Assembly: GCA_964655765.1 (NCBI GenBank)
Contig: CAZZNI010000002.1
Span: 1-63,628 of the forward strand
Reading direction: 5' to 3'
Source of the DNA: an uncultured Gammaproteobacteria bacterium
GTDB lineage: Bacteria; Patescibacteriota; Microgenomatia; PFEM01; CAYPPS01
Length of the DNA stretch: 63,628 nucleotides
Below are positions 1-63,628 of the stretch, in pieces. Below the pieces are notes generated by a model, which saw only the letters and a program-made list of their open reading frames with translations, was not told the DNA's origin and searched no databases. Positions within the stretch are counted from its first letter, which is position 1; each line of letters begins with the position of its first letter. Position numbers and translations under genes: made by a program.

Positions 1-513
1 AATTTCCAGTTCTAAAACTTCTCCCTGTGTTTGCTGTGAACCTTGTTGGAGTCGGCGGCGGAGTTCTTCGTTGGCTTTAACGGCGTCTTGTAGTTGTTTG
101 TCTTTCTCAGCAATTTTAAGCTGTTGTTCTTCGCTGGCTTGCTTGGTTGCTTCAAAGCGGATTTTTTCTTCTTCCTGGGCAAGGATTTTTTTCATTTCTA
201 AACCCCGTTCTTCATCTTTTCTTCTCAACAGCCTGATTTCATCATTGAGATTTTCCAGTTGTTTGATTAATTTCTGGTTGCGTTCTTTCTCTTCAGTAGA
301 GTCTTTTTTAAGCTGATTAATTAACTCTTCGTATTCCGCTTTAGCTTTTTGGCTGGTCTTGTCTTCGGTTTCTTTTTTAATTTTTTCTAACAGTTGTTTC
401 TGTTTTTCTCTCTCTTGGACTAACAATTTTTCTTCCAATTGATGCTGGAAAGCTTCGCTCGGTTCAAAGGATTTATGACAGTGAGGGCATCTAATTTGGT
501 TGTTATCAGCCAT
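1..513 (-). CDS. DUF2130-family coiled-coil protein (5' part; runs off the window edge)
   Basis: Hand translation from ATG at 513: MADNNQIRCPHCHKSFEPSEAFQHQ...coiled coil...GSQQTQGEVLELEI, the typical DUF2130 CPxC start and SQQxQGEVLE motif. Absent from the ORF track because it is truncated. Confidence 0.8.
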   Translation of the reverse strand, partial: MADNNQIRCPHCHKSFEPSEAFQHQLEEKLLVQEREKQKQLLEKIKKETEDKTSQKAKAEYEELINQLKKDSTEEKERNQKLIKQLENLNDEIRLLRRKDEERGLEMKKILAQEEEKIRFEATKQASEEQQLKIAEKDKQLQDAVKANEELRRRLQQGSQQTQGEVLELEI

Positions 514-515
514 GG

Positions 516-1979
516 TTAAATATATTCCAATCGGTTTTCTATTTTACTATTAATGTTTTGGTGCTGGCGTAGGTATTCTTCTAAAACTTCGCGAGCGGAA
601 GTGGTGGCTACTTTACTGCCAGCTGTTTCAAGCAAGGCTTCGTTGCTTATCCCTAGATAATTTTGCGACTGATTAAAGTGGTAACTTTGTAAACAGATGG
701 TATAGATATTGGCATCGGTTACTTTTTGGCCGTTAACGGTTAATTGAATCAGTTTTTTTTGCTTGTCATTGTATTTGGCTTTAACCGCACCGTTGACTTG
801 GTAGCATTCACCTTCACCGTCACGGTTTTCCGGCCTCATAATGTGGCTAAAGATTTGTTTTAATTTACGGCCGTTAATTGAATAACGGCTTAAGCTGTCG
901 TCGTAAGGAAAACAGCTCAAGAAATCTTTCAAAGTTACTATTGGTCCTAACTTTTCGACTCTGATGGAACCACTGCCGACCAAGATAATGTCGCTTTCAG
1001 TACCTTGTGCCAGGGCGTCAGCAATCAAGTTGCCCAGAGTGGTTTCTTCTTCCCGTTTCGGGTGGGTTAACTGCTGGCTGAATTTAGACAGGATTGTGTT
1101 GTATTTTCGGTCGATTTTAGTTTTAAAGGAATTAATATAAGTTTCTAGGTTTTTATCCGGCTCGGCCAGATTATTATCAATCGGGATTAACTGCCATTGA
1201 TAATCAACAATACTATTACTGTCGTCGTCAACAGTGATGTCAAATCGGCCGACCTGATCGGAGCCAACTCCGGCTTGAGCAATCAGGATATTGTTAACCT
1301 TTTCCGGTTTTTGTAAAACTGTGTGGGAGTGGCCGCCGATGATCATGTCAACACCCCATTGTTTTTTTAGCATTTTTGCCAGTTTTATGTCTGACTCAAA
1401 ACCGATGTGGGTTAGTAGGATGGTTAGGTCGATATCATCATTTTTATAGGCATTACAAATTTTACCGACCTCTTGGCCGGCTTCTTCCAGGGAAATAAAA
1501 CTGCCAACTAATTTATCCATATTGATAGAATCCATCACTTTTTCGGTAATAATACCGGTGAAGAGAATGTCAAAGCCGGCTTGGTTAATGATTTTATAGG
1601 GATTCATTAACCGCTTGTTGTATTTTTTAACATAAAGATTGGCGTTAACGATTGGGAAGTTGGCCATTTTTTCCAAAAAAAGTAGGTGGGGCAGACCGTA
1701 GTCAAATTCATGATTTCCCAGCGCCACCACATCTGGGGCAAGGTAGTTCATGATTTCCATGGTGGAAATGCCTTTGTATTCCGAGTCAATCAGTGAGCCT
1801 TGGACCATGTCACCGGAAATGACATAAAGAACATTTTCTTCTTCCTGGCGAACCCGGTTAATGTAACCGGAAAGTAAAGCAAGACCGCCGATAAGTTTAC
1901 CTTTACCTTGGCGCGCTTCGGCTAAAAAATCGCCGTGCATGTCATTGGAATGAAGAATGGTAAATTTTTTGGTTTTCAT
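516..1979 (-). CDS. Bifunctional metallophosphatase / 5'-nucleotidase
   Basis: Motifs LHSNDMHG, SGD, LGNHEFD, LTHIG, GGHSH plus the C-terminal 5'-nucleotidase domain. Start probably 1979 (alternative 1991). Confidence 0.9.
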   Translation of the reverse strand: MKTKKFTILHSNDMHGDFLAEARQGKGKLIGGLALLSGYINRVRQEEENVLYVISGDMVQGSLIDSEYKGISTMEIMNYLAPDVVALGNHEFDYGLPHLLFLEKMANFPIVNANLYVKKYNKRLMNPYKIINQAGFDILFTGIITEKVMDSINMDKLVGSFISLEEAGQEVGKICNAYKNDDIDLTILLTHIGFESDIKLAKMLKKQWGVDMIIGGHSHTVLQKPEKVNNILIAQAGVGSDQVGRFDITVDDDSNSIVDYQWQLIPIDNNLAEPDKNLETYINSFKTKIDRKYNTILSKFSQQLTHPKREEETTLGNLIADALAQGTESDIILVGSGSIRVEKLGPIVTLKDFLSCFPYDDSLSRYSINGRKLKQIFSHIMRPENRDGEGECYQVNGAVKAKYNDKQKKLIQLTVNGQKVTDANIYTICLQSYHFNQSQNYLGISNEALLETAGSKVATTSAREVLEEYLRQHQNINSKIENRLEYI

Positions 1980-2095
1980 TACTGCTTCCATTTTACCAGG
2001 CCGGCAAGAGAATTGTCTTGATTAAATTAAACCGGTTACCATGGTTATAGTCCTCAGGTTTTATACTATAAACAAAACAAGAAAGCCTGTAACAA

Positions 2096-2124
2096 TTGAT
2101 TTTTACAATTATTTTATATATAAT
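2096..2124 (+). promoter_or_regulatory. Sigma70-type promoter of the GT2/sortase operon
   Basis: TTGATT (2096-2101), 17 nt spacer, TATAAT (2119-2124). Confidence 0.6.
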
Positions 2125-2146
2125 GCCAGCAAATTTATTGAAACTC

Positions 2147-3442
2147 ATGAAACCTATAACATCTTTTAATAAGATAAAGAAAGGCGCTGTTTTGGCGAGA
2201 GACTTGGTTAGTTTTGTAGTGCCGAAAAAAGAGGCTGGCAAAAAAAATAAAAAAAGTATTTTTGAAAAAAAGAAAATTGTTGTTGTTGTCCCAACTTACA
2301 AACCATCTTCCTTGACCCATCAGCTGGTAAGAAACCTTCACGATTGGCACTGTAATGTTGAGATTGTAATTGTTGACGATTCGAATTCAAAGTCTTCCGG
2401 CTGGCAAAAAAAGATGTTTGAAAAACTTGAACTTTTTTCCCGCAATAAACGGGTTCACTTCGTCAAGACTCCGAAAAATTTGCATAAACCAGGAGCACTA
2501 AATTATGGTTTTAAATATGTCAAAGAGACTTTTCTAACCGTTAAACCTAATGTGATTGTTACTACCGACGACGATGTCATAATGACTGAAAAAACCCTGC
2601 CGGTTCTTATTAACAAACTATATTCTTCACCGAAAACGGGAGCTGTTTGCAGTTTGGTCCGGGTTAAAAATAAAAATAAAAATCTCTTAACTAAACTCCA
2701 GGGGCTTGAGTATCATAATTTTAATATTACTAAAATTTCCGATAACGGTTTTTTCAAAGGGCCTTTGGTAATGCAGGGGGCAACAACTGCTTTTAGGTAT
2801 TCTTCTTTTAATCAGGTTGGCGGCTATGCGGAGAACAATTTGATTGAAGACTATGAAATAACTGCTAACCTTAAAAAACACGGATGGAATGTTGCCTTTT
2901 CTCCTGATTGCTGGATTTGGACTGAAGTTCCCGAAAACTTTTCAACGCTATGGAAACAAAGAGTTCGTTGGACTTATTGGGGGATTGTGGTTATTGAGAA
3001 TTATTATAAGAGCCTGACTTCGGTTTTACAGGATGTAATTGGCCATGCTTCTTTTTTGGGCCTTTTTTTCCTTATTATGTTGTCATTTCTTATTTCCTCA
3101 CCGACTTCTGTGCAAGGTTTATTGATCAACATTATTGTGGCAGTGGCTCTAAGCCAAGTTATTATGTCGTTTATATTCAGTCTTTATATTTTGAAATATT
3201 ATAAAGATGTTGACTGGAAAGACTATTTAATCCGTTTGTTAATTGTCCCGGAATTTTTTTACAGCAACATCTTGACACTTGTTCTTTTGGGTTCTTACCC
3301 ATTTTTTATTTTTAATAAAATTTTTGGCCAAGCATTAAAAGTGGAACCGGTTTATAAATTAGGCTTGAAGTTTTTTAACTGGTTTGGATATTCACTTTCT
3401 TGGGGGACCAGAAAGCTTGAAGGAGGTGAAGTGAATGGATAG
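2147..3442 (+). CDS. Processive family 2 glycosyltransferase (IcaA/PgaC-like polysaccharide synthase)
   Basis: IVDD, TTDDD, IEDYE and QRVRW (D,D,D,QxxRW) motifs with C-terminal TM helices. Start chosen downstream of the promoter. Confidence 0.85.
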   Translation: MKPITSFNKIKKGAVLARDLVSFVVPKKEAGKKNKKSIFEKKKIVVVVPTYKPSSLTHQLVRNLHDWHCNVEIVIVDDSNSKSSGWQKKMFEKLELFSRNKRVHFVKTPKNLHKPGALNYGFKYVKETFLTVKPNVIVTTDDDVIMTEKTLPVLINKLYSSPKTGAVCSLVRVKNKNKNLLTKLQGLEYHNFNITKISDNGFFKGPLVMQGATTAFRYSSFNQVGGYAENNLIEDYEITANLKKHGWNVAFSPDCWIWTEVPENFSTLWKQRVRWTYWGIVVIENYYKSLTSVLQDVIGHASFLGLFFLIMLSFLISSPTSVQGLLINIIVAVALSQVIMSFIFSLYILKYYKDVDWKDYLIRLLIVPEFFYSNILTLVLLGSYPFFIFNKIFGQALKVEPVYKLGLKFFNWFGYSLSWGTRKLEGGEVNG

Positions 3443-3635
3443 TTACGGAGGAGGCGGAATCGGCGGCGCAGTTTTAGGTTCAGCGACTGCTCTACCAGCT
3501 ACAAGTGCCTTAGTTTTGTGGTTAACAAATACCGATTTAACCATTGTGTACGGCTTGATTGCGGTAAACCTATTTAGCTTAATTATTAACTTTACTGTTA
3601 TTGTTCGTTACCTGCAAAATTACAGAAGGCATTAA
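3435..3635 (+). CDS. 66-aa Gly-rich membrane peptide with an LPxT-like sorting signal
   Basis: Strong SD (GAAGGAGGTGA), overlaps the GT2 stop. Sequence has GGGG, AVLGS, LPATS, a hydrophobic stretch and a basic RRH tail. Confidence 0.7.
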   Translation: MDSYGGGGIGGAVLGSATALPATSALVLWLTNTDLTIVYGLIAVNLFSLIINFTVIVRYLQNYRRH

Positions 3636-3640
3636 GCAAA

Positions 3641-4303
3641 ATGAAAAATACAAAAAATAAAAAAAGAAAAATTGGTTTTTCTGCGGGGACGGTTTTGGTA
3701 TTGTTTTTTTCGGCCATTCCATTTCTTTTGTTAGTTCTTTGGCTCAAAGTTTTGGTTGGCCAGGTTCAAATAAGGTTTAATAGTTTTCCGCAATTTGGGA
3801 TGGCGAAAGATTACCAATCTTGTGAGGAAAACAACGAAGTAATTGATCCAGCTGATTTTAATCAAATTAGTCAAGGATTAACTCCTCAACAAATTAAAAT
3901 AGAATCAGTTGGTATTGATTTGCCGATTATCGCTGTTTCTTTGGAAGAAGGGACCTGGCAGGTTAACGACAATGTGGCCAATTATGCTCAAGGGACAGCT
4001 TTAATAAACATGGACAATGGTAATATCGGAATTTATGGACATGATCGGGAAAATGTTTTTTCTCAGATTAAAAAACTTGCTGTTGGAGATAAAATTATTC
4101 TTTTTTCTGACAACTTTAAAGCAACCTATATAATTACCGATTCTTTTGTTTCTGAAAAGGAAGATGTTGATGTTTTTTTTGAAACAGAAGAGCCTGTTTT
4201 GACCCTTGTTACTTGCGATGGAGTCTTGTCTGAAAAGAGGTATATTGTTAAAGCAAAATTTGATACAATGCAAAAAATAATGTGTTATGAAAATAATTTA
4301 TAG
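3641..4303 (+). CDS. Sortase
   Basis: N-terminal TM; GNIGIYGH, LTLVTC and downstream R (KRYIVKA) give the His/Cys/Arg triad. Confidence 0.9.
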   Translation: MKNTKNKKRKIGFSAGTVLVLFFSAIPFLLLVLWLKVLVGQVQIRFNSFPQFGMAKDYQSCEENNEVIDPADFNQISQGLTPQQIKIESVGIDLPIIAVSLEEGTWQVNDNVANYAQGTALINMDNGNIGIYGHDRENVFSQIKKLAVGDKIILFSDNFKATYIITDSFVSEKEDVDVFFETEEPVLTLVTCDGVLSEKRYIVKAKFDTMQKIMCYENNL

Positions 4304-6032
4304 GATATTATTATTTCTCTTGGTATTTACCTTTCTATCGTTTAATACGAGAGAGGTTTTGTTTGCCAGTCTTGCCGATTACAACCTAGCCAAGGTGTCA
4401 TTAACTTTCGATGACGGTTTTGAATCTGTTTACACCAACGCCTTGCCAATTTTGTCTCAAAAAAATATTAAAGCGACCGTTTACATAACTACCAGCTATA
4501 TTGGGCAACCCGGTTACATGACTTGGGATCAGGTTATCAGTTTACAAAATGATTATGGTTGGGAAATTGGTTCTCATACTGTAACCCACTTAGAACTTGA
4601 GGGTGCGTCTGTAGATAACATTGTTTATGAAGTTAAAAATTCGTTTGACATCTTAAGCTCGTTTGGTTTACAAGTAACAAATTTTGCTTCTCCTTTCGGG
4701 ACTTATGATAATAATGCTCTGGCGGTTATTGCTAAGTATTACAAATCTCATCGAGGTTTTTGGGATGTTGCCGACCTTAATCTTTGGCCTTATGACAAAA
4801 CATTATTAATGGACAAGATGGTTGATAGCACTGTTAGCTTAGCTACTATCTACGCGTACATTGACCAGGCCAAATTAGAAAATAAGTGGTTAATTTTTAC
4901 CCTTCACGATATTCAGCCGAGTAAAGATCTAAGCAACGAATATGTTACTACCATCGTTGATTTACAAGCAATGGTAGACTATATCGTTAATTCAGGACTT
5001 GACGGAATTACCGTAGAAGAATCACTGGTAACACCAACAAACAACCTGGTAGTTAACCCTGGTTTTGAAGACGGTTTTGACAATTGGGTTACCGACAACG
5101 CTTTACAGGTGACGGTTGATAGTAACGAAAACGGCCGGTATCCTTCTCCTGCTTTATCTATAAAAATGTTGGCCGGAGTAAATAAGGCCCACCTTTTTAG
5201 TTCGAGGATAGAGGTCAGCCCGGACGCTCAATATTCCCTTAGTAGTTTTATTAATGCCAACTATCTTACCGGCGGAGAAACAGGTTTTTACATTGATGAA
5301 TATGACGCTAGCGGAAATTGGATTTCTGGTCAGTGGTTGGGACTGGTCAAACTTGGTAGTATTGTTGAATTTTCAAAAATATATACACCTTCGTCAAGTC
5401 AAGTAAGCTCAATTAGTTTACAGACTTATCTTGTCGCCGGTTCGATTGGTTATACCTATGTTGACAATTTTAAGTTTTACAACCTGAACGAAATTACTCC
5501 AACACCGACGCCAACCGATGAGCCAACACCAACACCGACGCCAACCGATGAGCCAACACCAACACCGACGCCAACCGATGATTTAAATATGGTTCAAAAC
5601 CCAAGTTTTGAAGAAGTTGATGAGCAGGATTGGCCGCTTTTTTGGACCAAAGACGACAATCAAAGCTATTTTGTTGAAAGGGGTGTGGGTGTTTATAATG
5701 GAGCAAATTGGATGCACCTTAATGGCTCGGGCAGGGCACATATTTTCAGCGCTTTGGTTGATGTTTCTTCTTCTGGCAATTATATTTGGAGCCAATATAT
5801 TAAAGTTGATCAAATCACCGGTGAGTTTGGTTTTTACATTGATGAATATGATGCTAATGGAAACTGGATTTCCGGCCAATGGAAAGGGATGGTTGCTGTT
5901 AATCAGGATGGAATTGTCCAAATTGTTTACCAGCCGACGAGTGCGAAGGTGGCAAGGGTTGGTCTTCAGTATTACTTTATCGGTGATCTTGCCAGTGTTT
6001 ATATCGATCTGGTTAAATTTTTAGCTCAATAA
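4287..6032 (+). CDS. Secreted polysaccharide deacetylase (CE4/NodB) with two carbohydrate-binding-like domains
   Basis: LTFDDG, EIGSHTVTH, ASPFG, FTLHDI. Two homologous beta domains (NPGFE/NPSFE...GFYIDEYDAxGNWISGQW) separated by a PT linker. Confidence 0.85.
   Translation: MKIIYRILLFLLVFTFLSFNTREVLFASLADYNLAKVSLTFDDGFESVYTNALPILSQKNIKATVYITTSYIGQPGYMTWDQVISLQNDYGWEIGSHTVTHLELEGASVDNIVYEVKNSFDILSSFGLQVTNFASPFGTYDNNALAVIAKYYKSHRGFWDVADLNLWPYDKTLLMDKMVDSTVSLATIYAYIDQAKLENKWLIFTLHDIQPSKDLSNEYVTTIVDLQAMVDYIVNSGLDGITVEESLVTPTNNLVVNPGFEDGFDNWVTDNALQVTVDSNENGRYPSPALSIKMLAGVNKAHLFSSRIEVSPDAQYSLSSFINANYLTGGETGFYIDEYDASGNWISGQWLGLVKLGSIVEFSKIYTPSSSQVSSISLQTYLVAGSIGYTYVDNFKFYNLNEITPTPTPTDEPTPTPTPTDEPTPTPTPTDDLNMVQNPSFEEVDEQDWPLFWTKDDNQSYFVERGVGVYNGANWMHLNGSGRAHIFSALVDVSSSGNYIWSQYIKVDQITGEFGFYIDEYDANGNWISGQWKGMVAVNQDGIVQIVYQPTSAKVARVGLQYYFIGDLASVYIDLVKFLAQ
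5499..5581 (+). repeat. 30-bp coding tandem repeat (EPTPTPTPTD linker)
   Basis: AGCCAACACCAACACCGACGCCAACCGATG twice exactly (5521-5580) plus a partial copy from 5499. Confidence 0.95.
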
Positions 6033-6036
6033 AAAA

Positions 6037-7056
6037 ATGGGCAAATCCAAAATTGTTGTTGCCGTATTTGTCTTTTTGCTTGCCCTTGTTACGGTTAAAT
6101 TGTTAACTTCGCAATTTACCAATCCTGAAAAAGAGCTTGATAATCAAGCCAGCCAACTACAAGAAAATTTACAAGAGGTTGTTGTCAATGACTCCGGTAA
6201 AAAATTGATGGTTTTAAAGGATGTTGGTGAGCCGTTCATGGATTTTTTTGGTTTAAGTGATAATGATTTCAGATTGATTTCTTCGGCTGGTTTTAATCTT
6301 ATCGAAAGTACTTTTGATATTTGTGCTACCGATGAAGATGTCGCTTATTTCCTTAATAAGGCCAATGAGTATGGGCTTCAGATAATCATGACAGCTGGTG
6401 CCGGTGAAGCGGAGTGGGGTTACAGTTGTGACGAAGTTGCCCTGGCCGATCAAAAGCCAGTTTGGCAAAAAGAAGCGGTTAAAAACTGGGTTAACAAATG
6501 GAAAGGGAATAAAGCAATTTATGCCTGGGATATTTCCAATGAAGCCGGTTCGGTTTTCCCTAACGCAGACAACCGATATTATTTAACCGCTGATCAATTA
6601 AAAGAAGCTTATCAAACAGTTAAAGAAGCTGACCCGACAAGGCCAGTGATAATTCGGATGAACGGCTGGTTCTTTTACGATTACGAAAGTAATTTCTTTC
6701 GGGCCGGTAATCCTTTTACGACTGATGTAGCTGATATTGTTATGATAAATGCCTATTCTAATGTTGAAGACTATTTTGATGATTTCGTTTTTACGGTGAC
6801 CCAAAGAGCCATCAATTCAATTGGTGAGATTGATTCTGACATTAAGCTTATTATTTCCCTTGGGGTATGGGAGGAAAAACCACTTTGGTTCCGACCGACG
6901 GCCGCGCAGATTAAAAACGACTACAATAGTTTAAAAAATTTTGACATTTTGGGGGTGGCCTATTTTAAATATGGGGCAAAGAATAGCGAATGGTACTTAC
7001 CGGATTACAAAACTATTTGGGACGAACTGCAAAAATTAAACCTCGAGACAAATTAA
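6037..7056 (+). CDS. Membrane-anchored glycoside hydrolase (clan GH-A-like TIM barrel)
   Basis: N-terminal TM; WDISNE acid/base motif followed by VKEADPTRPV. Confidence 0.7.
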   Translation: MGKSKIVVAVFVFLLALVTVKLLTSQFTNPEKELDNQASQLQENLQEVVVNDSGKKLMVLKDVGEPFMDFFGLSDNDFRLISSAGFNLIESTFDICATDEDVAYFLNKANEYGLQIIMTAGAGEAEWGYSCDEVALADQKPVWQKEAVKNWVNKWKGNKAIYAWDISNEAGSVFPNADNRYYLTADQLKEAYQTVKEADPTRPVIIRMNGWFFYDYESNFFRAGNPFTTDVADIVMINAYSNVEDYFDDFVFTVTQRAINSIGEIDSDIKLIISLGVWEEKPLWFRPTAAQIKNDYNSLKNFDILGVAYFKYGAKNSEWYLPDYKTIWDELQKLNLETN

Positions 7057-7075
7057 TCCAATAAACCTTTGTTTA

Positions 7076-7786
7076 TCATTTTTTCCCGGTTAGAAGTTTT
7101 CTAGTTGTTTCCCTAACAGCAATTTTAGGTAAATCATTTTCATTTTTTTTCAAATATCCTTCCACTTCTTGCCGGTAATTTTTAATCATACTTCGCAGTA
7201 ACCAGGAAATTGCTTTGGTGATTAGGATATCTTTTTCGTTTTTAAGTCGATCAATGGCTAAAAAAGCAATCTTGGAAAGTCGGTTGTCTTTTACCTGTTT
7301 TGCCGATTTTACCAATAAAACAAGGCTAGCTCGTCTTTTGTGAACATTTTTGTCTTTAGAAAATTTGTTAATCATTTTTTGCCACTTTGGCCAGTTATTT
7401 AAAAGTTCATTACTGGTAAAATTGGATTGACAAATTGAGTCAACCTCAGCCCAGCCTTGTACCTGGCCAAGCCATTTGTCAAGGTTTTCGGGTTGTAGCT
7501 GTTTTCTTAATTTTGGTGCATATCCTAACAACCTGCCGATCATACTAATTTCTTCGTGAGATCTACCCAAGCTTAATGAATCAAGTAGTTTGATGTAATC
7601 CATTAGCGATAGTTTTGGATGAGTTTTTATCCAATTCTTGGCAATTTGTTTTGAAACTTCGGCTTTAAGTTGGTAGCTGTGTTTGGTTGAGCCAATATAG
7701 TTTTGGTTCCAGCAATGTTGAAGCTTAGTGTCTTGGCCTTGGTATTTTTTTATTGCTTTTAAGATTTCTGCGTGGTATTTATCCAT
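7076..7786 (-). CDS. DNA alkylation repair protein (AlkD-like HEAT repeat)
   Basis: GWAEVD, HKRRASLV, ITKAISWLLRS motifs. Probable start MDKYH at 7786. Confidence 0.8.
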   Translation of the reverse strand: MDKYHAEILKAIKKYQGQDTKLQHCWNQNYIGSTKHSYQLKAEVSKQIAKNWIKTHPKLSLMDYIKLLDSLSLGRSHEEISMIGRLLGYAPKLRKQLQPENLDKWLGQVQGWAEVDSICQSNFTSNELLNNWPKWQKMINKFSKDKNVHKRRASLVLLVKSAKQVKDNRLSKIAFLAIDRLKNEKDILITKAISWLLRSMIKNYRQEVEGYLKKNENDLPKIAVRETTRKLLTGKK

Positions 7787-8120
7787 TGGCCCGGAGTTTT
7801 TGGGGCAGAAGTTCACCTTCGATTTTTTTTGCTTTGTCACCAATTTTCCATTGGTTAAAAACTTTTTCAGCGACATTTATTTTAATCTTTTTGTCCCCAC
7901 TTGTTTCAAAGTATAAAGAGTAGACATCCTTGGTGTATGAGCTGTCGTCGTCTTCATATTCAAGATGTTTTTTATCGACCAATTTACCTTCCCAGGATGA
8001 TTTTTTTTGCTTGGCGATTTTCCCCTTAACAAGCTTAATAAATACAAAAAAAGGAGAGATGAAGATAATCAGGATAACTAAAATAAGAAGTAACTTTATC
8101 ACTAAAATTAATTTTATCAC
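7779..8120 (-). CDS. Small membrane-anchored hypothetical protein
   Basis: Hydrophobic N-terminus plus a small beta domain (WEGKLVDK...WKIGDKAKK). Overlaps the next gene start. Start codon uncertain. Confidence 0.6.
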   Translation of the reverse strand: MIKLILVIKLLLILVILIIFISPFFVFIKLVKGKIAKQKKSSWEGKLVDKKHLEYEDDDSSYTKDVYSLYFETSGDKKIKINVAEKVFNQWKIGDKAKKIEGELLPQKLRANG

Positions 8121-8157
8121 TATTTTGCTTGAATACAAATATCGTATAATAAAGACA

Positions 8158-8646
8158 ATGTTTACTAAGCCGCTTATTTTTATTTTACTGATTACAGCCA
8201 CTGTAGGTGCGTATTTTTGGTTGAAACCAAAACTAACTCCGGTGGTGGTTGTTCCGCCAATCGTTGATCAAACAGTCGTTTTGTTAACGGAGGAAGACTC
8301 GATCCGGTTGTTTTTTGATTTAATTGACCAAAAACAAATCCCCGAAGCGATTGAAATGATGAGCATTAGTCTAGCTCCCGATGATACCACCAGACAGGTA
8401 TGGGCGGTTCAGTTTAATGCCATTGAATCAATTAAGGTTTTACAAATAGAGCCAAATTTACCGGAAACCTGGAGTGAAAACCAGCACTCTTACCAGGTTT
8501 TACTAGAAACAGTTGTGGCCAAAGAAGCAGCAAACGCACCGATTCCTTATTACGGCTGGGAAGACAGTCCCAATCTGCGTTGGATTAGTTTGGAAAAAAA
8601 TTCTTCCGGTATCTGGCAAATTGCCGCTATTGCCACTGGGCCGTAA
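8158..8646 (+). CDS. Membrane-anchored hypothetical protein (NTF2-like/DUF4829-like)
   Basis: ATG 7 nt after TATAAT; N-terminal TM; ends WQIAAIATGP. Confidence 0.6.
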   Translation: MFTKPLIFILLITATVGAYFWLKPKLTPVVVVPPIVDQTVVLLTEEDSIRLFFDLIDQKQIPEAIEMMSISLAPDDTTRQVWAVQFNAIESIKVLQIEPNLPETWSENQHSYQVLLETVVAKEAANAPIPYYGWEDSPNLRWISLEKNSSGIWQIAAIATGP

Positions 8647-8653
8647 TTAAAAC

Positions 8654-9358
8654 CTAGGGCATGTAATAGCCAAAGCCCGTTGGTGCATCGCCGCTATACA
8701 GCAGGCCGTGATATCCGTCGCATGGATCATTGTAAACCTCATGGATAAGGGCAAATTCGCCCCAGATATCAGTGCCTATTTCTACATCGTTGGCGGTATA
8801 CCAAATGCTATCAGCTTTATATGCATCGGTTGGAGCAGCCACAATTTTGACAAAATTATTCCAGTTGCAAGTTTTTTCATCTTCACTCTGGTATTCACCA
8901 AACATGTGGTTTGTCTCCCATGCACCAGAATTAATATAGGAAGTATAGCCGTAATGACGGTCAAGCTTGCCATCGCCATCGCAATCGGTATTAGCCAACC
9001 AAGCATCATTCCATTTCATGACGATACGAATATCTCTATAAGGCCAAGTCCAATGATTTGCAGCATCGGGATTTTCGGCTAAATACGCTTCATCATCACC
9101 TTCATAAGGAGGAAATCCAGCGCCGCCAAGATAGGCATTAGCATATGAGCCATTAAACATCCGGCCTTGATAATTGTATCCAAAAATATCATAACCAACT
9201 GTTAATGGTTCTCCGGCTAAATAATGTGCTGCCGAATAGGTTAACGATTCGTCCTGGATGGTTGTGCACTTGTTAGGTTTTGCCGCTGTTGCGGATTTTA
9301 CGGTTAATCCAAAACCGAGGATTAACGCCAGAATCATAATTAATAATATTTTTTTCAT
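8654..9358 (-). CDS. Secreted hypothetical protein with a DxDxDG motif
   Basis: Signal peptide, strong SD (AAAGGAGGTGA), aromatic-rich, DCDGDGKLD. Confidence 0.75.
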   Translation of the reverse strand: MKKILLIMILALILGFGLTVKSATAAKPNKCTTIQDESLTYSAAHYLAGEPLTVGYDIFGYNYQGRMFNGSYANAYLGGAGFPPYEGDDEAYLAENPDAANHWTWPYRDIRIVMKWNDAWLANTDCDGDGKLDRHYGYTSYINSGAWETNHMFGEYQSEDEKTCNWNNFVKIVAAPTDAYKADSIWYTANDVEIGTDIWGEFALIHEVYNDPCDGYHGLLYSGDAPTGFGYYMP

Positions 9359-9376
9359 TTTTTGTTCACCTCCTTT

Positions 9377-9853
9377 CTATTGCGATTTAATTTTTTTAAG
9401 AATTTTTCCAGCCCAGGTTTCCGCTTTTTTGACTTCTTTTGGCTCAAGCGGACCTTCCTTGCTTTTAACGATAAAGCCTTGCGGTTCGACGATTTGAGTA
9501 CCGCCTTTGGCGATTAAACTTTTAGTTGTCTTAGGAGCGGCAAAACCGATCATGTTCATTAAAATTTTCAAACCAAGGCCGTGGTTTTTTTTGGAAAAAC
9601 GGGTGTCAAAAGCGGCAATTTTAATTTTTTTTAGCGAACCGTTGTTAATTTTGTTCAAGAAATTCAAAATGGCAGTAGTTGGCCGGCCGCCGTAAGTGGG
9701 AGAGCCGACAATTAATAAATCCAGGTTTTTTAATTGGGCCAAGTTAGTTTTTTTGCTTGATACCAGCTTTGATTTAGGAATAGTCTTGGCAATTGTTTCG
9801 GCGATTCTTTTAGTGTTGCCAAAAACCGAATCATAAACCACCAGTGTTTTCAT
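9377..9853 (-). CDS. Flavodoxin family protein
   Basis: YDSVFGNTKRIA, VGSPTYGG, AAFDTR. Confidence 0.9.
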   Translation of the reverse strand: MKTLVVYDSVFGNTKRIAETIAKTIPKSKLVSSKKTNLAQLKNLDLLIVGSPTYGGRPTTAILNFLNKINNGSLKKIKIAAFDTRFSKKNHGLGLKILMNMIGFAAPKTTKSLIAKGGTQIVEPQGFIVKSKEGPLEPKEVKKAETWAGKILKKIKSQ

Positions 9854-9972
9854 CTGCTTGTATTTATTCTAATACAGACGAAGTAAATTATTCAATTAAA
9901 ATTATGGTTTTTCTTACTATTATTTTTTAGTAAACTGTTTAATGAGTTGAGAAAAAAAGGAGGTGATAATTA

Positions 9973-10242
9973 ATGAAAGTATTAAAATTCGGTGCTGTTT
10001 GGTGCTCCGGTTGTTTAGTAATGAAGCCGCGTTGGGCGGAGATTGAAAAAGAACATCCTTGGCTAAAAACTGAAATGTACGATTATGATGCTGATAAACA
10101 GATGGTGGAAAAATATAAGATTGACGAAAATCTGCCTGTTTTTGTTTTTCTAGATAAGGATAATCAAGAGTTTTTAAGACTTCAGGGTGAACAGTCAAAA
10201 GACGAACTAATCAAGACGATTTTAGCCAACAAGGACAAGTAA
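9973..10242 (+). CDS. Thioredoxin family protein
   Basis: WCSGC active site, LPVFVF cis-Pro loop, strong SD. Confidence 0.9.
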   Translation: MKVLKFGAVWCSGCLVMKPRWAEIEKEHPWLKTEMYDYDADKQMVEKYKIDENLPVFVFLDKDNQEFLRLQGEQSKDELIKTILANKDK

Positions 10243-10316
10243 AACAACAAAGTGCCAAATGACAGTCGTAAGAGGGCCTCTTTGCTTAAAAACCCAACCC
10301 TTTTTTAGTTTAATGA

Positions 10317-10904
10317 TTAATTACACTTCTCGAAAGAGGGTAGGTGCTTTTGTTCTGAGGCGTTCATTAAGTTGGTAAAAACCAGCATAATATCTTCGTA
10401 TTCTTGAACCGCTGGTAATAATTTATCTTTATATAAAGCCGCATTGGCAATTTCTGCATCAACTCCAATTTGACAGGCCTCTTTCAGTGTAGTTGGGGTT
10501 GAGATTTTACTTGGCCAAGAATTTTCTGGAATCTCTAAACCATATTTATCATAAATAGCTTTAAGTGAGGCAATGTGTTGTTCTTCTGCGCTTTTTATCA
10601 TTGAAAAAGGGCGAACAATCCCAAATTTCGCTATCACTGCTTCATAAGTAGATAAAGCTTTATATTCGTCATTTATAGCTTCACCTAAGGCTTTTTGTAC
10701 TTTTGCCGATAATTCATCAACTGGATACTCTAAGCCTTCTACCAATAAACAGTCGTCCGCTAAGCAATTATCTCTATTCGGTTGTTCGTTTTGACCTTGG
10801 TTTTCAGGAAAAGTATTTAATTGTTTTGGTTGGACAATAATGTACCCGGCCAATAAACTAGCCAATAGGGTAATACCAACCAGGGCAAATATTTTGTTTT
10901 TAAT
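10317..10904 (-). CDS. Membrane-anchored ferritin-like protein (DUF2202-like), probable ATT start
   Basis: DEYKA, AEEQH, AEIAN, ASEQKH four-helix metal motifs. Perfect SD 6 nt before an in-frame ATT at 10904. Confidence 0.75.
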   Translation of the reverse strand: MKNKIFALVGITLLASLLAGYIIVQPKQLNTFPENQGQNEQPNRDNCLADDCLLVEGLEYPVDELSAKVQKALGEAINDEYKALSTYEAVIAKFGIVRPFSMIKSAEEQHIASLKAIYDKYGLEIPENSWPSKISTPTTLKEACQIGVDAEIANAALYKDKLLPAVQEYEDIMLVFTNLMNASEQKHLPSFEKCN

Positions 10905-10935
10905 TAAGACTCACCTCCTTTCAACCGAAACTTTC

Positions 10936-11595
10936 TTAGTTGAATAATTTTAGTAACCAGCCAAAAACACTACTTGCTTGTTCTTCTGCTTGAATCTGTT
11001 CTTCCAGGGCTGTATTTTGTTCAACTAAGGCTAAAACGAGCTCTTGAATTTGAGTTTCTTCTGCTTGGTTGGTAACTTGGTTTTGCAACTCCTGCAATTG
11101 CTGGATTCTAAGCTGGTTCTGCTCCATTTGTTGCTTTAGGCTTTTAATTGCTTTCTGGTCTGCACCAAAAAGTTTTTTCATCAAACCCTGGCGAGATTCT
11201 AGTTTGTTTAACTGGTTTGCTATTTCACCTTGAGCTTGTTTTTGCTGTTGGGCAATATTTTTTACTTGTTGGCCAATACCGCCGGAAGTTTCCTCATCCT
11301 CAAGTAATTCTTCTACTTTCTGGGCAACGGTACTCATGTTTTGTCTGGCAGTATCACTTCTGTCCTGTAGATTTTCCTGTGTGTTGACATTTAGCTGGCT
11401 GTCTTCACCGGCGTTTTGAGTTTTAACCTGGTTTTGAACCTGATTTCCTTGTGGATTAACTACAGACTCTTCATGAGTAGTTGGGTCTTGAGTTCTGTCT
11501 TGTTGTTGAGAGCCTTGGCCTTGCTGAGCCAAAACTACAGCCGGCACAGTTAGTAAAATAAAAGCTAATACTGAGATTAATATTATTTTTTTCAT
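10936..11595 (-). CDS. Secreted Gln-rich coiled-coil protein
   Basis: Signal peptide, strong SD, GGIGQQV, C-terminal amphipathic SVFGWLLKLF. Confidence 0.75.
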   Translation of the reverse strand: MKKIILISVLAFILLTVPAVVLAQQGQGSQQQDRTQDPTTHEESVVNPQGNQVQNQVKTQNAGEDSQLNVNTQENLQDRSDTARQNMSTVAQKVEELLEDEETSGGIGQQVKNIAQQQKQAQGEIANQLNKLESRQGLMKKLFGADQKAIKSLKQQMEQNQLRIQQLQELQNQVTNQAEETQIQELVLALVEQNTALEEQIQAEEQASSVFGWLLKLFN

Positions 11596-11867
11596 TTTTT
11601 CACCTCCTTTACTTATCTTTTGCTATAACTTTATCCTACCACTTTTACCGGAAAAAGTTATTCCAACTAACTATGGCCTTATCACCATTCTAAACGGGGA
11701 ACGGCCTCGTTTTTGAAGCTCTCCAATGGTCAACGGCAAAAGTCCCTTTTCTTACTACTGCTCTATAAAATAGTCGACTGTGTTTTACCATTAACTAGCT
11801 CCAAATGCTTTTATTTTCTAGATACAAATTTTGCGATTTAGCTAATTATAGGATATTATATATACTT

Positions 11868-12689
11868 ATGGGCAAAGAGTTTGAAGTAATTCCAAGGACA
11901 GAAAGAATTATTAAAGGCGAGCCGTGGAATCGGTTATTTAACCCTTTGATCATGGAAACATTTTTAGATTATTCCAGCCAGAAGGAGGATAAACTTTTTG
12001 CAATCACTGGCGATTTGGATAATTTAGGTATATATGTTGCCAGAAACGGTAGACCAGCTGCTGAAAATTTAGTTGACTTATACAATCAAACAATTCGCAA
12101 TTATTTAGAAATGTGGGCTGTTGAGAATCAACAAAAAACAAAGTCTTTATCTTTTGTTCCAAGCGGAGAAGAAGTCTTTATCGTAGGAATTGCTGCTGAC
12201 AAAAATTCCCCTCAAAATTTATTTGCTAACCTCCAAGAGGGAGTTATGGAATTAATGCAAAAACAAACCTATATTGATTTAGGAGGAACTTCGGCGAGTT
12301 TTGGCGGTAAAGTTTTCGGCAGCGAATTAGATCCCAAAATCAAATTTTTAGCAGATGCCATAAAGGCAGGTAAAAATGATGATGAAGTTTTCCCTATTTA
12401 TCTTGAAGTGATATCTGAAATAAGAAGAGAGACAGCTATTGAGTTGGACAAACGAAAATTTAAAGATATTTTGAATGGAGATTATCCAGTAGAAGTAAGA
12501 CAATTAGTTTTAACTCGAATGCTTTTATACAAAAGAACAACTAAAGACATAGTAAAATCATTAAATCAATTACCAGAAGAAGAGGTTGAATCTTTGTTAA
12601 CCTTATTGGGTGACATTTATGGCGTGGAACCTGGAAAAGAAGACGAAGTTGACAACTTTTTGAATGGAAAAATTAGAAATCAAACATGA
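11868..12689 (+). CDS. Divergent GGDEF/palm-fold nucleotide cyclase-like protein (tentative)
   Basis: FAITGDLDNLG, PSGEEVFIV, TSASFG and AIKAGKN occur in the order of GGDEF/mCpol palm motifs, followed by a helical C-terminal extension. Confidence 0.55.
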   Translation: MGKEFEVIPRTERIIKGEPWNRLFNPLIMETFLDYSSQKEDKLFAITGDLDNLGIYVARNGRPAAENLVDLYNQTIRNYLEMWAVENQQKTKSLSFVPSGEEVFIVGIAADKNSPQNLFANLQEGVMELMQKQTYIDLGGTSASFGGKVFGSELDPKIKFLADAIKAGKNDDEVFPIYLEVISEIRRETAIELDKRKFKDILNGDYPVEVRQLVLTRMLLYKRTTKDIVKSLNQLPEEEVESLLTLLGDIYGVEPGKEDEVDNFLNGKIRNQT

Positions 12690-13405
12690 CAAACAATAAT
12701 AGACAAACTAACAATTTGATCCTAATTGGCGGCGGGATAATGAGAAAGGGAGAAACAGAAAAAATTGATCGCTGGATATTGAAAAGAGTTAGAAACCAAA
12801 AAAAAACAAAAACCCCCAAGGTACTTTTTATTCCTTCAGCAAGCGGTGATCTAAAAGAGTATATTCAAGATTTCACCAATAGATACCAAGAATATGGAGC
12901 AATGGTGGATAGTCTTCTTTTAATTAAAGAGGCACCTTCACGAATGAACATAAAAAAGAAGTTTCTTAACGCTGACCTGATATATTTTGGTGGAGGAAGC
13001 GCTGAATTGCTTCTTAAAACTTTCAAAAAATTCAAGCTAGAACCAATATGTGCCCAAGTCGTAAAAAATGGAGTGCTGATGGGTGGACTTAGCGCAGGAG
13101 CAATTATTTGGGGGAAAAAGTTTTTGACTTTTGATCGGAAAGGAAGTAGGTTTGTCAATTTTCGCATAATAGATGGATTGGGCTGGATTGACAATCTGAT
13201 TATCCCCCATTTTGACCCTTTGATGTTAAAAAGCAAGATCGTATTGAATCTACTAAAACAGAACTCGGAGTTAAAGTCTCTAGCTATAGGTAACAGGACA
13301 GCTGCTTACTGGAAAGACAAACCCACCCCTCTTTTTAAAAAGCAAGAAAAATCATGTCTGGGACTATCTTTATTGATAAAGGATTTAACTCAAAAATATG
13401 AGTAA
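12686..13405 (+). CDS. Peptidase E / S51 family (class I glutamine amidotransferase-like)
   Basis: LIGGG, FIPSAS, YFGGG, GLSAGA nucleophile elbow, IPHFD. ATGA overlap with the upstream gene. Confidence 0.85.
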   Translation: MTNNNRQTNNLILIGGGIMRKGETEKIDRWILKRVRNQKKTKTPKVLFIPSASGDLKEYIQDFTNRYQEYGAMVDSLLLIKEAPSRMNIKKKFLNADLIYFGGGSAELLLKTFKKFKLEPICAQVVKNGVLMGGLSAGAIIWGKKFLTFDRKGSRFVNFRIIDGLGWIDNLIIPHFDPLMLKSKIVLNLLKQNSELKSLAIGNRTAAYWKDKPTPLFKKQEKSCLGLSLLIKDLTQKYE

Positions 13406-13547
13406 AGAAAATCTCTGTTACAAACCAAACAGCCTTGAAAGGGGCGATAAAATTGGATTGGTGAATCCCGTAGGCGAGATGAACAAAGAATATGCAGAAA
13501 TTGCTGTGCGGGTTTCAGTGAAACGAAAACATCAGACCAAGATTTGA
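13398..13547 (+). pseudogene. Truncated N-terminus of an S66 (LD-carboxypeptidase/MccF-like) peptidase
   Basis: MSKENLCYKPNSLERGDKIGLVNP matches the S66 start (PxxLxxGDxIxxxxP), then the frame ends after 49 codons. Overlaps the peptidase E stop. Confidence 0.6.
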
Positions 13548-13702
13548 GAGATTTTGATCCCCACGATTCGAGGCGTCTTTGGGTTACTAGTACAAAATAA
13601 AGACGGCCTAAACCTCATCCGCTACCCTTCTTAGAATGCTCGGAGTACTATTCGTACACGGTTCATGCTGCGAATTTTGAAGGGCAGGCGAACCCCCTTA
13701 CT

Positions 13703-13760
13703 TGGTGTTGCGGGACTAGGATTCCCATTCGACAAGCTCAGGGTAAACTTCTCATCCTAG
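13703..13760 (-). pseudogene. tRNA 3'-end remnant with a palindromic element inserted in the T loop
   Basis: CTAGG [atgagaagtttaccctgagcttgtcgaatgg] GAATCCTAG TCCCGCAACACCA. The T stem equals that of the adjacent tRNA-Gln. Confidence 0.6.
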
Positions 13761-13773
13761 CTTGGGACTTAGG

Positions 13774-13844
13774 TTCGGAGGCTAGGATTCGAACCTAGAT
13801 TAGCTGGTTCAGAGCCAACTGTCCTACCATTGAACGACCTCCGA
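13774..13844 (-). tRNA. tRNA-Gln (CTG)
   Basis: Cloverleaf: TCGGAGG/CCTCCGA acceptor, GTTGG-CT-CTG-AA-CCAGC anticodon arm, CTAGGTTCGAATCCTAG T arm. CCA not encoded. Confidence 0.95.
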
Positions 13845-13880
13845 TTAATGGCTACTATTTTTACTAAAACAAGCACGCTT

Positions 13881-13911
13881 ATTTTACCAAAGCCGGAGGT
13901 TGGAAACAAAC
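13881..13911 (-). repeat. 31-bp direct repeat, copy 1 (contains a minus-strand promoter upstream of tRNA-Gln)
   Basis: ATTTTACCAAAGCCGGAGGTTGGAAACAAAC, one mismatch to 14588-14618. Reverse strand reads TTGTTT-17-TAAAAT with TG extension. Confidence 0.85.
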
Positions 13912-14048
13912 TAAAAGCAGGTCTTTATGTGGATTTTTGGATATATTTGTGGTTTATTGACGAAAAACCTGGTTTTTGTTATCATTTAAACAATCACGAG
14001 GGAGAAACGACCGTCTGACTACGTGTCAGAACGCTACGCCTCCCGTTT

Positions 14049-14576
14049 TTATTTGGCTTTTAGTTCCAGTTTTTCCCTCTCGCGTATTAGAAAAAGTTTG
14101 TGTTTTTGAAACTTTCTTAGAAGAGAGGATTCGGATTTTTTGTTAGGAATAATGATCCTTAGTAATTTTTTATTTTTAGCTAAATACTCGTGTAGACAGT
14201 AAAAATCTCCGTCTCCGGAAACGATTACCGCTTTGTCATATTTGGCAAATTCGATAGCGGCTGTGTATAACACTAATTCTGCATCAACATTACCTTTTGG
14301 TTTTCCGTATTTATCCTTAACCGTTGGTTTAAAAACCAATTTGTAGCCAAATGATTCCAGGTGTTTATAGAGCTTTTTGTTATTAGGAATATAGCCAATA
14401 AACAAGAAGGCTTTATTAACCCGAAATTTATCAGCCAGATACTGTCTGAATTTTTTGAAATCAAGGCGCCAGCCCTTATAAACTAATTTTTTGTTCCGGT
14501 AAATGTTTTTACTGGTGCCGAGGTTTAGGTTTTGGCTATCAATGAAAGCATATATAGTCTTTCTTTTGACTGGCAT
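14049..14576 (-). CDS. NYN domain protein (PIN-like nuclease)
   Basis: AFIDSQNL, KGNVDAEL, IVSGDGDF. Start MPVKRK just after the duplicated promoter. Confidence 0.9.
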   Translation of the reverse strand: MPVKRKTIYAFIDSQNLNLGTSKNIYRNKKLVYKGWRLDFKKFRQYLADKFRVNKAFLFIGYIPNNKKLYKHLESFGYKLVFKPTVKDKYGKPKGNVDAELVLYTAAIEFAKYDKAVIVSGDGDFYCLHEYLAKNKKLLRIIIPNKKSESSLLRKFQKHKLFLIREREKLELKAK

Positions 14577-14587
14577 TTGTTTGGTAA

Positions 14588-14618
14588 ATTTTACCAAAGC
14601 TGGAGGTTGGAAACAAAC
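14588..14618 (-). repeat. 31-bp direct repeat, copy 2 (promoter of the NYN gene)
   Basis: ATTTTACCAAAGCTGGAGGTTGGAAACAAAC. Confidence 0.85.
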
Positions 14619-14643
14619 AAAAAAGTTGCTAAGATGGGTGTTA

Positions 14644-15339
14644 ATGAAACTGTCCGGGCCTAATCGCTTCTTTTTTTTGTTAGCACCGCTGTTGCTTGCC
14701 TTTGGGCTTGGCATTTTTTATTTATCCAGTCGACAAGCATTGTTAGTTCAGCCTAATGGTTGTTGTGAGCCGGATGAAACAGCAACTGGTGAGTTTGAAG
14801 TAGAGGCGAATCAGGCAATTTTTGCCAATCGTTCTTTTGCGGTTGATTACAGTTGGATTAATGATTACCCGGCGGCTGATTTATTGGCTTTAGAATCAGG
14901 GGCTGTTTTAGGGGCTTCCACTGATGAACGGTGGATTGAGGTTGATCTTTCAGAGCAAAGACTGCTGGCCCATAATGGTGACAATATTGACTACGATTTT
15001 TTAATTTCCGGCGGTAAATGGGCGCCAACTCCAACCGGGGAGTTTCGAATCTGGATAAAACTGCGTTATACCAAGATGTCGGGTGGTAACAAAGAAGACC
15101 ATACTTACTACTATCTTCCCAATGTGCCTTATACTCAATATTTTTATAAAGGTTATGGCTTGCATGGGGCTTATTGGCACAATAATTTTGGCAATCCGAT
15201 GAGCCACGGTTGTGTTAACTTGAGTATTCCTGATGCCGAGAAGCTTTTTTATTGGACTTCGCCACCAGTTGGCAGGGAAGGTAATCTGGCTCGTTCGTCG
15301 TCTTCATCTCCGGGGACAAAGATAGTAATTCATGACTGA
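14644..15339 (+). CDS. L,D-transpeptidase (YkuD family)
   Basis: IEVDLSEQRL, PTPTGEF, LHGAYWH, SHGCVNL; N-terminal TM. Confidence 0.9.
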   Translation: MKLSGPNRFFFLLAPLLLAFGLGIFYLSSRQALLVQPNGCCEPDETATGEFEVEANQAIFANRSFAVDYSWINDYPAADLLALESGAVLGASTDERWIEVDLSEQRLLAHNGDNIDYDFLISGGKWAPTPTGEFRIWIKLRYTKMSGGNKEDHTYYYLPNVPYTQYFYKGYGLHGAYWHNNFGNPMSHGCVNLSIPDAEKLFYWTSPPVGREGNLARSSSSSPGTKIVIHD

Positions 15340-15391
15340 TTAGTGTATGATAACTTTTCTTTCGACCTTCCGATTCGGAAGGGGAAGAGGA

Positions 15392-15425
15392 TTGACACTT
15401 AGCAAATAATTTGTTAGACTGCTAA
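15392..15425 (+). promoter_or_regulatory. lon promoter overlapped by a CIRCE-like (HrcA) operator
   Basis: TTGACA (15392-15397), 17 nt, TAGACT (15415-15420). TTAGCAAAT-N9-GACTGCTAA at 15399-15425 versus consensus TTAGCACTC-N9-GAGTGCTAA. Confidence 0.75.
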
Positions 15426-15430
15426 AGATA

Positions 15431-17815
15431 ATGGACATTTTCCCCAAAGATAAAAATTCAAAGCAATTAGTTTTACCGGTGGCATCACTCCGCGAGGGGG
15501 TGGTTTTCCCGTCGGTAGAAACAGTTCTTTCTTTTGGCCGGCCTAAATCAATCGCCGCTTTGGAGGCAGCCTTTAAAAGCGACAAACTGCTTTGTGTTTT
15601 TTCCCAGAAAGATAATCGGATTTTGGAACCGGAAACTAAAGATCTTTATCAGATTGGCACCTTAATTAAAGTAACTCGAATGATGCAAAGCGACAGCGGC
15701 TTACAGCCGTGGGTAAAGGGATTAGTTCGAGTAAGACTAAAGTCAATTGAAGCGGTCAGTCCCTTTTTAGTTGGTAAAGTTGAACGAGTTAATATCTCAG
15801 TTGAAGATCTTAAAGTTAGTCAGGGGATGAAAGCTTACAGCAAGGTTCTTTTAGAAAACTTTCAAAAAGTAATTGCTTTGGGTAAATCAGTTGATGTTTT
15901 AACCATAATGCATGTTATGGGTGAGAATAATCCGGCCACTTTGGTTAACCGGATTGCCTATACCTTGGATGTTGAGACTGCTGTCAAACAGGAAATACTG
16001 GAAACCTTGTCGGTTGAAAAACGGATTACAAAAGTTGGTGAGTTACTTAACCAGGAAATTCAGGTTTTGGAAATGGAACACTCAATTCGTGATAAAACCC
16101 AACAGCGGTTTGATAAATCAATGCGGGAAGCTTTTTTAAGGGAAAGAAAGCGGACGATTGAAGAAGAATTGGGAGAAAATGACAGTCCTGACAGTGAAAT
16201 TAAACAGCTGGCGAAAAAAATTAAACAAGGTGGTTTAACTAAGGAAGCTAAAAAGAAAGCTCGGACTGAGTTAAAGAGACTGGCTCGGCTTAATGTTGCT
16301 CACCCAGAATATGGCTATATCCGTAACTATCTTGACTGGATTACTGATCTTCCTTGGTCAAAAAGCTCGCCTAACAATGTCAGTATTACCCAGGCAGCTA
16401 AGGTGCTTGAAAAAGATCATTACGGCTTAAAGAAGGTTAAAGAGAGAATTGTTGAATCATTGGCGGTAATGAAACTGCTGGAAAAACAAAACAAAGCCAA
16501 GGCGGCTAAAACTGAGTCTAAAAGTGGTCCAACCATTATGTGTTTTGTCGGACCGCCCGGAGTTGGTAAAACTTCAATTGGCAAATCAATTGCCAAATCT
16601 TTAGGCCGGAAATTTGTTCGTATCTCTTTAGGTGGTGTTCATGATGAAGCGGAAATTCGTGGCCATAGAAGAACTTATATTGGTTCAATGCCGGGCCGGA
16701 TAGTCCAAGGAATGAAAGAAGCCGGTAGTAACAATCCGGTTTTTATGCTTGATGAAATTGATAAACTAGGTCGGGATTTTCGTGGTGATCCAGCTTCAGC
16801 CTTGCTGGAAGCCTTGGATCCTGAACAGAATAATGCTTTTGTTGACCATTATCTGGAAGTGCCCTTTGATCTATCGCGGGTGATGTTTATTACCACCGGT
16901 AACATGCTGGAAACCATTCCGGCTGCTTTGCGTGACCGGATGGAGATTATTCGCTTTTCCGGTTATACCGAAGACGAGAAATTCAACATTGCCAAAAAAT
17001 ATCTGTGGCAAAAACAACTAGTTAGTCATGGTTTGAAGAGTAACGGTTTTAAAATTTCTGACAGTGCTCTTAAGGAAATAATCCGTTACTTTACCAGAGA
17101 GGCTGGAGTTAGAAACTTGGAGCGCAACCTGGCCACCATTTGCCGCAAAATTGCCCGTCAGATTGCCGATAAGAAAAAAACTATCAATGCCGCCAAGCCG
17201 ATCAGTGAAAAACAATTAAAACGCTTTTTAGGCCCGCGGAAGTTTAGTACGGCAGAAAAAGAAAAGAAAGACCAAGTCGGTTTGGCGATGGGCTTGGCTT
17301 ACAACGCTTTCGGCGGCGATACTCTACCGGTTGAAGTAGCGTTGATGCCCGGTAAAGGCCAGGTGGTTTTAACCGGTAAATTAGGCAAAGTGTTACAAGA
17401 AAGCGCTAGGGCCGCCCTTTCTTTTGTTCGGGCCAACTGGAAACTTTTTAAACTTGATAAAGAATTCTACAAGGATCTTGATATTCACATTCATTTACCT
17501 GAAGGGGCAATTCCTAAAGATGGTCCGTCAGCGGGGGTGGCGATTGCCACTGCTTTGCTGTCTGCTTTTACTAATCGGGCGGTAAAAAATGAAGTCTGTA
17601 TGACCGGTGAAATTACTCTGCGCGGTCGGGTGCTGGAGATTGGTGGAGTTAAGGAAAAAGTTTTAAGTGCTCACCGGGCCGGTCTTAAAACCGTTATCAT
17701 GCCGAGGGAAAATAAAAAAGACTTAGAGGAGATCCCCGGTAATATTAAAAAAGAGATGCAGTTTGTTTTTGTTGATAAATTGGATCAGGCGTTTAAAGCT
17801 TCACTAGCTTCCTAA
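15431..17815 (+). CDS. lon: ATP-dependent protease La
   Basis: LON N domain, GPPGVGKT, LDEIDK, PKDGPSAG catalytic Ser. Confidence 0.97.
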   Translation: MDIFPKDKNSKQLVLPVASLREGVVFPSVETVLSFGRPKSIAALEAAFKSDKLLCVFSQKDNRILEPETKDLYQIGTLIKVTRMMQSDSGLQPWVKGLVRVRLKSIEAVSPFLVGKVERVNISVEDLKVSQGMKAYSKVLLENFQKVIALGKSVDVLTIMHVMGENNPATLVNRIAYTLDVETAVKQEILETLSVEKRITKVGELLNQEIQVLEMEHSIRDKTQQRFDKSMREAFLRERKRTIEEELGENDSPDSEIKQLAKKIKQGGLTKEAKKKARTELKRLARLNVAHPEYGYIRNYLDWITDLPWSKSSPNNVSITQAAKVLEKDHYGLKKVKERIVESLAVMKLLEKQNKAKAAKTESKSGPTIMCFVGPPGVGKTSIGKSIAKSLGRKFVRISLGGVHDEAEIRGHRRTYIGSMPGRIVQGMKEAGSNNPVFMLDEIDKLGRDFRGDPASALLEALDPEQNNAFVDHYLEVPFDLSRVMFITTGNMLETIPAALRDRMEIIRFSGYTEDEKFNIAKKYLWQKQLVSHGLKSNGFKISDSALKEIIRYFTREAGVRNLERNLATICRKIARQIADKKKTINAAKPISEKQLKRFLGPRKFSTAEKEKKDQVGLAMGLAYNAFGGDTLPVEVALMPGKGQVVLTGKLGKVLQESARAALSFVRANWKLFKLDKEFYKDLDIHIHLPEGAIPKDGPSAGVAIATALLSAFTNRAVKNEVCMTGEITLRGRVLEIGGVKEKVLSAHRAGLKTVIMPRENKKDLEEIPGNIKKEMQFVFVDKLDQAFKASLAS

Positions 17816-19120
17816 GTTTAGACTAATTTTTCTGTGCAGCAACTTGTAGTAATTTTGGGCGAAACGGTGCGATTCGTCTCTGATTTGCTGAATTAATTTT
17901 AAAGCCGGTGAATTAGCCGCCAACTTAAGAGTTTTAAAACCATCAATTTTACCTTGATTAATTTGAGGAATAACCAATTTTTCTTCTTCTTTGGCAATGC
18001 CAATAAGATTGATCTGGCCAGTTAAATCCTTTTCTTTTAAAGCTGAAAAAGCGGCACTAACTTGGCCGCGGCCACCGTCAACTACTATAAGCTGTGGATA
18101 AAGCCACTCGGGGTGATTCAGACGGCGGCAAATTACCTGTCTAATACTTTCAGTGTCGTTTTGGTCAATTAAACTTTTTCTGTCGATGAAATTAATTTTA
18201 AAGCGGCGGTAAAGACCATTTTCTTTTGAACCGTTTACAAAAGCAACCATTGAGCCAACGATTAAGTTTTTGCCTAAGTTTGAAATATCAAAACCTTCGA
18301 TTTTGTTTAAGACAATCGGGTCAAAGCCTTGATATTTGACTAATAATTTTCGCAACATAAATAGCCCCTTTACTCTTTCTTGTTGGTGGGTGAAACCCTG
18401 AGCTTGTCGAAAGGTAACATGTTTTAGGGCAAGGATTTCTTGTTTTAAATAAAGCGCTTCTTCGTATTGTTGCTGCCGCGCCTTTACGCTCATTGTCTTT
18501 TCCATTTGTTTTAAAAGCAGTTTGGTTTGTCCGTTAAGTAAATTTCTTATCCGGCTAATTGTTTTTTTGTAATTAGCAGTAGGGACTTGGCACATGGCCG
18601 GACAGAGATTAATGTGTAGATAAAGACAACCCCTGGGTGGCATTTTGCACGGTGAACGAAAAGGGAAAATTTTACGAACAGTTTTAAGCACTTGACGGGC
18701 GGCATAAGCTGACGGGAACGGTCCGAACCAATCAAGTAATTTTTCTTCCATTTCCGGCCGTCTGGTTAAAAAGACGGCTGGATATTTTTCTTTTGAAATG
18801 GCAATGTAAAGATAGCGTTTGTTGTCTTTAAGACTGACATTAAATTTCGGCAAATATTCTTTAATTAATTTGGCTTCAAGAAGCAAAGCTTCAAATTCAC
18901 TTGAGGCGGTTAAAAAGTCGACTTGGTTAATTTGGCTGACTAATTTTTTGGTTTTTTGGTTTTTAACCGAAGGATAAAAGTAGCTAGCAACTCTTTTTTT
19001 TAAGTCGAGCGCCTTGCCGACATAGATGACTTTTTTGCTTTTATCTTTAAAAAAGTAAACTCCGGGCCGGTGAGGCAATTTCTTAACATCCACCCCCGGG
19101 GTGTAAGATTTTGTGGCCAT
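17804..19120 (-). CDS. uvrC: Excinuclease ABC subunit C (short form, no C-terminal HhH domain)
   Basis: GIY-YIG (PGVY...IYVGKA), Cys cluster, IEGFDIS, VDGGRGQ, RDESHRFA. Confidence 0.9.
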   Translation of the reverse strand: MATKSYTPGVDVKKLPHRPGVYFFKDKSKKVIYVGKALDLKKRVASYFYPSVKNQKTKKLVSQINQVDFLTASSEFEALLLEAKLIKEYLPKFNVSLKDNKRYLYIAISKEKYPAVFLTRRPEMEEKLLDWFGPFPSAYAARQVLKTVRKIFPFRSPCKMPPRGCLYLHINLCPAMCQVPTANYKKTISRIRNLLNGQTKLLLKQMEKTMSVKARQQQYEEALYLKQEILALKHVTFRQAQGFTHQQERVKGLFMLRKLLVKYQGFDPIVLNKIEGFDISNLGKNLIVGSMVAFVNGSKENGLYRRFKINFIDRKSLIDQNDTESIRQVICRRLNHPEWLYPQLIVVDGGRGQVSAAFSALKEKDLTGQINLIGIAKEEEKLVIPQINQGKIDGFKTLKLAANSPALKLIQQIRDESHRFAQNYYKLLHRKISLNLGS

Positions 19121-19122
19121 TT

Positions 19123-21801
19123 TTACTTTAGGTATTTTTTTAAGAAACTACCGGTAGCGGAATTTTTATTGTTGGCCACTTGCTTGACTGTGCCGACGGC
19201 AACAACCTGGCCGCCCTTTTCGCCTCCTTCAGGCCCCAGGTCTATCAGCCAGTCAGCGTTTTTAATGACATCGAGGTTGTGTTCAATGACGAAAACAGAA
19301 CTACCCTTATCAATTAATTTTCGTAGTGAAGAAAGTAGTTTTTCGATGTCAGCAAAATGAAGACCGGTAGTTGGTTCGTCAAGCAAATAAACCGTTTGGC
19401 CATTATTGGCCTTTACCAGTTCGCGGGCAATTTTCAGTCGTTGCGATTCGCCGCCGGAGAGGGTCGGTGATGGCTGTCCGAGAGATAGATAATCCAATCC
19501 GATCTCTTTTAAAACGGTTAATTTCTTGATGATTTTAGGAAAGCCGGCAAAAAACTCCAGTGCTTCCAAAACAGTCAGATCAAGAATTTGGGCAATGTTT
19601 TTTTCTTTAAATTCAACTTCCAAAACTTCCTGTTTAAACCGGTTGCCGTCGCATTCTTCACATTTAACCCAAACATCAGGTAGAAATTGCATTTCAATTT
19701 TTTGCTGGCCCTGGCCTTTGCAGGCTTCACAGCGGCCACCATCAACATTAAAAGAAAAAAAGCTTTGCGAAAAACCTTTTAATTTAGCTTCTCTGGTTTC
19801 GGTCATTAGGTCGCGGATGTCGGTAAAAACGCCAATATAAGTGGCTGGATTACTGCGAGAAGTTCGGCCGACCGGTGACTGGTCAACCATCAATACATTC
19901 CTGATTTCTTCAGCTCCGTTTAGTCTGCTGAAACTGCCGGCAATGTCTTTAAAATATTGGTCCAAGTGTTGTTTTAGCGCCGGGTAAAGAGTGTCGTTAA
20001 TTAGACTTGATTTGCCGGAGCCGGAAATACCGGTAATACAGGTTAAGGTATTAAGCGGAAAATCAACTTTAATATTTTTTAAATTGTGATGTTGGCAGCC
20101 GCTGATTGATAACTTTTTCTTATCGGCGGCATATTCCTTAAAACCGGCTGAAACCTGTTTTTTGCCGCTTAAGTATTTACCCAGCAGTGAATCGGGGTTT
20201 TTAATTACCTGATCAGGAGTGCCGGTGGCGATAATCTGACCGCCTTTTTTACCAGCCAACGGGCCAAATTCAATTAACCAGTCGGCTGAGCGGATAACTT
20301 CTTCATCGTGTTCAACAACCACAACGGTGTTGCCCAGGTCTCTTAAGGCGGTTAGAGTTTTGATTAATTTCTGAGTGTCTTTTTGGTGCAAGCCGACAGT
20401 TGGTTCGTCTAGGATGTAAAGGACGCCGGTTAGTCCGGTGCCGATTTGTGAAGACAATCTGATTCGCTGGGCTTCACCGACGGAAAGCGTTGAGGCGGTT
20501 CGATCAAGACTTAAGTAATCAACTCCGACTGCCAGTAAAAATTGCAACCGACTGTTAACTTCTTTGAGTAACGGTTCGGCAATTTCTTTTTCACTGGTGG
20601 TTAATTTTTGATTTAAAGCATTACTCCATTCCAGTAGTTTATTAAGTGGTAAAGCGCTAATATCGGCGATCGATGAATTATTAATAGTGATTGACAGTGC
20701 TTGTTTGTTTAGTCGTCGGCCGTTACAAGCCAAACAACTCTCTCTAACCATTAATTTTTCGATTTCCTGGCGAATGGCGTCGGAAGAGGTTCGATAATAT
20801 TGCGCTTCCAGCATCGAGGCTCGGTAGGGAGAAACTTTGTTGGCGTCGATTTTTAGCTTGACACCGATACCGTCACACTCCTCGCAAGCTCCTTGGGGCG
20901 AGTTAAAAGAAAACATTCTCGGTTCTATTTCTGGTAGTGAGATATTGCAAACCGGACAGGCAAAATTTTTAGAAAAAAGACTGTCTTGCTGTTGCTGTGG
21001 TTTTAAGGGGAAATCCAGGCCTTTGTCTAAGATGGCGGTTAAAATTACCAAGCCATTGCTGGTTTCCAGGGCAATTTCAACATCATCTTGGAGTCGTTTT
21101 TGGAATTCTTGGTCAAATTCTTTTTTTAAGTCTTTCAAATTCAAAGACAGCTTGTCGATTACCACTTCGATAGTGTGGCGGTTAGTTTTAATCAAAGCAA
21201 AATCATCATCAAGCCGTTTTAATTGGCCGTCAATCCGAATTTGGTCAAAACCTTTTTTAATTAAGTTCTTAAAAAGACTGTCAAATTCACCTTTTTTATC
21301 TCTTACCAGCGGAGCCAGAATGAAAAACCGCCCTCGGCCTGTTTTGGTGGTTTGATCTTTAATTTCTTGCCAGATTTGGCCGGTGATACTGGTACTGGTT
21401 GATCGTTCAATGGTGCGGCCACACTTGGGGCAATGAGGCAGTCCTAGCCTGGCAAAAAGGACTCGTAAATAGTCGTAAATTTCTGTGACCGTGCCAACAG
21501 TTGAGCGGGGATTGTGCGATAAGCCGTGTTGGTCAATGGCAATTGCTGGTGATAGTCCGGTAATGGCGTCAACTTCGGGCCGCTTCATCATCCCTAAAAA
21601 TTGTCTGGCATAAGAAGACAGTGACTCGACATATCGTCGCTGTCCCTCAGCGTAAAGAGTGTCCATTGCCAGTGATGATTTACCGGAACCAGAGACACCG
21701 GAAAAAACCACCAATTTGCCTTTGGGGATTTTAACGCTAACTCCTTTAAGGTTGTGTTCTCTGGCCCCAGTGATAGTGATGAATTGATTGTTATCTGTCA
21801 T
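19123..21801 (-). CDS. uvrA: Excinuclease ABC subunit A
   Basis: GAREHNLK, two GxSGSGKS motifs, zinc fingers, LSGGESQR. Confidence 0.97.
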   Translation of the reverse strand: MTDNNQFITITGAREHNLKGVSVKIPKGKLVVFSGVSGSGKSSLAMDTLYAEGQRRYVESLSSYARQFLGMMKRPEVDAITGLSPAIAIDQHGLSHNPRSTVGTVTEIYDYLRVLFARLGLPHCPKCGRTIERSTSTSITGQIWQEIKDQTTKTGRGRFFILAPLVRDKKGEFDSLFKNLIKKGFDQIRIDGQLKRLDDDFALIKTNRHTIEVVIDKLSLNLKDLKKEFDQEFQKRLQDDVEIALETSNGLVILTAILDKGLDFPLKPQQQQDSLFSKNFACPVCNISLPEIEPRMFSFNSPQGACEECDGIGVKLKIDANKVSPYRASMLEAQYYRTSSDAIRQEIEKLMVRESCLACNGRRLNKQALSITINNSSIADISALPLNKLLEWSNALNQKLTTSEKEIAEPLLKEVNSRLQFLLAVGVDYLSLDRTASTLSVGEAQRIRLSSQIGTGLTGVLYILDEPTVGLHQKDTQKLIKTLTALRDLGNTVVVVEHDEEVIRSADWLIEFGPLAGKKGGQIIATGTPDQVIKNPDSLLGKYLSGKKQVSAGFKEYAADKKKLSISGCQHHNLKNIKVDFPLNTLTCITGISGSGKSSLINDTLYPALKQHLDQYFKDIAGSFSRLNGAEEIRNVLMVDQSPVGRTSRSNPATYIGVFTDIRDLMTETREAKLKGFSQSFFSFNVDGGRCEACKGQGQQKIEMQFLPDVWVKCEECDGNRFKQEVLEVEFKEKNIAQILDLTVLEALEFFAGFPKIIKKLTVLKEIGLDYLSLGQPSPTLSGGESQRLKIARELVKANNGQTVYLLDEPTTGLHFADIEKLLSSLRKLIDKGSSVFVIEHNLDVIKNADWLIDLGPEGGEKGGQVVAVGTVKQVANNKNSATGSFLKKYLK

Positions 21802-21886
21802 TTTTGAACCTTTGGTAACAAAGGTTAATTATACTCCAAATAAAAGCCGAAAGTAAGACCCGCAAGAAGAGTTTTTGGTTGTGGGA

Positions 21887-24811
21887 CTATCTCGTTTTGC
21901 GAAGATAAAATAATGCCGCCGGAAGTAGGAGAAAGCCAAAAAATTCCAGTAATTGCGGCCAGAAAAAAACGATTATTTTGCTTTCATTTTCTTGTAGCTG
22001 CCAACCGTTGGCCCAATTATTAATTTCCATATGCTTTAATATTTTCGGTTTACCGGTTAAGCTAAAGGCCTGCCAGCCAATATCAAAAGATTGCGGCAAA
22101 ATTAAGGTTTTGCTTTCTTGCTGAATATTACTGACAGTATAAAACCACAAAAAATTGTAACTGACTGGATAAGTTGTTTGTTGATAAATATTTTTAGGCA
22201 GATCATTTTTTTCAAATCGGCTGGTTTGGATCAGTTCAAAAGGGAAAGGGATAATTTTAATGCTTTTAAGATGGTTGACTGACCAGTGGTTGTTAAAGGA
22301 AAGACTTTGTAAGGTCAGGTTGATACCATAATCAAAACCGGAAAAGGGTGGAATAATGAAATAAGCTTTAGTCCAATCCTTTTCAGTTTCTAGTTTGGTT
22401 GAAAAAAATTTATATTTATTATTTCCCCCCAAGGCGTAGGTATAAAGCGGTAATCTTTTCCCAAAACGGTATTCAATTTCAATTAACCAACCGTTGCTAA
22501 GCGGCAATTCAGGGAAATTAAAAGAAAGGGAGGCGTCGTCGTTTTGAGCCGAAAGACTAACAAAATGATCTTTATTTTCTTGTTGTAAAGTGGCGGCAGC
22601 CTGGCCATTTAAAGTGTCGTTCCAGCTTTTGGCTTCAATAAGCTCACCGGAGTTAAAAGTTTTTTGAATGTACCAAGGTGAATTAATTTTAGGTATTTTT
22701 AAAATTAACCGGTTGTTTTCTTGGACGATTTGATAAAAGATAAACACCGGGTCTGTTTCGGTCGGGATTAATAAGTTTTGATTGGCGGGATCAAAGATAA
22801 AAGAATAATTGTTGCCGGTTATATTTTCCGGCAGGTCTTTTGTCAGTAACCAATTATTTTCCTCCTCTTTTATTTCAAATTGCTGTTCTTTTTGAAAACG
22901 ATTAGTAAAAAGACTAAAAAATGGATAATAAAAATCAGGCTGTTGGGAATCAATTTGGTAACTATTGGTTGTTTTTAACATCGGGTCTTGGTGATAAAAA
23001 TCGGCCGGATTAGTACTTGGCAAAGATTCATTGGCAGAATAAATTGCAGTTGGTGTATCTGTTTCGTAAAGACTAAGACTGCCGAAAGTTTTTACCAGTT
23101 TTAATTTAGTTGATTTTTCAAGTAATTCCTTAGTATCTAAAGAAAGTTTGGCATATTCTTTTTCGCCGGGGAAAAAGACATTGTCGTCAAAAAGAATGTA
23201 GCTAACCCGGTACTTGGTTAAAATTTGTTCTAAAAGATTAAGATCTCTTTTTTGCAGGGCGTAATTAAGCTCCCAGTAGTACTGTTCGTTTTTCAAACTC
23301 CAGACATCAAAAGCCCGGTCTAAAATTGGCTGCTCGATGCCGTACCACAAAAAACCGGAACCTCTCATGCCCCAGCGGTAGAAGGTCCAGCCCCAATAAC
23401 TGCCTTGCGGCAGATTGGCTATTCGGGCGTTTTTATCTTCATGCTTAAAATAGTCAATTAATTCAAAATACTCTCGGGGAATGTTAACTTGCATTTTGTC
23501 ATAGAAAAGGTTGCCGTTAAAAACCGGTAAGGCTGAATATATCAAGCCGACAGCTATTATTACTGTGGCCAGTCGTGAAAGTAATTTCTTTTTTAGTAGA
23601 GAGACAATTTTTTCTATTCCAAGAGCAAAAAAACAGGAAAAGACAAAAATCACCGGGACAATAAATTTAGTTAGTGGCGCCCTAAAGGTTTGGTTTAAAA
23701 ATGAAGACTGTCTTAAGGCAAGATTAATAAAAGAAAAAGGCAAATTATCGGAAACAAAAGCAATGGCTCCGAGCAACAGGATTAAAAACAAACTTAAATG
23801 AATAACGTTAATTTTTTTCCTAACTATTTTTGTAAAAGTTAAGACGATTCCAGCTAAAACGACTAAGGCGATTACCAATTGGCTGGCTAAAACAATCGGA
23901 TTGTCAAAGTGTTTCTGCCAAACTGCCATTAACGGTTCTTTAAGGTCGTAGTAGTCAAGGTAGTGGCCTTTAAGAAGAAGAAAATCAAAATAGCCTCCTC
24001 TTGCTTGACTGCGAGCAAAAGTTTCTTGAGAAGCGATTTGATTACCGATTCCCAAGAGTGGATTTTCTAAATTGTTAACCAAAAAGTAAGTAAACGGCAG
24101 CAGCCAAAAGCCGTTACTAAGAAAGATTAGGCTGAAAGTTTTTAAAATCGTTTTTAAGTAAGTCTTTATCTTGTGTCGTTGTTTGGTGATCAAAAAAGAA
24201 ATTGCGATCAAACCAAGACAGAAAAGATAAACCAAAAAAATTGTTTGTAAATAAAAAGAAGGTGTGGCAAGAAGGTTGATTAAAAACAGCTTTAACCAGT
24301 TTTTTCTAACCGGTTTTTCCAAAGTTTGCCAAAATATTAAAATCAGCCAGGAAAAGAAGCCCCAAAAACAGGAAAATGGTTCAAAAGGCACCCAAAAAAT
24401 TTGGATAGTGCCAAAGTTAAGCAAATAGAACAGTGAACCCAAAAAAGCACCGATGTGATTAATTTTTAGTTTGTTTTTAAGTAAGGAAAAAATACCAAAA
24501 GTACCCACTCCAAGCATAAAAAGATGCCAAAAGTAGCGTAGGTAGTTAGCCGGCATAATCAAACTAAATGGCAATAAGATTAATTGTCTAACTAAGTCAG
24601 CCGCGTGAGCCATGCCACCAACCAGCCCCAATCCTTGGTATTCCTGCCAAACGGCTACCAGCGACCGTTTTATGTTCATGACAAGATTCAGTTCAGGCAT
24701 TAAGTTATCCCAGCCTGCCAGCCAAGTGCCGCTTTTAATATTGGCCAAAGAGATTACTGCCAGAAATAAAGCCAGTGTTAATAGCGGCCAGTGTTTTTTT
24801 AAAAATTTCAT
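21887..24811 (-). CDS. Large multi-TM glycosyltransferase-like (GT-C/AftD/YfhO-like) membrane protein
   Basis: About 12 N-terminal TM segments, large soluble domain, C-terminal NNWANGW plus a final TM; in an operon with GT4 and GT2. Confidence 0.65.
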   Translation of the reverse strand: MKFLKKHWPLLTLALFLAVISLANIKSGTWLAGWDNLMPELNLVMNIKRSLVAVWQEYQGLGLVGGMAHAADLVRQLILLPFSLIMPANYLRYFWHLFMLGVGTFGIFSLLKNKLKINHIGAFLGSLFYLLNFGTIQIFWVPFEPFSCFWGFFSWLILIFWQTLEKPVRKNWLKLFLINLLATPSFYLQTIFLVYLFCLGLIAISFLITKQRHKIKTYLKTILKTFSLIFLSNGFWLLPFTYFLVNNLENPLLGIGNQIASQETFARSQARGGYFDFLLLKGHYLDYYDLKEPLMAVWQKHFDNPIVLASQLVIALVVLAGIVLTFTKIVRKKINVIHLSLFLILLLGAIAFVSDNLPFSFINLALRQSSFLNQTFRAPLTKFIVPVIFVFSCFFALGIEKIVSLLKKKLLSRLATVIIAVGLIYSALPVFNGNLFYDKMQVNIPREYFELIDYFKHEDKNARIANLPQGSYWGWTFYRWGMRGSGFLWYGIEQPILDRAFDVWSLKNEQYYWELNYALQKRDLNLLEQILTKYRVSYILFDDNVFFPGEKEYAKLSLDTKELLEKSTKLKLVKTFGSLSLYETDTPTAIYSANESLPSTNPADFYHQDPMLKTTNSYQIDSQQPDFYYPFFSLFTNRFQKEQQFEIKEEENNWLLTKDLPENITGNNYSFIFDPANQNLLIPTETDPVFIFYQIVQENNRLILKIPKINSPWYIQKTFNSGELIEAKSWNDTLNGQAAATLQQENKDHFVSLSAQNDDASLSFNFPELPLSNGWLIEIEYRFGKRLPLYTYALGGNNKYKFFSTKLETEKDWTKAYFIIPPFSGFDYGINLTLQSLSFNNHWSVNHLKSIKIIPFPFELIQTSRFEKNDLPKNIYQQTTYPVSYNFLWFYTVSNIQQESKTLILPQSFDIGWQAFSLTGKPKILKHMEINNWANGWQLQENESKIIVFFWPQLLEFFGFLLLPAALFYLRKTR

Positions 24812-26013
24812 TTGTTTAAACTTAAAACAGTTAAGTAATCTTTGGCGATTTTAGACCACGATCGACTTTCTTTTAAAAACCGGCTTAAATTTTCAAACTG
24901 CTTTTTTTTCTTTTTTACATTGGCGATTTTGTTTTCCAGATCGTTTTTACTGTTGGGGTCAAAAAGAATTTCTTGGTAAGAAAGGTTAGTCTTTTCAAGC
25001 GCTTTTTTAAAATCATCGGAGGCAAGATAATTTTTAAGACTTTCGGAAAGTAAAAACGGTTTTTGATAAGCAAAAGCCAGTGACAATGGACCGGAGGACG
25101 AAAAAAAGACCTGGTAGGGAAGTAAAACTAGGTCGGCGGCACAAAACAGTGGGGCAATTTTTTCCTCCGCTACAAAACCGGTGGTAATAATACCTTTCTT
25201 TTTGGCAATTGATTTAATTTTTTTAACAAAGTCGGCGTAAGCTTTTTCTTTCAAGTGGTTAGGGTTGCCGTCTCCTGCCAAGATTAATTTATTGTCATTT
25301 GTATTTGGCCAGTTTTTAACCAGCAGATCAACGCCTTTATAAGGTGACAAAAAACCAAAGTAGAGGGCGTGAAATTTTTCGCTGCCGAAACCAAACTGTT
25401 TGTGAGCCTTTTCTTTCTTTATCATTTCAATTTCTTCAACTGCATGGGGGATAAAAATAGCCTTTTTGCTATTCCCTAAAATCTTTTTAAAGTACTGTTC
25501 AAACACAATTACTTTGTCGCTTGAAGCAAGGACAAGTTCTTTGAACAAGAAATTGATTTTGTTTAAAAAGAAAGCTTTAATTTTATTTTTCTCTATCAGG
25601 TTAAAATCTTCAACCACTTGGTGTAAAACTAAAACTGGTTTAACCCCTATAATTCTAAGCAAGAAAAGACCGGTTAAAAACAAGCCGGAAAAAAGGAAAG
25701 AACCAAACATAAAACCTTCAAAACAAATTAAAGTCGGCACAAACCTGTTGGTAAAAATTTGCCTTAACAGCTTAAAGACAGAAAAGAAATTATTTCTTTG
25801 CCAAACTCGCTTAATTGAAATACCCTTTTCTTCATAAATTTCTTGTTTACCAAATTTTTCCGCTAAAACCACTATCTTTAAATCAGGTTTTGCCTTTTTT
25901 AAGGCCAGCAGAGTGTTTTTGCTGTAAGAAGCAACGCCAACGGTTTTTTTGCCGTGAGTTAACCCTTTTTCGGGATAGCTGGAGATAACCAGTAATTTTT
26001 TTTCTTTTGTCAT
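24808..26013 (-). CDS. Glycosyltransferase family 4
   Basis: FGFLSPYKG, ADLVLLPY, SSGPL. Confidence 0.85.
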   Translation of the reverse strand: MTKEKKLLVISSYPEKGLTHGKKTVGVASYSKNTLLALKKAKPDLKIVVLAEKFGKQEIYEEKGISIKRVWQRNNFFSVFKLLRQIFTNRFVPTLICFEGFMFGSFLFSGLFLTGLFLLRIIGVKPVLVLHQVVEDFNLIEKNKIKAFFLNKINFLFKELVLASSDKVIVFEQYFKKILGNSKKAIFIPHAVEEIEMIKKEKAHKQFGFGSEKFHALYFGFLSPYKGVDLLVKNWPNTNDNKLILAGDGNPNHLKEKAYADFVKKIKSIAKKKGIITTGFVAEEKIAPLFCAADLVLLPYQVFFSSSGPLSLAFAYQKPFLLSESLKNYLASDDFKKALEKTNLSYQEILFDPNSKNDLENKIANVKKKKKQFENLSRFLKESRSWSKIAKDYLTVLSLNK

Positions 26014-26038
26014 TTTCCCTCTTTCTCTTAAAGAGATT

Positions 26039-26821
26039 TTACTTACAAATGAAGTTGGGACACAAGGAAGTTTTTTTGAAAGAGGGAAGAAAAAACAAAG
26101 AATAGTTTAGTTTGATCTTAATAAGCTCAATAAAACTTAACGGTAGGTCTCGAACCAAATTAACCCGGGAATGGCCGTTGTCTTTCCAGTCAACCGGCAC
26201 TTCTTTGACGATTAGATTAAATTTCTGGGCTAAAAACAGAATTTCAGCGTCAAAACTCCAGCGTTCGGTTTTTAAGTTGCTAAAGATAACCTCTTTGCTA
26301 TCTTTGGAAAAAGCTTTAAAACCGCAGGTAAAATCGCTTACATTGGTGCCAAGTAAAAGATTGGCAATAGAGGTAAAGCCTCTGCCCAAAGCTTGTCTTA
26401 ATAGCGACTGGGCCTTGATTATTTTAGACTGGCCGCTTTTACGGGTGCCGATAATGACCGGAATGCCTGTTTTCATTAATGGCACGAATTTTTTGATTTC
26501 CGACAGTGGGGTAGAAATGTCAGCGTCAGAAAAAAGAGTATAGTCGGTACCAGAGACAAGCATACCTTGTTTAACGGCATAACCCTTGCCGTGGTTTTCC
26601 GTATAAGAAATAATTTCCACCTTTACCTTTAAAGTTTTTTCTATTTCCTTTTTGCTTTTTCTTAAGATAAGTAAAGTTTTGTCGGTTGAGCCGTCATTAA
26701 CAAAGATGACTTTTTGAAAACCCAGGCCACGAAAAGAAAAACCCTTTTTCAGGGTTTCGATTGTTTTTTCAATTCTCTTTTCTTCGTTAAAGACTGGTAT
26801 AACCAAATTTAAACTTTTCAT
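26039..26821 (-). CDS. Polyprenyl-phosphate glycosyltransferase (GT2, Alg5/DPM1-like)
   Basis: IPVFNEE, VNDGSTD, GKGYAV, FSDADIS, DFTCGFKAF, FDAEIL. Confidence 0.9.
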   Translation of the reverse strand: MKSLNLVIPVFNEEKRIEKTIETLKKGFSFRGLGFQKVIFVNDGSTDKTLLILRKSKKEIEKTLKVKVEIISYTENHGKGYAVKQGMLVSGTDYTLFSDADISTPLSEIKKFVPLMKTGIPVIIGTRKSGQSKIIKAQSLLRQALGRGFTSIANLLLGTNVSDFTCGFKAFSKDSKEVIFSNLKTERWSFDAEILFLAQKFNLIVKEVPVDWKDNGHSRVNLVRDLPLSFIELIKIKLNYSLFFLPSFKKTSLCPNFICK

Positions 26822-26869
26822 CTCACTCTTTTATCTTTGAAACCAAAGTTTCCAAAACAAAAGGGTGAA

Positions 26870-26919
26870 TCTCAGGCCGGTTAGGCGGTTTGCGGGCAAA
26901 TAAGCCTGCCGGCCTGAGA
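26870..26919 (-). terminator. Long GC-rich stem-loop downstream of 26930-27373
   Basis: TCTCAGGCCGG...CCGGCCTGAGA outer stem with inner pairing; U tract weak. Confidence 0.55.
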
Positions 26920-26929
26920 GACTCGAGGG

Positions 26930-27373
26930 TCATTGAATAGGGGTCGTTCCGTCCCAATTGCAGAGGGAATTGTAGGCAGTGATTTTGAGGGAAATCACCT
27001 TTGTGGGGGTGATCGTGATGGATCTCCACCAATCAGGCGAATAGCTCCCTGCTTGCCCCATGGTTTGGTTGAATGATGTTACATCTGGGTCAAAGTCTAC
27101 ACAGATTCCGGATGGTAATGTTGAGGTGAAGACCTCTCCTCTTGCTTCGGAATCAGAGTTCCCAATGACCCACCCAACTGCGACGAGACTTTCGTCGGGA
27201 TTGGTGTGATTGACTACAGTCAGGGGCGCGGCGGTATCGAAGTATGCATGGGCTTCTTCGACTGTTTGTGGCGCTGGTCCAGCAGGGCCCCAAAAGAGTC
27301 CTCCGCCGGCAAAAGCAATTCCACTTATCGATATCGTTAAACCCAAAACAAACAGAAACTTCACAAGTTTCAT
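26930..27373 (-). CDS. Secreted hypothetical protein
   Basis: SD AAGGAGG, signal peptide ending AFA, two Cys. Confidence 0.7.
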   Translation of the reverse strand: MKLVKFLFVLGLTISISGIAFAGGGLFWGPAGPAPQTVEEAHAYFDTAAPLTVVNHTNPDESLVAVGWVIGNSDSEARGEVFTSTLPSGICVDFDPDVTSFNQTMGQAGSYSPDWWRSITITPTKVISLKITAYNSLCNWDGTTPIQ

Positions 27374-27565
27374 GACAAACCTCCTTATTTTGTTTGATAG
27401 CCCGCGGGCTGGATACGCGCGAGTTGGATACCCAAGCCGCGGACTACCTTATATCAAAAGAAGGATAATAACCCTCGAATTTAAATGTGCTTATTGTTGA
27501 GAACAAGGGGTTAAACGCAAAGCTGTTTAGCCTTGAGCCCAACCTGAAGTCCTCAAGGAGCTCTT

Positions 27566-28204
27566 TTATCTGCTTAGAAGTTCACCTCGGCCGATTTTTC
27601 TGATTAGAATACCGGCACCGATAATTGATGTGGCAAGAAGGGTGGCGATTAAAGTGTTGCCGCCTGATTCAGGTAGTGTTTCCTGTCCTAAAATTCTGGT
27701 ATCAATACAAAATTGAGCCGTGTCGGAATCATATTCATCAGTTTCACTTCTGCCTTCAGCCTTGTTGTTAACACAAAAGAGCCGGCCTTGCTCAAGGCTG
27801 TCATTATTTTTAATTTGGGCTTTGATGTAAAATTCCTTTTCTTCCCCTTCGCCTAATCGGTCAATATGCCAGGTAACATCATGGTTGCCCTCATTGTATT
27901 CGCCCGGGTATTCAATTGGTTTTATCTGGGAAGGAAGAGCATCAATAACTTTAATATTCTTTAGTTCTTCGTCGCCGGTGTTCTTAACTTTTATTTTGAA
28001 TTCAACATAATTTTCGCCAGCGAATGTGATTACTTCACTGGAGAGGTTTTCGTGCCAATTATCTTGAGAGGGGGCTTTTACTTCCTTATCAACAACAATT
28101 TGCCGACCGTCTTCGTCGGTGTCATAGTCGTTTGCCTCTATTGCTTTTGGGGCAACAAAGAAAAGACTTAAAAGCATTAACAGGGTCAGAATCTTTTTGT
28201 TCAT
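27566..28204 (-). CDS. DUF11-like Ig domain surface protein with LPxSG sorting signal
   Basis: Signal peptide, FKIKVKNTG...DALP, then ILGQETLPESG, TM and basic tail. Confidence 0.8.
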   Translation of the reverse strand: MNKKILTLLMLLSLFFVAPKAIEANDYDTDEDGRQIVVDKEVKAPSQDNWHENLSSEVITFAGENYVEFKIKVKNTGDEELKNIKVIDALPSQIKPIEYPGEYNEGNHDVTWHIDRLGEGEEKEFYIKAQIKNNDSLEQGRLFCVNNKAEGRSETDEYDSDTAQFCIDTRILGQETLPESGGNTLIATLLATSIIGAGILIRKIGRGELLSR

Positions 28205-28260
28205 AAAAACTTATTTCCTAACTATGGGATATTATACCAGAGATGGTTTTAATGTCAAGA

Positions 28261-28944
28261 TTAGACTCTTTCGGCAAAGACAAGCAGCCGTTTCCAGGTG
28301 GTGCCTGGTGGCCAACAAGTCTGAAGTATCACGATTTCTCTATCCTCGGTATAAAAAAGATATCTGGTATCTTTTGGTTCAACAGTTTTTTTATCATATA
28401 CCTTATAGAGATAATTTTTACCGCTTAGGGTAATAACAATAGTATCATTGTTTTCCAGTTGGTTAAGCAGTATAAAAACGGCGTTGTAGCGGATGGCGTT
28501 AAAGGGAGTATCGGACGAGTGGGCAAAAAGAAAAATCGTTTTTCCTTGTCCGGGGAAGGCAGTGCCTTGAGCGTGAGCAACACCGCTTTTTAAAATCTTT
28601 TCATAGATGTCTTTATTATGAGGCGGGATGTTGGGGAAAATTTGCGCACTGGCTTTAATTTTGGGGATGTCAATATAAAAGTTAGTATAGTCAATTACTT
28701 CGGTTTGTTTAACTACCGGTGGGATAAATTCTTGTTGGGGTAAAACTAGGTAATTAAAATAGGCTTTAGTTAGAGGAAAGTAGATAAAACCAAGATAAAA
28801 AAATCCGAGCAGGAAAAGACCTGTCCCCAGGGAAAAGAAAAAGGTTTGTATTGGGGAGGGGTTAAAAAAAAGAATCCCCTTTTGTTTTTTACCAACTTTA
28901 ATGGTTTTCTTTTTTGGTGTGGCGCGAAAAAAATCTCCTAACAT
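28261..28944 (-). CDS. Sortase
   Basis: GVAHAQGTAFPG, LFAHSS, ILQTCWPPG, KRLLV. Confidence 0.9.
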   Translation of the reverse strand: MLGDFFRATPKKKTIKVGKKQKGILFFNPSPIQTFFFSLGTGLFLLGFFYLGFIYFPLTKAYFNYLVLPQQEFIPPVVKQTEVIDYTNFYIDIPKIKASAQIFPNIPPHNKDIYEKILKSGVAHAQGTAFPGQGKTIFLFAHSSDTPFNAIRYNAVFILLNQLENNDTIVITLSGKNYLYKVYDKKTVEPKDTRYLFYTEDREIVILQTCWPPGTTWKRLLVFAERV

Positions 28945-28983
28945 GTTTTTATTATCGCTTAGAAGAAGAAGTTTTACTAGTTT

Positions 28984-29217
28984 TTAAGCGGCTTGGGGAA
29001 TGACCGTTTGCTTTTTTCCAAGGCTGGTAATCCTGTCTTCGTGGTTAGAAAGACGATGGGATGAAAAAGTAATACTTTCTCTAATTGTTTTCAATTCGCC
29101 CATCATTTCATCAAGCAAGGTGACGATTTCATCCTTTGTCCCTTTTATTTCTTGCTTGGTGGCAAAAACTTGTTTAAAAGTATTTTCTAGTAAATCGAGA
29201 TCTTTTTGGGTCAGCAT
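28984..29217 (-). CDS. Small coiled-coil hypothetical protein
   Basis: 77-aa ORF (MLTQKDL...FATKQE...HEDRITSL) with a -10-like box just upstream. Confidence 0.65.
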   Translation of the reverse strand: MLTQKDLDLLENTFKQVFATKQEIKGTKDEIVTLLDEMMGELKTIRESITFSSHRLSNHEDRITSLGKKQTVIPQAA

Positions 29218-29240
29218 AAAGGTAGTTTATCACAAAAATT

Positions 29241-31217
29241 TTACTGATTTAGGATTTTGTTGATGGTGTCGCGTAGTTTGATTGCCTGTTCAAAGTTTAA
29301 GTCACTGGCATGCTTTCTCATTTGTCTTCTAAGCTTGGGGATTAATTTCTTTTTTTCTCCTGGAGTCATTGCCTCAAGTTCATATTTTTCCTCCTCCTGC
29401 TTTTTGGTAATAATCCTGTTTCGAATTGATTTTTCGATTGTTTTGGGGGTTATATTATGTTTTTGGTTGTAAGCAAGCTGGATCTGTCTTCTTCTGGTTA
29501 CTTCTTCGATTGCTAGTTTCATTGCCTGGCTTGTTTCGTCGGCGTAAAGAATTACCTTTCCTTCCACATTTCTGGCCGCCCGTCCCATGGTTTGGACAAG
29601 AGAGGTTTTTGATCTTAGAAAGCCTTGTTTGTCAGCATCCAGTATGGCAACCAGTGATACTTCCGGTAAATCTAAGCCCTCCCGGAGTAGATTAATACCA
29701 ACAAGAACATCGTACTTACCGGATCTTAGGTCGGCCAAAATATCACTTCGTTCCAGTGTGTCAATGTCGGCGTGAAGATAGTTGACCGATAGCAAAACAC
29801 CGGTATTTTTTACTTCTGATAGATAAGCTGACAATTCTTCAGCCATTTTTTTGGTTAAAGTGGTGATTAAAACTCTTTCCTTCGCTTTTTTTCTAGCAAT
29901 GATTTCTTTGACCAGATCCTGGATTTGGCCGTCGGTTTTTCTTATTTCAACTTGAGGATCAACCAGGCCAGTCGGACGGATTAGTTGTTCAACAACTGTT
30001 TTTTCTGATTTATCAATTTCCCATTGATCAGGGGTGGCGGAAACAAAGACCATTTTTTTAGCTCTTTTTAGAAACTCGTCAAAGTTTAAAGGGCGGTTAT
30101 CGAGAGCCGAAGGCATTCTGAAGCCAAAATCAATCAGAGTTTGTTTCCTTGATCGGTCACCCTGGTACATGCCTCTTATTTGCGGAATAGTCATGTGTGA
30201 CTCGTCAATGACAATCAAAAAGTCATCGCCAAATTTCTGCTTGAAATAGTCGATTAAGCTATAGGGAGCCTGGCCGGGTAGTCTGCCATCGAAATATCTT
30301 GAATAGTTTTCGATGCCGTTGACAAAGCCGGTTTCTCGGATCATTTCCAGGTCGTAAGTGATTTTTTGTTCCAATCTCTTGGCTTCCAACTGCTTTTTTT
30401 GTTTTTTTAATTCCTCAAGCCGGATAGCCAGATCTTGCTTGATTTGTTTAAAAGCATTTTCCATTAAGCTCTGGTTCATTAAATAGTGTTTGGCTGGATA
30501 AATGGCACAGTTTCGTAATGGTTTTGATTTTAGTTCCCAAAAGGGCCGGCTGGTTATTTCCTTAATTTCTCTTTTATCAAAAATAATTTTGACGATATCA
30601 TCACTGTAGGCCGGATAAATTTCAACCTGGTTACCTCTGGTTCTGAAACTGCCGCGATTAAACTCTACTCTTGATCTGACATAATGCATCGCCACCAGTT
30701 TATACAAAAAATCTTCCAATTTAATTCTCTCCCCAACTTTAAAATTGACAATTGAGCGTTGGTATTCCAAAGGGGAACCGATATTGTAAATACAAGAAAC
30801 GGAGGCAACCACCAAAACATCATCTTGCGAAAAGATATCACTGGTGGCCTGCAGTCTTAATTTATCAATTTCCTGGTTGATGTCGGTTTCTTTAGCGATG
30901 TAGGTATCAGTTTGAGGGATATAAGCCTCTGGTTGATAATAATCATAGTAAGAAACGAAATAAGAAACGGCGTTTTGAGGGAAATATTCCTTAAATTCCT
31001 GATAAAGCTGCCCAGCCAGTGTTTTATTGTGGGAAATTATCAGTGTTGGTTTTTGAACATTTTCGATAAAACTGGCAATTGAAAAAGTTTTTCCCGAACC
31101 AGTAACTCCAAGCAGAACTTGGTTGTTTTTGCCATTGTTAAAGTTACTGGTTAACTTTTCAATTGCCTGAGGTTGATCACCGGTTGGCTGGTAGTTGGCT
31201 TTAAGTTTAAGTTTCAC
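29241..31217 (-). CDS. uvrB: Excinuclease ABC subunit B
   Basis: PTGDQP, GVTGSGKT, YYDYYQPEAY, DESH, QTMGRAARN. Confidence 0.97.
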   Translation of the reverse strand: MKLKLKANYQPTGDQPQAIEKLTSNFNNGKNNQVLLGVTGSGKTFSIASFIENVQKPTLIISHNKTLAGQLYQEFKEYFPQNAVSYFVSYYDYYQPEAYIPQTDTYIAKETDINQEIDKLRLQATSDIFSQDDVLVVASVSCIYNIGSPLEYQRSIVNFKVGERIKLEDFLYKLVAMHYVRSRVEFNRGSFRTRGNQVEIYPAYSDDIVKIIFDKREIKEITSRPFWELKSKPLRNCAIYPAKHYLMNQSLMENAFKQIKQDLAIRLEELKKQKKQLEAKRLEQKITYDLEMIRETGFVNGIENYSRYFDGRLPGQAPYSLIDYFKQKFGDDFLIVIDESHMTIPQIRGMYQGDRSRKQTLIDFGFRMPSALDNRPLNFDEFLKRAKKMVFVSATPDQWEIDKSEKTVVEQLIRPTGLVDPQVEIRKTDGQIQDLVKEIIARKKAKERVLITTLTKKMAEELSAYLSEVKNTGVLLSVNYLHADIDTLERSDILADLRSGKYDVLVGINLLREGLDLPEVSLVAILDADKQGFLRSKTSLVQTMGRAARNVEGKVILYADETSQAMKLAIEEVTRRRQIQLAYNQKHNITPKTIEKSIRNRIITKKQEEEKYELEAMTPGEKKKLIPKLRRQMRKHASDLNFEQAIKLRDTINKILNQ

Positions 31218-31263
31218 CTATCTATTTTAACACCTGATAAGAGTTGTTATAATGAATTGGCAA

Positions 31264-32007
31264 ATGGTGAAAATAAAAGATTCTTTTAACGAAGTTTTTG
31301 GTGACAAGAAAAAAGTTTTGTGTGTCTTTGCCCATCCGGATGACATGGAACTTATTTGCGGAGGAACAATGGCTCGTTTTATAAATGGTGGGGGTAAAGT
31401 TCGGCTGGTGGTAACAACTAATGGCGGCAAAGGGGTTAAAAATTTAAAAGGGATTTCGGAAGAGGGGTTTGCCAAAAGGAGGAGTGTTGAACAGATTGGG
31501 GGTGGTTTAATAATCGGTATTCCTAAAGAGGAAAATTTTAATTTGGGTATTGCTGACGGAGAAGTGGAATCGTCAGTAGAAAATATCGGTAAAATCGTTT
31601 TTCATATTCGGCAATTTAAACCAGATATTGTTATTACCCATAACCCCAGTCCGGTTTTTGTTTCCTTTTCCAAAACGATAGGCTGGGTAAACCATCGTGA
31701 TCATAGAAACACTGCCTTGATAGCAGTCGATGCTTCTTATCCCTACTCGCGAGACCGAGGGTTTTTTCGGCAACAATTGGAAAGAGACGGGCTGGAACCT
31801 CATGAAGTTAATTGTTTACTGATGTCCGACTCTTATACTGATCCGTCTCTTCGGTATTTTGAAGTTGGGGATTATTTACAACAAAGAGAGAAAGCACTGC
31901 TGGCTCATAAGAGTGTAACTAACCCGGCAATGATTAAGGATTTAATGGAAGAAATAAAATTCAAAGAGGGTAGTTTTGAGCCACTTGGTTTTCGCGATTT
32001 TGACTAG
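31264..32007 (+). CDS. PIG-L/LmbE family deacetylase
   Basis: FAHPDD, TNGGKG, NHRDH. Confidence 0.9.
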   Translation: MVKIKDSFNEVFGDKKKVLCVFAHPDDMELICGGTMARFINGGGKVRLVVTTNGGKGVKNLKGISEEGFAKRRSVEQIGGGLIIGIPKEENFNLGIADGEVESSVENIGKIVFHIRQFKPDIVITHNPSPVFVSFSKTIGWVNHRDHRNTALIAVDASYPYSRDRGFFRQQLERDGLEPHEVNCLLMSDSYTDPSLRYFEVGDYLQQREKALLAHKSVTNPAMIKDLMEEIKFKEGSFEPLGFRDFD

Positions 32008-32083
32008 TGTTTTCATTAAATTGAGTTTAATAGCTCTTTTGCGGTAAAATAGGAGTATCTGTTTTAGTAAAAATAGGTTTCTT

Positions 32084-32194
32084 GGCGCTATCGTTACCGA
32101 TCATGTGATCGAGTATCCGCGAGTAATCGGGACTAGTGGTCTAGGGCATCAGTTTCTCATCCTGAAAATCGAGCCTTAATTCCCGACAGTGTTA
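32084..32194 (+). pseudogene. Degenerate tRNA-Glu(CTC) with a 38-nt insertion in the D arm
   Basis: GGCGCTATCGT [32095-32132] CTAGTGGTCTAGGGCATCAGTTTCTCATCCTGA. T arm and 3' acceptor strand are eroded. Confidence 0.6.
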
Positions 32195-32216
32195 ATGTTA
32201 TACTTTTTCGTAACCG

Positions 32217-33722
32217 ATGCAGATAAAAAAGGTTCAAAAGAAAGAGACTAAAATAGGTCAGATAAACCGCAAAAATTTACCAAGATTGCTAGTTTTGGGA
32301 TTTTTATTTGCTTTTGTTTTAACCAGCCTAGCCTTTGTTGCTCTTGTGACTTACCGGAAGCGGTCAATCCCCAAAGATTGGTCTGTCTACTCAAACAAGT
32401 ATTATGGGTACTCAGTGTTCTATGATCCCAACCAGTTTTTTGTCCAAACGGACTCTTACGGGCCTGAATCAGGAGAGGATATTTCTATTATTATTAATAA
32501 GATTAACAGGGCAAGTTTTAATGGTCGTGATAGCACGGAAGTAATAAAGAATTTACTTCAGGAGAATGTAAGAAGTAGAGAACAGTGGTCACCAGACCCG
32601 AAAACTGTTTTGTGGAAATTGTCGTTTTCCAAACCATATTTGTTGTCAAGTGAGGAACTTGCTTTATTATCTAAGTGCGGCCAATTGTCAACCAAAACAG
32701 GAGTAAAATATTTCTCTTGCCCGAATAAATTTCTCTTACCGTTGACCTTTCCTTATGAAAAAACTACCCCGTTTATTCGTATTTTAACTGAGTCGGTTAG
32801 TTCGGATTTGACAGAGGATGACAAAAAATTGGTCGCCGAAATGCTTCGTAGTATTAACCTTGAAGCTGTTGACCTTCCTTTAACTTACCCGACCAAGGGT
32901 CAACTTGAAAGATCGGTTCGCCCAATGCTCTGTGCTATCCATTCTCACAGTTACAACAATTTTGATATTTGTGAAAATGGGCTGAAAGTTTATGACCCTT
33001 ACTTAATTGCTTCGGCTGAGGAGATAATTAAAACGGTTAATTTGGTAAAGCCGTTGTCATATTGTAAGCTTGACATCTCGTTTTTCCCGGATATAAGTGG
33101 GGTTGAGTGCCCTTACCCGGGCCAGGACGATTTATACGATATTTATTCTTTGGGACAGTGTGGTAATCGTCCATTGTGCGGCAAGCCTTTAGTTGAAGAT
33201 GGTGTTTATGAAAACACCTCATTGGGTAAATCTACGGCTTTGGCGGAAATCGTAAAGCTGTTGTCTGTTCCTGGTGGCTGGGAATATTATGTGTCAAGTT
33301 GGGGAAATTTCGCCATTGCTGCTCCAGTTAATTGGGACATCCATGAATCAATGGGTGGAGCCCAGGGCAAGGAATTTAATTTTGTGAATGTAGTCAGTCC
33401 CGATAAAAAGCTTAAATTATCTATAAATGATGCTAGCCGGATTGTTGTTTTCCGGACTGAAACTGACATTCCAGCTTCAGCAGTAAAACTTGGAACTTTC
33501 TTTTGTGGACGATACGCATCTTGCGGTTTGGTTCGTTACAAAAGTGACGATCCCATGTTTAAAGTTCCTGTTTATGAGTATGGATTATACAGATTGAATG
33601 AAGCTAATATTTTTAGTTTACCTAATCAGGTTTTAATTTATATCCATGACGAAACAACTGGAGATATTGGTTTGGTTGATAGAATGGTAAAAACCCTATT
33701 GACCCTCTCTCCGGAAAACTAA
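32217..33722 (+). CDS. Membrane-anchored Cys-rich hypothetical protein with two PsbP-like starts
   Basis: N-terminal TM; WSVYSNKYYGYSVFYDP and WEYYVSSWGNFAIAAPVNW; flanked by direct repeats. Confidence 0.7.
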   Translation: MQIKKVQKKETKIGQINRKNLPRLLVLGFLFAFVLTSLAFVALVTYRKRSIPKDWSVYSNKYYGYSVFYDPNQFFVQTDSYGPESGEDISIIINKINRASFNGRDSTEVIKNLLQENVRSREQWSPDPKTVLWKLSFSKPYLLSSEELALLSKCGQLSTKTGVKYFSCPNKFLLPLTFPYEKTTPFIRILTESVSSDLTEDDKKLVAEMLRSINLEAVDLPLTYPTKGQLERSVRPMLCAIHSHSYNNFDICENGLKVYDPYLIASAEEIIKTVNLVKPLSYCKLDISFFPDISGVECPYPGQDDLYDIYSLGQCGNRPLCGKPLVEDGVYENTSLGKSTALAEIVKLLSVPGGWEYYVSSWGNFAIAAPVNWDIHESMGGAQGKEFNFVNVVSPDKKLKLSINDASRIVVFRTETDIPASAVKLGTFFCGRYASCGLVRYKSDDPMFKVPVYEYGLYRLNEANIFSLPNQVLIYIHDETTGDIGLVDRMVKTLLTLSPEN

Positions 33723-33778
33723 CCACTTTTTGCTATCCAATTGAGCTTTTTTGAGCCTTAAGGTAGAATAAGGGCATC

Positions 33779-33853
33779 TGGCGCTATCGTTACCGATCAT
33801 GTGATCGAGTATCCGCGAGTAATCGGGACTAGTTGGTCTAGGGCATCAGTTTC
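33779..33853 (+). repeat. 75-bp direct repeat of 32083-32156 (5' half of the pseudo-tRNA-Glu)
   Basis: Identical apart from one extra T. Confidence 0.95.
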
Positions 33854-33865
33854 CCTGTCCGCAAT

Positions 33866-33939
33866 GCCGCCATCGTCTAGTGGCCCAGGATATCTGGTTC
33901 TCATCCAGAAGATCGGGGGTTCGAATCCCCCTGGCGGCA
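33866..33939 (+). tRNA. tRNA-Glu (CTC)
   Basis: GCCGCCA/TGGCGGC acceptor, TCTGG-TT-CTC-AT-CCAGA anticodon arm, GGGGGTTCGAATCCCCC T arm. Confidence 0.95.
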
Positions 33940-33953
33940 CAGCTATGGCAAGC

Positions 33954-34568
33954 TCAGGGTAAGCTGAGGCTTACTTCGGTTAGGGTTTCTTTGATTTCTT
34001 GGTCGCTTACTTTCTTGCCTGGCATAAATTCGACTTTCTCTGAATAATCGATATCTTCAAAATAAGCGAGCTGTTCTCGCAAAAGTTTTTCGTTGAATTC
34101 TCCTTTGAAAATTTTCTTTGCCTGTTTGGAAATCTCACTTAGCGAATATCGTTTAAAAAGAAAGTACAAATCAACATAATCCTTCCACTTGGCTCGTCTT
34201 CCCAAAGCAAAAGATTTCATTGAAGCGAGGGTTAATAAATCTGGTGTTTTAATAATATTTTTCAAGGTAATTTGGTACTTGATGTTGAAGGGATATTTAT
34301 AAAAGGTAATTTTCACCTTGTTAACCAGAATTGTTAATTCGTTGGGCCTGTCAACGAATACTTTTTCGATTCTGAATTCATCTCTGATTTGATCTTGAAT
34401 GCGGGTATTGAAGAAGCGTTTGTTGGAAAACAAATCAAAATCAATTGACCGGCGGTGGCCAATTTGCAGGGCAATAGCAGTTCCGCCGACTAGACCAAAT
34501 TGACCCGAGAAGTTTCTAATGGGTGACAGCAGCTCCTTTTGCTCTTTGGTGAGTACCTCTTCATGCAT
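33954..34568 (-). CDS. AbiEii/AbiGii-like nucleotidyltransferase toxin
   Basis: LVGGTAIALQIGHRRSIDFDLF, MKSFALGRRAKWKDYVDLY. Confidence 0.85.
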   Translation of the reverse strand: MHEEVLTKEQKELLSPIRNFSGQFGLVGGTAIALQIGHRRSIDFDLFSNKRFFNTRIQDQIRDEFRIEKVFVDRPNELTILVNKVKITFYKYPFNIKYQITLKNIIKTPDLLTLASMKSFALGRRAKWKDYVDLYFLFKRYSLSEISKQAKKIFKGEFNEKLLREQLAYFEDIDYSEKVEFMPGKKVSDQEIKETLTEVSLSLP

Positions 34569-34833
34569 ATCTAGCAAAATACTTTTTGAAATAGTTTTTT
34601 GTTTCCGGCCTGATATTGGATCGTTTTTTGTTGGCTATCTTTTTAAAGAGTAGTTGAGAGTTTTTAATCCCGAATATGTTTTGTAATTTTGTAAAGTCTT
34701 CCCAGTCGCCGTGATTTATAATCGCCTCAAAGATGCTTTCTTGAGAAAGATTTTGGAAGTTTTTTGAGTACCAGATCAAATATGGCTTGCTCCTGATAAA
34801 TATCCGTGCCTTATGAGTTTTAGAAGCTTTCAC
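34561..34833 (-). CDS. Small putative antitoxin partner of the nucleotidyltransferase
   Basis: YLIWY...IINHGDWED; overlaps the toxin start; GTG start after TAAAAT. Confidence 0.7.
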   Translation of the reverse strand: MKASKTHKARIFIRSKPYLIWYSKNFQNLSQESIFEAIINHGDWEDFTKLQNIFGIKNSQLLFKKIANKKRSNIRPETKNYFKKYFARYA

Positions 34834-34857
34834 TCTATTATTTTACCATATTGGTAC

Positions 34858-35121
34858 TTACCATTCAGACATGGCTCGAAGCGCCCAACAGAGACCCTCG
34901 TGGCGTTGATTGGTGCCATAAACAGTAAAACATTTTTGGCAAACAGCGCCTGGTTGGCCCGTTTTTACTGGGGTTAATATTACTAACAATTCGCCAACGG
35001 CATGATCACCGCCACCGGCTCCGCAGCCGTGCATAGATGGATTAATAGCCCAACTGTGTTGTCCATCCGGGCAAATTGGCGGTAAGTCCGGCTCTTTTTC
35101 CGGTGATGGTTTTTCGTGCAT
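34858..35121 (-). CDS. Small Cys/His-containing hypothetical protein
   Basis: CPDGQH, CQKC; TATAAT 8 nt upstream of the ATG. Confidence 0.5.
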   Translation of the reverse strand: MHEKPSPEKEPDLPPICPDGQHSWAINPSMHGCGAGGGDHAVGELLVILTPVKTGQPGAVCQKCFTVYGTNQRHEGLCWALRAMSEW

Positions 35122-35141
35122 GGTGATTAATTATAGGGCTA

Positions 35142-35251
35142 TTGACAAAAAAAGTTTAGTTTTATATCATTTTGCGAGGATAATGAACCTCCCTCAAGAA
35201 GACTTTCGCAAAAAGCTTCGAGATAAAGAAACGGGAGGTTTTTCGTTTTAA
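35142..35251 (+). promoter_or_regulatory. greA promoter and attenuator-like leader
   Basis: TTGACA (35142), 17 nt, TATCAT; AACCTCCC...GGGAGGTT stem followed by a T tract before greA. Confidence 0.6.
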
Positions 35252-35276
35252 TAGCTTTTAAAGAAAAAAAAATAAC

Positions 35277-35744
35277 ATGATTAATAATGATGACAAGATA
35301 TTGCTGACTAAACAGGGCTTGGAAAACCTTCGTCAAGAATTTGACCGGTTGAATAAAAGGAGACCGGAGATTATCGAACGGGTTGAAGAAGCCAGACAAC
35401 AAGGTGATCTTAAAGAAAATGCCGAATATCAAAATAGCCGGGAAGAGCTGACTTTTATTGATGGTCGGATCGAAGAACTGAAATCAGTTTTAGAACGGGC
35501 TGAAGTTGCCGATGAAAACAATGGCTGTCAAGAGGTTGCTTTAGGTTGTAAAGTTACGGTTGGGGTTAACCAGGATGAACATGTTTACCATTTAGTTGGT
35601 GAATGGGAAGCTGACCCGATGGAAAAAAAGATTTCCCATCAATCGCCGCTGGGCAAAGCCTTAATGGGCAAAAAAATTGGTCAGGAAGTTGAGGTTGAAG
35701 TGCCAGCCGGTAAGTTAAACTACAAAGTTTTGTCGATTGACTAA
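35277..35744 (+). CDS. greA: Transcription elongation factor GreA
   Basis: GDLKENAEY, ISHQSPLGKALMG. Confidence 0.96.
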   Translation: MINNDDKILLTKQGLENLRQEFDRLNKRRPEIIERVEEARQQGDLKENAEYQNSREELTFIDGRIEELKSVLERAEVADENNGCQEVALGCKVTVGVNQDEHVYHLVGEWEADPMEKKISHQSPLGKALMGKKIGQEVEVEVPAGKLNYKVLSID

Positions 35745-35804
35745 ATTTTCTTTTAAAAAACAGCTGTTTTGTGCTAAACTCTTGGAATAACAGAGGCTGT
35801 TTCC

Positions 35805-37256
35805 ATGGCTAAACCAATAGAAGAATTAAAAAAAATTCGCCTGACCAAATTAAAAGAGATAGAGGCCTTAGGGATTGATCCTTTTCCGGCTCGAGCTAAA
35901 AAGGAGCAATCGGTTGCCTCGGCACTAAAAAGCATTGATAAAAAGGTAGCGGTAGCTGGCCGGATTACTGCTATAAGAGGCCATGGCCGGATTCAGTTTT
36001 TTGACTTAACTGATCAAAGTGGAAAAATTCAACTGGTTTTTAAAGCCGATGAAATTAATGACAGCCAGCGTCGATTGTTGCCGCTTTTGGATGTTGGCGA
36101 TTTTTTAACTGCCACTGGAAAAGTTTTTGCTACCAACGCTGGTGAAACTTCGATTTTGGTTAAAGATTTTGCCCTTGTAAGCAAAGCCATCCGTCCGTTA
36201 CCGTCTAAATGGTATGGTCTAAAGGATGTCGAGGCCCGTTTCCGTAAGCGCTATCTTGATTTACTACTTAACCCGTCGATAAAAGAGGTGTTTATTAGCC
36301 GGACAAAGATAATCCGGGCGATTCAGCAATATCTTGATAATTTGGGTTTTATCGAAGTGGAGACACCGGTTTTGCAAAATCTTTACGGCGGGACTAATGC
36401 CAAGCCATTTAAAACTCATCTTAATGCCTTAAATTTACCGGTTTATTTAAGGATTGCCCCAGAGCTATTTTTAAAACGATTGGTTGTTGGCGGTTTTGAG
36501 AAAGTTTATGAAATTGGCAAAGACTTTCGTAATGAGGGAATGGATTTATCTCACAATCCTGAATTTACCATGCTTGAGTTTTATCAAGCTTTTGCCGATT
36601 ACCACCAAATTATGGCGGTGACGGAAGGTTTGATGAAATTTATTGCTCAAAAATTATTCGGGAAAGAAGAGATTGTTATTAAGGGTAAAAAAATTGATCT
36701 TTCCGGTCAGTGGCCAAAGATCACAATGGTTGAAGCGATAAAAAACAATCTTGGTATTGATGTTGAGAAAATGAGCGAAAAAGAATTACTCGCTTTTGCC
36801 AGAAAACATAAATTAGAGATCAAAGGAAACGAAAGTAAAGGAATGCTTATTTTTACCATTTTTGATCACCTAATACCGCCAAAATTAATTAAACCGGTTT
36901 GGATTATTGATTACCCGATTGAAGTTAGCCCGCTTTGTAAAAAACATCCTCAAAAAGAAGGCTGGGTGGAGCGGTTTGAGGGTTATGTTGGCGGTAAGGA
37001 GCTTTGCGACGGCTGGTCGGAAATAAATTCGCCGCTAGAACAAAAACAGCGTTTTGAGAGTGAGCAAAAAGCAATGCGTCAGGGCAAAGAAGATGCTCAT
37101 CCGGTTGATAAGGATTTTTTGACTGCTTTGGAATATGGCATGCCACCTACCGGTGGTATTGGTATCGGCATTGATCGATTGACGATGTTTTTTACAGACA
37201 CTTGGTCAATTAAAGAGGTAATTTTATTTAATTTGTTAAAACCGAAACATGATTGA
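35805..37256 (+). CDS. lysS: Lysine--tRNA ligase (class II)
   Basis: RKRYLDL, LRIAPELFLKRL, FRNEG, YGMPPTGGIGIGIDR. Confidence 0.97.
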   Translation: MAKPIEELKKIRLTKLKEIEALGIDPFPARAKKEQSVASALKSIDKKVAVAGRITAIRGHGRIQFFDLTDQSGKIQLVFKADEINDSQRRLLPLLDVGDFLTATGKVFATNAGETSILVKDFALVSKAIRPLPSKWYGLKDVEARFRKRYLDLLLNPSIKEVFISRTKIIRAIQQYLDNLGFIEVETPVLQNLYGGTNAKPFKTHLNALNLPVYLRIAPELFLKRLVVGGFEKVYEIGKDFRNEGMDLSHNPEFTMLEFYQAFADYHQIMAVTEGLMKFIAQKLFGKEEIVIKGKKIDLSGQWPKITMVEAIKNNLGIDVEKMSEKELLAFARKHKLEIKGNESKGMLIFTIFDHLIPPKLIKPVWIIDYPIEVSPLCKKHPQKEGWVERFEGYVGGKELCDGWSEINSPLEQKQRFESEQKAMRQGKEDAHPVDKDFLTALEYGMPPTGGIGIGIDRLTMFFTDTWSIKEVILFNLLKPKHD

Positions 37257-37836
37257 CCACAATAAGGCGTTAAAGTTTTTGAACGACAAAGGTATTAACG
37301 GCAATATTGTTAAACACATGTTGGCAACAGAAGCTTTAATGGCGGGGGTTTACGATTATCTGAAATCTCAAAATGAACCTGATTTAGGCGGTACTAAACA
37401 AGAGTGGCAGTTGGCTGGCCTGTTTCATGATGGGGACTATCTTGACCAGGTTCCAGTAGAACAGCAGGGGATTAAGATTGCCGAATGGTTGAGACAAGCC
37501 GGTTTTGAAATTCCTAATAATGTTGCCTGGACAATGGCGGCTCATAACTGGGACAAGACTGGTGTTGAGCCGAAAACAAAGATGGATTGGGCTCTTTTTT
37601 GCGGCGATAGTTTAACCGGGCTAATTGTTGCTACTGCTTTAGTTAGACCGGATAAAAAACTTAGTAGCGTTACGGTTGAGTCGGTAATGAAAAAGTTTAC
37701 TACCCCTGCCTTTGCCGCCGGTACCAGAAGGGAAGATATCAAGAAATGTGAAGAAAAATTGAATATTCCCTTAGAAAAATTTGTTGAAATTACTTTAAAA
37801 TCAATGCAGGGTATTAGTGACGAACTAGGGCTTTAA
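37249..37836 (+). CDS. HD-domain phosphohydrolase
   Basis: KHMLA, GLFHDGDY, DSLTGLIVATALVRPDK. Confidence 0.85.
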   Translation: MIDHNKALKFLNDKGINGNIVKHMLATEALMAGVYDYLKSQNEPDLGGTKQEWQLAGLFHDGDYLDQVPVEQQGIKIAEWLRQAGFEIPNNVAWTMAAHNWDKTGVEPKTKMDWALFCGDSLTGLIVATALVRPDKKLSSVTVESVMKKFTTPAFAAGTRREDIKKCEEKLNIPLEKFVEITLKSMQGISDELGL

Positions 37837-37840
37837 AAAA

Positions 37841-39106
37841 ATGATAGACATTAAACTTTTAAGAGAAAACCCAGAATTTTTTAAAAAAACAACCAAAGAT
37901 AAAGGTTATGACGATCAAGTAATTGATCAGGTATTAACTGTGGATAAAAAAATGCGCACCTTAAAACTAAAAGTTGATCAACTGCGGGCAGAAAGTAATC
38001 AAGTGGCTGACCAAATGGCCCAAAAGCGCTCGGCTGCGCTAATTAAAAAAGGCCGTCAATTAAAAGAGCAAATCAAGTCCGTTGAGAAAGATTTAACCGA
38101 CACAGAAAAAAAGGTTACTAAATTACTTTGGCTTGTCCCTAACCCGGCTTTGGCTGATGTTCCGCTTGGTAGAGGTGAAGCCGACAACCGACAGGAAAAA
38201 ATCTGGGGATCGGTTGCCAAGTTTGATTTTAAAATTAAAGACCACCTTGAACTGGGTAAAGATTTGGCGATTTTGGATTTTGACAGTGGTGCCAAAATTA
38301 GCGGGACGCAGTTTTACTTTCTTTATAACGAAGGAGCTTTATTGGAGATTGCCTTGATTCAATACGCTTTAAACAAGCTGAAAACAAATGGTTTTATACC
38401 GGTCATTACTCCTGACTTGGCCAAATCTCGTTATTGGCTTGGTACCGGCTATGTCCCCAAAGGTAAAGAGGCTCAAACTTACCTAATAGAGGGTGAGGAT
38501 TTAGGTTTAATCGCAACGGCTGAAGTAACTTTGGCCGGTCGGCATGCTGACGAAGTGATTAGTTATAAAGATTTGCCTTTTAAATATGCTGGTTATTCAC
38601 ATTGTTTTCGACGGGAAGCCGGTGCTTACGGTCAGTATTCAAAAGGGCTTTATCGGGTTCATCAGTTTACTAAGGCGGAAATTTTTGTTTATTGCCTACC
38701 TTCTGAATCGGAGAAAATGCATCAATTGATTTTGTCCCTAGAGGAAGAAATTTACCAGGAGTTGGGTTTGCCTTATCGAGTGGTGCAGATGTGTACCGGT
38801 GATTTAGGAATGATGGCGGCCAGAAAATATGATATTGAAGTCTGGATGCCAGGCAGAAACGAATATGGTGAAGTTACTTCAACTTCGAACTGTACAGACT
38901 ACCAAGCCAGAAATTTAAATGTTCGTTTTAAAAGTAAAGACGGTAAAGTTGGTTTTGCTCACCTACTCAACGGTACAGCGATTGCCACCTCTAGAACAAT
39001 TATTGCCATTTTGGAAAATTATCAGCAAAAAGACGGTTCGGTTTTAATACCGAAAGTTTTACAAAAATATACCGGCTTTGAAAAGATTACCCCTAAAGTA
39101 AAGTAA
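37841..39106 (+). CDS. serS: Serine--tRNA ligase
   Basis: LIATAEV, CFRREAG, RVHQF, SNCTDYQAR, LNGT. Confidence 0.97.
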   Translation: MIDIKLLRENPEFFKKTTKDKGYDDQVIDQVLTVDKKMRTLKLKVDQLRAESNQVADQMAQKRSAALIKKGRQLKEQIKSVEKDLTDTEKKVTKLLWLVPNPALADVPLGRGEADNRQEKIWGSVAKFDFKIKDHLELGKDLAILDFDSGAKISGTQFYFLYNEGALLEIALIQYALNKLKTNGFIPVITPDLAKSRYWLGTGYVPKGKEAQTYLIEGEDLGLIATAEVTLAGRHADEVISYKDLPFKYAGYSHCFRREAGAYGQYSKGLYRVHQFTKAEIFVYCLPSESEKMHQLILSLEEEIYQELGLPYRVVQMCTGDLGMMAARKYDIEVWMPGRNEYGEVTSTSNCTDYQARNLNVRFKSKDGKVGFAHLLNGTAIATSRTIIAILENYQQKDGSVLIPKVLQKYTGFEKITPKVK

Positions 39107-39114
39107 ACTGTATT

Positions 39115-41757
39115 ATGATTAATGTTCTTTCTCGGTTTTTCGACACCAGTCAAAAAGAATTGAAAAAAATCCAGCCCTTAATCGACCGGATTAATGACCT
39201 GGAAAACAAATATCAAAAGCTAAAAGATAGTGATTTTCCTAAACAAACAGCCAAATTTAAAACCCAATTGAAAAAGGGTGAAAAACTGGACGATTTATTG
39301 CCGGATGGCCTGGCCTCGATCAGAGAGGCGATTAACCGAACCGTTGGTGAACGGGCTTTTGATGTTCAGCTAATGTCGGCGATTGTTCTTCATAAGGGGA
39401 TGGTGTCAGAGCAGAAAACCGGTGAAGGGAAAACTTTATCAGCCGCCCTAACCGCCTACCTTAATGGTTTAAGCGGCAAGGGCGTTCACATAGTAACCGT
39501 TAATGATTATTTGGCCAGAAGAGACGCTGGTTGGTATGGCCAGGCACTTCATTTTGCCGGTTTGAGCGTTGGCTGTATTATCCATGAACAGGCTTTTTTA
39601 TTTGATCCGGATTTTATCCAGGCTGGCCAGGAAGACGAAAGATTACGGCACTTAAAACCGGTTGAGAGACGGCAGGCTTATGAGGCGGATATCACTTATG
39701 GTACTAATAATGAGTTTGGTTTTGACTATCTTCGCGACAACATGGTCAGAAGATTGAAAGATAAGGTTCAGCGTGGCCATCATTTTGCCATCGTTGATGA
39801 AGTTGACTCAATTTTGATTGACGAAGCCAGGACACCACTAATCATTTCTGCCCCCGATATGGAACCGACGGAAAAATATTATCAATTTGCTAAATTAATT
39901 GACTCATTGTCACCGGAAACTGATTTTGAAATTGATGAAAAATTAAAATCGGCTCAACTAACGGAACACGGGATTAAAAAAGTCGAAAAAATACTTAATG
40001 TTGATAACTTGTACGAAAAAGATTTTGATACGCTTCATCATATTGAAAACGCTTTGCGGGCTCGAAGCTTGTTTTTGCAAGACCGTGATTATGTTGTCAA
40101 AGATGGACAGGTGACTATTGTTGATGAGTTTACCGGTAGGTTAATGCCGGGGAGGCGCTGGTCAGACGGCTTGCACCAAGCGGTTGAGGCTAAAGAGGGG
40201 GTTAAAATCCAACAGGAGTCGATTACCCTGGCGACGGTTTCCTTTCAAAATTATTTTCGATTATATAAAAAACTAACCGGTATGACCGGAACGGCGGCAA
40301 CTGAAGCCGAGGAGTTTAGGAAAATTTACGGCCTTGAAGTGGTGATTATCCCCACCAACCGGCCGATGGTTAGGAAAGATCAACAGGATTTAGTTTATAA
40401 AACCCGTCGGGCTAAATACGCGGCTATTGTTGCTGAAGTTGAAGATTGTTTTAAACGAGGCCAGCCGGTGTTGGTTGGGACGACTTCGATTGAGAAAAAT
40501 GAAATCATTGATCGATTTTTAACTAAGAGAAAAATTCCCCATCATGTTTTAAACGCTAAATATCATGAAAAAGAAGCCAAGATTTTATCCCAGGCTGGTA
40601 AAAAAGGGGCGGTAACGGTAGCCACTAACATGGCCGGTCGCGGTGTTGATATTATTCTGGGCGGCGCTTTGCCGGAGCATCCGACTAAAAAACAAGTTGA
40701 AAATTGGAAAAAACTTCATCAGCAGATTCTAAAATTTGGCGGCCTTCATGTTATTGGCACTGAACGCCATGAATCAAGACGAATTGACAATCAGTTGAGA
40801 GGCCGGGCCGGCAGGCAAGGTGATCCTGGTTCTTCTCGTTTCTTTTTGTCTTTGGAAGATGACTTGATGAGATTGTTTGGTGGGGAACAAATTTCCCGGA
40901 TCATGGAGATGTTGAAAATCCCTGAAGACCAGCCGATTGAGCACGGCATGGTTTCTAGGGTAATTGAAGGTTCACAGTCTAAGGTTGAGTCATTTCATTT
41001 TGATAATCGGAAACGGGTGGTTGAATTTGATGATGTCATGAATCGGCAAAGAGAGGTTGTTTACGGTAAACGGGATGAAGTTTTGCGTTTTAAGGAAAAA
41101 CATGGTCAAAAATTGAAAGAAAAAACCTTGTCTGTCCTGGAAAAAGAGACTGATTTGATTCTGAATCTTTATCAGGCTGAAGCGGAAACTAACTGGCAGC
41201 AGTTGGTTAATAATTTCTGCGAACTCTTACCGTTAGATGAAGCTTCGCAAAAGCAACTGCAAATACGGTTGGAAAAAAGTAATTTTGATGAAAACAGGCA
41301 GCATTTACACCAATTAATTGATAAAGCTTATGCTCTTAAAGAAAAAGATTTGGGTAATGAAATAATGCGGGAAGCGGAAGGCTATGTTTGGTTGCAGTCA
41401 ATCGACCGTTTGTGGATTGACCACTTGGATATGCTTGATGATTTACGGGAGGCGGTTTCTTTGCGAGGGTTTGCCCAACAGGATCCACTGGTTGAATACA
41501 AAAAAGAGGCTTACGCTTCTTTTGAAAATTTACTTGCTAATGTTGAAGCCCAGGTTGCTAGAAGGATTTTTCGGGTTCAGGCTGCTAAACCTGCTCAGCC
41601 AGTTATTAATCTGGCTCAAGCCAGTACTAATCTGGATCCGTCGGGGACAACAAGTAAGCCGTTGCTTGCTAAACAGACAAAAAAAATTGGCCGTAATGAT
41701 CCCTGTTGGTGCGGCTCGGGTAAAAAATGGAAGAAATGTTGTTATCCTAAAACTTAG
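39115..41757 (+). CDS. secA: Preprotein translocase subunit SecA
   Basis: TGEGKTL, DEVDSILIDEARTPL, QLRGRAGRQGDPG, C-terminal SEC-C motif. Confidence 0.98.
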   Translation: MINVLSRFFDTSQKELKKIQPLIDRINDLENKYQKLKDSDFPKQTAKFKTQLKKGEKLDDLLPDGLASIREAINRTVGERAFDVQLMSAIVLHKGMVSEQKTGEGKTLSAALTAYLNGLSGKGVHIVTVNDYLARRDAGWYGQALHFAGLSVGCIIHEQAFLFDPDFIQAGQEDERLRHLKPVERRQAYEADITYGTNNEFGFDYLRDNMVRRLKDKVQRGHHFAIVDEVDSILIDEARTPLIISAPDMEPTEKYYQFAKLIDSLSPETDFEIDEKLKSAQLTEHGIKKVEKILNVDNLYEKDFDTLHHIENALRARSLFLQDRDYVVKDGQVTIVDEFTGRLMPGRRWSDGLHQAVEAKEGVKIQQESITLATVSFQNYFRLYKKLTGMTGTAATEAEEFRKIYGLEVVIIPTNRPMVRKDQQDLVYKTRRAKYAAIVAEVEDCFKRGQPVLVGTTSIEKNEIIDRFLTKRKIPHHVLNAKYHEKEAKILSQAGKKGAVTVATNMAGRGVDIILGGALPEHPTKKQVENWKKLHQQILKFGGLHVIGTERHESRRIDNQLRGRAGRQGDPGSSRFFLSLEDDLMRLFGGEQISRIMEMLKIPEDQPIEHGMVSRVIEGSQSKVESFHFDNRKRVVEFDDVMNRQREVVYGKRDEVLRFKEKHGQKLKEKTLSVLEKETDLILNLYQAEAETNWQQLVNNFCELLPLDEASQKQLQIRLEKSNFDENRQHLHQLIDKAYALKEKDLGNEIMREAEGYVWLQSIDRLWIDHLDMLDDLREAVSLRGFAQQDPLVEYKKEAYASFENLLANVEAQVARRIFRVQAAKPAQPVINLAQASTNLDPSGTTSKPLLAKQTKKIGRNDPCWCGSGKKWKKCCYPKT

Positions 41758-41827
41758 CTAGAAATAACAGTAGGCGTTACTAGTTAATTTGACAAAAAAT
41801 ACCGGTGTTGTTTATGATAATTTTAAG

Positions 41828-43012
41828 ATGAAACGGCTGTTGATTTTACTACTGACTGTTGCCGGCCTTTTGACTTTAACTGCTCCGGCACTGGCTGATG
41901 ATCAGTCTGTCCCGTTTTGGCAAAAAAGCGATGAGCTGATCGTGGTTGAAGAAAATGAGGTTGTTGATCGTGATTTTTACGGTGGAGCTGGTCGGGTAGA
42001 AATTTACGGAGTTGTTAATGGGGATGTGTTTACTGTCGGTGGCCAAATTTTAATCAACGGAGTTGTTAACGGTGATGTGTTGGCGGCGGGGGGCACGGTT
42101 GATGTTGGCGGCACGGTCTCTCAGGATGTTCGAATTGTCGGTGGCCAATTAATGATTTCCGGACAGATTGGTAAAAATGTTACCTTTGTCGGCGGCAATG
42201 TTCAAACTCTTGACAGCGCCCGAATTGGCGGCAGTATTCTAGGCGCTGGCGGCAGCGCAATTATTGCCAGCCCGGTGGCGAAAAATGTTACCGTTGGAAC
42301 TGGCAACCTGATTTTGTCAAGTCAAATCGGTGGTGATGTTGAAGCTGGTGTTGGTAGTTTGCGCCTAACACCGGAAGCGGAAATTTTGGGTGATTTGACC
42401 TATTGGAGCGACAATGAAGCTTCAATTGCCAGTGGTGCGACGGTTGGCGGCGAGATTACAAAGAAAGAACCGGCAAGAGGATTGACTGATTTTAATCAAG
42501 AAGCCGGTGTAGTCGGTTTGAAAGGAGCCTGGAAAGGTTTTAAAACCTTTTTAACCTTTACCAGCGCTATTTCCAGTTTAATTATTGGTTTAATTTTTTT
42601 ACTGCTTTTCCCCAAATTTAGCCAGGAAGCGGCTGAAATTATCAGCCGAAAACCGTTGTCTGTTTTTGGTTTAGGCTTGGCCGGTTTAGTAGTAATCCCA
42701 CCGCTAGCGCTGATTTTACTGTTGACTGTTTTTGGTATCCCCCTGGCTGTTATTCTGTTGACTTTTTACTTTTTTAGTATTTACTTGAGTAAAATTTTTG
42801 TCGCTATTTTTATCGGTGGTTTTATTTTGACTTGGCTTAAGGTCAAAACTAAATTAATCTGGACTTTTATTATCGGCTTGGCAGTTTACTTTTTGATTCG
42901 CAATTTAATCTTTGTTGGTTGGCTGGTTACTTTGCTGTCATTGTTTTTCGGTTTAGGGGCGTTTTGGTTGTCGTTGCGAAACTCAATTTTCCTCTCCGGT
43001 AAAAAAAAGTAA
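41828..43012 (+). CDS. Bactofilin-like beta-helix protein with C-terminal TM bundle
   Basis: Signal peptide, repeated GxVxGDV motifs, 5-6 TM helices; TTGACA promoter at 41789. Confidence 0.75.
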   Translation: MKRLLILLLTVAGLLTLTAPALADDQSVPFWQKSDELIVVEENEVVDRDFYGGAGRVEIYGVVNGDVFTVGGQILINGVVNGDVLAAGGTVDVGGTVSQDVRIVGGQLMISGQIGKNVTFVGGNVQTLDSARIGGSILGAGGSAIIASPVAKNVTVGTGNLILSSQIGGDVEAGVGSLRLTPEAEILGDLTYWSDNEASIASGATVGGEITKKEPARGLTDFNQEAGVVGLKGAWKGFKTFLTFTSAISSLIIGLIFLLLFPKFSQEAAEIISRKPLSVFGLGLAGLVVIPPLALILLLTVFGIPLAVILLTFYFFSIYLSKIFVAIFIGGFILTWLKVKTKLIWTFIIGLAVYFLIRNLIFVGWLVTLLSLFFGLGAFWLSLRNSIFLSGKKK

Positions 43013-43044
43013 AAAACTTGTTCTTTTCTTGCTAGAATTAATTT

Positions 43045-44049
43045 ATGCTTAAAAAGAGATTGTTTCGGCTGTTATTATCGGCGGCTGTTTTTGTTTTAGG
43101 CTTGTTGTGGCTTTTGTTTTATCTTGACCTGAAATCCGATTTAGTTTATCTACCGGCCAGTTCCTTTCAAAATTTTAAAGACCGAGTAGGGCAAAAGGTT
43201 CAAAAAAGTTTACCGGCTATTAATAATAAAGAGCCTCTGGTAATTGACTTAGGGACAGTTGTGGCCAAAATTAACAATCATCGAAAAGAAAATAATCTTT
43301 CCCAACTTAATGAAAATCAAGTTTTGCAAGAAATTGCCAACCTTAAAGCCGAGGAAATTATGACCAATGGTGACTGGCTGGAGGAAAGCGATAAAACAAA
43401 AAAACTACTTGATCAGAAGAACTATGTTTATCAGCTGGTTGGTGAGTCTAATTTATTTTTACCCGAATTTGGCAGTGAGGTGATGATAGATGAGTGGCTT
43501 AAAAAGGAGAGCGATTTTTTCCTTGAAAGTAAATATCAGCAAATCGGCTTGGCTAGTGTTGCCGGCCAGTTTAAAGACTCTAGCGGTACCCTATTAGTTG
43601 TTATTTTAGCCCGACCGTTTGTACCAACACCGACTCCAACAGCAGTTGTTATCAGCGAAAGTGAATTGTGGCAGGCTTTGACCGTTTATCGTCAAGCTCA
43701 TCAAAAACCGGCTTTAGAAAAAAATGAAAAACTTTGTCTTTATGCCCGGGCTCGAGCCAATGAGCTTTTGACTAGGCTGTCAACCATTTCCCGGGACGAT
43801 AGTCCTTTGGACAACCATGCTGGTTTTATCCGTGATACCGAGTCAGGTAAGGCTTTTGAAGACACCGGCTTTGTTGGTTTAGCCGAGAATCTTTCTTATG
43901 ATCCACCGGCGGTTAACGCGACCCAGGTGATTGAATGGGGTTGGGACAGCAGTGCTCCTCATCGGGAAAGTTTGTTGGACCAGGAAATGACTCACGCTTG
44001 TGTTACCGGCGACTATCCAATTTATGTCGCAATCCTCGGCCGTTATTAG
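43045..44049 (+). CDS. Tandem CAP (SCP-like) domain protein
   Basis: INNHRKENNL...VGE, PT linker, YRQAHQKP...LAENL...WDSSAPHRESLL. Confidence 0.8.
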   Translation: MLKKRLFRLLLSAAVFVLGLLWLLFYLDLKSDLVYLPASSFQNFKDRVGQKVQKSLPAINNKEPLVIDLGTVVAKINNHRKENNLSQLNENQVLQEIANLKAEEIMTNGDWLEESDKTKKLLDQKNYVYQLVGESNLFLPEFGSEVMIDEWLKKESDFFLESKYQQIGLASVAGQFKDSSGTLLVVILARPFVPTPTPTAVVISESELWQALTVYRQAHQKPALEKNEKLCLYARARANELLTRLSTISRDDSPLDNHAGFIRDTESGKAFEDTGFVGLAENLSYDPPAVNATQVIEWGWDSSAPHRESLLDQEMTHACVTGDYPIYVAILGRY

Positions 44050-45185
44050 TTTAAGTTGAGGGTTAGCCCTGGCTTTCTGTCCAGTTTGTCAATGTTTTTA
44101 ACAAACTGGTTTCTTTGGGCTTTAAAGTAAGCAGTAATGCCAATCATGGCGGCGTTATCGGAAATTAGTTTTTTATCAAAAGGAATAAAAACTTCCGTTT
44201 GATAAAGTTTGGCGGTTTTTTTAATTTCCCGACGGATTGTTTGATTATTAATAACGCCGCCGCCCAAAAAGATCTGCCTGACCGGATATTGTTTTAAGGC
44301 TTGGTTAAGTTTTAAAGTTAATGATTTGGCAATCGTTAACTCAAATGCGGCGGCAAAATCGACAATAAACTGTTGATCTTTTTTCAGGGTTTGTTCTATT
44401 TTCTGTCTAGCGGCAGTTTTAAGGCCAGAAAAACTGTAATTAAGGTCGTTGGAATTTATCATTGGAATGGGCAGTTTTATTTTAGTTTTATCGGTTGATA
44501 AACGGGCTAGTTTTTCAATAATTGCTCCGCCCGGATATCCCAGGTCAAGCAGACGGGCGACCTTGTCAAAAGCCTCACCGGCGGCATCATCCAAAGTTTG
44601 ACCCAGTATTTGGTATTGGCCGATTTTTTCAGCCAGGACTAATTGAGTATGGCCACCGGAAACGAGCAGTCCTAAAAAGGGGAAGATTATTTTTTTGTTT
44701 TTAAAAGGGCCATTGCCTTTGGAATTTTTTGCCAAAGGAGCCAGTAGATGAGCTTCCATATGATTAATTCCTATCAGGGGCTTGTTTTCTTTTTTTGCCA
44801 GAGCTTTGGCAAAATTAATGCCGGCCTCTAGCGCTGGTGCCAGTCCTGGTCCGTAAGTAACGGCAATCGCCTCTATTTCCTGTAAGCTGACCCGGGCGGT
44901 TTTTAGCGCTTTTTTTAGGCTTGGCTCCAGCAGTTTAAGGTGCATTCTTTTGGCAATATTTGGAACGATACCGCCAAACGGTTGATGAAAACGGACTTGA
45001 GAGGCAATAACATTACTAAGCACCCGGTCGTTAAGAGTAACGGCAACACTGGTATCGTCGCAAGAGGTGTCAAAGCTTAAAATTAACCAGTCTTTTTTAT
45101 TACATCGGCTGCAAGGCAAAGCCGCTGTCTCGCTTTTGCGAGATAGCGCAGCCATGTAAGACGGAGCTGAAGTGATGTCATTCAT
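44046..45185 (-). CDS. tsaD: tRNA t6A threonylcarbamoyltransferase with N-terminal extension
   Basis: DTSCDDT, GPGL, NHMEAH, VSGGHT, DDAAGEAFDK, DNAAMI. Confidence 0.95.
   Translation of the reverse strand: MNDITSAPSYMAALSRKSETAALPCSRCNKKDWLILSFDTSCDDTSVAVTLNDRVLSNVIASQVRFHQPFGGIVPNIAKRMHLKLLEPSLKKALKTARVSLQEIEAIAVTYGPGLAPALEAGINFAKALAKKENKPLIGINHMEAHLLAPLAKNSKGNGPFKNKKIIFPFLGLLVSGGHTQLVLAEKIGQYQILGQTLDDAAGEAFDKVARLLDLGYPGGAIIEKLARLSTDKTKIKLPIPMINSNDLNYSFSGLKTAARQKIEQTLKKDQQFIVDFAAAFELTIAKSLTLKLNQALKQYPVRQIFLGGGVINNQTIRREIKKTAKLYQTEVFIPFDKKLISDNAAMIGITAYFKAQRNQFVKNIDKLDRKPGLTLNLN
45101..45158. repeat. Nested palindromic element in the tsaD 5' coding region
   Basis: TACAT(C)GGCTGC...GCAGCCATGTA outer arms; GCTGTCTCGC-TTTT-GCGAGATAGC inner hairpin. 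Confidence 0.75.
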
Positions 45186-46254
45186 AAATCAAAATTTGTC
45201 TTTTATTTATTCCGATTTCAATAATTTTAGCCCAAATGATTTTGGCCGAGTGATCAACAGCGGCATTTTCCAAAATTGTTTTTATTTTTTCAAGCCATTC
45301 AACGGCAATCAGGTTGCCGTTTTTAAGCATCCCTTCCCAGCCAAGGTCAATTATTTCCCGTCCGTCTTCCAGGCGCCAGGTGTCAAGGTGATAAAAGATA
45401 TTACTTTGGCTATTCCCCTTAAAGGGGTATTCTTTAATTAAATTAAAGGTGGGGGATGTTACCGGTTCTTTTATTTTTAAAGCCTCGGCGACCCCTTTGG
45501 CAAATTGGGTTTTGCCGACGCCCAATTCTCCCTGGAGAGCAAAGATTAACGGCCGCTTTAAATCGCGGTATTTAAGGGTTAACCGTTGGGCAAGTTTTTT
45601 TGTTTCTGCTTCACTGACAGAGATAAATTTTGCTACCAATTTTTGCCGGAGATCGATTTGGCCTTGTCTTAAAATTTTCAATTCGTTTAAAGTAGTGTCA
45701 ACAACGGTGGATGTTTCTCTTTCTTGTAAGTCACCGGGATTAATAAAGAGATTGATTAACTGCTGGGTTTTTTTACTGGTATATTTTTGAAAAGTTTTTA
45801 AACTGTAGGGTGGTAGGCCGTTGCTGATATTGGCCGAAGTGGCAGTAATCGGTTTACCAAAAGTTTTAATTAATTTGACAGTAAAAGAATGATCAGGAAT
45901 CCTGACCCCTAAAGTTTTTCGGCTCGATTCCAGTTTTTTAACCACTTTTCCTTTAGAAAAAGATACCACCGTTAGCGCTCCCGGTAGAAAGTTTTGATAT
46001 AAGTTACGAGCAGATTGATTTAGGGTGACATATTTTTCCGCCATTTTTTGGCTGTCGACAGCAACCGAAACCGGTTTGTTCCGTTCGCCCTTAAAAAGAA
46101 AAACTTTTTCGACCGCTTTTTTATTGGTGGCGTCAGCTCCCAGTCCGAAACATGTTTCGGACGGGTAGACGATCAAGCCGTTGTTTTTTAAAGTATCAAC
46201 GGCAGTTTTGATTACTTTAGATTGGTTTAGGGAATTTAAATTAATAACCTTCAT
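45178..46254 (-). CDS. Fused threonylcarbamoyl-AMP synthase (TsaC) and TsaE ATPase
   Basis: YPSETCFGLG and TATSANIS (TsaC), then GELGVGKT, VTSPTF, HLDTWRL, VEW (TsaE). Confidence 0.92.
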   Translation of the reverse strand: MKVINLNSLNQSKVIKTAVDTLKNNGLIVYPSETCFGLGADATNKKAVEKVFLFKGERNKPVSVAVDSQKMAEKYVTLNQSARNLYQNFLPGALTVVSFSKGKVVKKLESSRKTLGVRIPDHSFTVKLIKTFGKPITATSANISNGLPPYSLKTFQKYTSKKTQQLINLFINPGDLQERETSTVVDTTLNELKILRQGQIDLRQKLVAKFISVSEAETKKLAQRLTLKYRDLKRPLIFALQGELGVGKTQFAKGVAEALKIKEPVTSPTFNLIKEYPFKGNSQSNIFYHLDTWRLEDGREIIDLGWEGMLKNGNLIAVEWLEKIKTILENAAVDHSAKIIWAKIIEIGINKRQILIYE

Positions 46255-46335
46255 CTTCTTTGCCTGTCGCTTTGATGTTAGAATGTGACTTAGCCTTAGG
46301 AATTATAACATTTAGGCGGCGATAAAATTTAACAA

Positions 46336-46722
46336 GTGGGGAAAATAATTGGCCGGTGGCTGCTGCTTTTGGTAATTGGCCTGGTTTTATTTTTATTAAT
46401 CAGGTTGTTTTTAACTTGGGGCAGGAGTGACATATTAACCGGTCAAGTAGGTAATTTTGCCAGTCAAACAGTCAGCCGAGCGCTTGAAGCTGGCGGCCAG
46501 GTTTTAGGCACTTGTCTGGACCAGGCGCCGATTGACCCAAAAATAAAGGAAACGGTAATTAAAAGCGGCAGTGTTTTTTCTTCCGATAATCAAGAAAAAC
46601 CACTGGAAAAATTAAGCCCTGAAGAAATAGGTGAGGCTGTTAAGGCCCTACCGGCTAATCAAGCAAAGGAGATTAAAAAAGAGATTTTTGGCGATTTTTG
46701 CCAGGAGATATTAGATGACTGA
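46336..46722 (+). CDS. Membrane-anchored hypothetical protein
   Basis: GTG start, N-terminal TM, GQVLG; overlaps the prfB start. Confidence 0.65.
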   Translation: MGKIIGRWLLLLVIGLVLFLLIRLFLTWGRSDILTGQVGNFASQTVSRALEAGGQVLGTCLDQAPIDPKIKETVIKSGSVFSSDNQEKPLEKLSPEEIGEAVKALPANQAKEIKKEIFGDFCQEILDD

Positions 46723-47722
46723 TTTAGAAACACGATTAAAAGCCGTTAAAGATAAACTGAAAATCAATCAATTAAAGGAAAAGGTTGTCGATTTGCAAAA
46801 ACAATCGGGAGAGCCATCGTTTTGGCAAAACCATGAATTGGCGGCTGAAAAAATGAAGGAATTGGCGGATTTACAAAAAGAGATTGAACAGTTAGAGCAA
46901 ATTGAACAACTGATTCAAACCGGTGATGAAGTTCAGGCGACTCGATTACTGGATAAGTTTGAATTAAAAACTTTTTTGTCTGGTCATTTCGATTCTTCAA
47001 TGGCGATTGTTTCGATTCATTCCGGACAAGGTGGAGTGGAGGCGATGGACTGGGCAATGATGTTAAAAAGAATGTATTTAAAATATTTTGATTCAGTTGG
47101 CTGGCCTTATGAAGAAATTGAAGAAATTAGCGGGGAAGAAGCCGGCATTAAAAGTACCACCGTCAAAGTTAACGCTGCCTATGCCTACGGTTTTTTAAAA
47201 CATGAAGCCGGGACTCATCGGTTAGTTCGTCAGTCGCCTTTTAACGCCGATGGTTTACGGCAGACATCTTTTGCTTTGGTAGAAGTATTGCCGCAGATAA
47301 AAGAAGCCGGTGAGATTGAGTTGAAGAATGACGATCTTGATTGGCAGTTTTTCCGATCTTCTTCTCAGGGTGGCCAAAATGTTCAAAAGGTTTCAACTGC
47401 CGTTCGGTTGATTCATAAACCCAGCGGTATAGTGGTGACTTCTCAAGCTCAGCGGTATCAGGAGCAAAACCGGAAAATTGCCTTGGAATTATTACGATCC
47501 AAATTATGGGAACAACAGGAGAAAGACAGAAAAGAACAGCAAACGGAATTGAAAGAAGGCCGGACTCAAGCTAGTTGGGGAAGCCAGATCCGTTCTTATG
47601 TACTTCACCCTTACAAACTGGTTAAGGACACTCGAACCGGTCAGGAAAGCAGTAGCGCTGAAGCGGTTTTAGACGGTCGTTTAGACGAATTTATTGAGAC
47701 TGAAGTTCGCCAGCTTGAGTGA
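46715..47722 (+). CDS. prfB: Peptide chain release factor 2 (no programmed frameshift)
   Basis: SPF anticodon motif, GGQ, QIRSYV; continuous ORF. Confidence 0.95.
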   Translation: MTDLETRLKAVKDKLKINQLKEKVVDLQKQSGEPSFWQNHELAAEKMKELADLQKEIEQLEQIEQLIQTGDEVQATRLLDKFELKTFLSGHFDSSMAIVSIHSGQGGVEAMDWAMMLKRMYLKYFDSVGWPYEEIEEISGEEAGIKSTTVKVNAAYAYGFLKHEAGTHRLVRQSPFNADGLRQTSFALVEVLPQIKEAGEIELKNDDLDWQFFRSSSQGGQNVQKVSTAVRLIHKPSGIVVTSQAQRYQEQNRKIALELLRSKLWEQQEKDRKEQQTELKEGRTQASWGSQIRSYVLHPYKLVKDTRTGQESSSAEAVLDGRLDEFIETEVRQLE

Positions 47723-47764
47723 GTTGTTTAAATTGTGTTATTATCAAAAAAGCTTTTAACAGAC

Positions 47765-48262
47765 ATGGAAGAAGGTTACAACGAACAATCTCCAGTTAAG
47801 GATTTTTCCGCTTCGAAAGACGGTAATTTTGTTAAGTCGGTTTTAGCGCCGGCGCTGATCATTGTCGCTTTAATTATTACCGGTGGAGTAAGCGGTTATT
47901 TTCTCTCCGGCCAGACTTCGACTGTTGGCCGTAGTGTTGGCATTAGTAATAATGACGGCAAGGTCAGTAGTGGCGGTGTGCCGAAGGAAGCCGGGGTTAA
48001 CAACCCAAGCGTTTATAAAGATCAGGCGGCTGGTCGGTTGGAAGAAAACACGAATAAAGATGTTCCTGAGGGCAGTCATAAACTAATTCGTCCCGGCGGT
48101 GACGATCAAACCGCTTATTTGACCAGCTCGGTGCTAGATTTAGACCAATTTTTGGGACAGTGTATTGAGATTTGGGGGCAAACTTACGCCGCTCAAAAAG
48201 CTGGCTGGTTAATGGATGTTGGTCGAGTTAAACTTTTAGATTCTTGCCCCGAAGGGCTTTAA
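47765..48262 (+). CDS. Membrane-anchored hypothetical protein (OB-like C-terminus)
   Basis: Single TM then EGSHKLIRPGG...AGWLMDVGRV. Confidence 0.7.
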   Translation: MEEGYNEQSPVKDFSASKDGNFVKSVLAPALIIVALIITGGVSGYFLSGQTSTVGRSVGISNNDGKVSSGGVPKEAGVNNPSVYKDQAAGRLEENTNKDVPEGSHKLIRPGGDDQTAYLTSSVLDLDQFLGQCIEIWGQTYAAQKAGWLMDVGRVKLLDSCPEGL

Positions 48263-48279
48263 GATTTAAGACTGCCTTA

Positions 48280-48960
48280 ATGATATCTTTTGAGCAAGTT
48301 GATAAAACTTTTGGCCAGCTTGCGGCTTTAGACCAGGTTAATTTTGAACTAAAAGAAGGGGAATTTGCTTTTCTGGTTGGTCAAAGTGGCGCTGGTAAAA
48401 CCACCTTACTTAAATTACTGTTGAGAATTTATACTGCCTCGGCCGGCAAGGTTACTGTTGACGGTACCGATTTAAGCGAAATTAAAAAAAATAAAATTCA
48501 TCTTTACCGACGGAAAATCGGTATTGTTTTTCAGGATTTTCGCCTTTTGGCGGATCAAAATGTTTTGGAAAATGTTTCTCTGCCGTTAAAAATCGCCGGT
48601 AGTGATCCGGCGGTGATTGAAAAGGAAGCCGAAGAAGCGCTCGATTTGGTTGGTTTGAAAGACCGCTTGCTGTCTTTCCCTTCCCAACTATCAGGCGGTG
48701 AGTTGCAGCGGGTTTCTTTGGCCAGATCAATTGTGGCCAATCCGGAAATTGTGCTGGCTGACGAGCCGACTGGTAATCTGGATATTGAAACCGCCAGAGA
48801 CATTATTGGTCTGCTTAAAAAAATAAACCAGTTAGGCAAAACCGTTATTGTGGCGACTCATAATTTTGACATAGTTGACGAAATGAAAGAAAGGGTTTTA
48901 GTTTTAAAAAATGGTAAATTAATTAGTGATGAGAAGAGTGGCAAATATAAATTAGAATGA
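48280..48960 (+). CDS. ftsE: Cell division ATP-binding protein FtsE
   Basis: GQSGAGKT, VFQDFRLL, LSGGE, ADEPTGNLD; upstream of ftsX. Confidence 0.92.
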   Translation: MISFEQVDKTFGQLAALDQVNFELKEGEFAFLVGQSGAGKTTLLKLLLRIYTASAGKVTVDGTDLSEIKKNKIHLYRRKIGIVFQDFRLLADQNVLENVSLPLKIAGSDPAVIEKEAEEALDLVGLKDRLLSFPSQLSGGELQRVSLARSIVANPEIVLADEPTGNLDIETARDIIGLLKKINQLGKTVIVATHNFDIVDEMKERVLVLKNGKLISDEKSGKYKLE

Positions 48961-49832
48961 AAGACCACCTGCACACTACCTGGATATATATTCGCCGGTC
49001 GCCTTATCAGGCGGTAGCGGCTGTGCTGGTAATGTTTTTGGCTTTTTCGGCCGTCAGCGCATTTGTGATTTTAGCCAGCGGTTCACAAATCATTTTGCGC
49101 TATTTTGAGACCAGGCCGCAGATCAGCGCCTTTTTACAGGACGACACCACCTTGGCTCAAGTGGAGACATTGCGAAGCCAATTAGAGACAACCGGTAAGG
49201 TTAAAGAGATTAGATATATCAATAAAGAAGAAGCGCTGGATATTTATAAAAACCTTTTTGCTCAGGAGCCGCTGCTTTTGGAGCTGGTGACGGCTGATGT
49301 TTTGCCGGCCTCACTGGAAGTTTCTACTCAGGAGATTGAATACTTAGGTGAAATAGCGTCTGTCTTACGAGCTTTTCCTCAAGTTGAGGATGTTGTTTTT
49401 CAGGAAGATGTAGCCCAATCATTACAGCAGTGGACAGTAATTTTACGGCAAGTGGGGATTGGATTAATTGCCTTGTTTAATTTGGTTTCTATTTTAGTTG
49501 TTATTATTGTTGTCGGTATTAAGGTAGTTAACCACAAAAAAGAAATTGAAACACAGCGTTTACTTGGCGCCAGTAGCTGGTATGTCCGACTGCCGTTTTT
49601 GTTTGAAGGTATGTTTTACGGCGCAGTTGGTGCCGTTTTGGGCTGGGGGGTTTGTTTCCTGGCCTTGCTTTATTCAACACCGTTGTTAGTTGACTTTTTA
49701 AGTGAAATTCCTATCCTGCCGGTGCCCGCTTGGTTTATGCTGTCGCTTTTGGGAGCAGAGCTGGCTTTGGGACTGTTGGTTGGTTTTGTGTCTGCCTTTT
49801 TAGCCACTAAGCGCTACTTAAACCAACCGTAG
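48957..49832 (+). CDS. ftsX: Cell division permease FtsX
   Basis: TM, extracellular loop (LPASLEV), LLGAS...LPFLFEG, three further TM. Confidence 0.92.
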   Translation: MKDHLHTTWIYIRRSPYQAVAAVLVMFLAFSAVSAFVILASGSQIILRYFETRPQISAFLQDDTTLAQVETLRSQLETTGKVKEIRYINKEEALDIYKNLFAQEPLLLELVTADVLPASLEVSTQEIEYLGEIASVLRAFPQVEDVVFQEDVAQSLQQWTVILRQVGIGLIALFNLVSILVVIIVVGIKVVNHKKEIETQRLLGASSWYVRLPFLFEGMFYGAVGAVLGWGVCFLALLYSTPLLVDFLSEIPILPVPAWFMLSLLGAELALGLLVGFVSAFLATKRYLNQP

Positions 49833-49847
49833 GCAATTATTAAAAAA

Positions 49848-51068
49848 ATGACGGTCGTTAAGAAAATTTTCTTACCATTATTGCTGTGTGTTTTGCCGCT
49901 TTTTTTTCTTCATTTTGGTTTTGCCCGGGCGATTGGGCTGAAAGACTGCGAAGAAAAATTGGGTAAAGGTGAGCTGGACTTACAAGAAGCTAGAGATTGC
50001 GAAGTTCTTTTGGACAGCCTTTATAAAGAAGCTTCGGCTAAAAAGAAAAGCCTGCAGTCAGAAGTTGCCCGGTTTAACGCCGCCATTGGCTTAACGACGA
50101 CAAAAATTTATTCGACCAACAAAGAAATTGAGACGCTGGAACAGGAAATTGTTAGCTTATCAGGCAAAATCGGTAAACTTGATCTTTCTTTAAATAAAAT
50201 TTCCGCTATTTTAGTTAGCCGGATTGTCCAAACCTATAAATCCGGTGCTCCTGACATGTTTTCGGTTCTTTTTACTTCCCAGGACTTAAGTCAGCTTTTT
50301 TCAAGATTAGCCTATTTACGGTCGGCCCAGCTTCATGACCGAGAACTAATGTTTGAACTGGAGTCGGTCAGGACTGACTTTGAGGACAGGAAAACTTTAA
50401 AAGAAGAAAAACAAACCGAATTGGAAGAGGCAAGAGTAAAACTGGAAAACCAAAAGGCCTTACTGGCAACCCAAAAAACTGACAAGGAACGGTTGCTGGC
50501 GGAAACCAGAAACAGCGAGGCTCGTTATCAGGAACTGCTGGCGACTTCCCGGGCAGAGATAGAAGCGATTCAGGGCATTATTGCCGGCCGGGGTCAGGAA
50601 ACACAGGCCGGTGGTGTTAATGAGGGAGAAAGAATCGCCAGTATTATCCCTGGTGCTTCAGCTTGTTCAACCGGTACTCATTTGCATTTCGAGGTTCGGG
50701 AAGGCAATAATGTTAAAAACCCACTCAGCTTTTTGACAAATATCAGCCTTGATAATTGTTCGGGGTCAAGATGCGGCAGTGATGATGGTGATCCAGCACA
50801 GGGCACAGGCGATTGGAATTGGCCGTTAAATGATCCGGTTAAGTTTAATCAGGGATTTGGTTATTCTAAGGCAATTGCCTCTGGTTATCTTTGGTACTCT
50901 TCTCATACTGGTATTGATATTGCTTCACCCGATTTGATTGTCAAGTCGGTTAAAAGAGGCCAACTTTACCGAGGGGCGATTGGTTGCGGCGGCGGAACCT
51001 TGCGTTATGTTCGGGTTGATCACGATGACTCGGATATTGATACTTATTATTTGCATGTTAATTATTAA
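49848..51068 (+). CDS. Coiled-coil murein hydrolase/activator (EnvC-like) with permuted M23 domain
   Basis: Signal, long coiled coil, STGTHLHFEV then HTGID...YYLH; follows ftsEX. Confidence 0.8.
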   Translation: MTVVKKIFLPLLLCVLPLFFLHFGFARAIGLKDCEEKLGKGELDLQEARDCEVLLDSLYKEASAKKKSLQSEVARFNAAIGLTTTKIYSTNKEIETLEQEIVSLSGKIGKLDLSLNKISAILVSRIVQTYKSGAPDMFSVLFTSQDLSQLFSRLAYLRSAQLHDRELMFELESVRTDFEDRKTLKEEKQTELEEARVKLENQKALLATQKTDKERLLAETRNSEARYQELLATSRAEIEAIQGIIAGRGQETQAGGVNEGERIASIIPGASACSTGTHLHFEVREGNNVKNPLSFLTNISLDNCSGSRCGSDDGDPAQGTGDWNWPLNDPVKFNQGFGYSKAIASGYLWYSSHTGIDIASPDLIVKSVKRGQLYRGAIGCGGGTLRYVRVDHDDSDIDTYYLHVNY

Positions 51069-51092
51069 AAAATGAGCTAATTTCTTAATCCC

Positions 51093-52211
51093 ATGCCTGC
51101 CCCGAGTTTAATTAAACTTGCTGTTGGTTTTTTGACCGCCTTGGCGGTCTTTTTCTTTTTTAAGGGGCAAATTTTGGCCCAGGTAGTAATAAACGAGTTT
51201 TTGCCCAATCCGTCCGGCAGTTCCAGTGAATTAGACGAGTGGGTAGAACTTTATAATTCAGGCGAAGAACCGGTCGATCTCTCCGGATGGAAGTTGGATG
51301 ATATCGCTGACGGGGGAAGCAGTCCGTACCAATTTAGCAGTGAGACAATCGCCCCCAAAGGCTTTTTGGTTTTAACTAAGGGAGAAACAGGAGTTGCTTT
51401 GAATAATTCTGGTGATAGTGTTCGTCTTTTAGACAAAGATGGTAACGCAGTTGATGATTGTGTTTATGAAGCTGATATCGGTGAGGATAAATCTCTTGCC
51501 CGTGTTCCGGACGGGGGTAGTGTTTGGTTTATTCTGGAGAATCCAACCAGAGGTGGAACAAATTCTTCACAGGCGGTGACTGGTAGCCCGACATCTGGCC
51601 CCACTTCAACAAGTTTACCCACCCCGACGGAAACAGTTAAGGCAACTTGTCTTGTTAATTCACCAACCGACCCGTCCGGTAATGTGCTAACTAGCGTAAA
51701 AATTTATGTTGACGGGCAATATATTCACCACTACGCTCCGGAGAGTTTGTCTTTTGGGTCGGACTGTTTTTGCGATGACGACAAGCAAATTTCTTGCGAT
51801 TTTGGCAAGCATACAATTACCTTGGAAAAAAACGGTTATGAACCGAAAACAATTGAAAAGGAATTTTCACCGGGGACGAAGACTGAAGTGAATCTGGTTT
51901 TGGATAAAATGGCGGTGATTATTGCCGGGAATACTTCGACTCCGACTCCGACTCCAACCTCGTCTCCTGGCTCGACATTGGCTTTGGCCGCTACTTCAGC
52001 CAGATTATCCTCTGACTCGGGAGAAGTTTTGGGCCAGACTGCTACCGAAAGTGCTTTTTATCCTTTGGAAGGCAGTCGAGCCGCTGTTGCCTCGTCAACG
52101 CCGGGCGTTGAGGCAAAAGGACAGTCATTTTGGCCGTGGGTGATTTTAAGCAGTGGTTTTGTTTTTCTTTTTTCTGCCGCCTTTTTGGGTTACAAGCGTC
52201 TCACACCCTGA
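51093..52211 (+). CDS. Lamin-tail domain surface protein with PEGA-like domain and C-terminal TM
   Basis: VINEFLPNP, EWVELYN, DLSGWKL, LNNSGD; PT linkers; GEVLG. Confidence 0.85.
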   Translation: MPAPSLIKLAVGFLTALAVFFFFKGQILAQVVINEFLPNPSGSSSELDEWVELYNSGEEPVDLSGWKLDDIADGGSSPYQFSSETIAPKGFLVLTKGETGVALNNSGDSVRLLDKDGNAVDDCVYEADIGEDKSLARVPDGGSVWFILENPTRGGTNSSQAVTGSPTSGPTSTSLPTPTETVKATCLVNSPTDPSGNVLTSVKIYVDGQYIHHYAPESLSFGSDCFCDDDKQISCDFGKHTITLEKNGYEPKTIEKEFSPGTKTEVNLVLDKMAVIIAGNTSTPTPTPTSSPGSTLALAATSARLSSDSGEVLGQTATESAFYPLEGSRAAVASSTPGVEAKGQSFWPWVILSSGFVFLFSAAFLGYKRLTP

Positions 52212-52929
52212 AGGTGTGATAAAAATATCTTATGATGATTAGAAAAACTCCTTTAATTACAAATGAAATTTACCATGTCTATAATCGTAGTGTTGCCCAA
52301 CAGCCGATTTTTACTGGTGATAAAGAATGCCGACACTTTTTAGATTTAATAAATTTTTATCGATTTAAAGATAATTCTTTGCGTCTTTCTTATTTTTCGA
52401 GGCTTCCGGCAAAAAATAAAGAAAAATATTTGTCCTCTCAGTATTTATCGGAGGAACATGTTAAGGTACTCTCTTTTTGTATTATGCCTAATCATTATCA
52501 TTTTTTATTAGAGCAAAGTATTGATTTCGGGATAACTAATTTCTTGAAGTTAGTTCAGAATGGTTACGCTAAATATTTTAATATTAAATTGAAAAGATCC
52601 GGGGCTCTTTTTTTCCATTCTTTTAAAGCAGTTGGAGTGGAGAACGAAGAGCAGTTTTTGTACACAGCACGTTATATTCATTTAAACCCTCTCACTTCTT
52701 TCTTATTAAAAGCGCCTGAGGAATTGAAGACTTATGAATGGAGCTCTTATTTTGATTATATTTCCGATAACCCGCGCCCCTTTATAGATACAGAAAAATT
52801 GACTAGTTTGCTTAAAACAAAGGACGCCTTTGCACGATTCACATTGAATCAATTGGATTACCAAAGGAAACTAGAGCAAATTAAACACCTCTGTTTTGAA
52901 GATTAGCCTTCACACCTTCAGGGTGTGAT
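52201..52929. mobile_element. REP-associated tyrosine transposase element bounded by inverted palindromes
   Basis: Left TCACACC-CTGAA-GGTGTGA (~52201-52219) and right TCACACC-TTCAG-GGTGTGA (~52910-52928) are exact reverse complements. Confidence 0.8.
52232..52906 (+). CDS. REP-associated tyrosine (HUH Y1) transposase
   Basis: YHVYNRS, CIMPNHYHFLL (HUH), YIHLNP, YEWSSY. Confidence 0.9.
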   Translation: MMIRKTPLITNEIYHVYNRSVAQQPIFTGDKECRHFLDLINFYRFKDNSLRLSYFSRLPAKNKEKYLSSQYLSEEHVKVLSFCIMPNHYHFLLEQSIDFGITNFLKLVQNGYAKYFNIKLKRSGALFFHSFKAVGVENEEQFLYTARYIHLNPLTSFLLKAPEELKTYEWSSYFDYISDNPRPFIDTEKLTSLLKTKDAFARFTLNQLDYQRKLEQIKHLCFED

Positions 52930-52986
52930 AAAGTGTGACAGTCTTTTTCTTTTTACCAGCGCCTTTTTAGGTTACAATCGTTTAAA

Positions 52987-53370
52987 GTGAAACGGTTTTT
53001 ATTTTATCTTAATCGCCTTCTGCCGCCGGTTTTATGGATGGCGGTTTTGTTTTATCTTTCTTCCATTTCCAATTTAAAAGCGGTAGCTGATCCCCAGCAA
53101 GATGAATTATTAAGAACCGTGGCTCATTTTCTTTTTTATACCGCAGGCTATGGATTATTTTTCCGAGCCTTCTTGAGCAAGAAAGCTAATTACATTTTAC
53201 CGTTATTACTGGTTTTACTTTATGCTCTTTTTGATGAAATTCACCAACACTTCGTTCCGGTACGAACTTTTCAATTACAGGATTTATTAGTTGACGGACT
53301 GGGAGCCTGTTTGGGATTAATAATTCTACAAGAGCAGCGATTGGTTAAACTAATTGGCCGACTGGGTTAA
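52987..53370 (+). CDS. VanZ family membrane protein
   Basis: WMAVLFYLSS, AHFLFY, YALFDEIHQHFVPVR, DLLVD. Confidence 0.9.
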   Translation: MKRFLFYLNRLLPPVLWMAVLFYLSSISNLKAVADPQQDELLRTVAHFLFYTAGYGLFFRAFLSKKANYILPLLLVLLYALFDEIHQHFVPVRTFQLQDLLVDGLGACLGLIILQEQRLVKLIGRLG

Positions 53371-53453
53371 TCATTAGGCTACTTCTTGACAGTCCTTTTT
53401 AAAAAGGTTATTGTTGCTTTAATGCCCTCCGACCTGGAGGGTTTTTAAGTCTT

Positions 53454-53627
53454 ATGAAGCAGTCGAAACAATTAACTTTCGGACCTAGATTATTGGACGA
53501 CCTGAGTCAGTCTTTAAAGACATTGGAGGGGTGGGGCAGCGTTGAAATTTTTGTTCAAAATAATAAAATTACTCAAATTTCGGCCCGTAAAATTAAGAAA
53601 ACCAACCATTCGGTAAAATCACTATAA
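53454..53627 (+). CDS. DUF2292/YezD-like small protein (57 aa, below the ORF-track cutoff)
   Basis: MKQSKQLTFGPRLLDDLSQSLKTLEGWGSVEIFVQNNKITQISARKIKKTNHSVKSL; the GSVEIxVQxxxITQI pattern; own TTGACA-17-TATTGT promoter at 53386-53414. Confidence 0.75.
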   Translation: MKQSKQLTFGPRLLDDLSQSLKTLEGWGSVEIFVQNNKITQISARKIKKTNHSVKSL

Positions 53628-53655
53628 TCCCCGGTAAATCGCTCCTTTGTTAATC

Positions 53656-53785
53656 TTGACAACGGGTAAAAATTACTATAATGTAATTGTAAAGCTAGAG
53701 TTTAATAACTTATAGTTTTATTACTATAAGACGCTGACCGCAAACGGAGGCACCTGAAAATTTTTTGGGTGTCTCTTTTGTTTTT
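53656..53785 (+). promoter_or_regulatory. Promoter plus overlapping hairpin/terminator leader
   Basis: TTGACA at 53656 with TATAAT/TAATGT at 53677-53684; GCTGACCG-CAAA-CGGAGGC (53733-53751) overlaps terminator GAGGCACC...GGTGTCTC-TTTTGTTTTT (53747-53785). Confidence 0.7.
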
Positions 53786-53943
53786 AAACTTTAACTTGCC
53801 TGTATGAGAATTAGTAATCTGCCCAAAACACCAGGCTTGTTTTCGGTTCCCACAGCCCAACGGCTATTTTTTGTCCCCTTTTTATCTTTTTCAGAACTTT
53901 TTTCAACTAGAATCTTTTCAAACGGAAAGGAGGTGAAGAAATA

Positions 53944-54486
53944 ATGAAGAAATTAATTGCTTTTTTAAGTGCTACTTTAATGTTGGTGGCAGTTGCCGCT
54001 CCGGCTTTAGCTGGAAGCCCTTGTGGGCAGTGCAAGCTGCCGAAACAAGGTATCTGTTGTCCAAGTGTTGAAATCTCAAACGACAACATGGCTGTTGTAA
54101 CAACTGGCGCTACATCTTACAGCAATAGTGGTGGTAATACTCAGACAAATACAGGTATGTCTTTGGGTAGCAGCAATAGTATTGTTGCTGGGGATTCTTA
54201 TTCGACAGCTCTATCCGCTAGCCAAGTTAACAGCAATACTAATACTGTTAGGACTTGGAACTCAGTCGGTGGAGTTGAGGTTAGGAATGGAAACGGAGCC
54301 TTTGTAGTGACGGATGCTTTTGCTGATTCTAACAGTGGCAGAAATAGCCAAACAAATACTGGTTTTAGTTGTGGTACTAACACAATTCGGACTGGTCTGT
54401 CTAATTCTTACTCTGATTCGCTTAGTATTGTTAATAGTAATACTAATACGGTCAGGAGTTGGGGGACTTGGGTAATGCCAAGATAA
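53944..54486 (+). CDS. Secreted Asn/Ser/Thr-rich two-repeat protein (candidate fibre subunit)
   Basis: Perfect SD, signal peptide, Cys-rich N-terminus, two ~65-aa repeats. Confidence 0.8.
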   Translation: MKKLIAFLSATLMLVAVAAPALAGSPCGQCKLPKQGICCPSVEISNDNMAVVTTGATSYSNSGGNTQTNTGMSLGSSNSIVAGDSYSTALSASQVNSNTNTVRTWNSVGGVEVRNGNGAFVVTDAFADSNSGRNSQTNTGFSCGTNTIRTGLSNSYSDSLSIVNSNTNTVRSWGTWVMPR

Positions 54487-54495
54487 TCTGTTTTT

Positions 54496-54544
54496 ACTGG
54501 CAGGGCGCGGGGGGAGCTTGACTTCCCTCGGCCCGGTGGCCAGT
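54496..54544 (+). terminator. GC-rich intergenic stem-loop
   Basis: ACTGGC...GCCAGT outer stem with inner GGGC/GCCC and GGGAG/CTTCC pairing, followed by TTT. Confidence 0.6.
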
Positions 54545-54582
54545 TTGTTAAGTTAGTTTTTTAGATTTAAATAAGGATAATT

Positions 54583-56988
54583 TTGAAAGGTAGACTGTTA
54601 AAAAGATTACTTAGCTGTTATTTAAGCCTGTTTTTACTTCTCGGGCCTTTCTTTTCCGTTTTGCTTTATGCTCAAGAGAGCGAACCGTCGTCAGCAGAGG
54701 AAACAGTAGTTGTTGTGCAAGAGAGTTCGCCTGTCGAAGAAATAATAGAAACAGGCGATGCCGTTTCCGTTAGTGATGGCTTAACTGAAGTTAATCAGAA
54801 TGTTAATTTAATCGAAGAAACCGTAACTGATGAAACAACTGACGAGTGTAGTGATGATTGCCTTGTGGTTGAAATTGAAAACAGCAATCAGGCGACAGTT
54901 GCCGCTCAAGTTGAAGCCGAAGCCAACAGCGGTGACAACTCGATTGAAGTGGCGACCGATTCAGCCGGTTTAGAGCAGGCGGTTATTGACACCGGTCAGG
55001 CTTTAGCGGTTGCCAATAACGCGGTGGTGGTTAACACCAATCTTACCGGCAGTGATTTTGAATATTCTGTTTTAACTGATGAAGATTTATCAGGCGGAGC
55101 TGATTTTTCGACAAATTGGCAGGAATTTGAAGAAGAAGCTGGCAATCAGAATAGCAGTGCTCAAGTCGTGGTAGTGGCAAATGAAAATTTAGCCGATGTT
55201 AATTTGACCACCGTGGCAATTGCCAACAGCGGTAACAATTTAATCGATGGGGCGGCGATTGGCCAAATCGAAACCGGTGACAGTATTGCCCTGGCAAACA
55301 GTGTTGCCATTGTTAATACTAATTTCACCAACAGTGAATTTCTTTACACGGTTATTAATATTTTTGACACCCTTGAAGGTGACTTGGTTTTCCCCAGCCC
55401 TGACTATTTTTTAGCTGATAGCCAGGCGGTAGTTTTATCATCGGAGATTGAAATTATCAACAACAACAAGGCTGGGGTTGATAATCAAACAATCAGCAGC
55501 GCCGATAGTGGCGGCAATTTGATTACCGGTAATGGTCAATTAATAATCGAGACCGGTCAGGCAGTGTCAGTCAGTAATGTTTTTAACTGGATTAACCAGA
55601 ATTTTGTCGGTGTTTCTTTTTTTAGCCTGCTTTTTAATAATTTTGGAAACTGGGACGGGCAGCTGCTTAATTGGCAGGGCGCTGGCACTGTTACTAATTT
55701 AGGTCAAGGCAGTTACTTGTTCCAATTTGGTAGTCAACCGGATGAGTCGGTTGGTGTTGTTAACCAGAATGACTGCTGTTCTGCGCTAGCGGTAGAAAAT
55801 GAAAACCAAGCAACAGTTAATACCACTACTACCGCCTCGGCTGTCAGCGGTGATAATATTATTTCCGGTTTGGGTAACGGTGAGATTAAAACTGGCCAAG
55901 CCTTGGCGGTGGCTAATTCGACCAGTGTAGTTAACAGCAATTTTGTTAACAGCAAAGTCTTTTTTGGCATCTTTAACTTATTTGGGCTCTTTAAAGGCAA
56001 CCTGGTTTTTGCCTATCCTGATTTGGAAATTGAGATCACTGATAATCGGGATGAAGTTTTACCTGGTGAGGAATTGGCTTATGTCATCCATTATCGTAAC
56101 TCTGGCCAGGCACCAGCCAGAAATGTGACCATCCATCAACAAACAAACCCTCAGCTTAATTTGTTGTCTGTCAATAGTCCGCAGCCGGTTGTTAACGGCA
56201 ATGATTTTGACTGGTTTTTAGAAGAACTGGCCCCGGGTCAGGAAGGTAAAATTACCGTTGTGATGGAAGTGGCTGGCGAGGCGGTTGAAGATGATTTGGT
56301 CAGTCCGATTATTATCGAAAGCCAGGATCAAGACATTGACAGGGAAAATAATTTTGCCCAGGATTTAACCAGATTAGTTTTTCCTGATCCACAGCCAGCT
56401 TCGGTACCTGATAATGATCAAGACAATGACAACACCAGTAATGACAACAACAACCAGCCGGAATTAATAATTACTTCTTCTAATAATGTCGCTGATTTTA
56501 TTTATCCCGGTGACAGCTTGCTTTTTAAAGTGGTAGTTAAAAATCAGGGTGATGGTTTGGCGGAAGATGTGCTGTTATTTAACCAGCTTTACAACCAGAT
56601 CCCCGATCCTTTAGATGAAGCCGGGTTACCGATTGGCAACTTGGAACCAGGCGAGGAAAAAGTAATTGAATTTGGCTATCAGTTGCCGGCAGACCCCACT
56701 ATGGTTCACCCCGGCACTTACCGACTGGAATCGTGGCTGGAGGGTAGTAATGTTGCCGGTGATTTAGTTTTTTCGTCTGTCAGCAAAACTTATTTTCAAG
56801 TTAGACTAAAGAATCAGACGGCCGGATTAATTGAAACGGTTCAGGCGGCTGAAAACGAACAAGTTTTGGGAGCATCTCAAGCTTGTTCAGGTTCTGACAG
56901 TGAAGAAAAATTGCTGCCCTACTTATTGCTTTTTGCTATGTCTGGCCTTTGGCTGGTGGAAAAGGGTCGGCGGTTTTTAGTAAATTAG
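54583..56988 (+). CDS. Large surface protein: Asn-rich repeats, two DUF11/CARDB-like Ig domains, C-terminal TM
   Basis: Repeats NxNxAxV...[AS][ND]SGxN...IxTGxA; YVIHYRNSG and FKVVVKNQG domains; EQVLGAS, TM, KGRR. Confidence 0.8.
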   Translation: MKGRLLKRLLSCYLSLFLLLGPFFSVLLYAQESEPSSAEETVVVVQESSPVEEIIETGDAVSVSDGLTEVNQNVNLIEETVTDETTDECSDDCLVVEIENSNQATVAAQVEAEANSGDNSIEVATDSAGLEQAVIDTGQALAVANNAVVVNTNLTGSDFEYSVLTDEDLSGGADFSTNWQEFEEEAGNQNSSAQVVVVANENLADVNLTTVAIANSGNNLIDGAAIGQIETGDSIALANSVAIVNTNFTNSEFLYTVINIFDTLEGDLVFPSPDYFLADSQAVVLSSEIEIINNNKAGVDNQTISSADSGGNLITGNGQLIIETGQAVSVSNVFNWINQNFVGVSFFSLLFNNFGNWDGQLLNWQGAGTVTNLGQGSYLFQFGSQPDESVGVVNQNDCCSALAVENENQATVNTTTTASAVSGDNIISGLGNGEIKTGQALAVANSTSVVNSNFVNSKVFFGIFNLFGLFKGNLVFAYPDLEIEITDNRDEVLPGEELAYVIHYRNSGQAPARNVTIHQQTNPQLNLLSVNSPQPVVNGNDFDWFLEELAPGQEGKITVVMEVAGEAVEDDLVSPIIIESQDQDIDRENNFAQDLTRLVFPDPQPASVPDNDQDNDNTSNDNNNQPELIITSSNNVADFIYPGDSLLFKVVVKNQGDGLAEDVLLFNQLYNQIPDPLDEAGLPIGNLEPGEEKVIEFGYQLPADPTMVHPGTYRLESWLEGSNVAGDLVFSSVSKTYFQVRLKNQTAGLIETVQAAENEQVLGASQACSGSDSEEKLLPYLLLFAMSGLWLVEKGRRFLVN

Positions 56989-56990
56989 AA

Positions 56991-58172
56991 ATGAAAATGA
57001 AAAAAATAAAAAAACTTGGCCATCTTTTAGTATTACTGATTGTTATTTCCATTTTCTTTTTTTCCATCTATAAAATTGCCGCTTTAACCGGTTTGGGTCG
57101 ATTAAATGTTTTTGGCTTTAATTGTGATATTTGTAACGATTGTTTTTGCGATATTTGCGATGATTGCGGCCCATGTTGCCCAACACCAACCGAGGAACCG
57201 GAGCCAACTCCAACTGAAGAGTTATCTCCGTCACCAACGCCTATTGAAGAACTTTCGCCAACACCGACTTTAACGCCAATCCCAACTCCAACTTTGCCTT
57301 CCGAATCGGGTAATGGAGATAGTGCCAATGGTGATGTTGGTGGTGCTTCGGCGCCGGTTTGCGGTGAGGAAAAACCAGGAACGCCAATATTAACTTCTCT
57401 TGAAAAAATTAGTGGTGATCAGACCAAGTTAACTTGGACAACGGCCGACCGGGCAACTGGTTATTCTATCGCTTACGGTCTTTCGTCCGGCAATTATCAG
57501 TTTGGACTTGATGATACCGGTTTAGTTAATCAGTTTGCTATTGGCGGTTTGGATGCGGGGGTCAATTATTGTTTTGTCGTTCGGGCCAATAATAACTGCC
57601 AGCCGGGTGATTTTTCTAACGAGCTTTGCCAGAGTCAGCCTTCCGGTTGGGGAGGCGACCAGGTTTTGGGGGCATCAACTTTGGCAGCCACCGGCAGCAG
57701 CTTGAATGATTTTATTTTTAACTTAAATACAGTTGAGCAAAAAGCAGTTGATTGGTTTAATTTAACGGTCTTTGACCGGCAGCTGCCGGAAAGAATTGTT
57801 ATTGACGACCTAAAGATTGATTTACCGGTTAACTTAACTAAATTAAGAGATGGCCAGTGGCCGGTTGCCGCTTCTGAAGCTAATTTCTTACTTGGTTCAA
57901 CACTACCGGGCCAGTCTGGTAATGGCATTTTTTACGCTCATAATAAAAACAATTTGTTTGGTTCTTTAAATCAGATTAAACCAGGAAATGACATCACGGT
58001 TGTTACGCCGGAAACAAATTATACTTATGAGGTATTTGAAATATTAACGGCTGAAAGGGACGATTTGTCAATTTTAGAAAAAGGGGACGGTCAAATTATT
58101 ACTCTTTTTACCTGTACCGGCCCTAATGACAGCCAAAGACTGGTGGTTAAGGCTAAATTGAAACAGGGGTAA
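56991..58172 (+). CDS. Sortase fused to Cys-rich segment, PT linker and fibronectin type III domain
   Basis: TM, CDICNDCFCDICDDCGPCC, FN3 (LTW...Y...YCFVVRANNNC), VLGASTLAATG, then sortase FYAH / ITLFTC / QRLVVKA. Confidence 0.85.
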   Translation: MKMKKIKKLGHLLVLLIVISIFFFSIYKIAALTGLGRLNVFGFNCDICNDCFCDICDDCGPCCPTPTEEPEPTPTEELSPSPTPIEELSPTPTLTPIPTPTLPSESGNGDSANGDVGGASAPVCGEEKPGTPILTSLEKISGDQTKLTWTTADRATGYSIAYGLSSGNYQFGLDDTGLVNQFAIGGLDAGVNYCFVVRANNNCQPGDFSNELCQSQPSGWGGDQVLGASTLAATGSSLNDFIFNLNTVEQKAVDWFNLTVFDRQLPERIVIDDLKIDLPVNLTKLRDGQWPVAASEANFLLGSTLPGQSGNGIFYAHNKNNLFGSLNQIKPGNDITVVTPETNYTYEVFEILTAERDDLSILEKGDGQIITLFTCTGPNDSQRLVVKAKLKQG

Positions 58173-58194
58173 AATTGGTTTAAGATAAACTTTA

Positions 58195-59106
58195 ATGGAC
58201 CTGTCATTAAGGCATCTTTTTACCCCTCACCACAGTAATAATTATCGTGCCCGGGTTTTACACCCTTCTGTTATTTCTCTGTTTGCCAGTTTCTTTTTGC
58301 TTTATCAGTTTTTTATTAATTTTTACATTTTTTCTTGGCCGTCGGTTTTAGGTTTTGCTTCTAATGTTACCCCGCAAAAAGTCGTTGAACTGACTAACCA
58401 GAAACGGGCTGAAAATGGCCTACTGCCGTTAAAAATTAATGAACAGCTTAACCAAGCGGCGCAAAGAAAAGCGGCTGATATGTTTGCCTTTAATTATTGG
58501 GCCCATATTTCGCCTTCAGGCCGCCAGCCGTGGGATTTTTTCCATGAAGTCAATTACCGCTATGTTTACGCCGGTGAAAATTTAGCCAGGGATTTTATGG
58601 ACTCATCGGAAGTAGTTGAAGCTTGGATGCGCTCGCCAACCCATAAGGATAATATTGTTAATTCACACTATCAGGAAATCGGCTTAGCAGTAGTTAACGG
58701 CACCCTGGACGGAGTGGAAACAACTCTGGTAGTTCAATTGTTTGGTACGCCAGTCGAGACTCAAGCAAGCAAACCGGCAATTCCGCCGATAGCCCAAGCG
58801 GCCGAACAGCCGGTTAAGTCAGCGGTAATCAGTGAGGAAAAAACAGATGAGGTTGAAAATCAGTTACCGCCGGCAATTTATTTTCAGGAAGAAGAACAAA
58901 CATTCCCGGCTTTTTCGCCTTTTTGGCTGACTAAGATAGCGGCCATTTTCCTTTTAGGCTTAATAATTGGAGCCTTGTTGTTGGATTTAATTCTGGTTTA
59001 TAAGTTCAATGTTGTTAGGCTTTCCGGCCGAACGGTTGGCCATTTAATTTTTATCACTGCTTTATTGATAATAGTTTTATTAACTGACGCCGGAACAATT
59101 ATTTAA
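58195..59106 (+). CDS. CAP domain membrane protein
   Basis: TNQKR, YWAH, AGENLA, WMRSPTHKDNI; two C-terminal TM. Confidence 0.9.
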   Translation: MDLSLRHLFTPHHSNNYRARVLHPSVISLFASFFLLYQFFINFYIFSWPSVLGFASNVTPQKVVELTNQKRAENGLLPLKINEQLNQAAQRKAADMFAFNYWAHISPSGRQPWDFFHEVNYRYVYAGENLARDFMDSSEVVEAWMRSPTHKDNIVNSHYQEIGLAVVNGTLDGVETTLVVQLFGTPVETQASKPAIPPIAQAAEQPVKSAVISEEKTDEVENQLPPAIYFQEEEQTFPAFSPFWLTKIAAIFLLGLIIGALLLDLILVYKFNVVRLSGRTVGHLIFITALLIIVLLTDAGTII

Positions 59107-59108
59107 AA

Positions 59109-59357
59109 ATGAAAAACTTACGAGACTATTTTGCCTTAATCGCTTTTTTGTCGCTGGGCTTGGCGGTGTTTTGGTTTTTTAATTACAACCGTGATTTTCA
59201 AATTTATGTTATTTTGTCGATGGGTTTAGCCCACTTTTTATGGGGGCTGGTTCATCACGGGTTAAAAAAGGAGCTTCATTTACAGATAATCGTTGAATAC
59301 CTGGCAATTTCTTTGATCGGCTCTCTTAGTTTAGTTTTTTTGTTAATGAGAGCTTAA
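59109..59357 (+). CDS. Small three-TM membrane protein
   Basis: WGLVHH, VEY; hydrophobic. Confidence 0.7.
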   Translation: MKNLRDYFALIAFLSLGLAVFWFFNYNRDFQIYVILSMGLAHFLWGLVHHGLKKELHLQIIVEYLAISLIGSLSLVFLLMRA

Positions 59358-59363
59358 AGATAA

Positions 59364-59903
59364 ATGGTTGAAGCGGTTTTAAGTCAAGTTGGTGGACAGA
59401 TAGATAGATTACCGGGGCGGCAATTTGCCGAATTTGTCACTAGTTTGCCACCTTATGTTGAACAGCGTTTAGATAACTTGCAAGCTCAATTTGTGTTGCT
59501 GCTTGGTAATGGTGGGGGAATGGAAGTCCGAGCGGCGATTTTAGAGCCATTGTCAGTACAGATGGCCGGTAGTGAAGAAATGATTGTCGGCCAGAAACGA
59601 CCGGCAAGAGGTGGGCAGGAAGAAGTGTTTGTCCAGTGTTGCACCAGGATAGAAAGCTTGGGGCCGTCAGTTTTGACACCGGTTTATCAAATAACCGTTG
59701 ACAAATCGGGCCATTTTGATTTGAGAGCTCCTAGTCTTGGATTGTTTTTGCAGGGTGGCGATTTGCTTTTTAATCGACTCTTGTCGGCGGTGAAAAACTG
59801 GCCGATCAGGCCATATTATCAAGTTACGCCAACGATCAGCCTGGAAATGGCAGACAGTTTTTACCAAAAAGCTAATTGCGGTTTTCCTCCGGCTAATTTT
59901 TAA
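59364..59903 (+). CDS. Hypothetical protein
   Basis: 179-aa ORF filling the gap co-directionally; no motif recognised. Confidence 0.55.
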   Translation: MVEAVLSQVGGQIDRLPGRQFAEFVTSLPPYVEQRLDNLQAQFVLLLGNGGGMEVRAAILEPLSVQMAGSEEMIVGQKRPARGGQEEVFVQCCTRIESLGPSVLTPVYQITVDKSGHFDLRAPSLGLFLQGGDLLFNRLLSAVKNWPIRPYYQVTPTISLEMADSFYQKANCGFPPANF

Positions 59904-59925
59904 AAAGTGGTAAAATAGGCAGGCG

Positions 59926-60423
59926 ATGAACAAAAAGAAGACTTTTGTCAGTCCTAGTTTGGGCCGGGTTAGCCGGTTATCTTTAATTGGGGAACTGATT
60001 AATTTTATGCACGATCAACCGGATAGTTTTTATCGTTTGGTGATCGGTACTGACTCGAAAACGGCGCTTTTAGACGGTAAAAAACCGGTTGATTTTATTA
60101 CCGCTATAGTTATTCACCGTCAGGGCAAGGGCGCCCGCTATTTCTGGCAACGGCGGACAATTGATAAAGTGGCGACCTTGCGCGATAAAATTTACACCGA
60201 AACCGTGTTATCGATTAAAATGGCGGAGACAATCGTTCCCCGGTTTAAACAAAGATTAAACGGCCAGAGTTGTCAGGTAGAAATTCATATTGATGTTGGA
60301 GCGGTGGGAGAAACTAGAGATATGATTAAAGAAGTGGTTGGTATGGTTAATGGCAATGGCTATGCGGCTAAAACCAAACCACTTTCCTTCGGAGCGACTA
60401 ATGTTGCTGACCGCCACACTTAA
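59926..60423 (+). CDS. Ribonuclease H-like YkuK (DUF458) family protein
   Basis: [35 protein letters not shown]. Confidence 0.88.
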
Positions 60424-61082
60424 AGTAGATCCGGCCGTTGTTTTTTGGTTTTTTCCAGAGCTTTTTTAAGCCGCCAGTCGTCTACCTTTTTATGATTGCC
60501 GGAAAGTAAAATCGGTGGCACCTTTTCTCCTTTGTAATCAGCTGGTCTGGTGTAGTGAGGGTACTCAAGTAAATTGTCAGTAAATGATTCATTTTTAGTG
60601 GCTTCTGATTTTTCTAAAACTCCAGGGAGCAGTCTTACCGTGGCATCAACTATTGCCATGGCTGGTATTTCACCGCCGGTTAAGACAAAGTCACCGATGG
60701 AAATTTCTTCATCAACCAACCCAGAAACTCTTTCATCAACACCTTCGTAATGCCCGCAAATAAAAATTAAGTGTTTTACTCTAGAAAACTGAATCGCCTT
60801 TTTTTGATTAAAAACTTTACCCCTCGGACTTAAGAGAATCACTTTTGACCCTTTTTTCTTTAAATCCTTTAAGGCTAAATCAATCGGTTCAATCATCATT
60901 ACCATGCCAGCGCCGCCGCCGAAAGGCCGGTCGTCAATCGTTTTATGTTTATCTATTGTCCATTTTCGTAAATTATGGAGATTGATGTTTACCTTACCTT
61001 TTGCTACGGCTCGCTTGACAATTGAATGGCTAAACGGTCCGTCAAACATTTCTGGAAAAATAGTTAAAATGTCAATTTTCAT
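60420..61082 (-). CDS. trmD: tRNA (guanine-N1)-methyltransferase
   Basis: [41 protein letters not shown]. Confidence 0.97.
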
Positions 61083-61891
61083 AGGTCAAACGGGCTTTTA
61101 ATATTTTTTAATTTTGGGTTTGTTACTTGAGTATAAAGCTGTGTGGTTCTGATATTCAGATGACCTAAAAGCTCTTGTACATAACGGACATCAATACCGT
61201 TTTCCAGTAAGTGGGTAGCAAAACTGTGTCTTAAGGAATGGAAACTGGCCTCTTTTTTAATGCCGGTTTTTTTTAAACAAGCCTGAAACACTTTTTGCGC
61301 TGTTCTTGTGGTTAATTTTCCGCCGCGCTCGCTAGCAAAAACATAATCGTTGCCACTTTTTCCTGCCAGGAAATTTTGCAAACCTGTTTTTATTTTTTCA
61401 GGGAAAACAGTAATTCTGTCTTTGTTGCCTTTTGCTTTCTTGATATGGATCGTTAATTCACTGAAATCAACATCTTTTATCTTTAAAGTAACGATTTCAC
61501 TTACTCTGAGTCCTGCGCCGTAAGCCAAAGATAGCAACAATTTGTGCTTGGTATTTGATACTGATTCAATAATGCGTTTTATCTCTTTCCTTGACAAAAT
61601 TACCGGTAGTTTTTTATGCCTTTTGGCGTATGAAAAGCGGTAGGAGAAATGTTGGCCATATATTTTTTCGATGACATACTTCATTGTTGCATGATAGAGA
61701 TTAAGGGTATACGGAGAATAATTTTTATCTGCCAATATGGCAAGATATTGTTTAAATTCGCTTTCGGAAATTTTATTTAAAGGTTTTTGAAAATGTTGGT
61801 ATATTTTTTGAGCGCACAAAGAGTACGACTTAATTGTTCGGGGACTAAATGCCGATATTTTCATTTCTTGTTGCATTTTTGTAATTAGCAT
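61079..61891 (-). CDS. Integron-integrase-like tyrosine recombinase
   Basis: [11 protein letters not shown]-like N domain, [47 protein letters not shown]; divergent from the cassette ORFs. Confidence 0.88.
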
Positions 61892-61932
61892 AATAAAATT
61901 ATATCATGATTTGTTGTTTATACGAACAACAA

Positions 61933-61954
61933 TTCGCATAAACACTAGTTATGT
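61933..61954 (+). other. Putative attI-like site
   Basis: TTCGCATAAACACTA-GTTATGT just upstream of the integrase; GTT core at 61948. Confidence 0.5.
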
Positions 61955-62114
61955 GTAATCATTTTTTTAAAAATTTGATTATTTGCAAAGAGATTTTTAA
62001 AATAAGGAAAGAAAATTTAATTTTTTCTTTATAATTGAGAGGGATAAACGGAATTCCTCCGCTATCGCTCCGAAATGAATAATTTTATAAACTTTTAATT
62101 TTTAATAAAATATT

Positions 62115-63158
62115 ATGAAAAAACTTTTAACAATTACTGGAATAGGAATCGTGGTGTTAGTTTTGGCATTTTTTACTTGGCAATACTTTGTTCCACACAA
62201 TAATATTCAGAGTAATATGTCTGGAAATTACCTTGGAAGTGATTATAAGGGAAATTATGTTTGGGGTGGAGCCATGAATTTGGCATGGAATGAATTGAAC
62301 GAAAATATATTGCATGAAAAACTACAACTAAACACAAACGACGAAACAGCTCTAGAAATGGTCAAAAAGTTAAATGACGCCCCATTTTCAAAAAGTGATT
62401 TAGATGAAGAAAGCTATTATGTTAAGAGTGGCTATGGACAAAGTACTGTTGATGAAATTAATCGTGAATCAAAAAAGAAATTCCCATCGAAAAGTTTTAG
62501 TGATTTAAAAATTGATTTGTCTCCAAAAGATATTATTTCCTATGCCTACTTTTTGAAAGAAGTTGAGTATGAAACTATGTTTAAGAAAGATGTTGTTTTA
62601 TTCAAAGGCCAGAAAGTAGAAGGTTTTATTGCCGATAACGAAGCTCAAAGAGAAAATGTAAAAATTATCAAATACCAAAATGATGATAAGTTTATTATCA
62701 AATTGCAGTTGAAAGACAAAAATGATGAACTAATTTTGGCAAAAGGATATGATATGAAAAACCAACAGACAGTTGTCGACGAAATTAATCAAAATAATAA
62801 AAAGAATCTTGCAACAATAGGCGGATCAGACAAATTTAAAGCTCCAAAATTACACCTAGATCATCATCGCGATTATGTTGAACTAATTAAAAAATGGTTG
62901 TCAAATGAAGGTTTTAGTGATTATTATATTGCTAAAATGTTTGAAAACATTAAGTTTGATATGGATGAAAAAGGAGCAAAAGTTGAGAATGAAGCAGTGA
63001 TAGCAGTAATAGGTAGATCTGCTGGACCAAGCAAAAAACCTAAAATTAAAAATTTTATTTTGGATAAACCATACTGGGTAATAATGAAAAGAGCCGATTC
63101 TCAAAATCCATATTTTATTTTAGGAGTCAATAATGTGGAGTTAATGGAAGCAAAATAA
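62115..63158 (+). CDS. Membrane-anchored serpin-like protein (putative cassette gene)
   Basis: C-terminal FDMDEKGAKVENEA...FILDKPYWVIM...PYFILGVNN resembles the serpin hinge/RCL/signature region; AT-rich. Confidence 0.6.
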   Translation: MKKLLTITGIGIVVLVLAFFTWQYFVPHNNIQSNMSGNYLGSDYKGNYVWGGAMNLAWNELNENILHEKLQLNTNDETALEMVKKLNDAPFSKSDLDEESYYVKSGYGQSTVDEINRESKKKFPSKSFSDLKIDLSPKDIISYAYFLKEVEYETMFKKDVVLFKGQKVEGFIADNEAQRENVKIIKYQNDDKFIIKLQLKDKNDELILAKGYDMKNQQTVVDEINQNNKKNLATIGGSDKFKAPKLHLDHHRDYVELIKKWLSNEGFSDYYIAKMFENIKFDMDEKGAKVENEAVIAVIGRSAGPSKKPKIKNFILDKPYWVIMKRADSQNPYFILGVNNVELMEAK

Positions 63159-63346
63159 GGTGTTTTGAAAAATGAAATTCACCCCTAATCCCTCTTTCAT
63201 TTTTCAAAACGAAAAAAATTAAATTTTCGAATAATAAAAAAATCTCTCTGCAGAAAAATAATAAAGATAAAAAATGACTTCTCCGCTTCGCTACGATCGT
63301 GTTGCACTCTCCTTTTCGACTCTTTTTAGTTACCCAGGATCGGGCC

Positions 63347-63461
63347 AGATAACACAGTATATGTGGTTCGCTCGTTGCACTTCGCTCACTCATATTCCGC
63401 CGAAATTTGATAAAATAAATCAAGGTTTAGGGAGGACATTAGACACGCCGAAATGTTATAT
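63347..63461 (+). other. Putative attC-like recombination site
   Basis: AGATAACA (63347) and TGTTATAT (63454-63461) are complementary ends; internal hairpin ATATGTG...CACTCATAT. Confidence 0.55.
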
Positions 63462-63506
63462 AAAATTCGACCTTTAACTTTAGAAATAATAATTTAAAAT
63501 AGTACT

Positions 63507-63628
63507 ATGAACAAAACAACAAAAACTGCATTAATAATTATTGGCGTTTTGTTGTTATTAAATGGATTGTTAAATATCATTGACGATGGAACAATCTTAA
63601 CTTACGACATTGCCTCCATTTTATCTGG
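63507..63628 (+). CDS. Small membrane protein, second putative cassette (partial)
   Basis: MNKTTKTALIIIGVLLLLNGLLNIIDDGTILTYDIASILS, open to the window end. Confidence 0.6.
   Translation, partial: MNKTTKTALIIIGVLLLLNGLLNIIDDGTILTYDIASILS

Follow-up and report, generated by a model that had tools for sequence, protein, structure and literature searches.

A hairpin of 19 nt, P1, and an intrinsic terminator share a stretch of RNA between a small gene of the DUF2292 family and a group of surface-protein genes, in such a way that only one of the two structures can form at a time. The stem of P1 covaries, and P1 is tied to the small gene across genomes and phyla. From this genomic association we infer that the DUF2292-family protein binds P1 and that transcriptional read-through into the surface genes is the result. 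A previous sequence-only reading had noticed the small gene, the hairpin and the terminator at 53386-53943, an observation that is confirmed, and had proposed that the small protein binds the hairpin and licenses the downstream surface operon, an interpretation that the comparative evidence partly supports.

The small gene and the leader of the surface genes

The window, that is, the whole stretch of DNA that was analysed, comprises 63,628 nt of contig CAZZNI010000002.1 (assembly GCA_964655765.1), which belongs to a genome of 705 kb. The runs listed as containing this stretch, seven in number, are all DNA runs of sludge metagenomes, with no RNA run among them. The relevant features of the window are the following:

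53386..53414, + strand: promoter-like site of the small gene, TTGACA-17 nt-TATTGT (promoter scan)
53424..53446, + strand: leader hairpin GCCCUCC-GACCU-GGAGGGU with U tract, just before the AUG of the small gene (-15.8 kcal/mol, z -3.66)
53454..53627, + strand: DUF2292-family gene, 57 aa, candidate trans-acting factor (ORF; Pfam match)
53656..53682, + strand: promoter-like site of the leader, TTGACA-15 nt-TATAAT, hexamers at 53656-61 and 53677-82 (read from sequence)
53709..53730, + strand: P0 hairpin, CUUAUAGU-UUUAUU-ACUAUAAG, directly 5′ of P1 (centroid fold; in a subset of relatives)
53733..53751, + strand: P1 hairpin, GCU-GA-CCG-CAAA-CGG-A-GGC, 19 nt, candidate antiterminator and protein-binding site
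53747..53786, + strand: intrinsic terminator (stem 53746-53776, U tract 53777-53786), overlapping P1 positions 15-19
53854..53872, + strand: weak second hairpin, AGCC-CAAC-GGCU, with T tract, not overlapped by P1
53926..53936, + strand: extended Shine-Dalgarno sequence AAAGGAGGUGA of the first putatively regulated gene (read from sequence)
53944..54486, + strand: secreted repeat protein, 180 aa, first gene behind the candidate switch (no Pfam family)
54583..56988, + strand: DUF11 surface protein, 801 aa (Pfam)
56949..58172, + strand: sortase with fn3 domain (Pfam)

The small gene, which is unannotated and had been recognised as DUF2292-like, is present in a single copy in the 705-kb genome, and its ORF was confirmed. 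The 57-aa product exceeds the gathering score of Pfam PF10055 (DUF2292; YezD/OscA), with 24.7 bits against a cut-off of 22 (E 1.8e-5). It has 2351 homologues at E<=1e-3, most of them with a precomputed PF10055 assignment and with source names such as 'DUF2292 domain-containing' or 'YezD family'. When the profile of its family was aligned with that of canonical DUF2292 (hhalign), the probability was 98% (E 2.8e-13), so that the two are homologous; they have in common the core G-[ST]-[VL]-E-[IL]...V.QI and, after it, basic residues. For the OscA equivalog of NCBIfam (NF033785), the protein scores 16.7 bits against a cut-off of 85. The description of the protein as basic holds in the window (pI 10.2) but not throughout the family, as 4 of 20 relatives encode acidic members (pI 5.7-6.4), which counts against the read-through model.

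The AlphaFold model of the protein consists of a helix and a beta hairpin (pLDDT 82). Foldseek found nothing in the PDB at E<=0.001, the wide VIA structure search gave a best Z of only 2.8, a sequence-profile search against the PDB yielded nothing beyond coiled-coil noise, and the ESM Atlas yielded the DUF2292 cluster at 0.83 and nothing else. The predicted helix and beta hairpin thus matched no known RNA-binding fold in these searches, a result counted against the read-through model; the fold and structure searches as such carry no information on RNA binding. A tblastn search of plasmids with the protein gave no match. Longer DUF2292 forms constitute a thin set of 33, most of which look like read-through products fused to sbp or a porin; one is a PAS fusion.

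Just before its start codon the small gene has a hairpin and T tract of its own (53424-53446), as had been reported, and in several relatives a CTTGACA promoter-like site also lies 5′ of this hairpin. The 3′ arm is the site of the only Shine-Dalgarno-like GGAGG before the gene. The hairpin may act on the small gene, as a structure of its 5′ UTR or as an attenuator, and it may also, or instead, be the terminator of the upstream VanZ gene. A hairpin followed by a U tract directly precedes the start of the small gene in 9 of 20 loci. The proposed kinship of this hairpin with P1 is not supported: a P1-like site in this leader was rejected because GACC..GGAGG is not kept, other loci reading GCCCAUC..GAUGGG.

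The near-consensus promoter that had been placed after the small gene has two perfect hexamers. It is missing from the promoter scan because its spacer is 15 nt and the scan covers 16-18 nt; the element is conserved in an alignment of five order-level leaders. About 255 nt separate it from the ATG at 53944, in agreement with the approximately 250 nt originally estimated for the leader. A general CTGCCC element following promoters was considered and discarded, since it follows none of the 104 CTTGACA sites of the genome. Within the leader, P0 shows pairing-preserving changes in the relatives G001 and G041, among others. P1, with the sequence GCUGACCG-CAAA-CGGAGGC, folds alone at -7.0 kcal/mol, and 9 of 200 shuffled sequences fold as well. 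The terminator stem (53746-53776), which is followed by TTTGTTTTT, has the make-up of an intrinsic (Rho-independent) terminator, at -17.3 kcal/mol and z -4.46. The 3′ arm of P1 doubles as the 5′ arm of the terminator, GGAGGC being common to both, and the two structures are therefore mutually exclusive, as the sequence-only reading had stated.

The window has 2 terminator-like sites, with 2.0 +/- 1.5 in shuffles, so that the terminator count alone is not above chance. Taken by itself the evidence of the window is weak, and it is lifted above chance because P1 is conserved in relatives. A P1 search of the 705-kb genome gave one match, at 38.5 bits, the next best scoring 13.8. The second hairpin, at 53854-53872, has stronger counterparts in order-level relatives; a terminator-like hairpin beyond the reach of P1, as seen in the window and in some of these relatives, weighs against the read-through model. 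The sequence AAAGGAGGUGA occurs just 12 times in the genome, 11 times ahead of a start codon.

Conservation of P1 and its association with the small gene

Within the class of the window genome, P1 pairs in every cell of the alignments, 114/114 for an initial 19 sequences and then 270/270 for 45 distinct sequences, while 21-52% of the cells pair in slid controls. Compensatory changes occupy 12 cells over three pairs, and a further 18 changes convert U-G to C-G or U-A. Positions C6, G8, C13, G15 and A16 are invariant, and the loop has 4 nt, CAAA in 27 of the 45. The terminator 5′ arm begins at P1 positions 13-18 in 39 of the 45 distinct instances and at positions 13-19 in 68 of 75 loci found with the 19-mer. 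The hairpin lying over the terminator 5′ arm, a geometry that had been likened to BglG/RAT antitermination, is thus encountered in the window and in most of these loci. Terminators range from -9 to -44 kcal/mol, compared with -7 for P1, and exactly one terminator is present in 24 of 34 leaders. Family f10 (G010, G017) has P1 without an overlapping terminator, a further point against the read-through model.

Two other interpretations of the conserved sequence were rejected. If the GGAGG of P1 were a Shine-Dalgarno mimic that binds 16S rRNA, the finding that 6 of 45 instances read GGAAG, a change that keeps the U3-A17 pair, would be hard to accommodate. Ribosome-mediated attenuation by the small ORF is discarded as a general explanation, since in most loci its stop codon lies 50-370 nt away with a promoter in between, and since the protein is conserved. 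A search of Rfam 15 with the window motif gave nothing at E<=10 except a 12.5-bit match against a cut-off of 440 bits, and there was no match at E<=1 in 11 class loci or in 15 canonical loci, although a motif this short may score too low in such searches.

The sequence-only reading had suggested looking for the motif, overlapping a terminator, downstream of DUF2292 genes elsewhere; both the association with these genes and the overlap were found in the class, and the association also in Pseudomonadota and in metagenomes. Among 61 relatives the protein occurs in 21 and P1 in 22, including all of the 21. In 151 genomes of the class the figures are 47 and 49: P1 is present in 47/47 genomes with the protein and in 2/104 without it. 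Thirty-three of the 47 protein-bearing genomes were outside model building, and in these P1 lies on the same strand, 11-467 nt downstream in 30 and 1.0-1.8 kb downstream in three. The two exceptions with P1 only can be explained by assembly gaps, one genome (G036) being 82% complete and the contig of the other (G223) ending 985 nt upstream of the motif, in a family whose small gene lies 1-1.8 kb upstream of P1. Sixteen genomes carry extra P1 copies away from the gene (2-3 per genome); such copies are confined to genomes with the protein and stand 5′ of secreted proteins and envelope-sugar enzymes. An exact search of genome contigs for the P1 19-mer found 96 stretches; among the 80 of these that were listed, the gene ends 12-371 nt upstream on the same strand in 65, and 5 are GC-rich chance matches without the gene. 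The motif is always oriented toward a same-strand downstream gene, and signal-peptide proteins lie behind it in 60 of 61 loci. It is important to note that co-occurrence within the class overstates independence, because P1 is linked to the gene and the genomes are related to one another.

Beyond the class, canonical DUF2292/OscA loci have a hairpin of the same design, consisting of an outer stem, GA, C.GG, a 4-nt loop, CC.G, A and the outer stem again. In Pseudomonadota genomes it was found within 250 nt downstream in 10 of 18 DUF2292 loci and at none of 106,568 other positions. In a test defined beforehand, 20 of 78 metagenome DUF2292 loci had the hairpin; the 374,731 positions of this test held four further matches, all adjacent to the gene and on its strand, and the opposite strand held none. 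The class model, R1, detects the proteobacterial hairpins weakly (16.1 bits at best), and for this reason a second model, R2, was built. With R2, the hairpin was located at -10 to +300 nt in 45 of 98 canonical loci, 15 of the 45 outside the training set, with two matches elsewhere. About half of the 98 loci, among them a near-identical oscA-sbp group with a 50-nt spacer, are without the hairpin at E<=0.01, which is again counted against the read-through model. In five whole genomes, 7 of 8 R2 matches adjoin a DUF2292 gene. In a set of 61 genomes, matches of at least 28 bits occur only in the three with DUF2292; among these matches is a 39.8-bit hairpin copy, absent from training, in the leader of a cysT-like permease. 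The Pseudomonadota hairpins stand 5′ of sulfate-uptake genes and have no overlapping terminator. Their 3′ arm can pair with the Shine-Dalgarno sequence of the next gene in 13 of 37 cases, in which the output appears to be translational.

Proposed mechanism and alternative explanations

On balance, it is somewhat more likely than not that the locus attenuates transcription under the control of a small protein, in that the DUF2292-family protein would bind P1 and prevent termination. Polymerase would start near 53656-53682 and transcribe P1 (53733-53751) first. By default, the more stable terminator (53747-53786) would displace the 5′ arm of P1 and take GGAGGC, so that transcription would stop before the surface genes. 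The 57-aa protein, whose amount or activity would be set by some signal, may bind and hold P1, presumably recognising the CCG/CGG stem together with the internal loop, whose GA/A is invariant; with P1 held, the base of the terminator could not form, and polymerase would read through into the genes for the 180-aa protein, the DUF11 protein and the sortase. For the family as a whole, chances seem about even that the DUF2292/YezD/OscA proteins are widespread, unrecognised RNA-binding regulators of ~60 aa. Their site would be a hairpin with a 5′-GA/3′-A loop and a CCG(G)/(C)CGG inner stem, and its output would be a terminator in the Microgenomates type (surface and envelope genes) and a Shine-Dalgarno sequestor in Pseudomonadota (sulfate uptake).

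Other explanations assign P1 to a different partner. Its reader might be some other component of the cell, for instance a ribonuclease, a Nus factor or a ribosomal protein; the DUF2292 protein would then travel with the cluster in another role, perhaps as an envelope-related helper or as a DNA-binding regulator that acts on the adjacent promoter. In favor of this, no RNA-binding fold or motif is recognised in the protein, and gene and motif are physically linked and therefore inherited together. It is nonetheless fairly unlikely, given that the pairing of gene and hairpin persists across phyla while all other neighbours are replaced, that the two are separated by anything from 11 nt to 5 kb, with unrelated genes intervening, that the motif has unlinked copies solely in genomes with the gene, and that no further conserved non-coding element was seen across these loci. 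A very small metabolite or ion riboswitch, with the aptamer within the terminator and the DUF2292 gene as a passenger or pathway member, would agree with the ON-switch geometry of a small hairpin sharing a terminator arm, with the conservation of the stem sequence beyond the needs of pairing, and with phylum-specific expression platforms, which are typical of riboswitches. This is quite improbable for a 19-nt hairpin whose 2x1 internal loop and variable tetraloop leave little space for a binding pocket. Moreover, the downstream genes differ wholly by phylum (surface proteins or sulfate uptake), with the DUF2292 gene as the sole constant neighbour, just 2 of 104 genomes without this gene have P1, and no Rfam family matched.

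The data on gene and P1 association would serve equally for a protein that binds P1 but acts in the opposite sense, promoting termination as TRAP and PyrR do, or at the level of RNA stability or translation. The Pseudomonadota loci, with no overlapping terminator and an apparently translational output in 13/37, lean in this direction, as do some loci in which P1 lies just 11-23 nt after the stop of the small gene, so that the terminator also ends the transcript of this gene. We regard such action as unlikely, since P1 is far weaker than the terminator (-7 vs -15 to -44 kcal/mol) and termination would therefore be the default and need no help; the conservation of both P1 arms and the internal loop as a folded hairpin fits stabilisation of P1. 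Finally, P1 and the terminator could form a free-standing trans-acting small RNA of ~45-90 nt instead of a leader, a notion encouraged by the promoter-like site and strong terminator of the element and by promoters that in some loci lie just ~6-8 nt before P1. It becomes very improbable when one considers that the motif always faces a same-strand gene and that in several loci the next Shine-Dalgarno sequence follows the terminator at a distance of just 30-60 nt, which leaves no room for another promoter, so that the downstream gene depends on read-through.

Significance and comparison with known systems

If the attenuator model is correct, a family previously without a molecular function would acquire one, the binding of RNA hairpins and the control of termination or translation, and a new minimal family would join the few antiterminator proteins. 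It would also be, as far as literature searches show, the first candidate gene switch for ultrasmall Patescibacteria, controlling secreted and sortase-linked surface proteins of the kind presumably used by such episymbionts on their hosts. As protein and RNA site together take less than 250 nt, the claim is directly testable, and the pair could serve as a compact expression tool. No description of the P1 motif was found in the literature searched or in the main text of PMC5737381, the supplements of which might list one.

The canonical DUF2292 small proteins, OscA and YezD, are homologous to the window protein, and many of their genes have a hairpin of the same design downstream. PMC2996968, with reference to Viti 2009, describes OscA as a small protein whose function is unknown and whose gene forms one transcription unit with sbp. 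This accords with the earlier statement that DUF2292 has no settled molecular function, and the literature searched held no functional account of the family. Unlike OscA, the window protein scores below the OscA equivalog cut-off and would target surface proteins instead of sulfate uptake, and the window hairpin differs from the OscA type in its 3-bp inner stem and its fusion to a terminator.

Among known switches, the BglG/SacY/LicT systems have the same geometry. In these, the RAT, a weak imperfect hairpin interrupted by internal loops, shares nucleotides with the terminator 5′ arm, termination is the default, and a hairpin held by the protein leads to read-through; in the window, P1 likewise overlaps the 5′ arm of the terminator. 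The window protein, in contrast to BglG and LicT, has no CAT or PRD domain (Pfam finds DUF2292 only) and, with 57 aa, no sensor domain, and P1 differs from RAT in its sequence and its length of 19 nt, with no sugar-PTS genes nearby. The ANTAR proteins (EutV, AmiR, NasR; PMC3369931, PMC8934654) also stabilise hairpins that exclude a terminator, and they require two hexaloop hairpins and an ANTAR domain on a multi-domain protein. By comparison, the window has a single tetraloop hairpin and a stand-alone 57-aa protein without an ANTAR domain.

A similar junction of hairpin and terminator is known from the HMP-PP (thiS motif) riboswitch, a metabolite sensor before thiamin genes, whose tiny hairpin adjoins the stem of a terminator, this stem belonging to the sensor as well. 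In the window, the sensed partner would be a protein, and Rfam gave no match. Phage lambda N and boxB also combine a small protein with a short hairpin of the nascent RNA, the target being transcription termination. With the help of Nus factors, N enables polymerase to pass many downstream terminators, and boxB does not overlap a terminator, whereas at the loci described here the overlap is conserved and most leaders (24/34) have a single terminator.

Layout of the region and the small gene

The switch and its surroundings comprise the following features, all on the forward strand.

Features of the switch region (window coordinates)
52987-53370, +, VanZ-like gene, the first of the features
53386-53414, +, promoter-like site between the VanZ-like gene and the small gene
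53424-53446, +, hairpin and U tract directly 5' of the AUG of the small gene
53454-53627, +, small-protein ORF of 57 aa (Pfam DUF2292)
53656-53682, +, two perfect promoter hexamers, 15 nt apart, 3' of the small gene
53709-53730, +, P0, the hairpin 5' of P1
53733-53751, +, P1, the candidate antiterminator hairpin, GCU-GA-CCG-CAAA-CGG-A-GGC
53746/7-53776 (stem; U tract to 53786), +, intrinsic terminator, its stem starting inside P1
53854-53872, +, weak second hairpin and T tract, 3' of the terminator
53926-53936, +, extended Shine-Dalgarno AAAGGAGGUGA, 5' of the surface-gene cluster

The cluster behind the switch encodes a 180-aa secreted repeat protein, an 801-aa DUF11 protein and a sortase, in a genome (G000) of 705 kb, 35 contigs and 96% completeness. 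An IS200/Y1-transposase-like gene (52232-52906; 32.2 bits, PF01797) lies between the upstream surface-protein genes and the VanZ gene. The extended Shine-Dalgarno AAAGGAGGTGA has just 12 copies in G000, 11 of them 5' of a start codon, and the genes that carry it encode mostly small secreted or membrane proteins, besides an Hsp20-like and a pilin-like gene. The -10 region AUUACUAUAAUG (53673-53687) and the P0 3' arm AUUACUAUAAGA (53720-53730) are near-repeats; this arm could be an alternative -10 box, with the RNA starting right at P1.

The small ORF matches Pfam DUF2292 with 24.7 bits (cut-off 22), and the sources of its homologues are named Gottesmanbacteria, Curtissbacteria, Microgenomates group or Patescibacteria. 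Its predicted structure is a helix plus a beta hairpin (pLDDT 82). The residues invariant in the family alignment (G28, S29, E31, Q41, I42, R45, I47 and K49) overlap the core of canonical DUF2292, and fold searches returned nothing pointing to RNA binding. The mRNA of the small gene seems to begin with the hairpin and U tract at 53424-53446, which bury Shine-Dalgarno-like purines directly 5' of the AUG; in relatives this hairpin takes the form GCCCAUC..GAUGGG-UUUU (loci L003-L007, L010, L013, L015). It could attenuate the regulator or brake its translation, or else terminate the upstream gene. Many relatives encode, beside the small gene, a membrane protein with an extracellular DUF4352-like domain (25.5 bits to PF11611 in one case, cut-off 25.9), a candidate sensor or partner. 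Among more distant members, a single-pass protein of this kind is found next to the small gene (upstream in L008, L009, L011, L012, L016, L017, L018 and L021; at 1505-2344 in L168). In a single protein of 283 aa, P0125, DUF2292 comes after PAS domains and, should the fusion be real, would act as an output domain.

Conservation of P1, its terminator and its link to the small gene

The window taken alone proves little, since it holds two terminator-like sites against 2.0 +/- 1.5 in shuffles, and 9/200 shuffles fold as well as P1 by itself (-7.0 kcal/mol). The terminator reaches -17.3 kcal/mol (z -4.46). In 19/20 small-gene loci recovered by tblastn, the gene is followed at 14-353 nt by a near-identical 19-mer of the same orientation; the proposed pairs are standard in 114/114 cells of these 19 sequences, with both-side changes in three pairs. 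A model of P1 built from the class of the window (R1) matched 45 distinct sequences; in the alignment fitted to it, pairing holds in 270/270 cells, versus 21-52% in slid controls. Compensatory changes account for 12 cells (G-C to A-U eight times, C-G to U-A 2+2 times), and 18 cells changed from U-G to C-G or U-A. Positions A16, C6, G8, C13 and G15 show no variation, G4 and A5 of the internal loop are kept in 43/45 and 40/45 sequences, and the loop is CAAA in 27/45.

The sequence-only reading had described a small gene, a promoter-like site and a hairpin sharing an arm with a terminator; this description is confirmed by the ORF with its DUF2292 match, by the folds, and by the 39/45 distinct P1 instances in which the 5' arm of a terminator starts at P1 positions 13-18. 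The overlap is of two types: either only GGC is shared, or the whole CGGAGGC pairs with GCCUCCG just 5' of the U tract. Exactly one terminator is present in 24/34 leaders, and the distance from the terminator to the next Shine-Dalgarno is just 30-60 nt in several loci, so that the downstream gene must there depend on read-through. P1 and the terminator very probably form a conserved cis-acting attenuator, with termination by default. The weak terminator-like hairpin at 53854-53872 comes after the switch and before the first gene; P1 cannot mask it, and order-level relatives have stronger versions of this second leader hairpin. In two loci of one family (L042 and L044; genomes G017 and G010), P1 (GCUGGCCG..CGGAAGC) is without an overlapping terminator; here GCAAACGGA forms a long-range pairing with UCCGUUUGC, with a terminator about 100 nt further on, and the switch may thus exist in a form with three states.

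The window's genome has one P1 copy (38.5 bits; next best 13.8). Among 61 related genomes the small protein is present in 21 and P1 in 22, including all 21 with the protein. Of 151 genomes sampled from the class, 47 encode the protein (profile A2); P1 is present in all of these and in two more (49 in total), while 102 have neither. The unpublished genome G231 counts among both the 47 and the 49, and no conclusion rests on it. Of the 47, 33 played no part in building R1: in 30 of these, P1 lies 11-467 nt downstream of the small gene on the same strand, and in the remaining three, of one family, the distance is 1.0-1.8 kb, with a membrane-protein gene and a DUF4352-type gene in between. P1 without the protein is seen in G036, 82% complete, and in G223, a member of this last family whose contig ends 985 nt upstream of P1. 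All 16 genomes with two or three P1 copies have the protein; behind the unlinked copies lie genes for secreted proteins, a nucleotide-sugar dehydrogenase-like gene and a PIG-L-like deacetylase gene. Across a sample drawn from the whole phylum, 2/151 genomes match the protein profile, both in the window's class.

The association also emerges from the RNA side. An exact search of one-genome-per-species contigs with the 19-mer gave 96 stretches; among the 80 matches listed, five are GC-rich chance matches in unrelated genomes, roughly as many as a 19-mer should give by chance, and in 65 a DUF2292-like ORF of the same orientation ends 12-371 nt upstream. For the other 10 listed, three start less than 150 nt from the edge of the available stretch, in three the gene is 1.5-6.5 kb distant, and in four the available stretch shows no DUF2292-like gene. 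Among the same listed matches, a terminator overlaps the P1 3' arm in 68/75 non-chance loci, and 60 of the 61 downstream genes identified heuristically begin with a signal peptide. Most of the latter belong to one family of about 410-440 aa with no Pfam or NCBIfam model; two further targets are TasA/camelysin-like. About half of the listed records (loci L071-L150) are titled 'uncultured Gammaproteobacteria bacterium', and single ones Acidiferrales or Bathyarchaeia. The loci under the Gammaproteobacteria titles have the same AT-rich module as the others; the titles, given no weight here, look unreliable, or the contigs mis-binned.

Similar hairpins beside canonical DUF2292 genes

The chance matches of the 19-mer led to genomes of Pseudomonadota, in which PF10055 was matched in 3/61 genomes of one order and 15/301 of the phylum (18 loci in total), the proteins being canonical DUF2292 and, with an hhalign probability of 98%, homologues of the window's family. 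Hairpins of the P1 design were seen downstream of the first four genes, for instance GCU-GA-CCGG-ACCG-CCGG-A-AGC, sharing an outer stem, a 5' GA, an inner stem C(C/U)GG, a 4-nt loop, CC(G/A)G, a 3' A and the outer stem again. A descriptor drawn up at this stage, before the remaining 14 loci were fetched, matches 10/18 loci, including 7 of those 14, and 0 of 106,568 other positions. Unchanged, it was applied to 80 metagenome loci obtained with the canonical protein profile (78 usable): it matches within 250 nt downstream of the gene in 20/78 and, over 374,731 positions, four more times beside the gene on its strand and never on the opposite strand.

A second model (R2), built from 35 proteobacterial-type hairpins, has 58 compensatory cells in an outer stem whose pairing the descriptor required. 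At E<=0.01 and between -10 and +300 nt relative to the stop codon, R2 matches 45/98 loci, of which 15 were not used in training; in six loci the same-strand matches are only inside or upstream of the gene, two matches lie elsewhere, and 45 loci have none at this threshold. Some negative loci have variant forms, for example inner stems of CCAG/CUGG or stems of 5 bp. In others a hairpin is missing altogether, as in a group of near-identical oscA-sbp loci (L182, L183, L234-L265) with a spacer of only about 50 nt; the element was lost or replaced in that lineage. In five whole genomes, 7/8 matches adjoin a DUF2292 gene, and among the 61 genomes of the order, matches of at least 28 bits are confined to the three with DUF2292, two weak ones (25.8 and 24.5 bits) occurring in other genomes. 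An untrained copy (39.8 bits), 5 kb away from the DUF2292 gene, follows a CysB-like regulator gene and forms part of a cysT-like sulfate permease leader.

The genes behind the proteobacterial hairpins are sbp-like, cysT-like and porin-like, with no overlapping terminator evident. In 13/37 cases the 3' outer arm is able to pair with the Shine-Dalgarno of the next gene (e.g., AAGCUCC-GACA-GGAGC), single-case shuffle controls being moderate only. Several proteobacterial loci (L177, L184, L172, L173) have two tandem hairpins downstream of the DUF2292 gene, the first with UA/C replacing the GA/A internal loop (GCC-UA-CCGG-NNNN-CCGG-C-GGC) and the second of the GA/A type.

Proposed mechanism and known systems

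The DUF2292 gene is the only constant partner of the hairpin, in two phyla, with different targets and outputs and at distances from 11 nt to 5 kb, and unlinked hairpin copies are confined to genomes in which a DUF2292 gene is present. On the simplest account, the DUF2292-family protein would be the factor that holds the hairpin, and in the window a protein-held P1 would result in antitermination of the surface-protein cluster. The sequence-only reading had proposed that the basic small protein binds the hairpin and lets transcription through the terminator into the surface operon: the geometry and the gene-hairpin association stand, while the binding and the direction of its effect are what we infer.

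Rfam 15 has no family matching the motif. The literature searched yielded no description of it, the main text of PMC5737381 being without relevant terms, and no paper joining Patescibacteria names with RNA-motif terms; the name 'DUF2292' occurs in two papers of that literature. According to PMC2996968, OscA is a small protein without a known function whose gene shares a transcript with sbp. BglG/LicT-RAT antitermination works similarly, but the switch described here is without a CAT or PRD domain; ANTAR antitermination also works similarly, but here there is no ANTAR domain and a single tetraloop hairpin. The system would add a new protein family and a new RNA motif to a mechanism of a known kind.

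Follow-up and report, generated by a model that had tools for sequence, protein, structure and literature searches.

The window, by which we mean the whole 63,628-nucleotide stretch of DNA that was analysed, carries a set of neighbouring forward-strand genes of which two, gene 1 and gene 2 (together, the cassette), encode a small and a large protein with repeats in common.

53454-53627, forward strand: gene for a small DUF2292 (YezD-like) protein (PF10055, E 1.8e-5, 24.7 bits against a cut-off of 22)
53944-54486, forward strand: gene 1, a secreted 180-aa two-repeat protein, the proposed polymerising subunit
54583-56988, forward strand: gene 2, its 801-aa anchored relative with a TTG start, the proposed base or template
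56991-58172, forward strand: gene 3, an fn3-sortase fusion of 393 aa from the ATG at 56991
58195-59106, forward strand: CAP-domain membrane protein (Pfam CAP, E 5e-17)

Gene 1 starts with ATG and encodes a 16-kDa protein, the mature form of which contains S (17%), N (13%), T (12%), and G (12%). Its parts are as follows.

aa 1-23: N-terminal signal peptide, ending ...APALA and followed by GSP
aa 27-41: Cys-rich segment, ending in CCPS
aa 41-106 (54064-54261, forward strand): repeat 1
aa 110-176 (54271-54471, forward strand): repeat 2
C-terminus: SWGTW, the protein end reading ...VRSWGTWVMPR

The two repeats, rich in Asn, Ser, Thr, and Gly, align position by position. A C-terminal LPXTG-type sorting signal or hydrophobic tail was looked for in this protein and neither was found; no Pfam family matched at E ≤ 0.1, NCBIfam likewise gave no family match, and comparison with PDB sequences matched nothing beyond the signal peptide. 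The first-pass annotation had described gene 1 as a small secreted two-repeat protein with a strong Shine-Dalgarno sequence and a stem-loop behind it, and the reading frame and all of these features were confirmed. Its Cys-rich N-terminus and the SWGTW at its C-terminus could serve to cap a unit of finite size.

By sequence, genes 1 and 2 have a single repeat type in common, and it falls outside all described families: Pfam has no entry for it, and neither a solved relative nor an account in the literature was found. When gene 1 was searched against all six frames of the complete genome, gene 1 and gene 2 were the sole matches. The wider family comprises 180 cluster representatives at E ≤ 1e-3 (32 at E ≤ 1e-10), mostly of 145-200 aa, and occurs in 59 of the 401 genomes sampled from the phylum. 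All 97 aligned members have an N-terminal hydrophobic signal and two repeats, and a C-terminal hydrophobic segment (15-mer) occurs in one of the 97. Each repeat (~63-65 aa) runs in the order long strand, N-[ST]-G-x-N turn, short loop, T-G-x-A turn, and second long strand, with its information content at profile positions 1, 3, 5...21 and 38...60. Along the strands only alternate residues are conserved, and these positions coincide from repeat to repeat (Asn/Gly ladders); the invariant N, G, and Q of repeat 1 return 68-69 positions further on, in repeat 2.

Gene 2 begins at a TTG that is its first possible start and the sole one to retain the signal peptide; upstream of it stands only a weak AAGGA. 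The repeats listed here were located with a single-repeat profile built from the small family.

N-terminus: signal peptide
aa 55-77 (54745-54813, forward strand): half repeat, E 1e-6
aa 96-155 (54868-55047, forward strand): repeat copy 1
aa 196-249 (55168-55329, forward strand): repeat copy 2
aa 289-345 (55447-55617, forward strand): repeat copy 3
aa 404-454 (55792-55944, forward strand): repeat copy 4
aa 480-593 (56020-56361, forward strand): Ig-like DUF11 domain (Pfam E 2e-12, 47.7 bits against a cut-off of 24.6)
aa 625-744 (56455-56814, forward strand): second Ig-like domain
aa 778-800 (56914-56982, forward strand): TM helix, followed by KGRR

The four full repeats (E 1e-11 to 1e-14) are each followed by an aromatic segment of 25-55 aa. 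DUF11 and DUF7619 are the only Pfam matches in the protein, the repeat region having none, and TIGR01451 scores 25.9 (cut-off 24). The C-terminus has no LPXTG-type motif, ending instead in the TM helix and basic tail, and QACSG occupies the position where relatives carry LPxTG or LAxTG. The earlier description of gene 2 (at least four repeat copies, Ig-like domains, a TM segment, and a weak TTG start) was borne out, with the half copy in addition.

The two genes form a conserved pair: in 36 of the 41 loci examined, the gene for a repeat protein with no anchor immediately precedes, in the same orientation, that for a large anchored one (at least 580 aa). These loci include related genomes, which are not independent of one another. 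The pair occurs in 21/21 loci of a first set, which was picked from the top of the hit list, and in 15/20 of a second, less selected set; the five loci that depart from it have reversed order (one), no large partner (three), or a contig end that cuts the locus (one). Products of the first gene contain from 2 to 4-5 repeats, depending on lineage.

Gene 1 is surrounded by candidate RNA elements, upstream and downstream.

53656-53786, forward strand: candidate 5' leader/attenuator RNA of gene 1
53656-53682, forward strand: promoter-like site of the leader (TTGACA-15 nt-TATAAT), followed by a first hairpin
53736-53750, forward strand: conserved 15-mer of the leader, GACCGCAAACGGAGG
53746-53776, forward strand: terminator-like hairpin of the leader, followed by a T-run and listed by the terminator scan
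53926-53936, forward strand: Shine-Dalgarno sequence of gene 1, AAAGGAGGTGA, 7 nt before the ATG
54496-54544, forward strand: GC-rich stem-loop in the gap between genes 1 and 2, a candidate partial terminator or 3' stabiliser

The leader matches nothing in Rfam at E ≤ 1; its fold over 53692-53792 has an energy of -31.7 kcal/mol (z -5.6), equalled by 0 of 200 shuffles. In the syntenic locus L055 the stretch from promoter to terminator is well conserved and the spacer behind it is not. Allowing up to two mismatches, the 15-mer GACCGCAAACGGAGG is found ahead of the first repeat gene, in the same orientation, in the window, in L055, and in 7 of 40 loci from other genomes; the exact 15-mer occurs in 8 of 401 genomes, adjoining a family gene in 7 of these 8. 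Sites reading GGAGGTG or GGGGGTGA precede the first repeat gene in most of 20 loci. The stem-loop behind gene 1 (MFE -33.3 kcal/mol, z -2.6, with 4 of 200 shuffles as good) was not among the canonical terminators of the terminator scan. All 20 loci have a comparable hairpin behind the first repeat gene (z -2.4 to -10.9), against 16 of 36 other same-strand intergenic gaps that reach z ≤ -2.4, and the median MFE per nt is about -0.35 after the small gene and -0.21 in the control gaps. The proposal that a strong Shine-Dalgarno sequence and a hairpin mark the small gene is upheld in that both are conserved.

Gene 3 follows gene 2 closely and is composed of these parts.

N-terminal part: TM segment, Cys cluster ending in CCPT, and Pro/Thr linker
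57399-57620, forward strand: fn3 domain (E 9e-5; 23 bits, slightly short of the cut-off of 25)
57663-57695, forward strand: VLGASTLAATG
57795-58160, forward strand: Sortase domain (PF04203, E 7e-19, 68.2 bits against a cut-off of 26.6)

Aligned homologues of gene 3 score above the cut-off for fn3, and the catalytic His (AHN), Cys (TLFTC), and Arg (QRL) align with those of three other sortases. Against the NCBIfam models of sortase classes A-F the protein stays below every cut-off, scoring highest with classes D (37.1, cut-off 140), C (34.7, cut-off 160), and E (28.9, cut-off 160), and it is likewise under that of the general TIGR01076 model (29.5, cut-off 39.35). The gene 3 junction reads the same, without indels, in contigs of four runs. 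The annotated fn3-sortase fusion was confirmed; its start needs revision, as the gene most likely begins at the ATG at 56991, 2 nt past the TAG stop of gene 2, rather than at the TTG at 56949, from which the frame is open.

The fn3-sortase is part of the cassette neighbourhood in part of the lineages, and this linkage is partial: a sortase lies directly downstream of the cassette in only 5 of 21 loci. Of the co-conservation that had been expected of all three genes, and that was checked with the repeat profile and gene neighbourhoods, the small/large pair stood and the sortase did so only in part. Anchoring of the fibre by sortase, as first suggested, found no support here, given this count and the C-terminus of gene 2. 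Evident sortase substrates of the window's genome carry MPETG, LPESG, and VPTSG; in a split relative, the evident substrate of gene 3's sortase type is the fn3 module itself; and a true LPXTG-like motif is found on a cassette repeat protein in 9 of 41 loci. In this genome the fn3-sortase probably handles fn3 or LPXTG-type third components and not the gene 2 product. Homologues of the flanking genes recur on the same strand, DUF2292 upstream in 6/21 loci and the CAP-domain protein downstream in 5/21; the genes seen around the cassette encode DUF2292, sortase, CAP, M23 peptidase, LTD, VanZ, and IS200-like proteins.

Structure prediction (AF2) gave a gene 1 monomer of moderate confidence (pLDDT 70.7, pTM 0.42). 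Among 48,161 PDB chains it resembles no globular fold, and the one chain at Z ≥ 2 was the two-rung amyloid HELLF, at a Z of 2.0 that is not significant (rmsd 5.5, 49 aligned). The top Foldseek row for the model, FapC (9u4u), is insignificant (E 0.036, probability 0.08, TM 0.12), as are all the rows for FapC, CsgA, and ice-binding solenoids (E 0.036 to 9.5, TM 0.05-0.13); a CsgA fibril structure stands among these top rows. When four copies of aa 38-180 of gene 1 were predicted together, ipSAE was 0.48, 0.44, and 0.42, against 0.00 in all three controls, values to be read against a mark reached in calibration by 20 of 30 solved homomers and 1 of 23 monomers, the four-copy job with its custom alignment being unlike the calibration. 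The runs have at least 89% of contacts in common, with partner pLDDT of at least 64. The whole of repeat 2 of one copy is predicted to lie on the whole of repeat 1 of the next (pairs 116:47, 118:49, 122:53, 130:61, 169:101), in register, an arrangement in which structure predictors tend to place repeats and beta-strands. In the gene 2 model the repeat modules are confident (block pLDDT mostly 80-95), and the two Ig-like stalk domains match those of adhesins and pilins, with CLIPPER 9ifr (Z 14.3, rmsd 2.3, 118 residues) and CARDB 3idu (Z 12.5, rmsd 2.0, 103 residues) among the hits. Conservation and multimer prediction are both compatible with repeats stacked in register, as in a solenoid or cross-beta polymer, and so with the beta-solenoid or amyloid-like filament put forward in the first-pass annotation, but no fold match to the gene 1 protein confirms a solenoid.

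Our tentative first choice is an undescribed surface-fibre system, confined to CPR/Patescibacteria, for which genes 1 and 2 would supply the two core components. Each repeat would form one flat rung, a beta-arch with the conserved small and Asn residues pointing inward, and the rungs would stack in register; we infer these rungs from predicted contacts, DSSP strings, and the way conservation is distributed. The gene 1 product would be secreted without an anchor, as a subunit of two rungs; subunits would join head-to-tail, repeat 2 of each resting on repeat 1 of its neighbour, to build a cross-beta or solenoid-like filament, which Cys pairs just ahead of the strands may lock. The gene 2 product would carry four rungs atop two Ig-like stalk domains and a C-terminal membrane anchor, serving as cell-bound template and base, and the strong Shine-Dalgarno sequence, the conserved leader with its terminator, and the hairpin after gene 1 would yield much subunit and little base. 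As far as prediction goes, the best reading is a putative new cross-beta or solenoid-type fibre system that would work like chaplins or curli.

In curli (CsgA major subunit, CsgB nucleator) and Fap (FapC/FapB), a major subunit is accompanied by a cell-associated paralogue, both built of stacked, imperfect Asn/Gln/Gly/Ser-rich strand-turn-strand repeats. The cassette would likewise pair a subunit with a cell-associated paralogue, their repeats being predicted to stack, although its anchor is a TM helix on an Ig-like stalk. At the sequence level the cassette has no homology to curli or Fap: no curlin repeat, which is about one third the length of the cassette repeat, was found by Pfam in gene 1, gene 2, or the 97 family members. 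Secretion of the CsgG or FapF outer-membrane type is, to our knowledge, not expected in the window's cell type. HET-s and HELLF have two pseudo-repeats per subunit, each forming one rung, and stack head-to-tail; gene 1 is like them in its two repeats per subunit, whereas their rungs span ~21 residues and they occur inside eukaryotic cells. Sortase-assembled Gram-positive pili and Pam pili are surface filaments of monoderm-type cells, as is proposed for the cassette, and the gene 2 stalk resembles the pilin CnaB/Ig-like domains of EbpB, BcpA, SpaD, and RrgB (Z 11-12.6); in contrast to sortase-assembled pili, the proposed major subunit has no sorting signal. CPR bacteria have filament systems of their own, as the Pam pili show; the pilins of these (38.7 and 55.3 kDa) are, as described in PMC13278184, two-domain Ig-like proteins (beta-sandwich plus open beta-barrel) joined by donor-strand exchange, a different kind of subunit from gene 1 on that description. 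As for TasA/TapA-SipW fibres, gene 1 has no Pfam match that would mark it as a TasA/camelysin-family subunit. In 3 of 21 loci (L046, L051, L052) a custom HMM detects a SipW-like S26 peptidase close to the cassette; the window's own match to the SipW-like HMM stems from an LTD domain only.

The chaplin domain is hydrophobic and about 40 aa long, whereas the cassette repeat is hydrophilic and about 63 aa long, and there is no sequence relationship between them. Streptomyces chaplins comprise short secreted forms (ChpD-H) and long forms with a sortase signal (ChpA-C), and in the account given in the relevant part of PMC5618241 the small secreted subunits share a domain with the larger cell-bound proteins, co-assembly tethers the amyloid layer, and sortase is involved. 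The domain named there (PF03777/DUF320) was absent by Pfam from gene 1, the gene 2 repeats, and the 97 members. The cassette would follow the same logic, with a short form (gene 1) that lacks an anchor, and in some of its relatives the repeat proteins carry true LPXTG-type signals; gene 2 differs in its TM anchor without LPXTG and in its Ig-like stalk domains.

A finite hetero-complex, in which the small protein adds two rungs to, or caps, the four-rung region of gene 2, or pairs once with itself, to give a stalked adhesin with an exchangeable tip, is an unlikely but substantial alternative. It would account for repeats common to both proteins, the tight conservation of the gene pair, and a gene 2 layout that, with its stalk domains, is that of a fibrillar adhesin, and the conserved non-repeat termini (the Cys-rich N-terminus, and SWGTW in close relatives) could block growth. 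The translation and hairpin signals of the small gene, however, suggest a large excess of its product, the multimer model shows an open head-to-tail contact through both subunit ends, and a range from 2 to 4-5 repeats across first-gene products sits more easily with a stack of any length.

An abundant secreted subunit with an anchored relative would equally suit an S-layer-like or sheath-like structure, either a two-dimensional coat on the surface or a matrix associated with the wall, made of the small protein and tethered by the large one: flat, wide subunits, as two ~20-residue strands per repeat suggest, could pack side by side, and in chaplins, functionally the nearest analogue, fibrils make up a layer at the surface (PMC5618241). 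We regard such a coat as improbable, since the sole predicted interface runs along the stacking direction and the prediction gave no lateral contacts. Most improbable is that these are soluble or surface beta-repeat proteins with some non-structural role, for example binding glycan, mineral, or ice or recognising host surfaces, with no self-assembly and a gene order that reflects paralogy only. The composition rich in Thr, Asn, and Ser and the ice-binding solenoids among the weak Foldseek rows would suit this role, but those rows are insignificant (E>2, TM<0.1), the exposed strand face is the variable one while conserved residues alternate as in a buried or stacking face, and a two-rung unit alone would probably not be stable. 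If instead the filament reading of genes 1 and 2 is true, the cassette would represent a new kind of bacterial surface fibre in tiny-genome (CPR-type) bacteria.

A surface fibre built from a repeat subunit, an anchored minor subunit and a sortase had been proposed in the first-pass annotation, and the three ORFs named there are all present as real ORFs in the window. They stand among the following features.

49848–52211 (+): M23 peptidase with coiled coil and lamin-tail-domain (LTD) surface protein (the latter 51093–52211), upstream
53454–53627 (+): DUF2292 gene, YezD-like, 57 aa, directly upstream of the candidate leader
53656–53786 (+): candidate leader upstream of gene 1, with TTGACA-15 nt-TATAAT, a hairpin, the 15-mer GACCGCAAACGGAGG and a terminator-like hairpin with T-run
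53944–54486 (+): gene 1, small two-repeat protein
54583–56988 (+): gene 2, its anchored relative
56991–58172 (+): gene 3, fn3-sortase fusion
58195–59106 (+): CAP-domain protein with C-terminal TM segments, downstream

Gene 1 encodes 180 aa from an ATG preceded by AAAGGAGGTGA. Its signal peptide ends APALA|GSP and is followed by a short Cys-rich stretch with CCPS as its last residues; the two repeats (aa 41–106 and aa 110–176) can be aligned residue by residue, and the mature protein is rich in Ser (17%), Asn (13%), Thr (12%) and Gly (12%). Directly 3′ of the stop codon lies a GC-rich stem-loop (54496–54544; MFE −33.3 kcal/mol, z −2.6), which was equalled in stability by 4 of 200 shuffles; the secreted protein of two repeats with an SD before it and a stem-loop behind it is thus as first described. 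No Pfam or NCBIfam family matched gene 1.

Gene 2 (801 aa) opens with a TTG that is the first start codon in frame and the sole one retaining the signal peptide. Iteration of a single-repeat profile over the family of small proteins revealed four full repeats (E 1e-11 to 1e-14) and one half repeat, in agreement with the "four or more" copies of the gene 1 repeat type originally counted; when all six frames of the 705-kb genome were searched, the repeat turned up nowhere outside genes 1 and 2. Each gene 2 repeat is followed by an aromatic segment of 25–55 residues, a feature that gene 1 lacks. The C-terminal half holds the Ig-like domains and transmembrane segment that had been read there, in the order DUF11 (E 2e-12), second Ig-like domain, disordered linker, TM helix and KGRR. 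In the predicted structure of gene 2 (pLDDT 77.5; repeat modules mostly 80–95), Foldseek and VIA-wide matches to the full model were confined to the Ig-like half, whose two domains resemble stalk domains of fibrillar adhesins and Gram-positive pilins; because of this resemblance the repeats would be placed at the far tip of a stalk that rises from the membrane anchor. A Cys-Cys pair occurs just before repeat strands in gene 1 (CCPS, 54055–54066) and in gene 2 (DCCS ahead of repeat 4, 55774–55785), and CCPT in gene 3 (57174–57185) ends a nine-Cys cluster; disulfide locking or metal binding by these pairs is possible.

A word-based search with gene 1 recovered three close relatives only, and their profile seeded an exhaustive HMMER search that returned 180 cluster representatives at E ≤ 1e-3, of which 32 reach E ≤ 1e-10. 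Almost all members are 145–200 aa long; a few, gene 2 among them, have 420–930 aa. Among 97 aligned small members (chosen as single-stretch matches of about 143–200 aa), every one has an N-terminal hydrophobic signal and exactly two repeats, one has a C-terminal hydrophobic segment, 83 have a C-x(0-3)-C pair and 23 have a CCP placed two or three residues ahead of the first strand; they share no consistent Pfam family. Members derive from Moranbacteria, Microgenomates and Chazhemtobacterium and are annotated in databases as "hypothetical protein". Comparison of the family profile with PDB sequences gave no relative, the matches being signal-peptide-like stretches only; the ESM Atlas offered no named cluster, with best feature scores (0.86, archaeal hypotheticals) below the meaningful level; and the family did not turn up among the papers listed on sortases, pili and functional amyloid of Patescibacteria/CPR. 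By these comparisons the repeat appears to define an undescribed family. It differs from the recently described Pam pili of CPR bacteria, which are an Ig-like donor-strand system.

The family profile matches 59 of 401 genomes (window's genome counted) that form an even sample across the phylum. Twenty loci from the top of the match list were joined with the window into a first set, and in all 21 the gene for an unanchored repeat protein (143–576 aa, two to five repeats) immediately precedes, in the same orientation, that for a large repeat protein (581–1272 aa) ending in a TM helix and Lys/Arg. Because this set was picked from the best matches, 20 further positive genomes were added to offset the selection: 15 have the same arrangement, one has the reverse order, three are without a large partner and one is cut by a contig end, so that the unanchored-then-large pair is found in 36 of 41 loci overall. 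Many loci have a third, anchored repeat protein, which in some of them carries a true LPXTG signal; as judged by a plain search for the motif, signals of this type (LPATG, LPLTG, LPTTG; LPSTG and LPMTG on large proteins; LPETG, LAGTG, LPNTG and LPATG in the second set) occur on a repeat protein in 9 of 41 loci.

The repeat-gene cassette has several recurrent neighbours in the first set: a DUF2292 gene upstream (6/21 loci, the window among them), an unnamed membrane protein of ~200 aa (6/21), a CAP-domain protein downstream (5/21, the window again among them) and a subtilase (3/21). Near the cassette in other loci, an LTD is fused to a SipW-like signal peptidase (L046:12725–13762, in a related locus). 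Scans of metagenome contigs recovered no relative, and a scan of genome contigs gave one related locus (L055), syntenic at ~70% DNA identity across window 46336–54006; its family gene lies at the contig end and the comparison covers the upstream side. The L055 contig (14,743 bases) has the bin label uncultured gammaproteobacterium and carries a CPR-type cassette; it is probably mis-binned or wrongly labelled. An IS200-like Y1 transposase gene in the window (52232–52906, +; Pfam Y1_Tnp E 1e-7) looks like an insertion in the window's genome, because it is absent from the otherwise syntenic L055.

Information in the 63-position single-repeat profile is concentrated at alternate positions of two long segments, V-x-V-x-N-x-N-x-A-x-V-x-N-x-V-x-A-x-A-N-[ST]-G-x-N and I-x-T-G-x-A-x-A-x-A-x-A-x-N-x-V-N-x-N-x-T-x-V, and in the closest relatives the invariant Asn/Gly/Gln of repeat 1 (46, 48, 61, 63, 65, 67, 96, 98) have their counterparts in repeat 2 at +68 or +69. 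A conserved face of small residues and Asn together with a variable charged face is what would be expected of a two-sheet stack with Asn ladders. In the AF2 monomer of gene 1 (pLDDT 70.7, pTM 0.42), each repeat begins and ends with a strand of 20 residues; between these lie two short strands, set off by a turn on either side. The model resembles no globular protein. Foldseek against the PDB gave no row at E ≤ 0.001 for this model, the top rows being FapC, an ice-binding solenoid and CsgA at TM 0.05–0.13, and VIA-wide against 48,161 chains gave a single row, the two-rung HELLF amyloid, at Z 2.0, where models without a known fold usually have Z 7–8.

When four copies of gene 1 aa 38–180 were folded together, ipSAE values of 0.48, 0.44 and 0.42 passed the tool's mark, against 0.00 for all three controls, with at least 89% of contacts common to the runs and partner pLDDT of at least 64. 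In the predicted interface, repeat 2 of one copy covers repeat 1 of the following copy over its full length, with the two in register (offset 69), and the predicted assembly is an open-ended head-to-tail stack. The mark is reached by 20 of 30 solved homomers and 1 of 23 monomers, a calibration only roughly valid for gene 1 because it was made with two copies and other alignments. Of the solenoid or amyloid-like filament originally proposed, prediction returned the in-register multimer and no matching solenoid fold, and the monomer model is moderately confident.

The gene pair also carries possible marks of unequal expression. In every one of 20 loci, the spacer after the first repeat gene is predicted to form a strong hairpin (z −2.4 to −10.9); z ≤ −2.4 is reached by 16 of 36 control gaps, which are other same-strand gaps from these loci (median z −1.85), and median MFE per nt is −0.21 for the control gaps vs about −0.35 for the cassette spacers. 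A strong SD stands before the first gene in most loci and none before most large genes, start calls being approximate. This pattern fits an abundant subunit and a rare base produced by differential expression.

The best reading of genes 1 and 2, to which we would give a little under an even chance, is a self-stacking repeat subunit with an anchored paralogue. Sequence, conservation and prediction are its support, and chaplins and curli are analogous to the cassette but unrelated to it. Its main rival is a finite complex of subunit on anchor instead of a polymer. Both would accommodate an unanchored protein paired with an anchored relative; the open-ended four-copy interface would speak for the polymer, with the qualification that structure predictors tend to stack repeats.

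Production of such a self-stacking subunit may be controlled through the leader. The 15-nt spacing between its TTGACA and TATAAT is short, and the promoter-like site was not listed by the scan that lists the terminator-like hairpin. The leader stretch is conserved in syntenic L055, whereas the spacer after it is not. Of 40 loci from other genomes, 7 have the 15-mer ahead of the first repeat gene and in its orientation, as do L055 and the window, and several of the genomes that share this placement are distantly related; a reversed-pattern control gave 2 matches in 492 kb. Exact copies occur in 8 of 401 genomes, and 7 of those 8 matches adjoin a family gene. Rfam recognized two tRNAs only in the window and no family in the leader. 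RNAalifold on a rough alignment of nine sequences gave a core hairpin (GCYGACCG-CAAA-CGGAGGC) with two compensatory pairs, and in our reading its 3′ arm would use the GGAGG that otherwise forms the 5′ arm of the terminator. Because in one genome the terminator ends ~40 nt before the SD of the subunit gene, a leader or attenuator is more likely than a separate sRNA. Five of the six loci with an upstream DUF2292 homologue also have the 15-mer; a functional tie of the DUF2292 protein to the leader is conceivable.

Gene 3, whose likeliest start is the ATG at 56991, two bases past the gene 2 stop, encodes an N-terminal TM segment, then a Cys cluster and a Pro/Thr linker, and finally an fn3 domain followed by a sortase domain (68 bits vs a cut-off of 26.6) with conserved His, TLFTC and Arg, and was therefore correctly named an FN3-sortase; it falls below the cut-off of every NCBIfam sortase class. 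Anchoring of the gene 2 product by this enzyme, an element of the initial proposal, gained no support for the window's organism. Evident sorting signals in the window's genome are MPETG, LPESG and VPTSG, and gene 2 instead ends ...EQVLGASQACSGSDSEEK-TM-KGRR; its QACSG could conceivably be a degenerate sorting motif. All 51 family-positive genomes searched have one to six sortases. A sortase lies directly 3′ of the cassette in 5 of 21 loci of the first set, anywhere in the stretch covered for 4 of the second set's 20 loci, and, by our own reading of coordinates among the matches listed, within ~5 kb of a family gene in ~13 of 51 genomes. Against a rough chance expectation of 2–3% (assuming ~2.5 sortases per 1-Mb genome), this proximity exceeds chance, yet is far from obligatory. 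Co-conservation holds for the gene 1/gene 2 pair and extends only partly to the sortase, whose role is peripheral in the window's genome. The first-pass observation is confirmed and extended, its interpretation upheld in part only.

A frameshift artefact joining fn3 and sortase genes was rejected as the source of the fusion in gene 3, since a second genome (locus L040) has the same fusion and contigs of four DNA runs bridge the junction without indels; the contigs likewise speak against an assembly artefact. In a split relative (locus L041), an fn3 protein ending VLGASTMAGTG-TM-KNFKK precedes a separate sortase, the two genes overlapping (L041:6032–6727 and L041:6666–7295); because of this separate protein, the gene 3-type sortase appears to have had the fn3 module as its ancestral substrate. 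The window's gene 3 retains a sorting-signal-like VLGASTLAATG in the linker between fn3 and catalytic domain (57663–57695). Since the sortase thus appears to be fused to its own substrate, self-processing is conceivable. Several surface proteins of the window's genome and related loci share a [VI]LG[AQ] motif, which precedes a C-terminal anchor or an LPXTG-type motif by 2–40 residues. It is seen at the following sites.

56860–56880: gene 2
57663–57677: gene 3
52080–52095: LTD protein
G000 C2:27566–28204: a further surface protein

A fuller picture, which we regard as unlikely in its entirety, would be a functional-amyloid-like fibre of CPR bacteria. Secreted two-rung subunits would add head-to-tail on a membrane-anchored four-rung template atop an Ig-like stalk; the leader, a previously undescribed RNA, would gate their production by switching between core hairpin and terminator, possibly with involvement of the DUF2292 protein; and the fibre would attach the cell to hosts in sludge, with cross-beta contact to amyloid host envelopes, such as the Methanothrix sheath, being conceivable.

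Much of bacterial diversity belongs to CPR/Patescibacteria, whose cells are attached to other microbes and whose surface proteins are mostly "hypothetical". If the stacking reading is true, the repeat proteins would constitute a new family of functional amyloid or solenoid filaments, without sequence kinship to others, in ultrasmall bacteria of monoderm type; about one in seven of the sampled genomes has it. They would also be a second natural case, after chaplins, of a "secreted subunit plus anchored paralogue" design; the leader RNA would likewise be a new cis-regulatory element of a surface structure. The small subunit, of 16 kDa, lends itself to expression and testing, and would offer a handle on how CPR cells build attachment structures.

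Follow-up and report, generated by a model that had tools for sequence, protein, structure and literature searches.

The locus described here probably forms the start of an integron-like platform for gene cassettes, one of a type widespread in CPR/Patescibacteria. It lies at the end of contig CAZZNI010000002.1 of a 705-kb assembly; the window, i.e. the whole stretch of DNA analysed, comprises 63,628 nt and the contig ends at position 63628. We propose that a small XerA/IntI-like tyrosine recombinase is encoded beside a fixed attI-like docking site, which has a pair of arms of the recombinase type, then a 7-nt spacer and G↓TT (the arrow marking the predicted crossover), and that cassettes would be inserted at this G↓TT. 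Each cassette would carry one ORF (rarely more) reading away from the recombinase, followed by an attC-like palindrome. Cassette exchange would be catalysed by the recombinase, with the attC-like site presumably used as a folded single strand in the fashion of integrons, and one strand would be exchanged at G↓TT before replication. The elements named in a preliminary description of this DNA were confirmed at their places, and its suggestion of a non-canonical integron class is supported by a missing insert in the enzyme, a conserved docking site, polar sites and cassette-like units. The gene and its docking site are:

61079–61891, minus strand: recombinase gene, 270 aa (ORF list, Pfam, NCBIfam profiles, PDB alignment)
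61918–61948, no strand assigned: attI-like docking site, kept upstream of related recombinase genes
61918–61926: docking-site arm TTATACGAA, followed by a 6-nt spacer
61933–61941: docking-site arm TTCGCATAA, followed by the 7-nt spacer ACACTAG
between G61948 and T61949: predicted docking-site crossover

An IntI-like recombinase of 270 aa divergent from AT-rich ORFs had been noted before, and this arrangement was found: the reading frame is intact, and the ORFs beyond it diverge from the gene and have 26–30% G+C compared with ~40% for the genome. Pfam recognised Phage_int_SAM_4 (PF13495, the N-terminal domain) and Phage_integrase. The integron-integrase model TIGR02249 matched in two pieces with 198.6 bits (cut-off 265) and NF011946 with 122.2 bits (cut-off 435), whereas NF040815, the XerA-type model “site-specific tyrosine recombinase/integron integrase,” was passed with 227.7 bits (cut-off 220), residues 7–264 covering profile positions 4–262 of 263. 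Among PDB structures, XerA scored highest (143.8 bits for 4a8e and 139.8 bits for 5hxy), followed by IntI4 (125.6 bits) and XerD (89.4 bits). By these profile and PDB scores, the enzyme is a simple tyrosine recombinase resembling XerA and IntI; the extra domain of IntI is missing. In the alignment with VchIntIA (IntI4, PDB: 2a3v), its residues 173–195 (23 aa) lie opposite residues 179–244 (66 aa), with ~43 residues absent at the position of the extra domain, which bears out the earlier remark that there is no space for this segment. The putative catalytic residues R129, K157 (or K154), H218, R221, H244, and Y253 were located by motif (GLR129, KGNK157, H218-SL-R221, GH244, LY253), and these motifs align with XerA and IntI4; the roles are assigned by alignment only.

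A search of 40 relatives recovered the gene in two (threshold E ≤ 1e-40), and because of this patchy distribution we do not consider it a housekeeping Xer. It is absent beside trmD in the same-genus genome G001 and in the single-contig genome G014, and was not found in the single-contig genome G024. The recombinase stop codon and the trmD start overlap by 4 nt, and G000 lacks a homologue of the gene that adjoins trmD on its upstream side in G001. Two further Xer-like recombinases are encoded in the genome of the window, and one MAG carries two copies of the recombinase (loci L036 and L077). A search of the window with Rfam at gathering thresholds returned two tRNAs and nothing else.

As in integrons, an attI-like site lies next to the integrase gene, with its crossover predicted at G↓TT. 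The GTTATGT core reported beside the recombinase was located at 61948–61954, 57 nt upstream of the recombinase start. Comparison used 160 related loci, 80 from genomes and 80 from metagenomes, and the docking site is conserved on the upstream side of the gene: 55 of 73 loci in the genome set have it, as do 63 of 73 in the metagenome set. Its core occurs a single time in the genome, and the exact 28-nt docking-site query of this strain had no match among the metagenome contigs. A dif-like 11-6-11 palindrome at 61908–61935 was considered and, on comparing relatives, replaced by the family-wide arms at 61918–61941. In the genome set, 37 contigs end upstream and five of these begin 0–2 nt from the AAC (= G↓TT) crossover, a pattern not repeated in the metagenome set, where none of 47 upstream-ending contigs begins within 5 nt to the left of AAC, four contigs begin 36–56 nt to the left of it and one begins inside the site. 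Two loci with 99.9% identical genes (L105 and L108) part 3 nt to the left of AAC. A scan for promoter-like sites (a Pc promoter near the recombinase or docking site) gave 14 sites where 10.7 would be expected, and neither it nor a terminator scan exceeded chance.

Beyond the predicted crossover, the window holds one complete cassette and the start of a second:

61949–63455, plus strand: cassette 1, 1507 bp, starting with TTATGTG and ending with its own attC-like site
62057–62075, plus strand: GC-rich leader motif CTCCGCTATCGCTCCGAAA, 5′ of the cassette 1 ORF
62115–63158, plus strand: cassette 1 ORF, 347 aa, with a hydrophobic N-terminal segment followed by a serpin-like fold
63154–63226, plus strand: repeated hairpin module, directly 3′ of the cassette 1 ORF stop
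63345–63463, minus strand: attC-like site (covariance model R1)
63345–63353: R″ CCAGATAAC, part of the attC-like site
63356–63366: L box AGTATATGTGG, part of the attC-like site
63439–63449: partner L box TTAGACACGCC, followed by GAAAT and then by G63455↓TTATATA
63456–63628, plus strand: start of cassette 2, beginning with TTATATA and running off the contig end

The boundaries of cassette 1 were set by the covariance-model match, the position of the docking site and the family rule on unit ends, and its R″ pairs with the cassette start at four of five variable positions. No Pfam family matched its protein even at E 10. Structure prediction (pLDDT 80.5, with a disordered loop at 298–312) followed by Foldseek gave, among the listed matches, only serpins or serpin-containing complexes (best E 4.9e-10, TM 0.35–0.56); the product is predicted to be an exported protein with a serpin fold. 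The protein was not found in the 160 related loci, and the gene is patchy, being present in 6 of 400 genomes; a match to model R1 is nearby in only one of seven loci with a cassette 1 homologue. The ORF of cassette 2 starts at 63507, is hydrophobic over the 40 aa seen and remains open at the contig end. No other contig of the assembly overlaps this end, and the far end of the array was not found.

Two non-coding modules of cassette 1 recur elsewhere. The leader motif is identical over 18–19 nt in L079 and L019, lies 5′ of a cassette ORF in L079 too, and its bin has raised depth in run X7. The hairpin module has a perfect 16-bp stem (63162–63177 with 63195–63210) and a conserved loop, is 94.5% identical over 73 nt to L045 and is also found in L019 and L047; in relatives the loop is kept and the stem changed. 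Contigs at 37–136x depth stop exactly at the ends of this module, 63154 and 63226.

The preliminary description had pointed out an ATAACA...TGTTAT site between ORFs. ATAACA (63349–63354) and TGTTAT (63454–63459) span 111 bp between ORF 62115–63158 and the ORF from 63507, and the site was recovered independently by R1, a covariance model trained on 29 sites from other genomes with the window excluded. R1 gave a single match in the window, at 63345–63463, with 60.8 bits and E 3.6e-14, covering the model in full (positions 1–121), and with 150 of 281 candidates scored this was also its only match in the 705-kb assembly. Positions 63350–63396 of the site are 91% identical to L079, L073, and L042, and its R boxes are intact, as is the docking site. 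Despite its 60.8 bits on R1, the window copy shows no folding beyond that of shuffled sequence, whichever strand is taken (z +0.6 and +0.5), and its L stem is degraded, with three mismatches and three G.T pairs.

Across the related loci, the family site is an imperfect palindrome of 80–150 nt with R″ NNNNYAAC, L″, two inner hairpins, L′ and R′ G↓TTRNNN, and with the conserved inner motifs AWTTGGGTGA and GAAC. The core is accordingly GTTRNNN and includes the classical GTTAGGC, so that the earlier proposal of a fixed GTTAT core in place of GTTRRRY did not hold. At the level of the family, these sites have an attC-like R″-L″...L′-R′ layout and are predicted to fold as single strands, relatives' sites reaching z −3.3 to −5.4 against shuffles. 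Co-variation in the L boxes points the same way, with both sides changed in 8 of 12 pairs and the observed score reached by none of 500 shuffles; the 29 sites were pre-selected for L-box complementarity, and the percent-paired figure is therefore partly circular. A count of plain GTT...AAC hairpins does not separate the two sides of the gene (185 upstream versus 156 downstream). A generic structural search gave 68 matches upstream on the gene strand versus 8–14 per control class. With R1, the 80 genome loci yielded 99 matches, 98 of them on the gene strand, and all 95 full-length gene-strand matches (43 loci) lie upstream of the recombinase. All 93 matches in the 80 metagenome loci are on the gene strand and upstream, their positions having been checked by eye, which gives 191 of 192 R1 matches on the recombinase strand for both sets pooled.

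The units delimited by these sites act like co-oriented cassettes whose first bases fit their own attC-like site. A perfect match between the variable bases after G↓TT and the R″ of the next site, or the attI junction, was seen in 42 of 74 cases, with controls at 3 of 82 for the same hairpin and 5.4% for random pairs; an earlier count had given 29 of 58. In 67 of 70 units the longest ORF is directed away from the recombinase, the median cassette body in relatives is 685 nt, and arrays have up to seven structured sites. Turnover can be read from L164 and L165, near-identical arrays of which the former equals the latter minus one 562-bp unit, cut at AA↓C of two sites, the predicted crossover.

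Because the L stem of its attC-like site is weakened, the window copy may be slow or frozen. We consider it possible, though on the unlikely side, that the system is real in relatives and that this copy is a frozen relic whose recombinase and docking site stay on upstream of trmD, with a decayed L stem and a single visible cassette that can no longer be excised. The missing fold of the window site set against the strongly folding sites of relatives, the mismatches and G.T pairs of its stem and its standing as the sole attC-like site of the assembly all favour such a relic, and the overlap of the recombinase stop with the trmD start suggests settled residence. Contigs of four sequencing runs showed no joints, which fits a relic as well, but the organism is only 2–5x deep in them, a depth too low for variants and one that may have introduced consensus errors. 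Against a relic stand the intact recombinase frame with all of its catalytic motifs, the intact R boxes and docking site, and the break of the contig 173 nt past the site, as expected for a variable or repeated array.

Other explanations would do without a cassette platform. XerS/difSL and XerH/difH serve housekeeping roles and act on a single chromosomal site, which integrating elements exploit, and IMEX of the CTX-phi type use folded single strands. By analogy, the recombinase could be a Xer chromosome-dimer resolvase, the palindrome its dif and the variable DNA IMEX-like hitch-hikers. The top family and structure matches are indeed to XerA, a 9-6-9 palindrome adjoins the gene, and “Cand” recombinases of this type are Xer-related according to Smyshlyaev et al. 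(2021; PMC8138268). A gene present in 2 of 40 relatives and missing from G014, G024, and G001, in a genome with two other Xer-like recombinases and in some genomes with two copies (L036, L077), does not behave as such a resolvase, and polar arrays of up to seven structured sites that follow the own-site rule are unexpected for dif; the reading is largely refuted by the gene distribution and we rate it as very improbable. Equally improbable, in our view, is a common integrative element or the remains of a prophage, with a terminal integrase, repeats acting as attL/attR and AT-rich cargo. AT-rich DNA beside a tyrosine recombinase, the lack of the platform at the same place in relatives and the patchy cargo gene (6 of 400 genomes) would all agree with it, but no direct-repeat pair surrounds the recombinase and the genome has a single copy of the docking-site core. 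Relatives moreover have serial co-oriented sites with a median body of 685 nt and not two ends, and near-identical loci differ by single units beside a fixed recombinase, not by a whole element. A DNA inversion switch, in which docking and distal sites face each other and a 1.4-kb segment flips, is disfavoured and hardly credible: the constant parts are inverted (ACACTAG↓TTA versus ACTGTG↓TTA on opposite strands) and inversion would break assemblies too, but R1 matches keep one orientation (191 of 192), ORFs are co-oriented in 67 of 70 units, the changes seen are insertion/deletion and replacement, and no strand-changing joints were seen in the reads at 2–5x depth.

The cassette platform is best compared with integrons such as the sedentary chromosomal array of Vibrio cholerae (VchIntIA), which shares the layout of recombinase gene, G↓TT docking site and co-oriented, mostly single-ORF units. 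In both, units end in an imperfect palindrome with R″/L″/L′/R′ boxes, RYYYAAC/GTTRRRY-like ends and unequal spacers, each unit starts with bases complementary to its own R″ (the signature of a circular cassette), and the sites of different cassettes are similar in sequence to one another. The enzymes share the PF13495 type of N-terminal domain, and the CPR recombinase reaches 125.6 bits on IntI4 and 198.6 bits on TIGR02249. Unlike IntI, it has no extra domain around patch III and falls below the integron-integrase cut-offs but above the XerA-type cut-off. The CPR sites differ in the inner motifs AWTTGGGTGA and GAAC and two inner hairpins, the cassettes contain extra conserved non-coding modules, and the host group is CPR.

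Xer systems offer a second comparison. Like XerS/difSL and XerH/difH, the CPR system has a predicted recombination site directly beside the gene at which foreign DNA would be captured, possibly as a folded single strand; unlike Xer/dif, it has serial sites, cassette-sized units and an accessory distribution. The best sequence matches of the recombinase are archaeal XerA and the “Cand” subgroup among the Xer-related simple tyrosine recombinases (Smyshlyaev et al., 2021; PMC8138268), and all are ~270–290 aa long without accessory domains. XerA is a core gene for dimer resolution at a single dif, whereas the CPR gene is patchy (2 of 40) and adjoins polar arrays of structured sites with cassette turnover.

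A literature search found no published description of this CPR cassette system. The IntI extra domain is called defining and necessary by Ghaly et al. (2022; PMC9668308), who cite Messier and Roy (2001). Chances seem to us about even that the CPR loci represent a phylum-wide second integron lineage, whose integrase would read folded attC-like DNA without this domain, either as the ancestral state to which IntI added its insert or because structure-specific cassette capture evolved twice from Xer-like recombinases. Should a large family of cassette arrays indeed be served by a recombinase lacking this domain, an entire class of gene-capture systems would escape integron tools, which search by the IntI domain, the structural rule on how single-strand sites are recognised would have to change, and the descent of integrons from Xer-like enzymes could be framed as a testable model; an enzyme of 270 aa with sites of 80–150 nt could also serve as a recombination tool. 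It would also point to a path for gene exchange among CPR bacteria, whose tiny genomes are otherwise regarded as poor in mobile elements, and under the reading of a second lineage the near-identical non-coding modules found in distant hosts would be signs of a cassette pool common to ultra-small bacteria.

The window is one entire contig (C2) of a 35-contig assembly that is 96% complete and, at 705 kb, has the size of a CPR/Patescibacteria genome. The locus occupies the final 2.5 kb of the window, up to the contig end at 63628, and G+C drops across it from about 0.42 to 0.26–0.30. A conserved block of CAP-like, 82-aa, RNase-H-like and trmD genes is kept in the same-genus genome (G001) and in a single-contig relative (G014), with the recombinase absent upstream of trmD. 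Since the trmD neighbourhood persists, with other genes upstream, in the genome of the same genus and in a relative with a complete genome (loci L088 and L089), the platform is a lineage-specific arrival upstream of trmD. Its features are as follows.

60420–61082, trmD, its start overlapped by 4 nt by the recombinase stop codon
61079–61891, minus strand, recombinase ORF, 270 aa, Pfam Phage_int_SAM_4 and Phage_integrase
61918–61955, plus strand, docking site and junction, TTATACGAA-CAACAA-TTCGCATAA-ACACTAG|TTATGTG
61949–63455, cassette 1, starting TTATGTG
62057–62075 and 63274–63349, GC-rich motifs of the GNAGCGNAGCGNAG type, containing GCGAAGC-like mini-hairpins
62115–63158, cassette 1 ORF, 347 aa, N-terminal hydrophobic segment and serpin-like fold
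63154–63226, hairpin module, 73 nt, directly after the cassette ORF stop
63345–63463, minus strand, attC-like site, full-length covariance match (60.8 bits, E 3.6e-14; window not in the model)
from 63456, cassette 2, whose ORF from 63507 is cut off by the contig end

The recombinase has the full set of catalytic motifs and scores above the threshold of the XerA-type NCBIfam model NF040815 (227.7 bits against 220), whereas it fails the integron-integrase models, with TIGR02249 reaching 198.6 bits against 265 in a match of two pieces. Among solved structures XerA 4a8e ranks highest (143.8 bits), followed by XerA 5hxy (139.8), IntI4 2a3v (125.6, again in two pieces), XerD (89.4) and XerH (61.9). 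The preliminary description had seen no room for the extra segment of IntI, and the alignment bears this out: unlike integron IntI, the enzyme lacks about 43 residues where IntI4 179–244 faces its residues 173–195. The additional domain around patch III is described as a defining feature of IntI that is needed for integron recombination (Ghaly et al., 2022, PMC9668308).

Its homologues number thousands of 268–270-aa proteins with 60–75% identity, under names including Woesebacteria, Beckwithbacteria, CPR3 and others, and the 80 genome loci of the family cover many CPR lineages. Smyshlyaev et al. (2021, PMC8138268) place Xer-related enzymes of candidate phyla in a subgroup named ‘Cand’, with no mechanism given. 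A XerA-type enzyme might be a housekeeping Xer, but as a main role this is ruled out by its patchy distribution, with the gene found at E <= 1e-40 in only 2 of 40 relatives and absent at that threshold from the genome of the same genus and from two single-contig genomes, and by two further Xer-like tyrosine recombinases on contigs C10 and C5 of the source genome (L002, L003), which could be the true enzymes of dimer resolution. One of these is a 320-aa protein beside gyrA-like and rRNA-methyltransferase-like genes; the other has 287 aa. The orthologue in one of the two positive relatives (L086) contains an in-frame TAA and has three attC-like sites upstream; this may be an array with a broken recombinase.

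Parts of 63154–63430 are 85–95% identical to non-coding DNA upstream of other recombinases that share just 50–65% protein identity, and tracing these matches led us to a family of attC-like sites. In gene orientation they consist of R'' NNNNYAAC, GTTY, L'', a hairpin, AWTTGGGTGA, a hairpin, GAAC, L', T and R' G|TTRNNN. A generic structural search gave 68 matches upstream on the gene strand against 14, 11, 8 and 7 in four control classes, despite more bases downstream. In an alignment of 29 sites, both partners vary in 8 of the 12 L-box pairs, a co-variation reached by none of 500 shuffles; these sites were picked for L complementarity, which makes ‘percent paired’ partly circular but not the variety of L sequences. 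The covariance model built from them found 99 matches in the 80 genome loci, 98 on the gene strand; every one of the 95 full-length gene-strand matches, spread over 43 loci, is upstream. A further 93 came from 80 metagenome loci, without exception on the gene strand and, with positions checked by eye, upstream. The relatives' sites fold far better than shuffled sequence (z −3.3 to −5.4).

In almost every relative the start codon is preceded by a shared docking site that reads, in gene orientation, as an arm of variable sequence with YAAC at its end, the spacer TSGTTTT, the arm TATRCGAA and a further arm; the strict pattern was matched in 55/73 genome and 63/73 metagenome loci, the failures being mostly near-variants. 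The GTTATGT core noticed earlier is the junction of this docking site in the window. Of 37 contigs in the genome set whose end lies upstream, five start 0–2 nt from the docking-site AAC, the opposite-strand reading of the predicted crossover, a pattern not repeated among 47 such metagenome contigs (0/47), four of which start 36–56 nt away and one inside the site.

In 42 of 74 cases (29/58 in a first pass), G|TT is followed by five variable bases fully complementary to the R'' of the next site or to the docking-site junction, with the partner often >1 kb distant, against 3/82 for the R'' of the same hairpin and 5.4% for random pairs. This match is the signature of units once closed into circles at G|TT. 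Unit bodies have a median of 685 nt, with up to seven sites per locus, and in 67/70 units the longest ORF is directed away from the recombinase. Two metagenome contigs, L164 and L165, have recombinase genes 99.6% identical and share 644 nt, after which the next 126 nt of L164 recur in L165 562 bp farther out. Between L164 124–224 and L165 1789–2449 the two differ by exactly one 562-bp unit, which runs from AA|C of the model match at 1789–1867 to AA|C of that at 2349–2449, and the difference is a single cassette, gained or lost by natural insertion or deletion. In loci L105 and L108 the recombinase genes are 99.9% identical and the upstream 136 nt 99.3% identical before unrelated sequence begins, 3 nt left of AAC; L047 and L053 diverge 18 nt beyond AAC.

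In the window, the site at 63345–63463 is the sole full-length match, with no second one in the window or, among the 150 of 281 candidates scored, in the assembly, and it thus sets the end of cassette 1, whose R'' (CCAGATAAC) agrees with the cassette start at 4/5 variable positions. Since its L stem has three mismatches and three G.T pairs and it folds no better than shuffles on either strand, this copy may be decayed or the low-depth consensus imperfect, and its activity is uncertain. Logan contigs of four runs, with the organism at 2–5x, held no joints; in them the blocks 63154–63226 and 63350–63396 occur at 37–136x with other flanks, ending exactly there. The hairpin module is 94.5% identical to a copy in L045 and has a conserved loop and an altered stem in L079, L067 and L078; it could be mobile or regulatory. 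Motifs of the GNAGCGNAGCGNAG type recur in the cassettes of many loci, both in the 5' leader and ahead of R'', and also build ORF-less mini-units beside the docking site (e.g. L079 3770–3912).

The 347-aa cassette protein has no Pfam match. It has 486 relatives, many on 1.2–2.5 kb contigs; relatives with 53–93% identity are scattered in CPR, and some are named from Ignavibacteriales and Bacteroidia. Of 400 genomes sampled from the phylum, six carry it. Every listed match to its model (pLDDT 80.5) is a serpin or a complex containing one, with a Foldseek probability of 1.00, and a disordered loop is predicted at 298–312, where a reactive-centre loop is expected.

Literature searches on integrons in Patescibacteria/CPR turned up no description of such a system, and a term search of the IntegronFinder 2.0 paper (PMC9024848) found no mention of Patescibacteria/CPR phyla. 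The integron-like locus of the preliminary description is confirmed in its recombinase, GTTATGT junction and attC-like site, and the proposal of a non-canonical integron class is supported by the missing IntI insert, the attC-like family upstream on the gene strand and the one-cassette difference between L164 and L165. The locus belongs to an apparently undescribed, integron-like family without the integrase feature by which integrons are defined.
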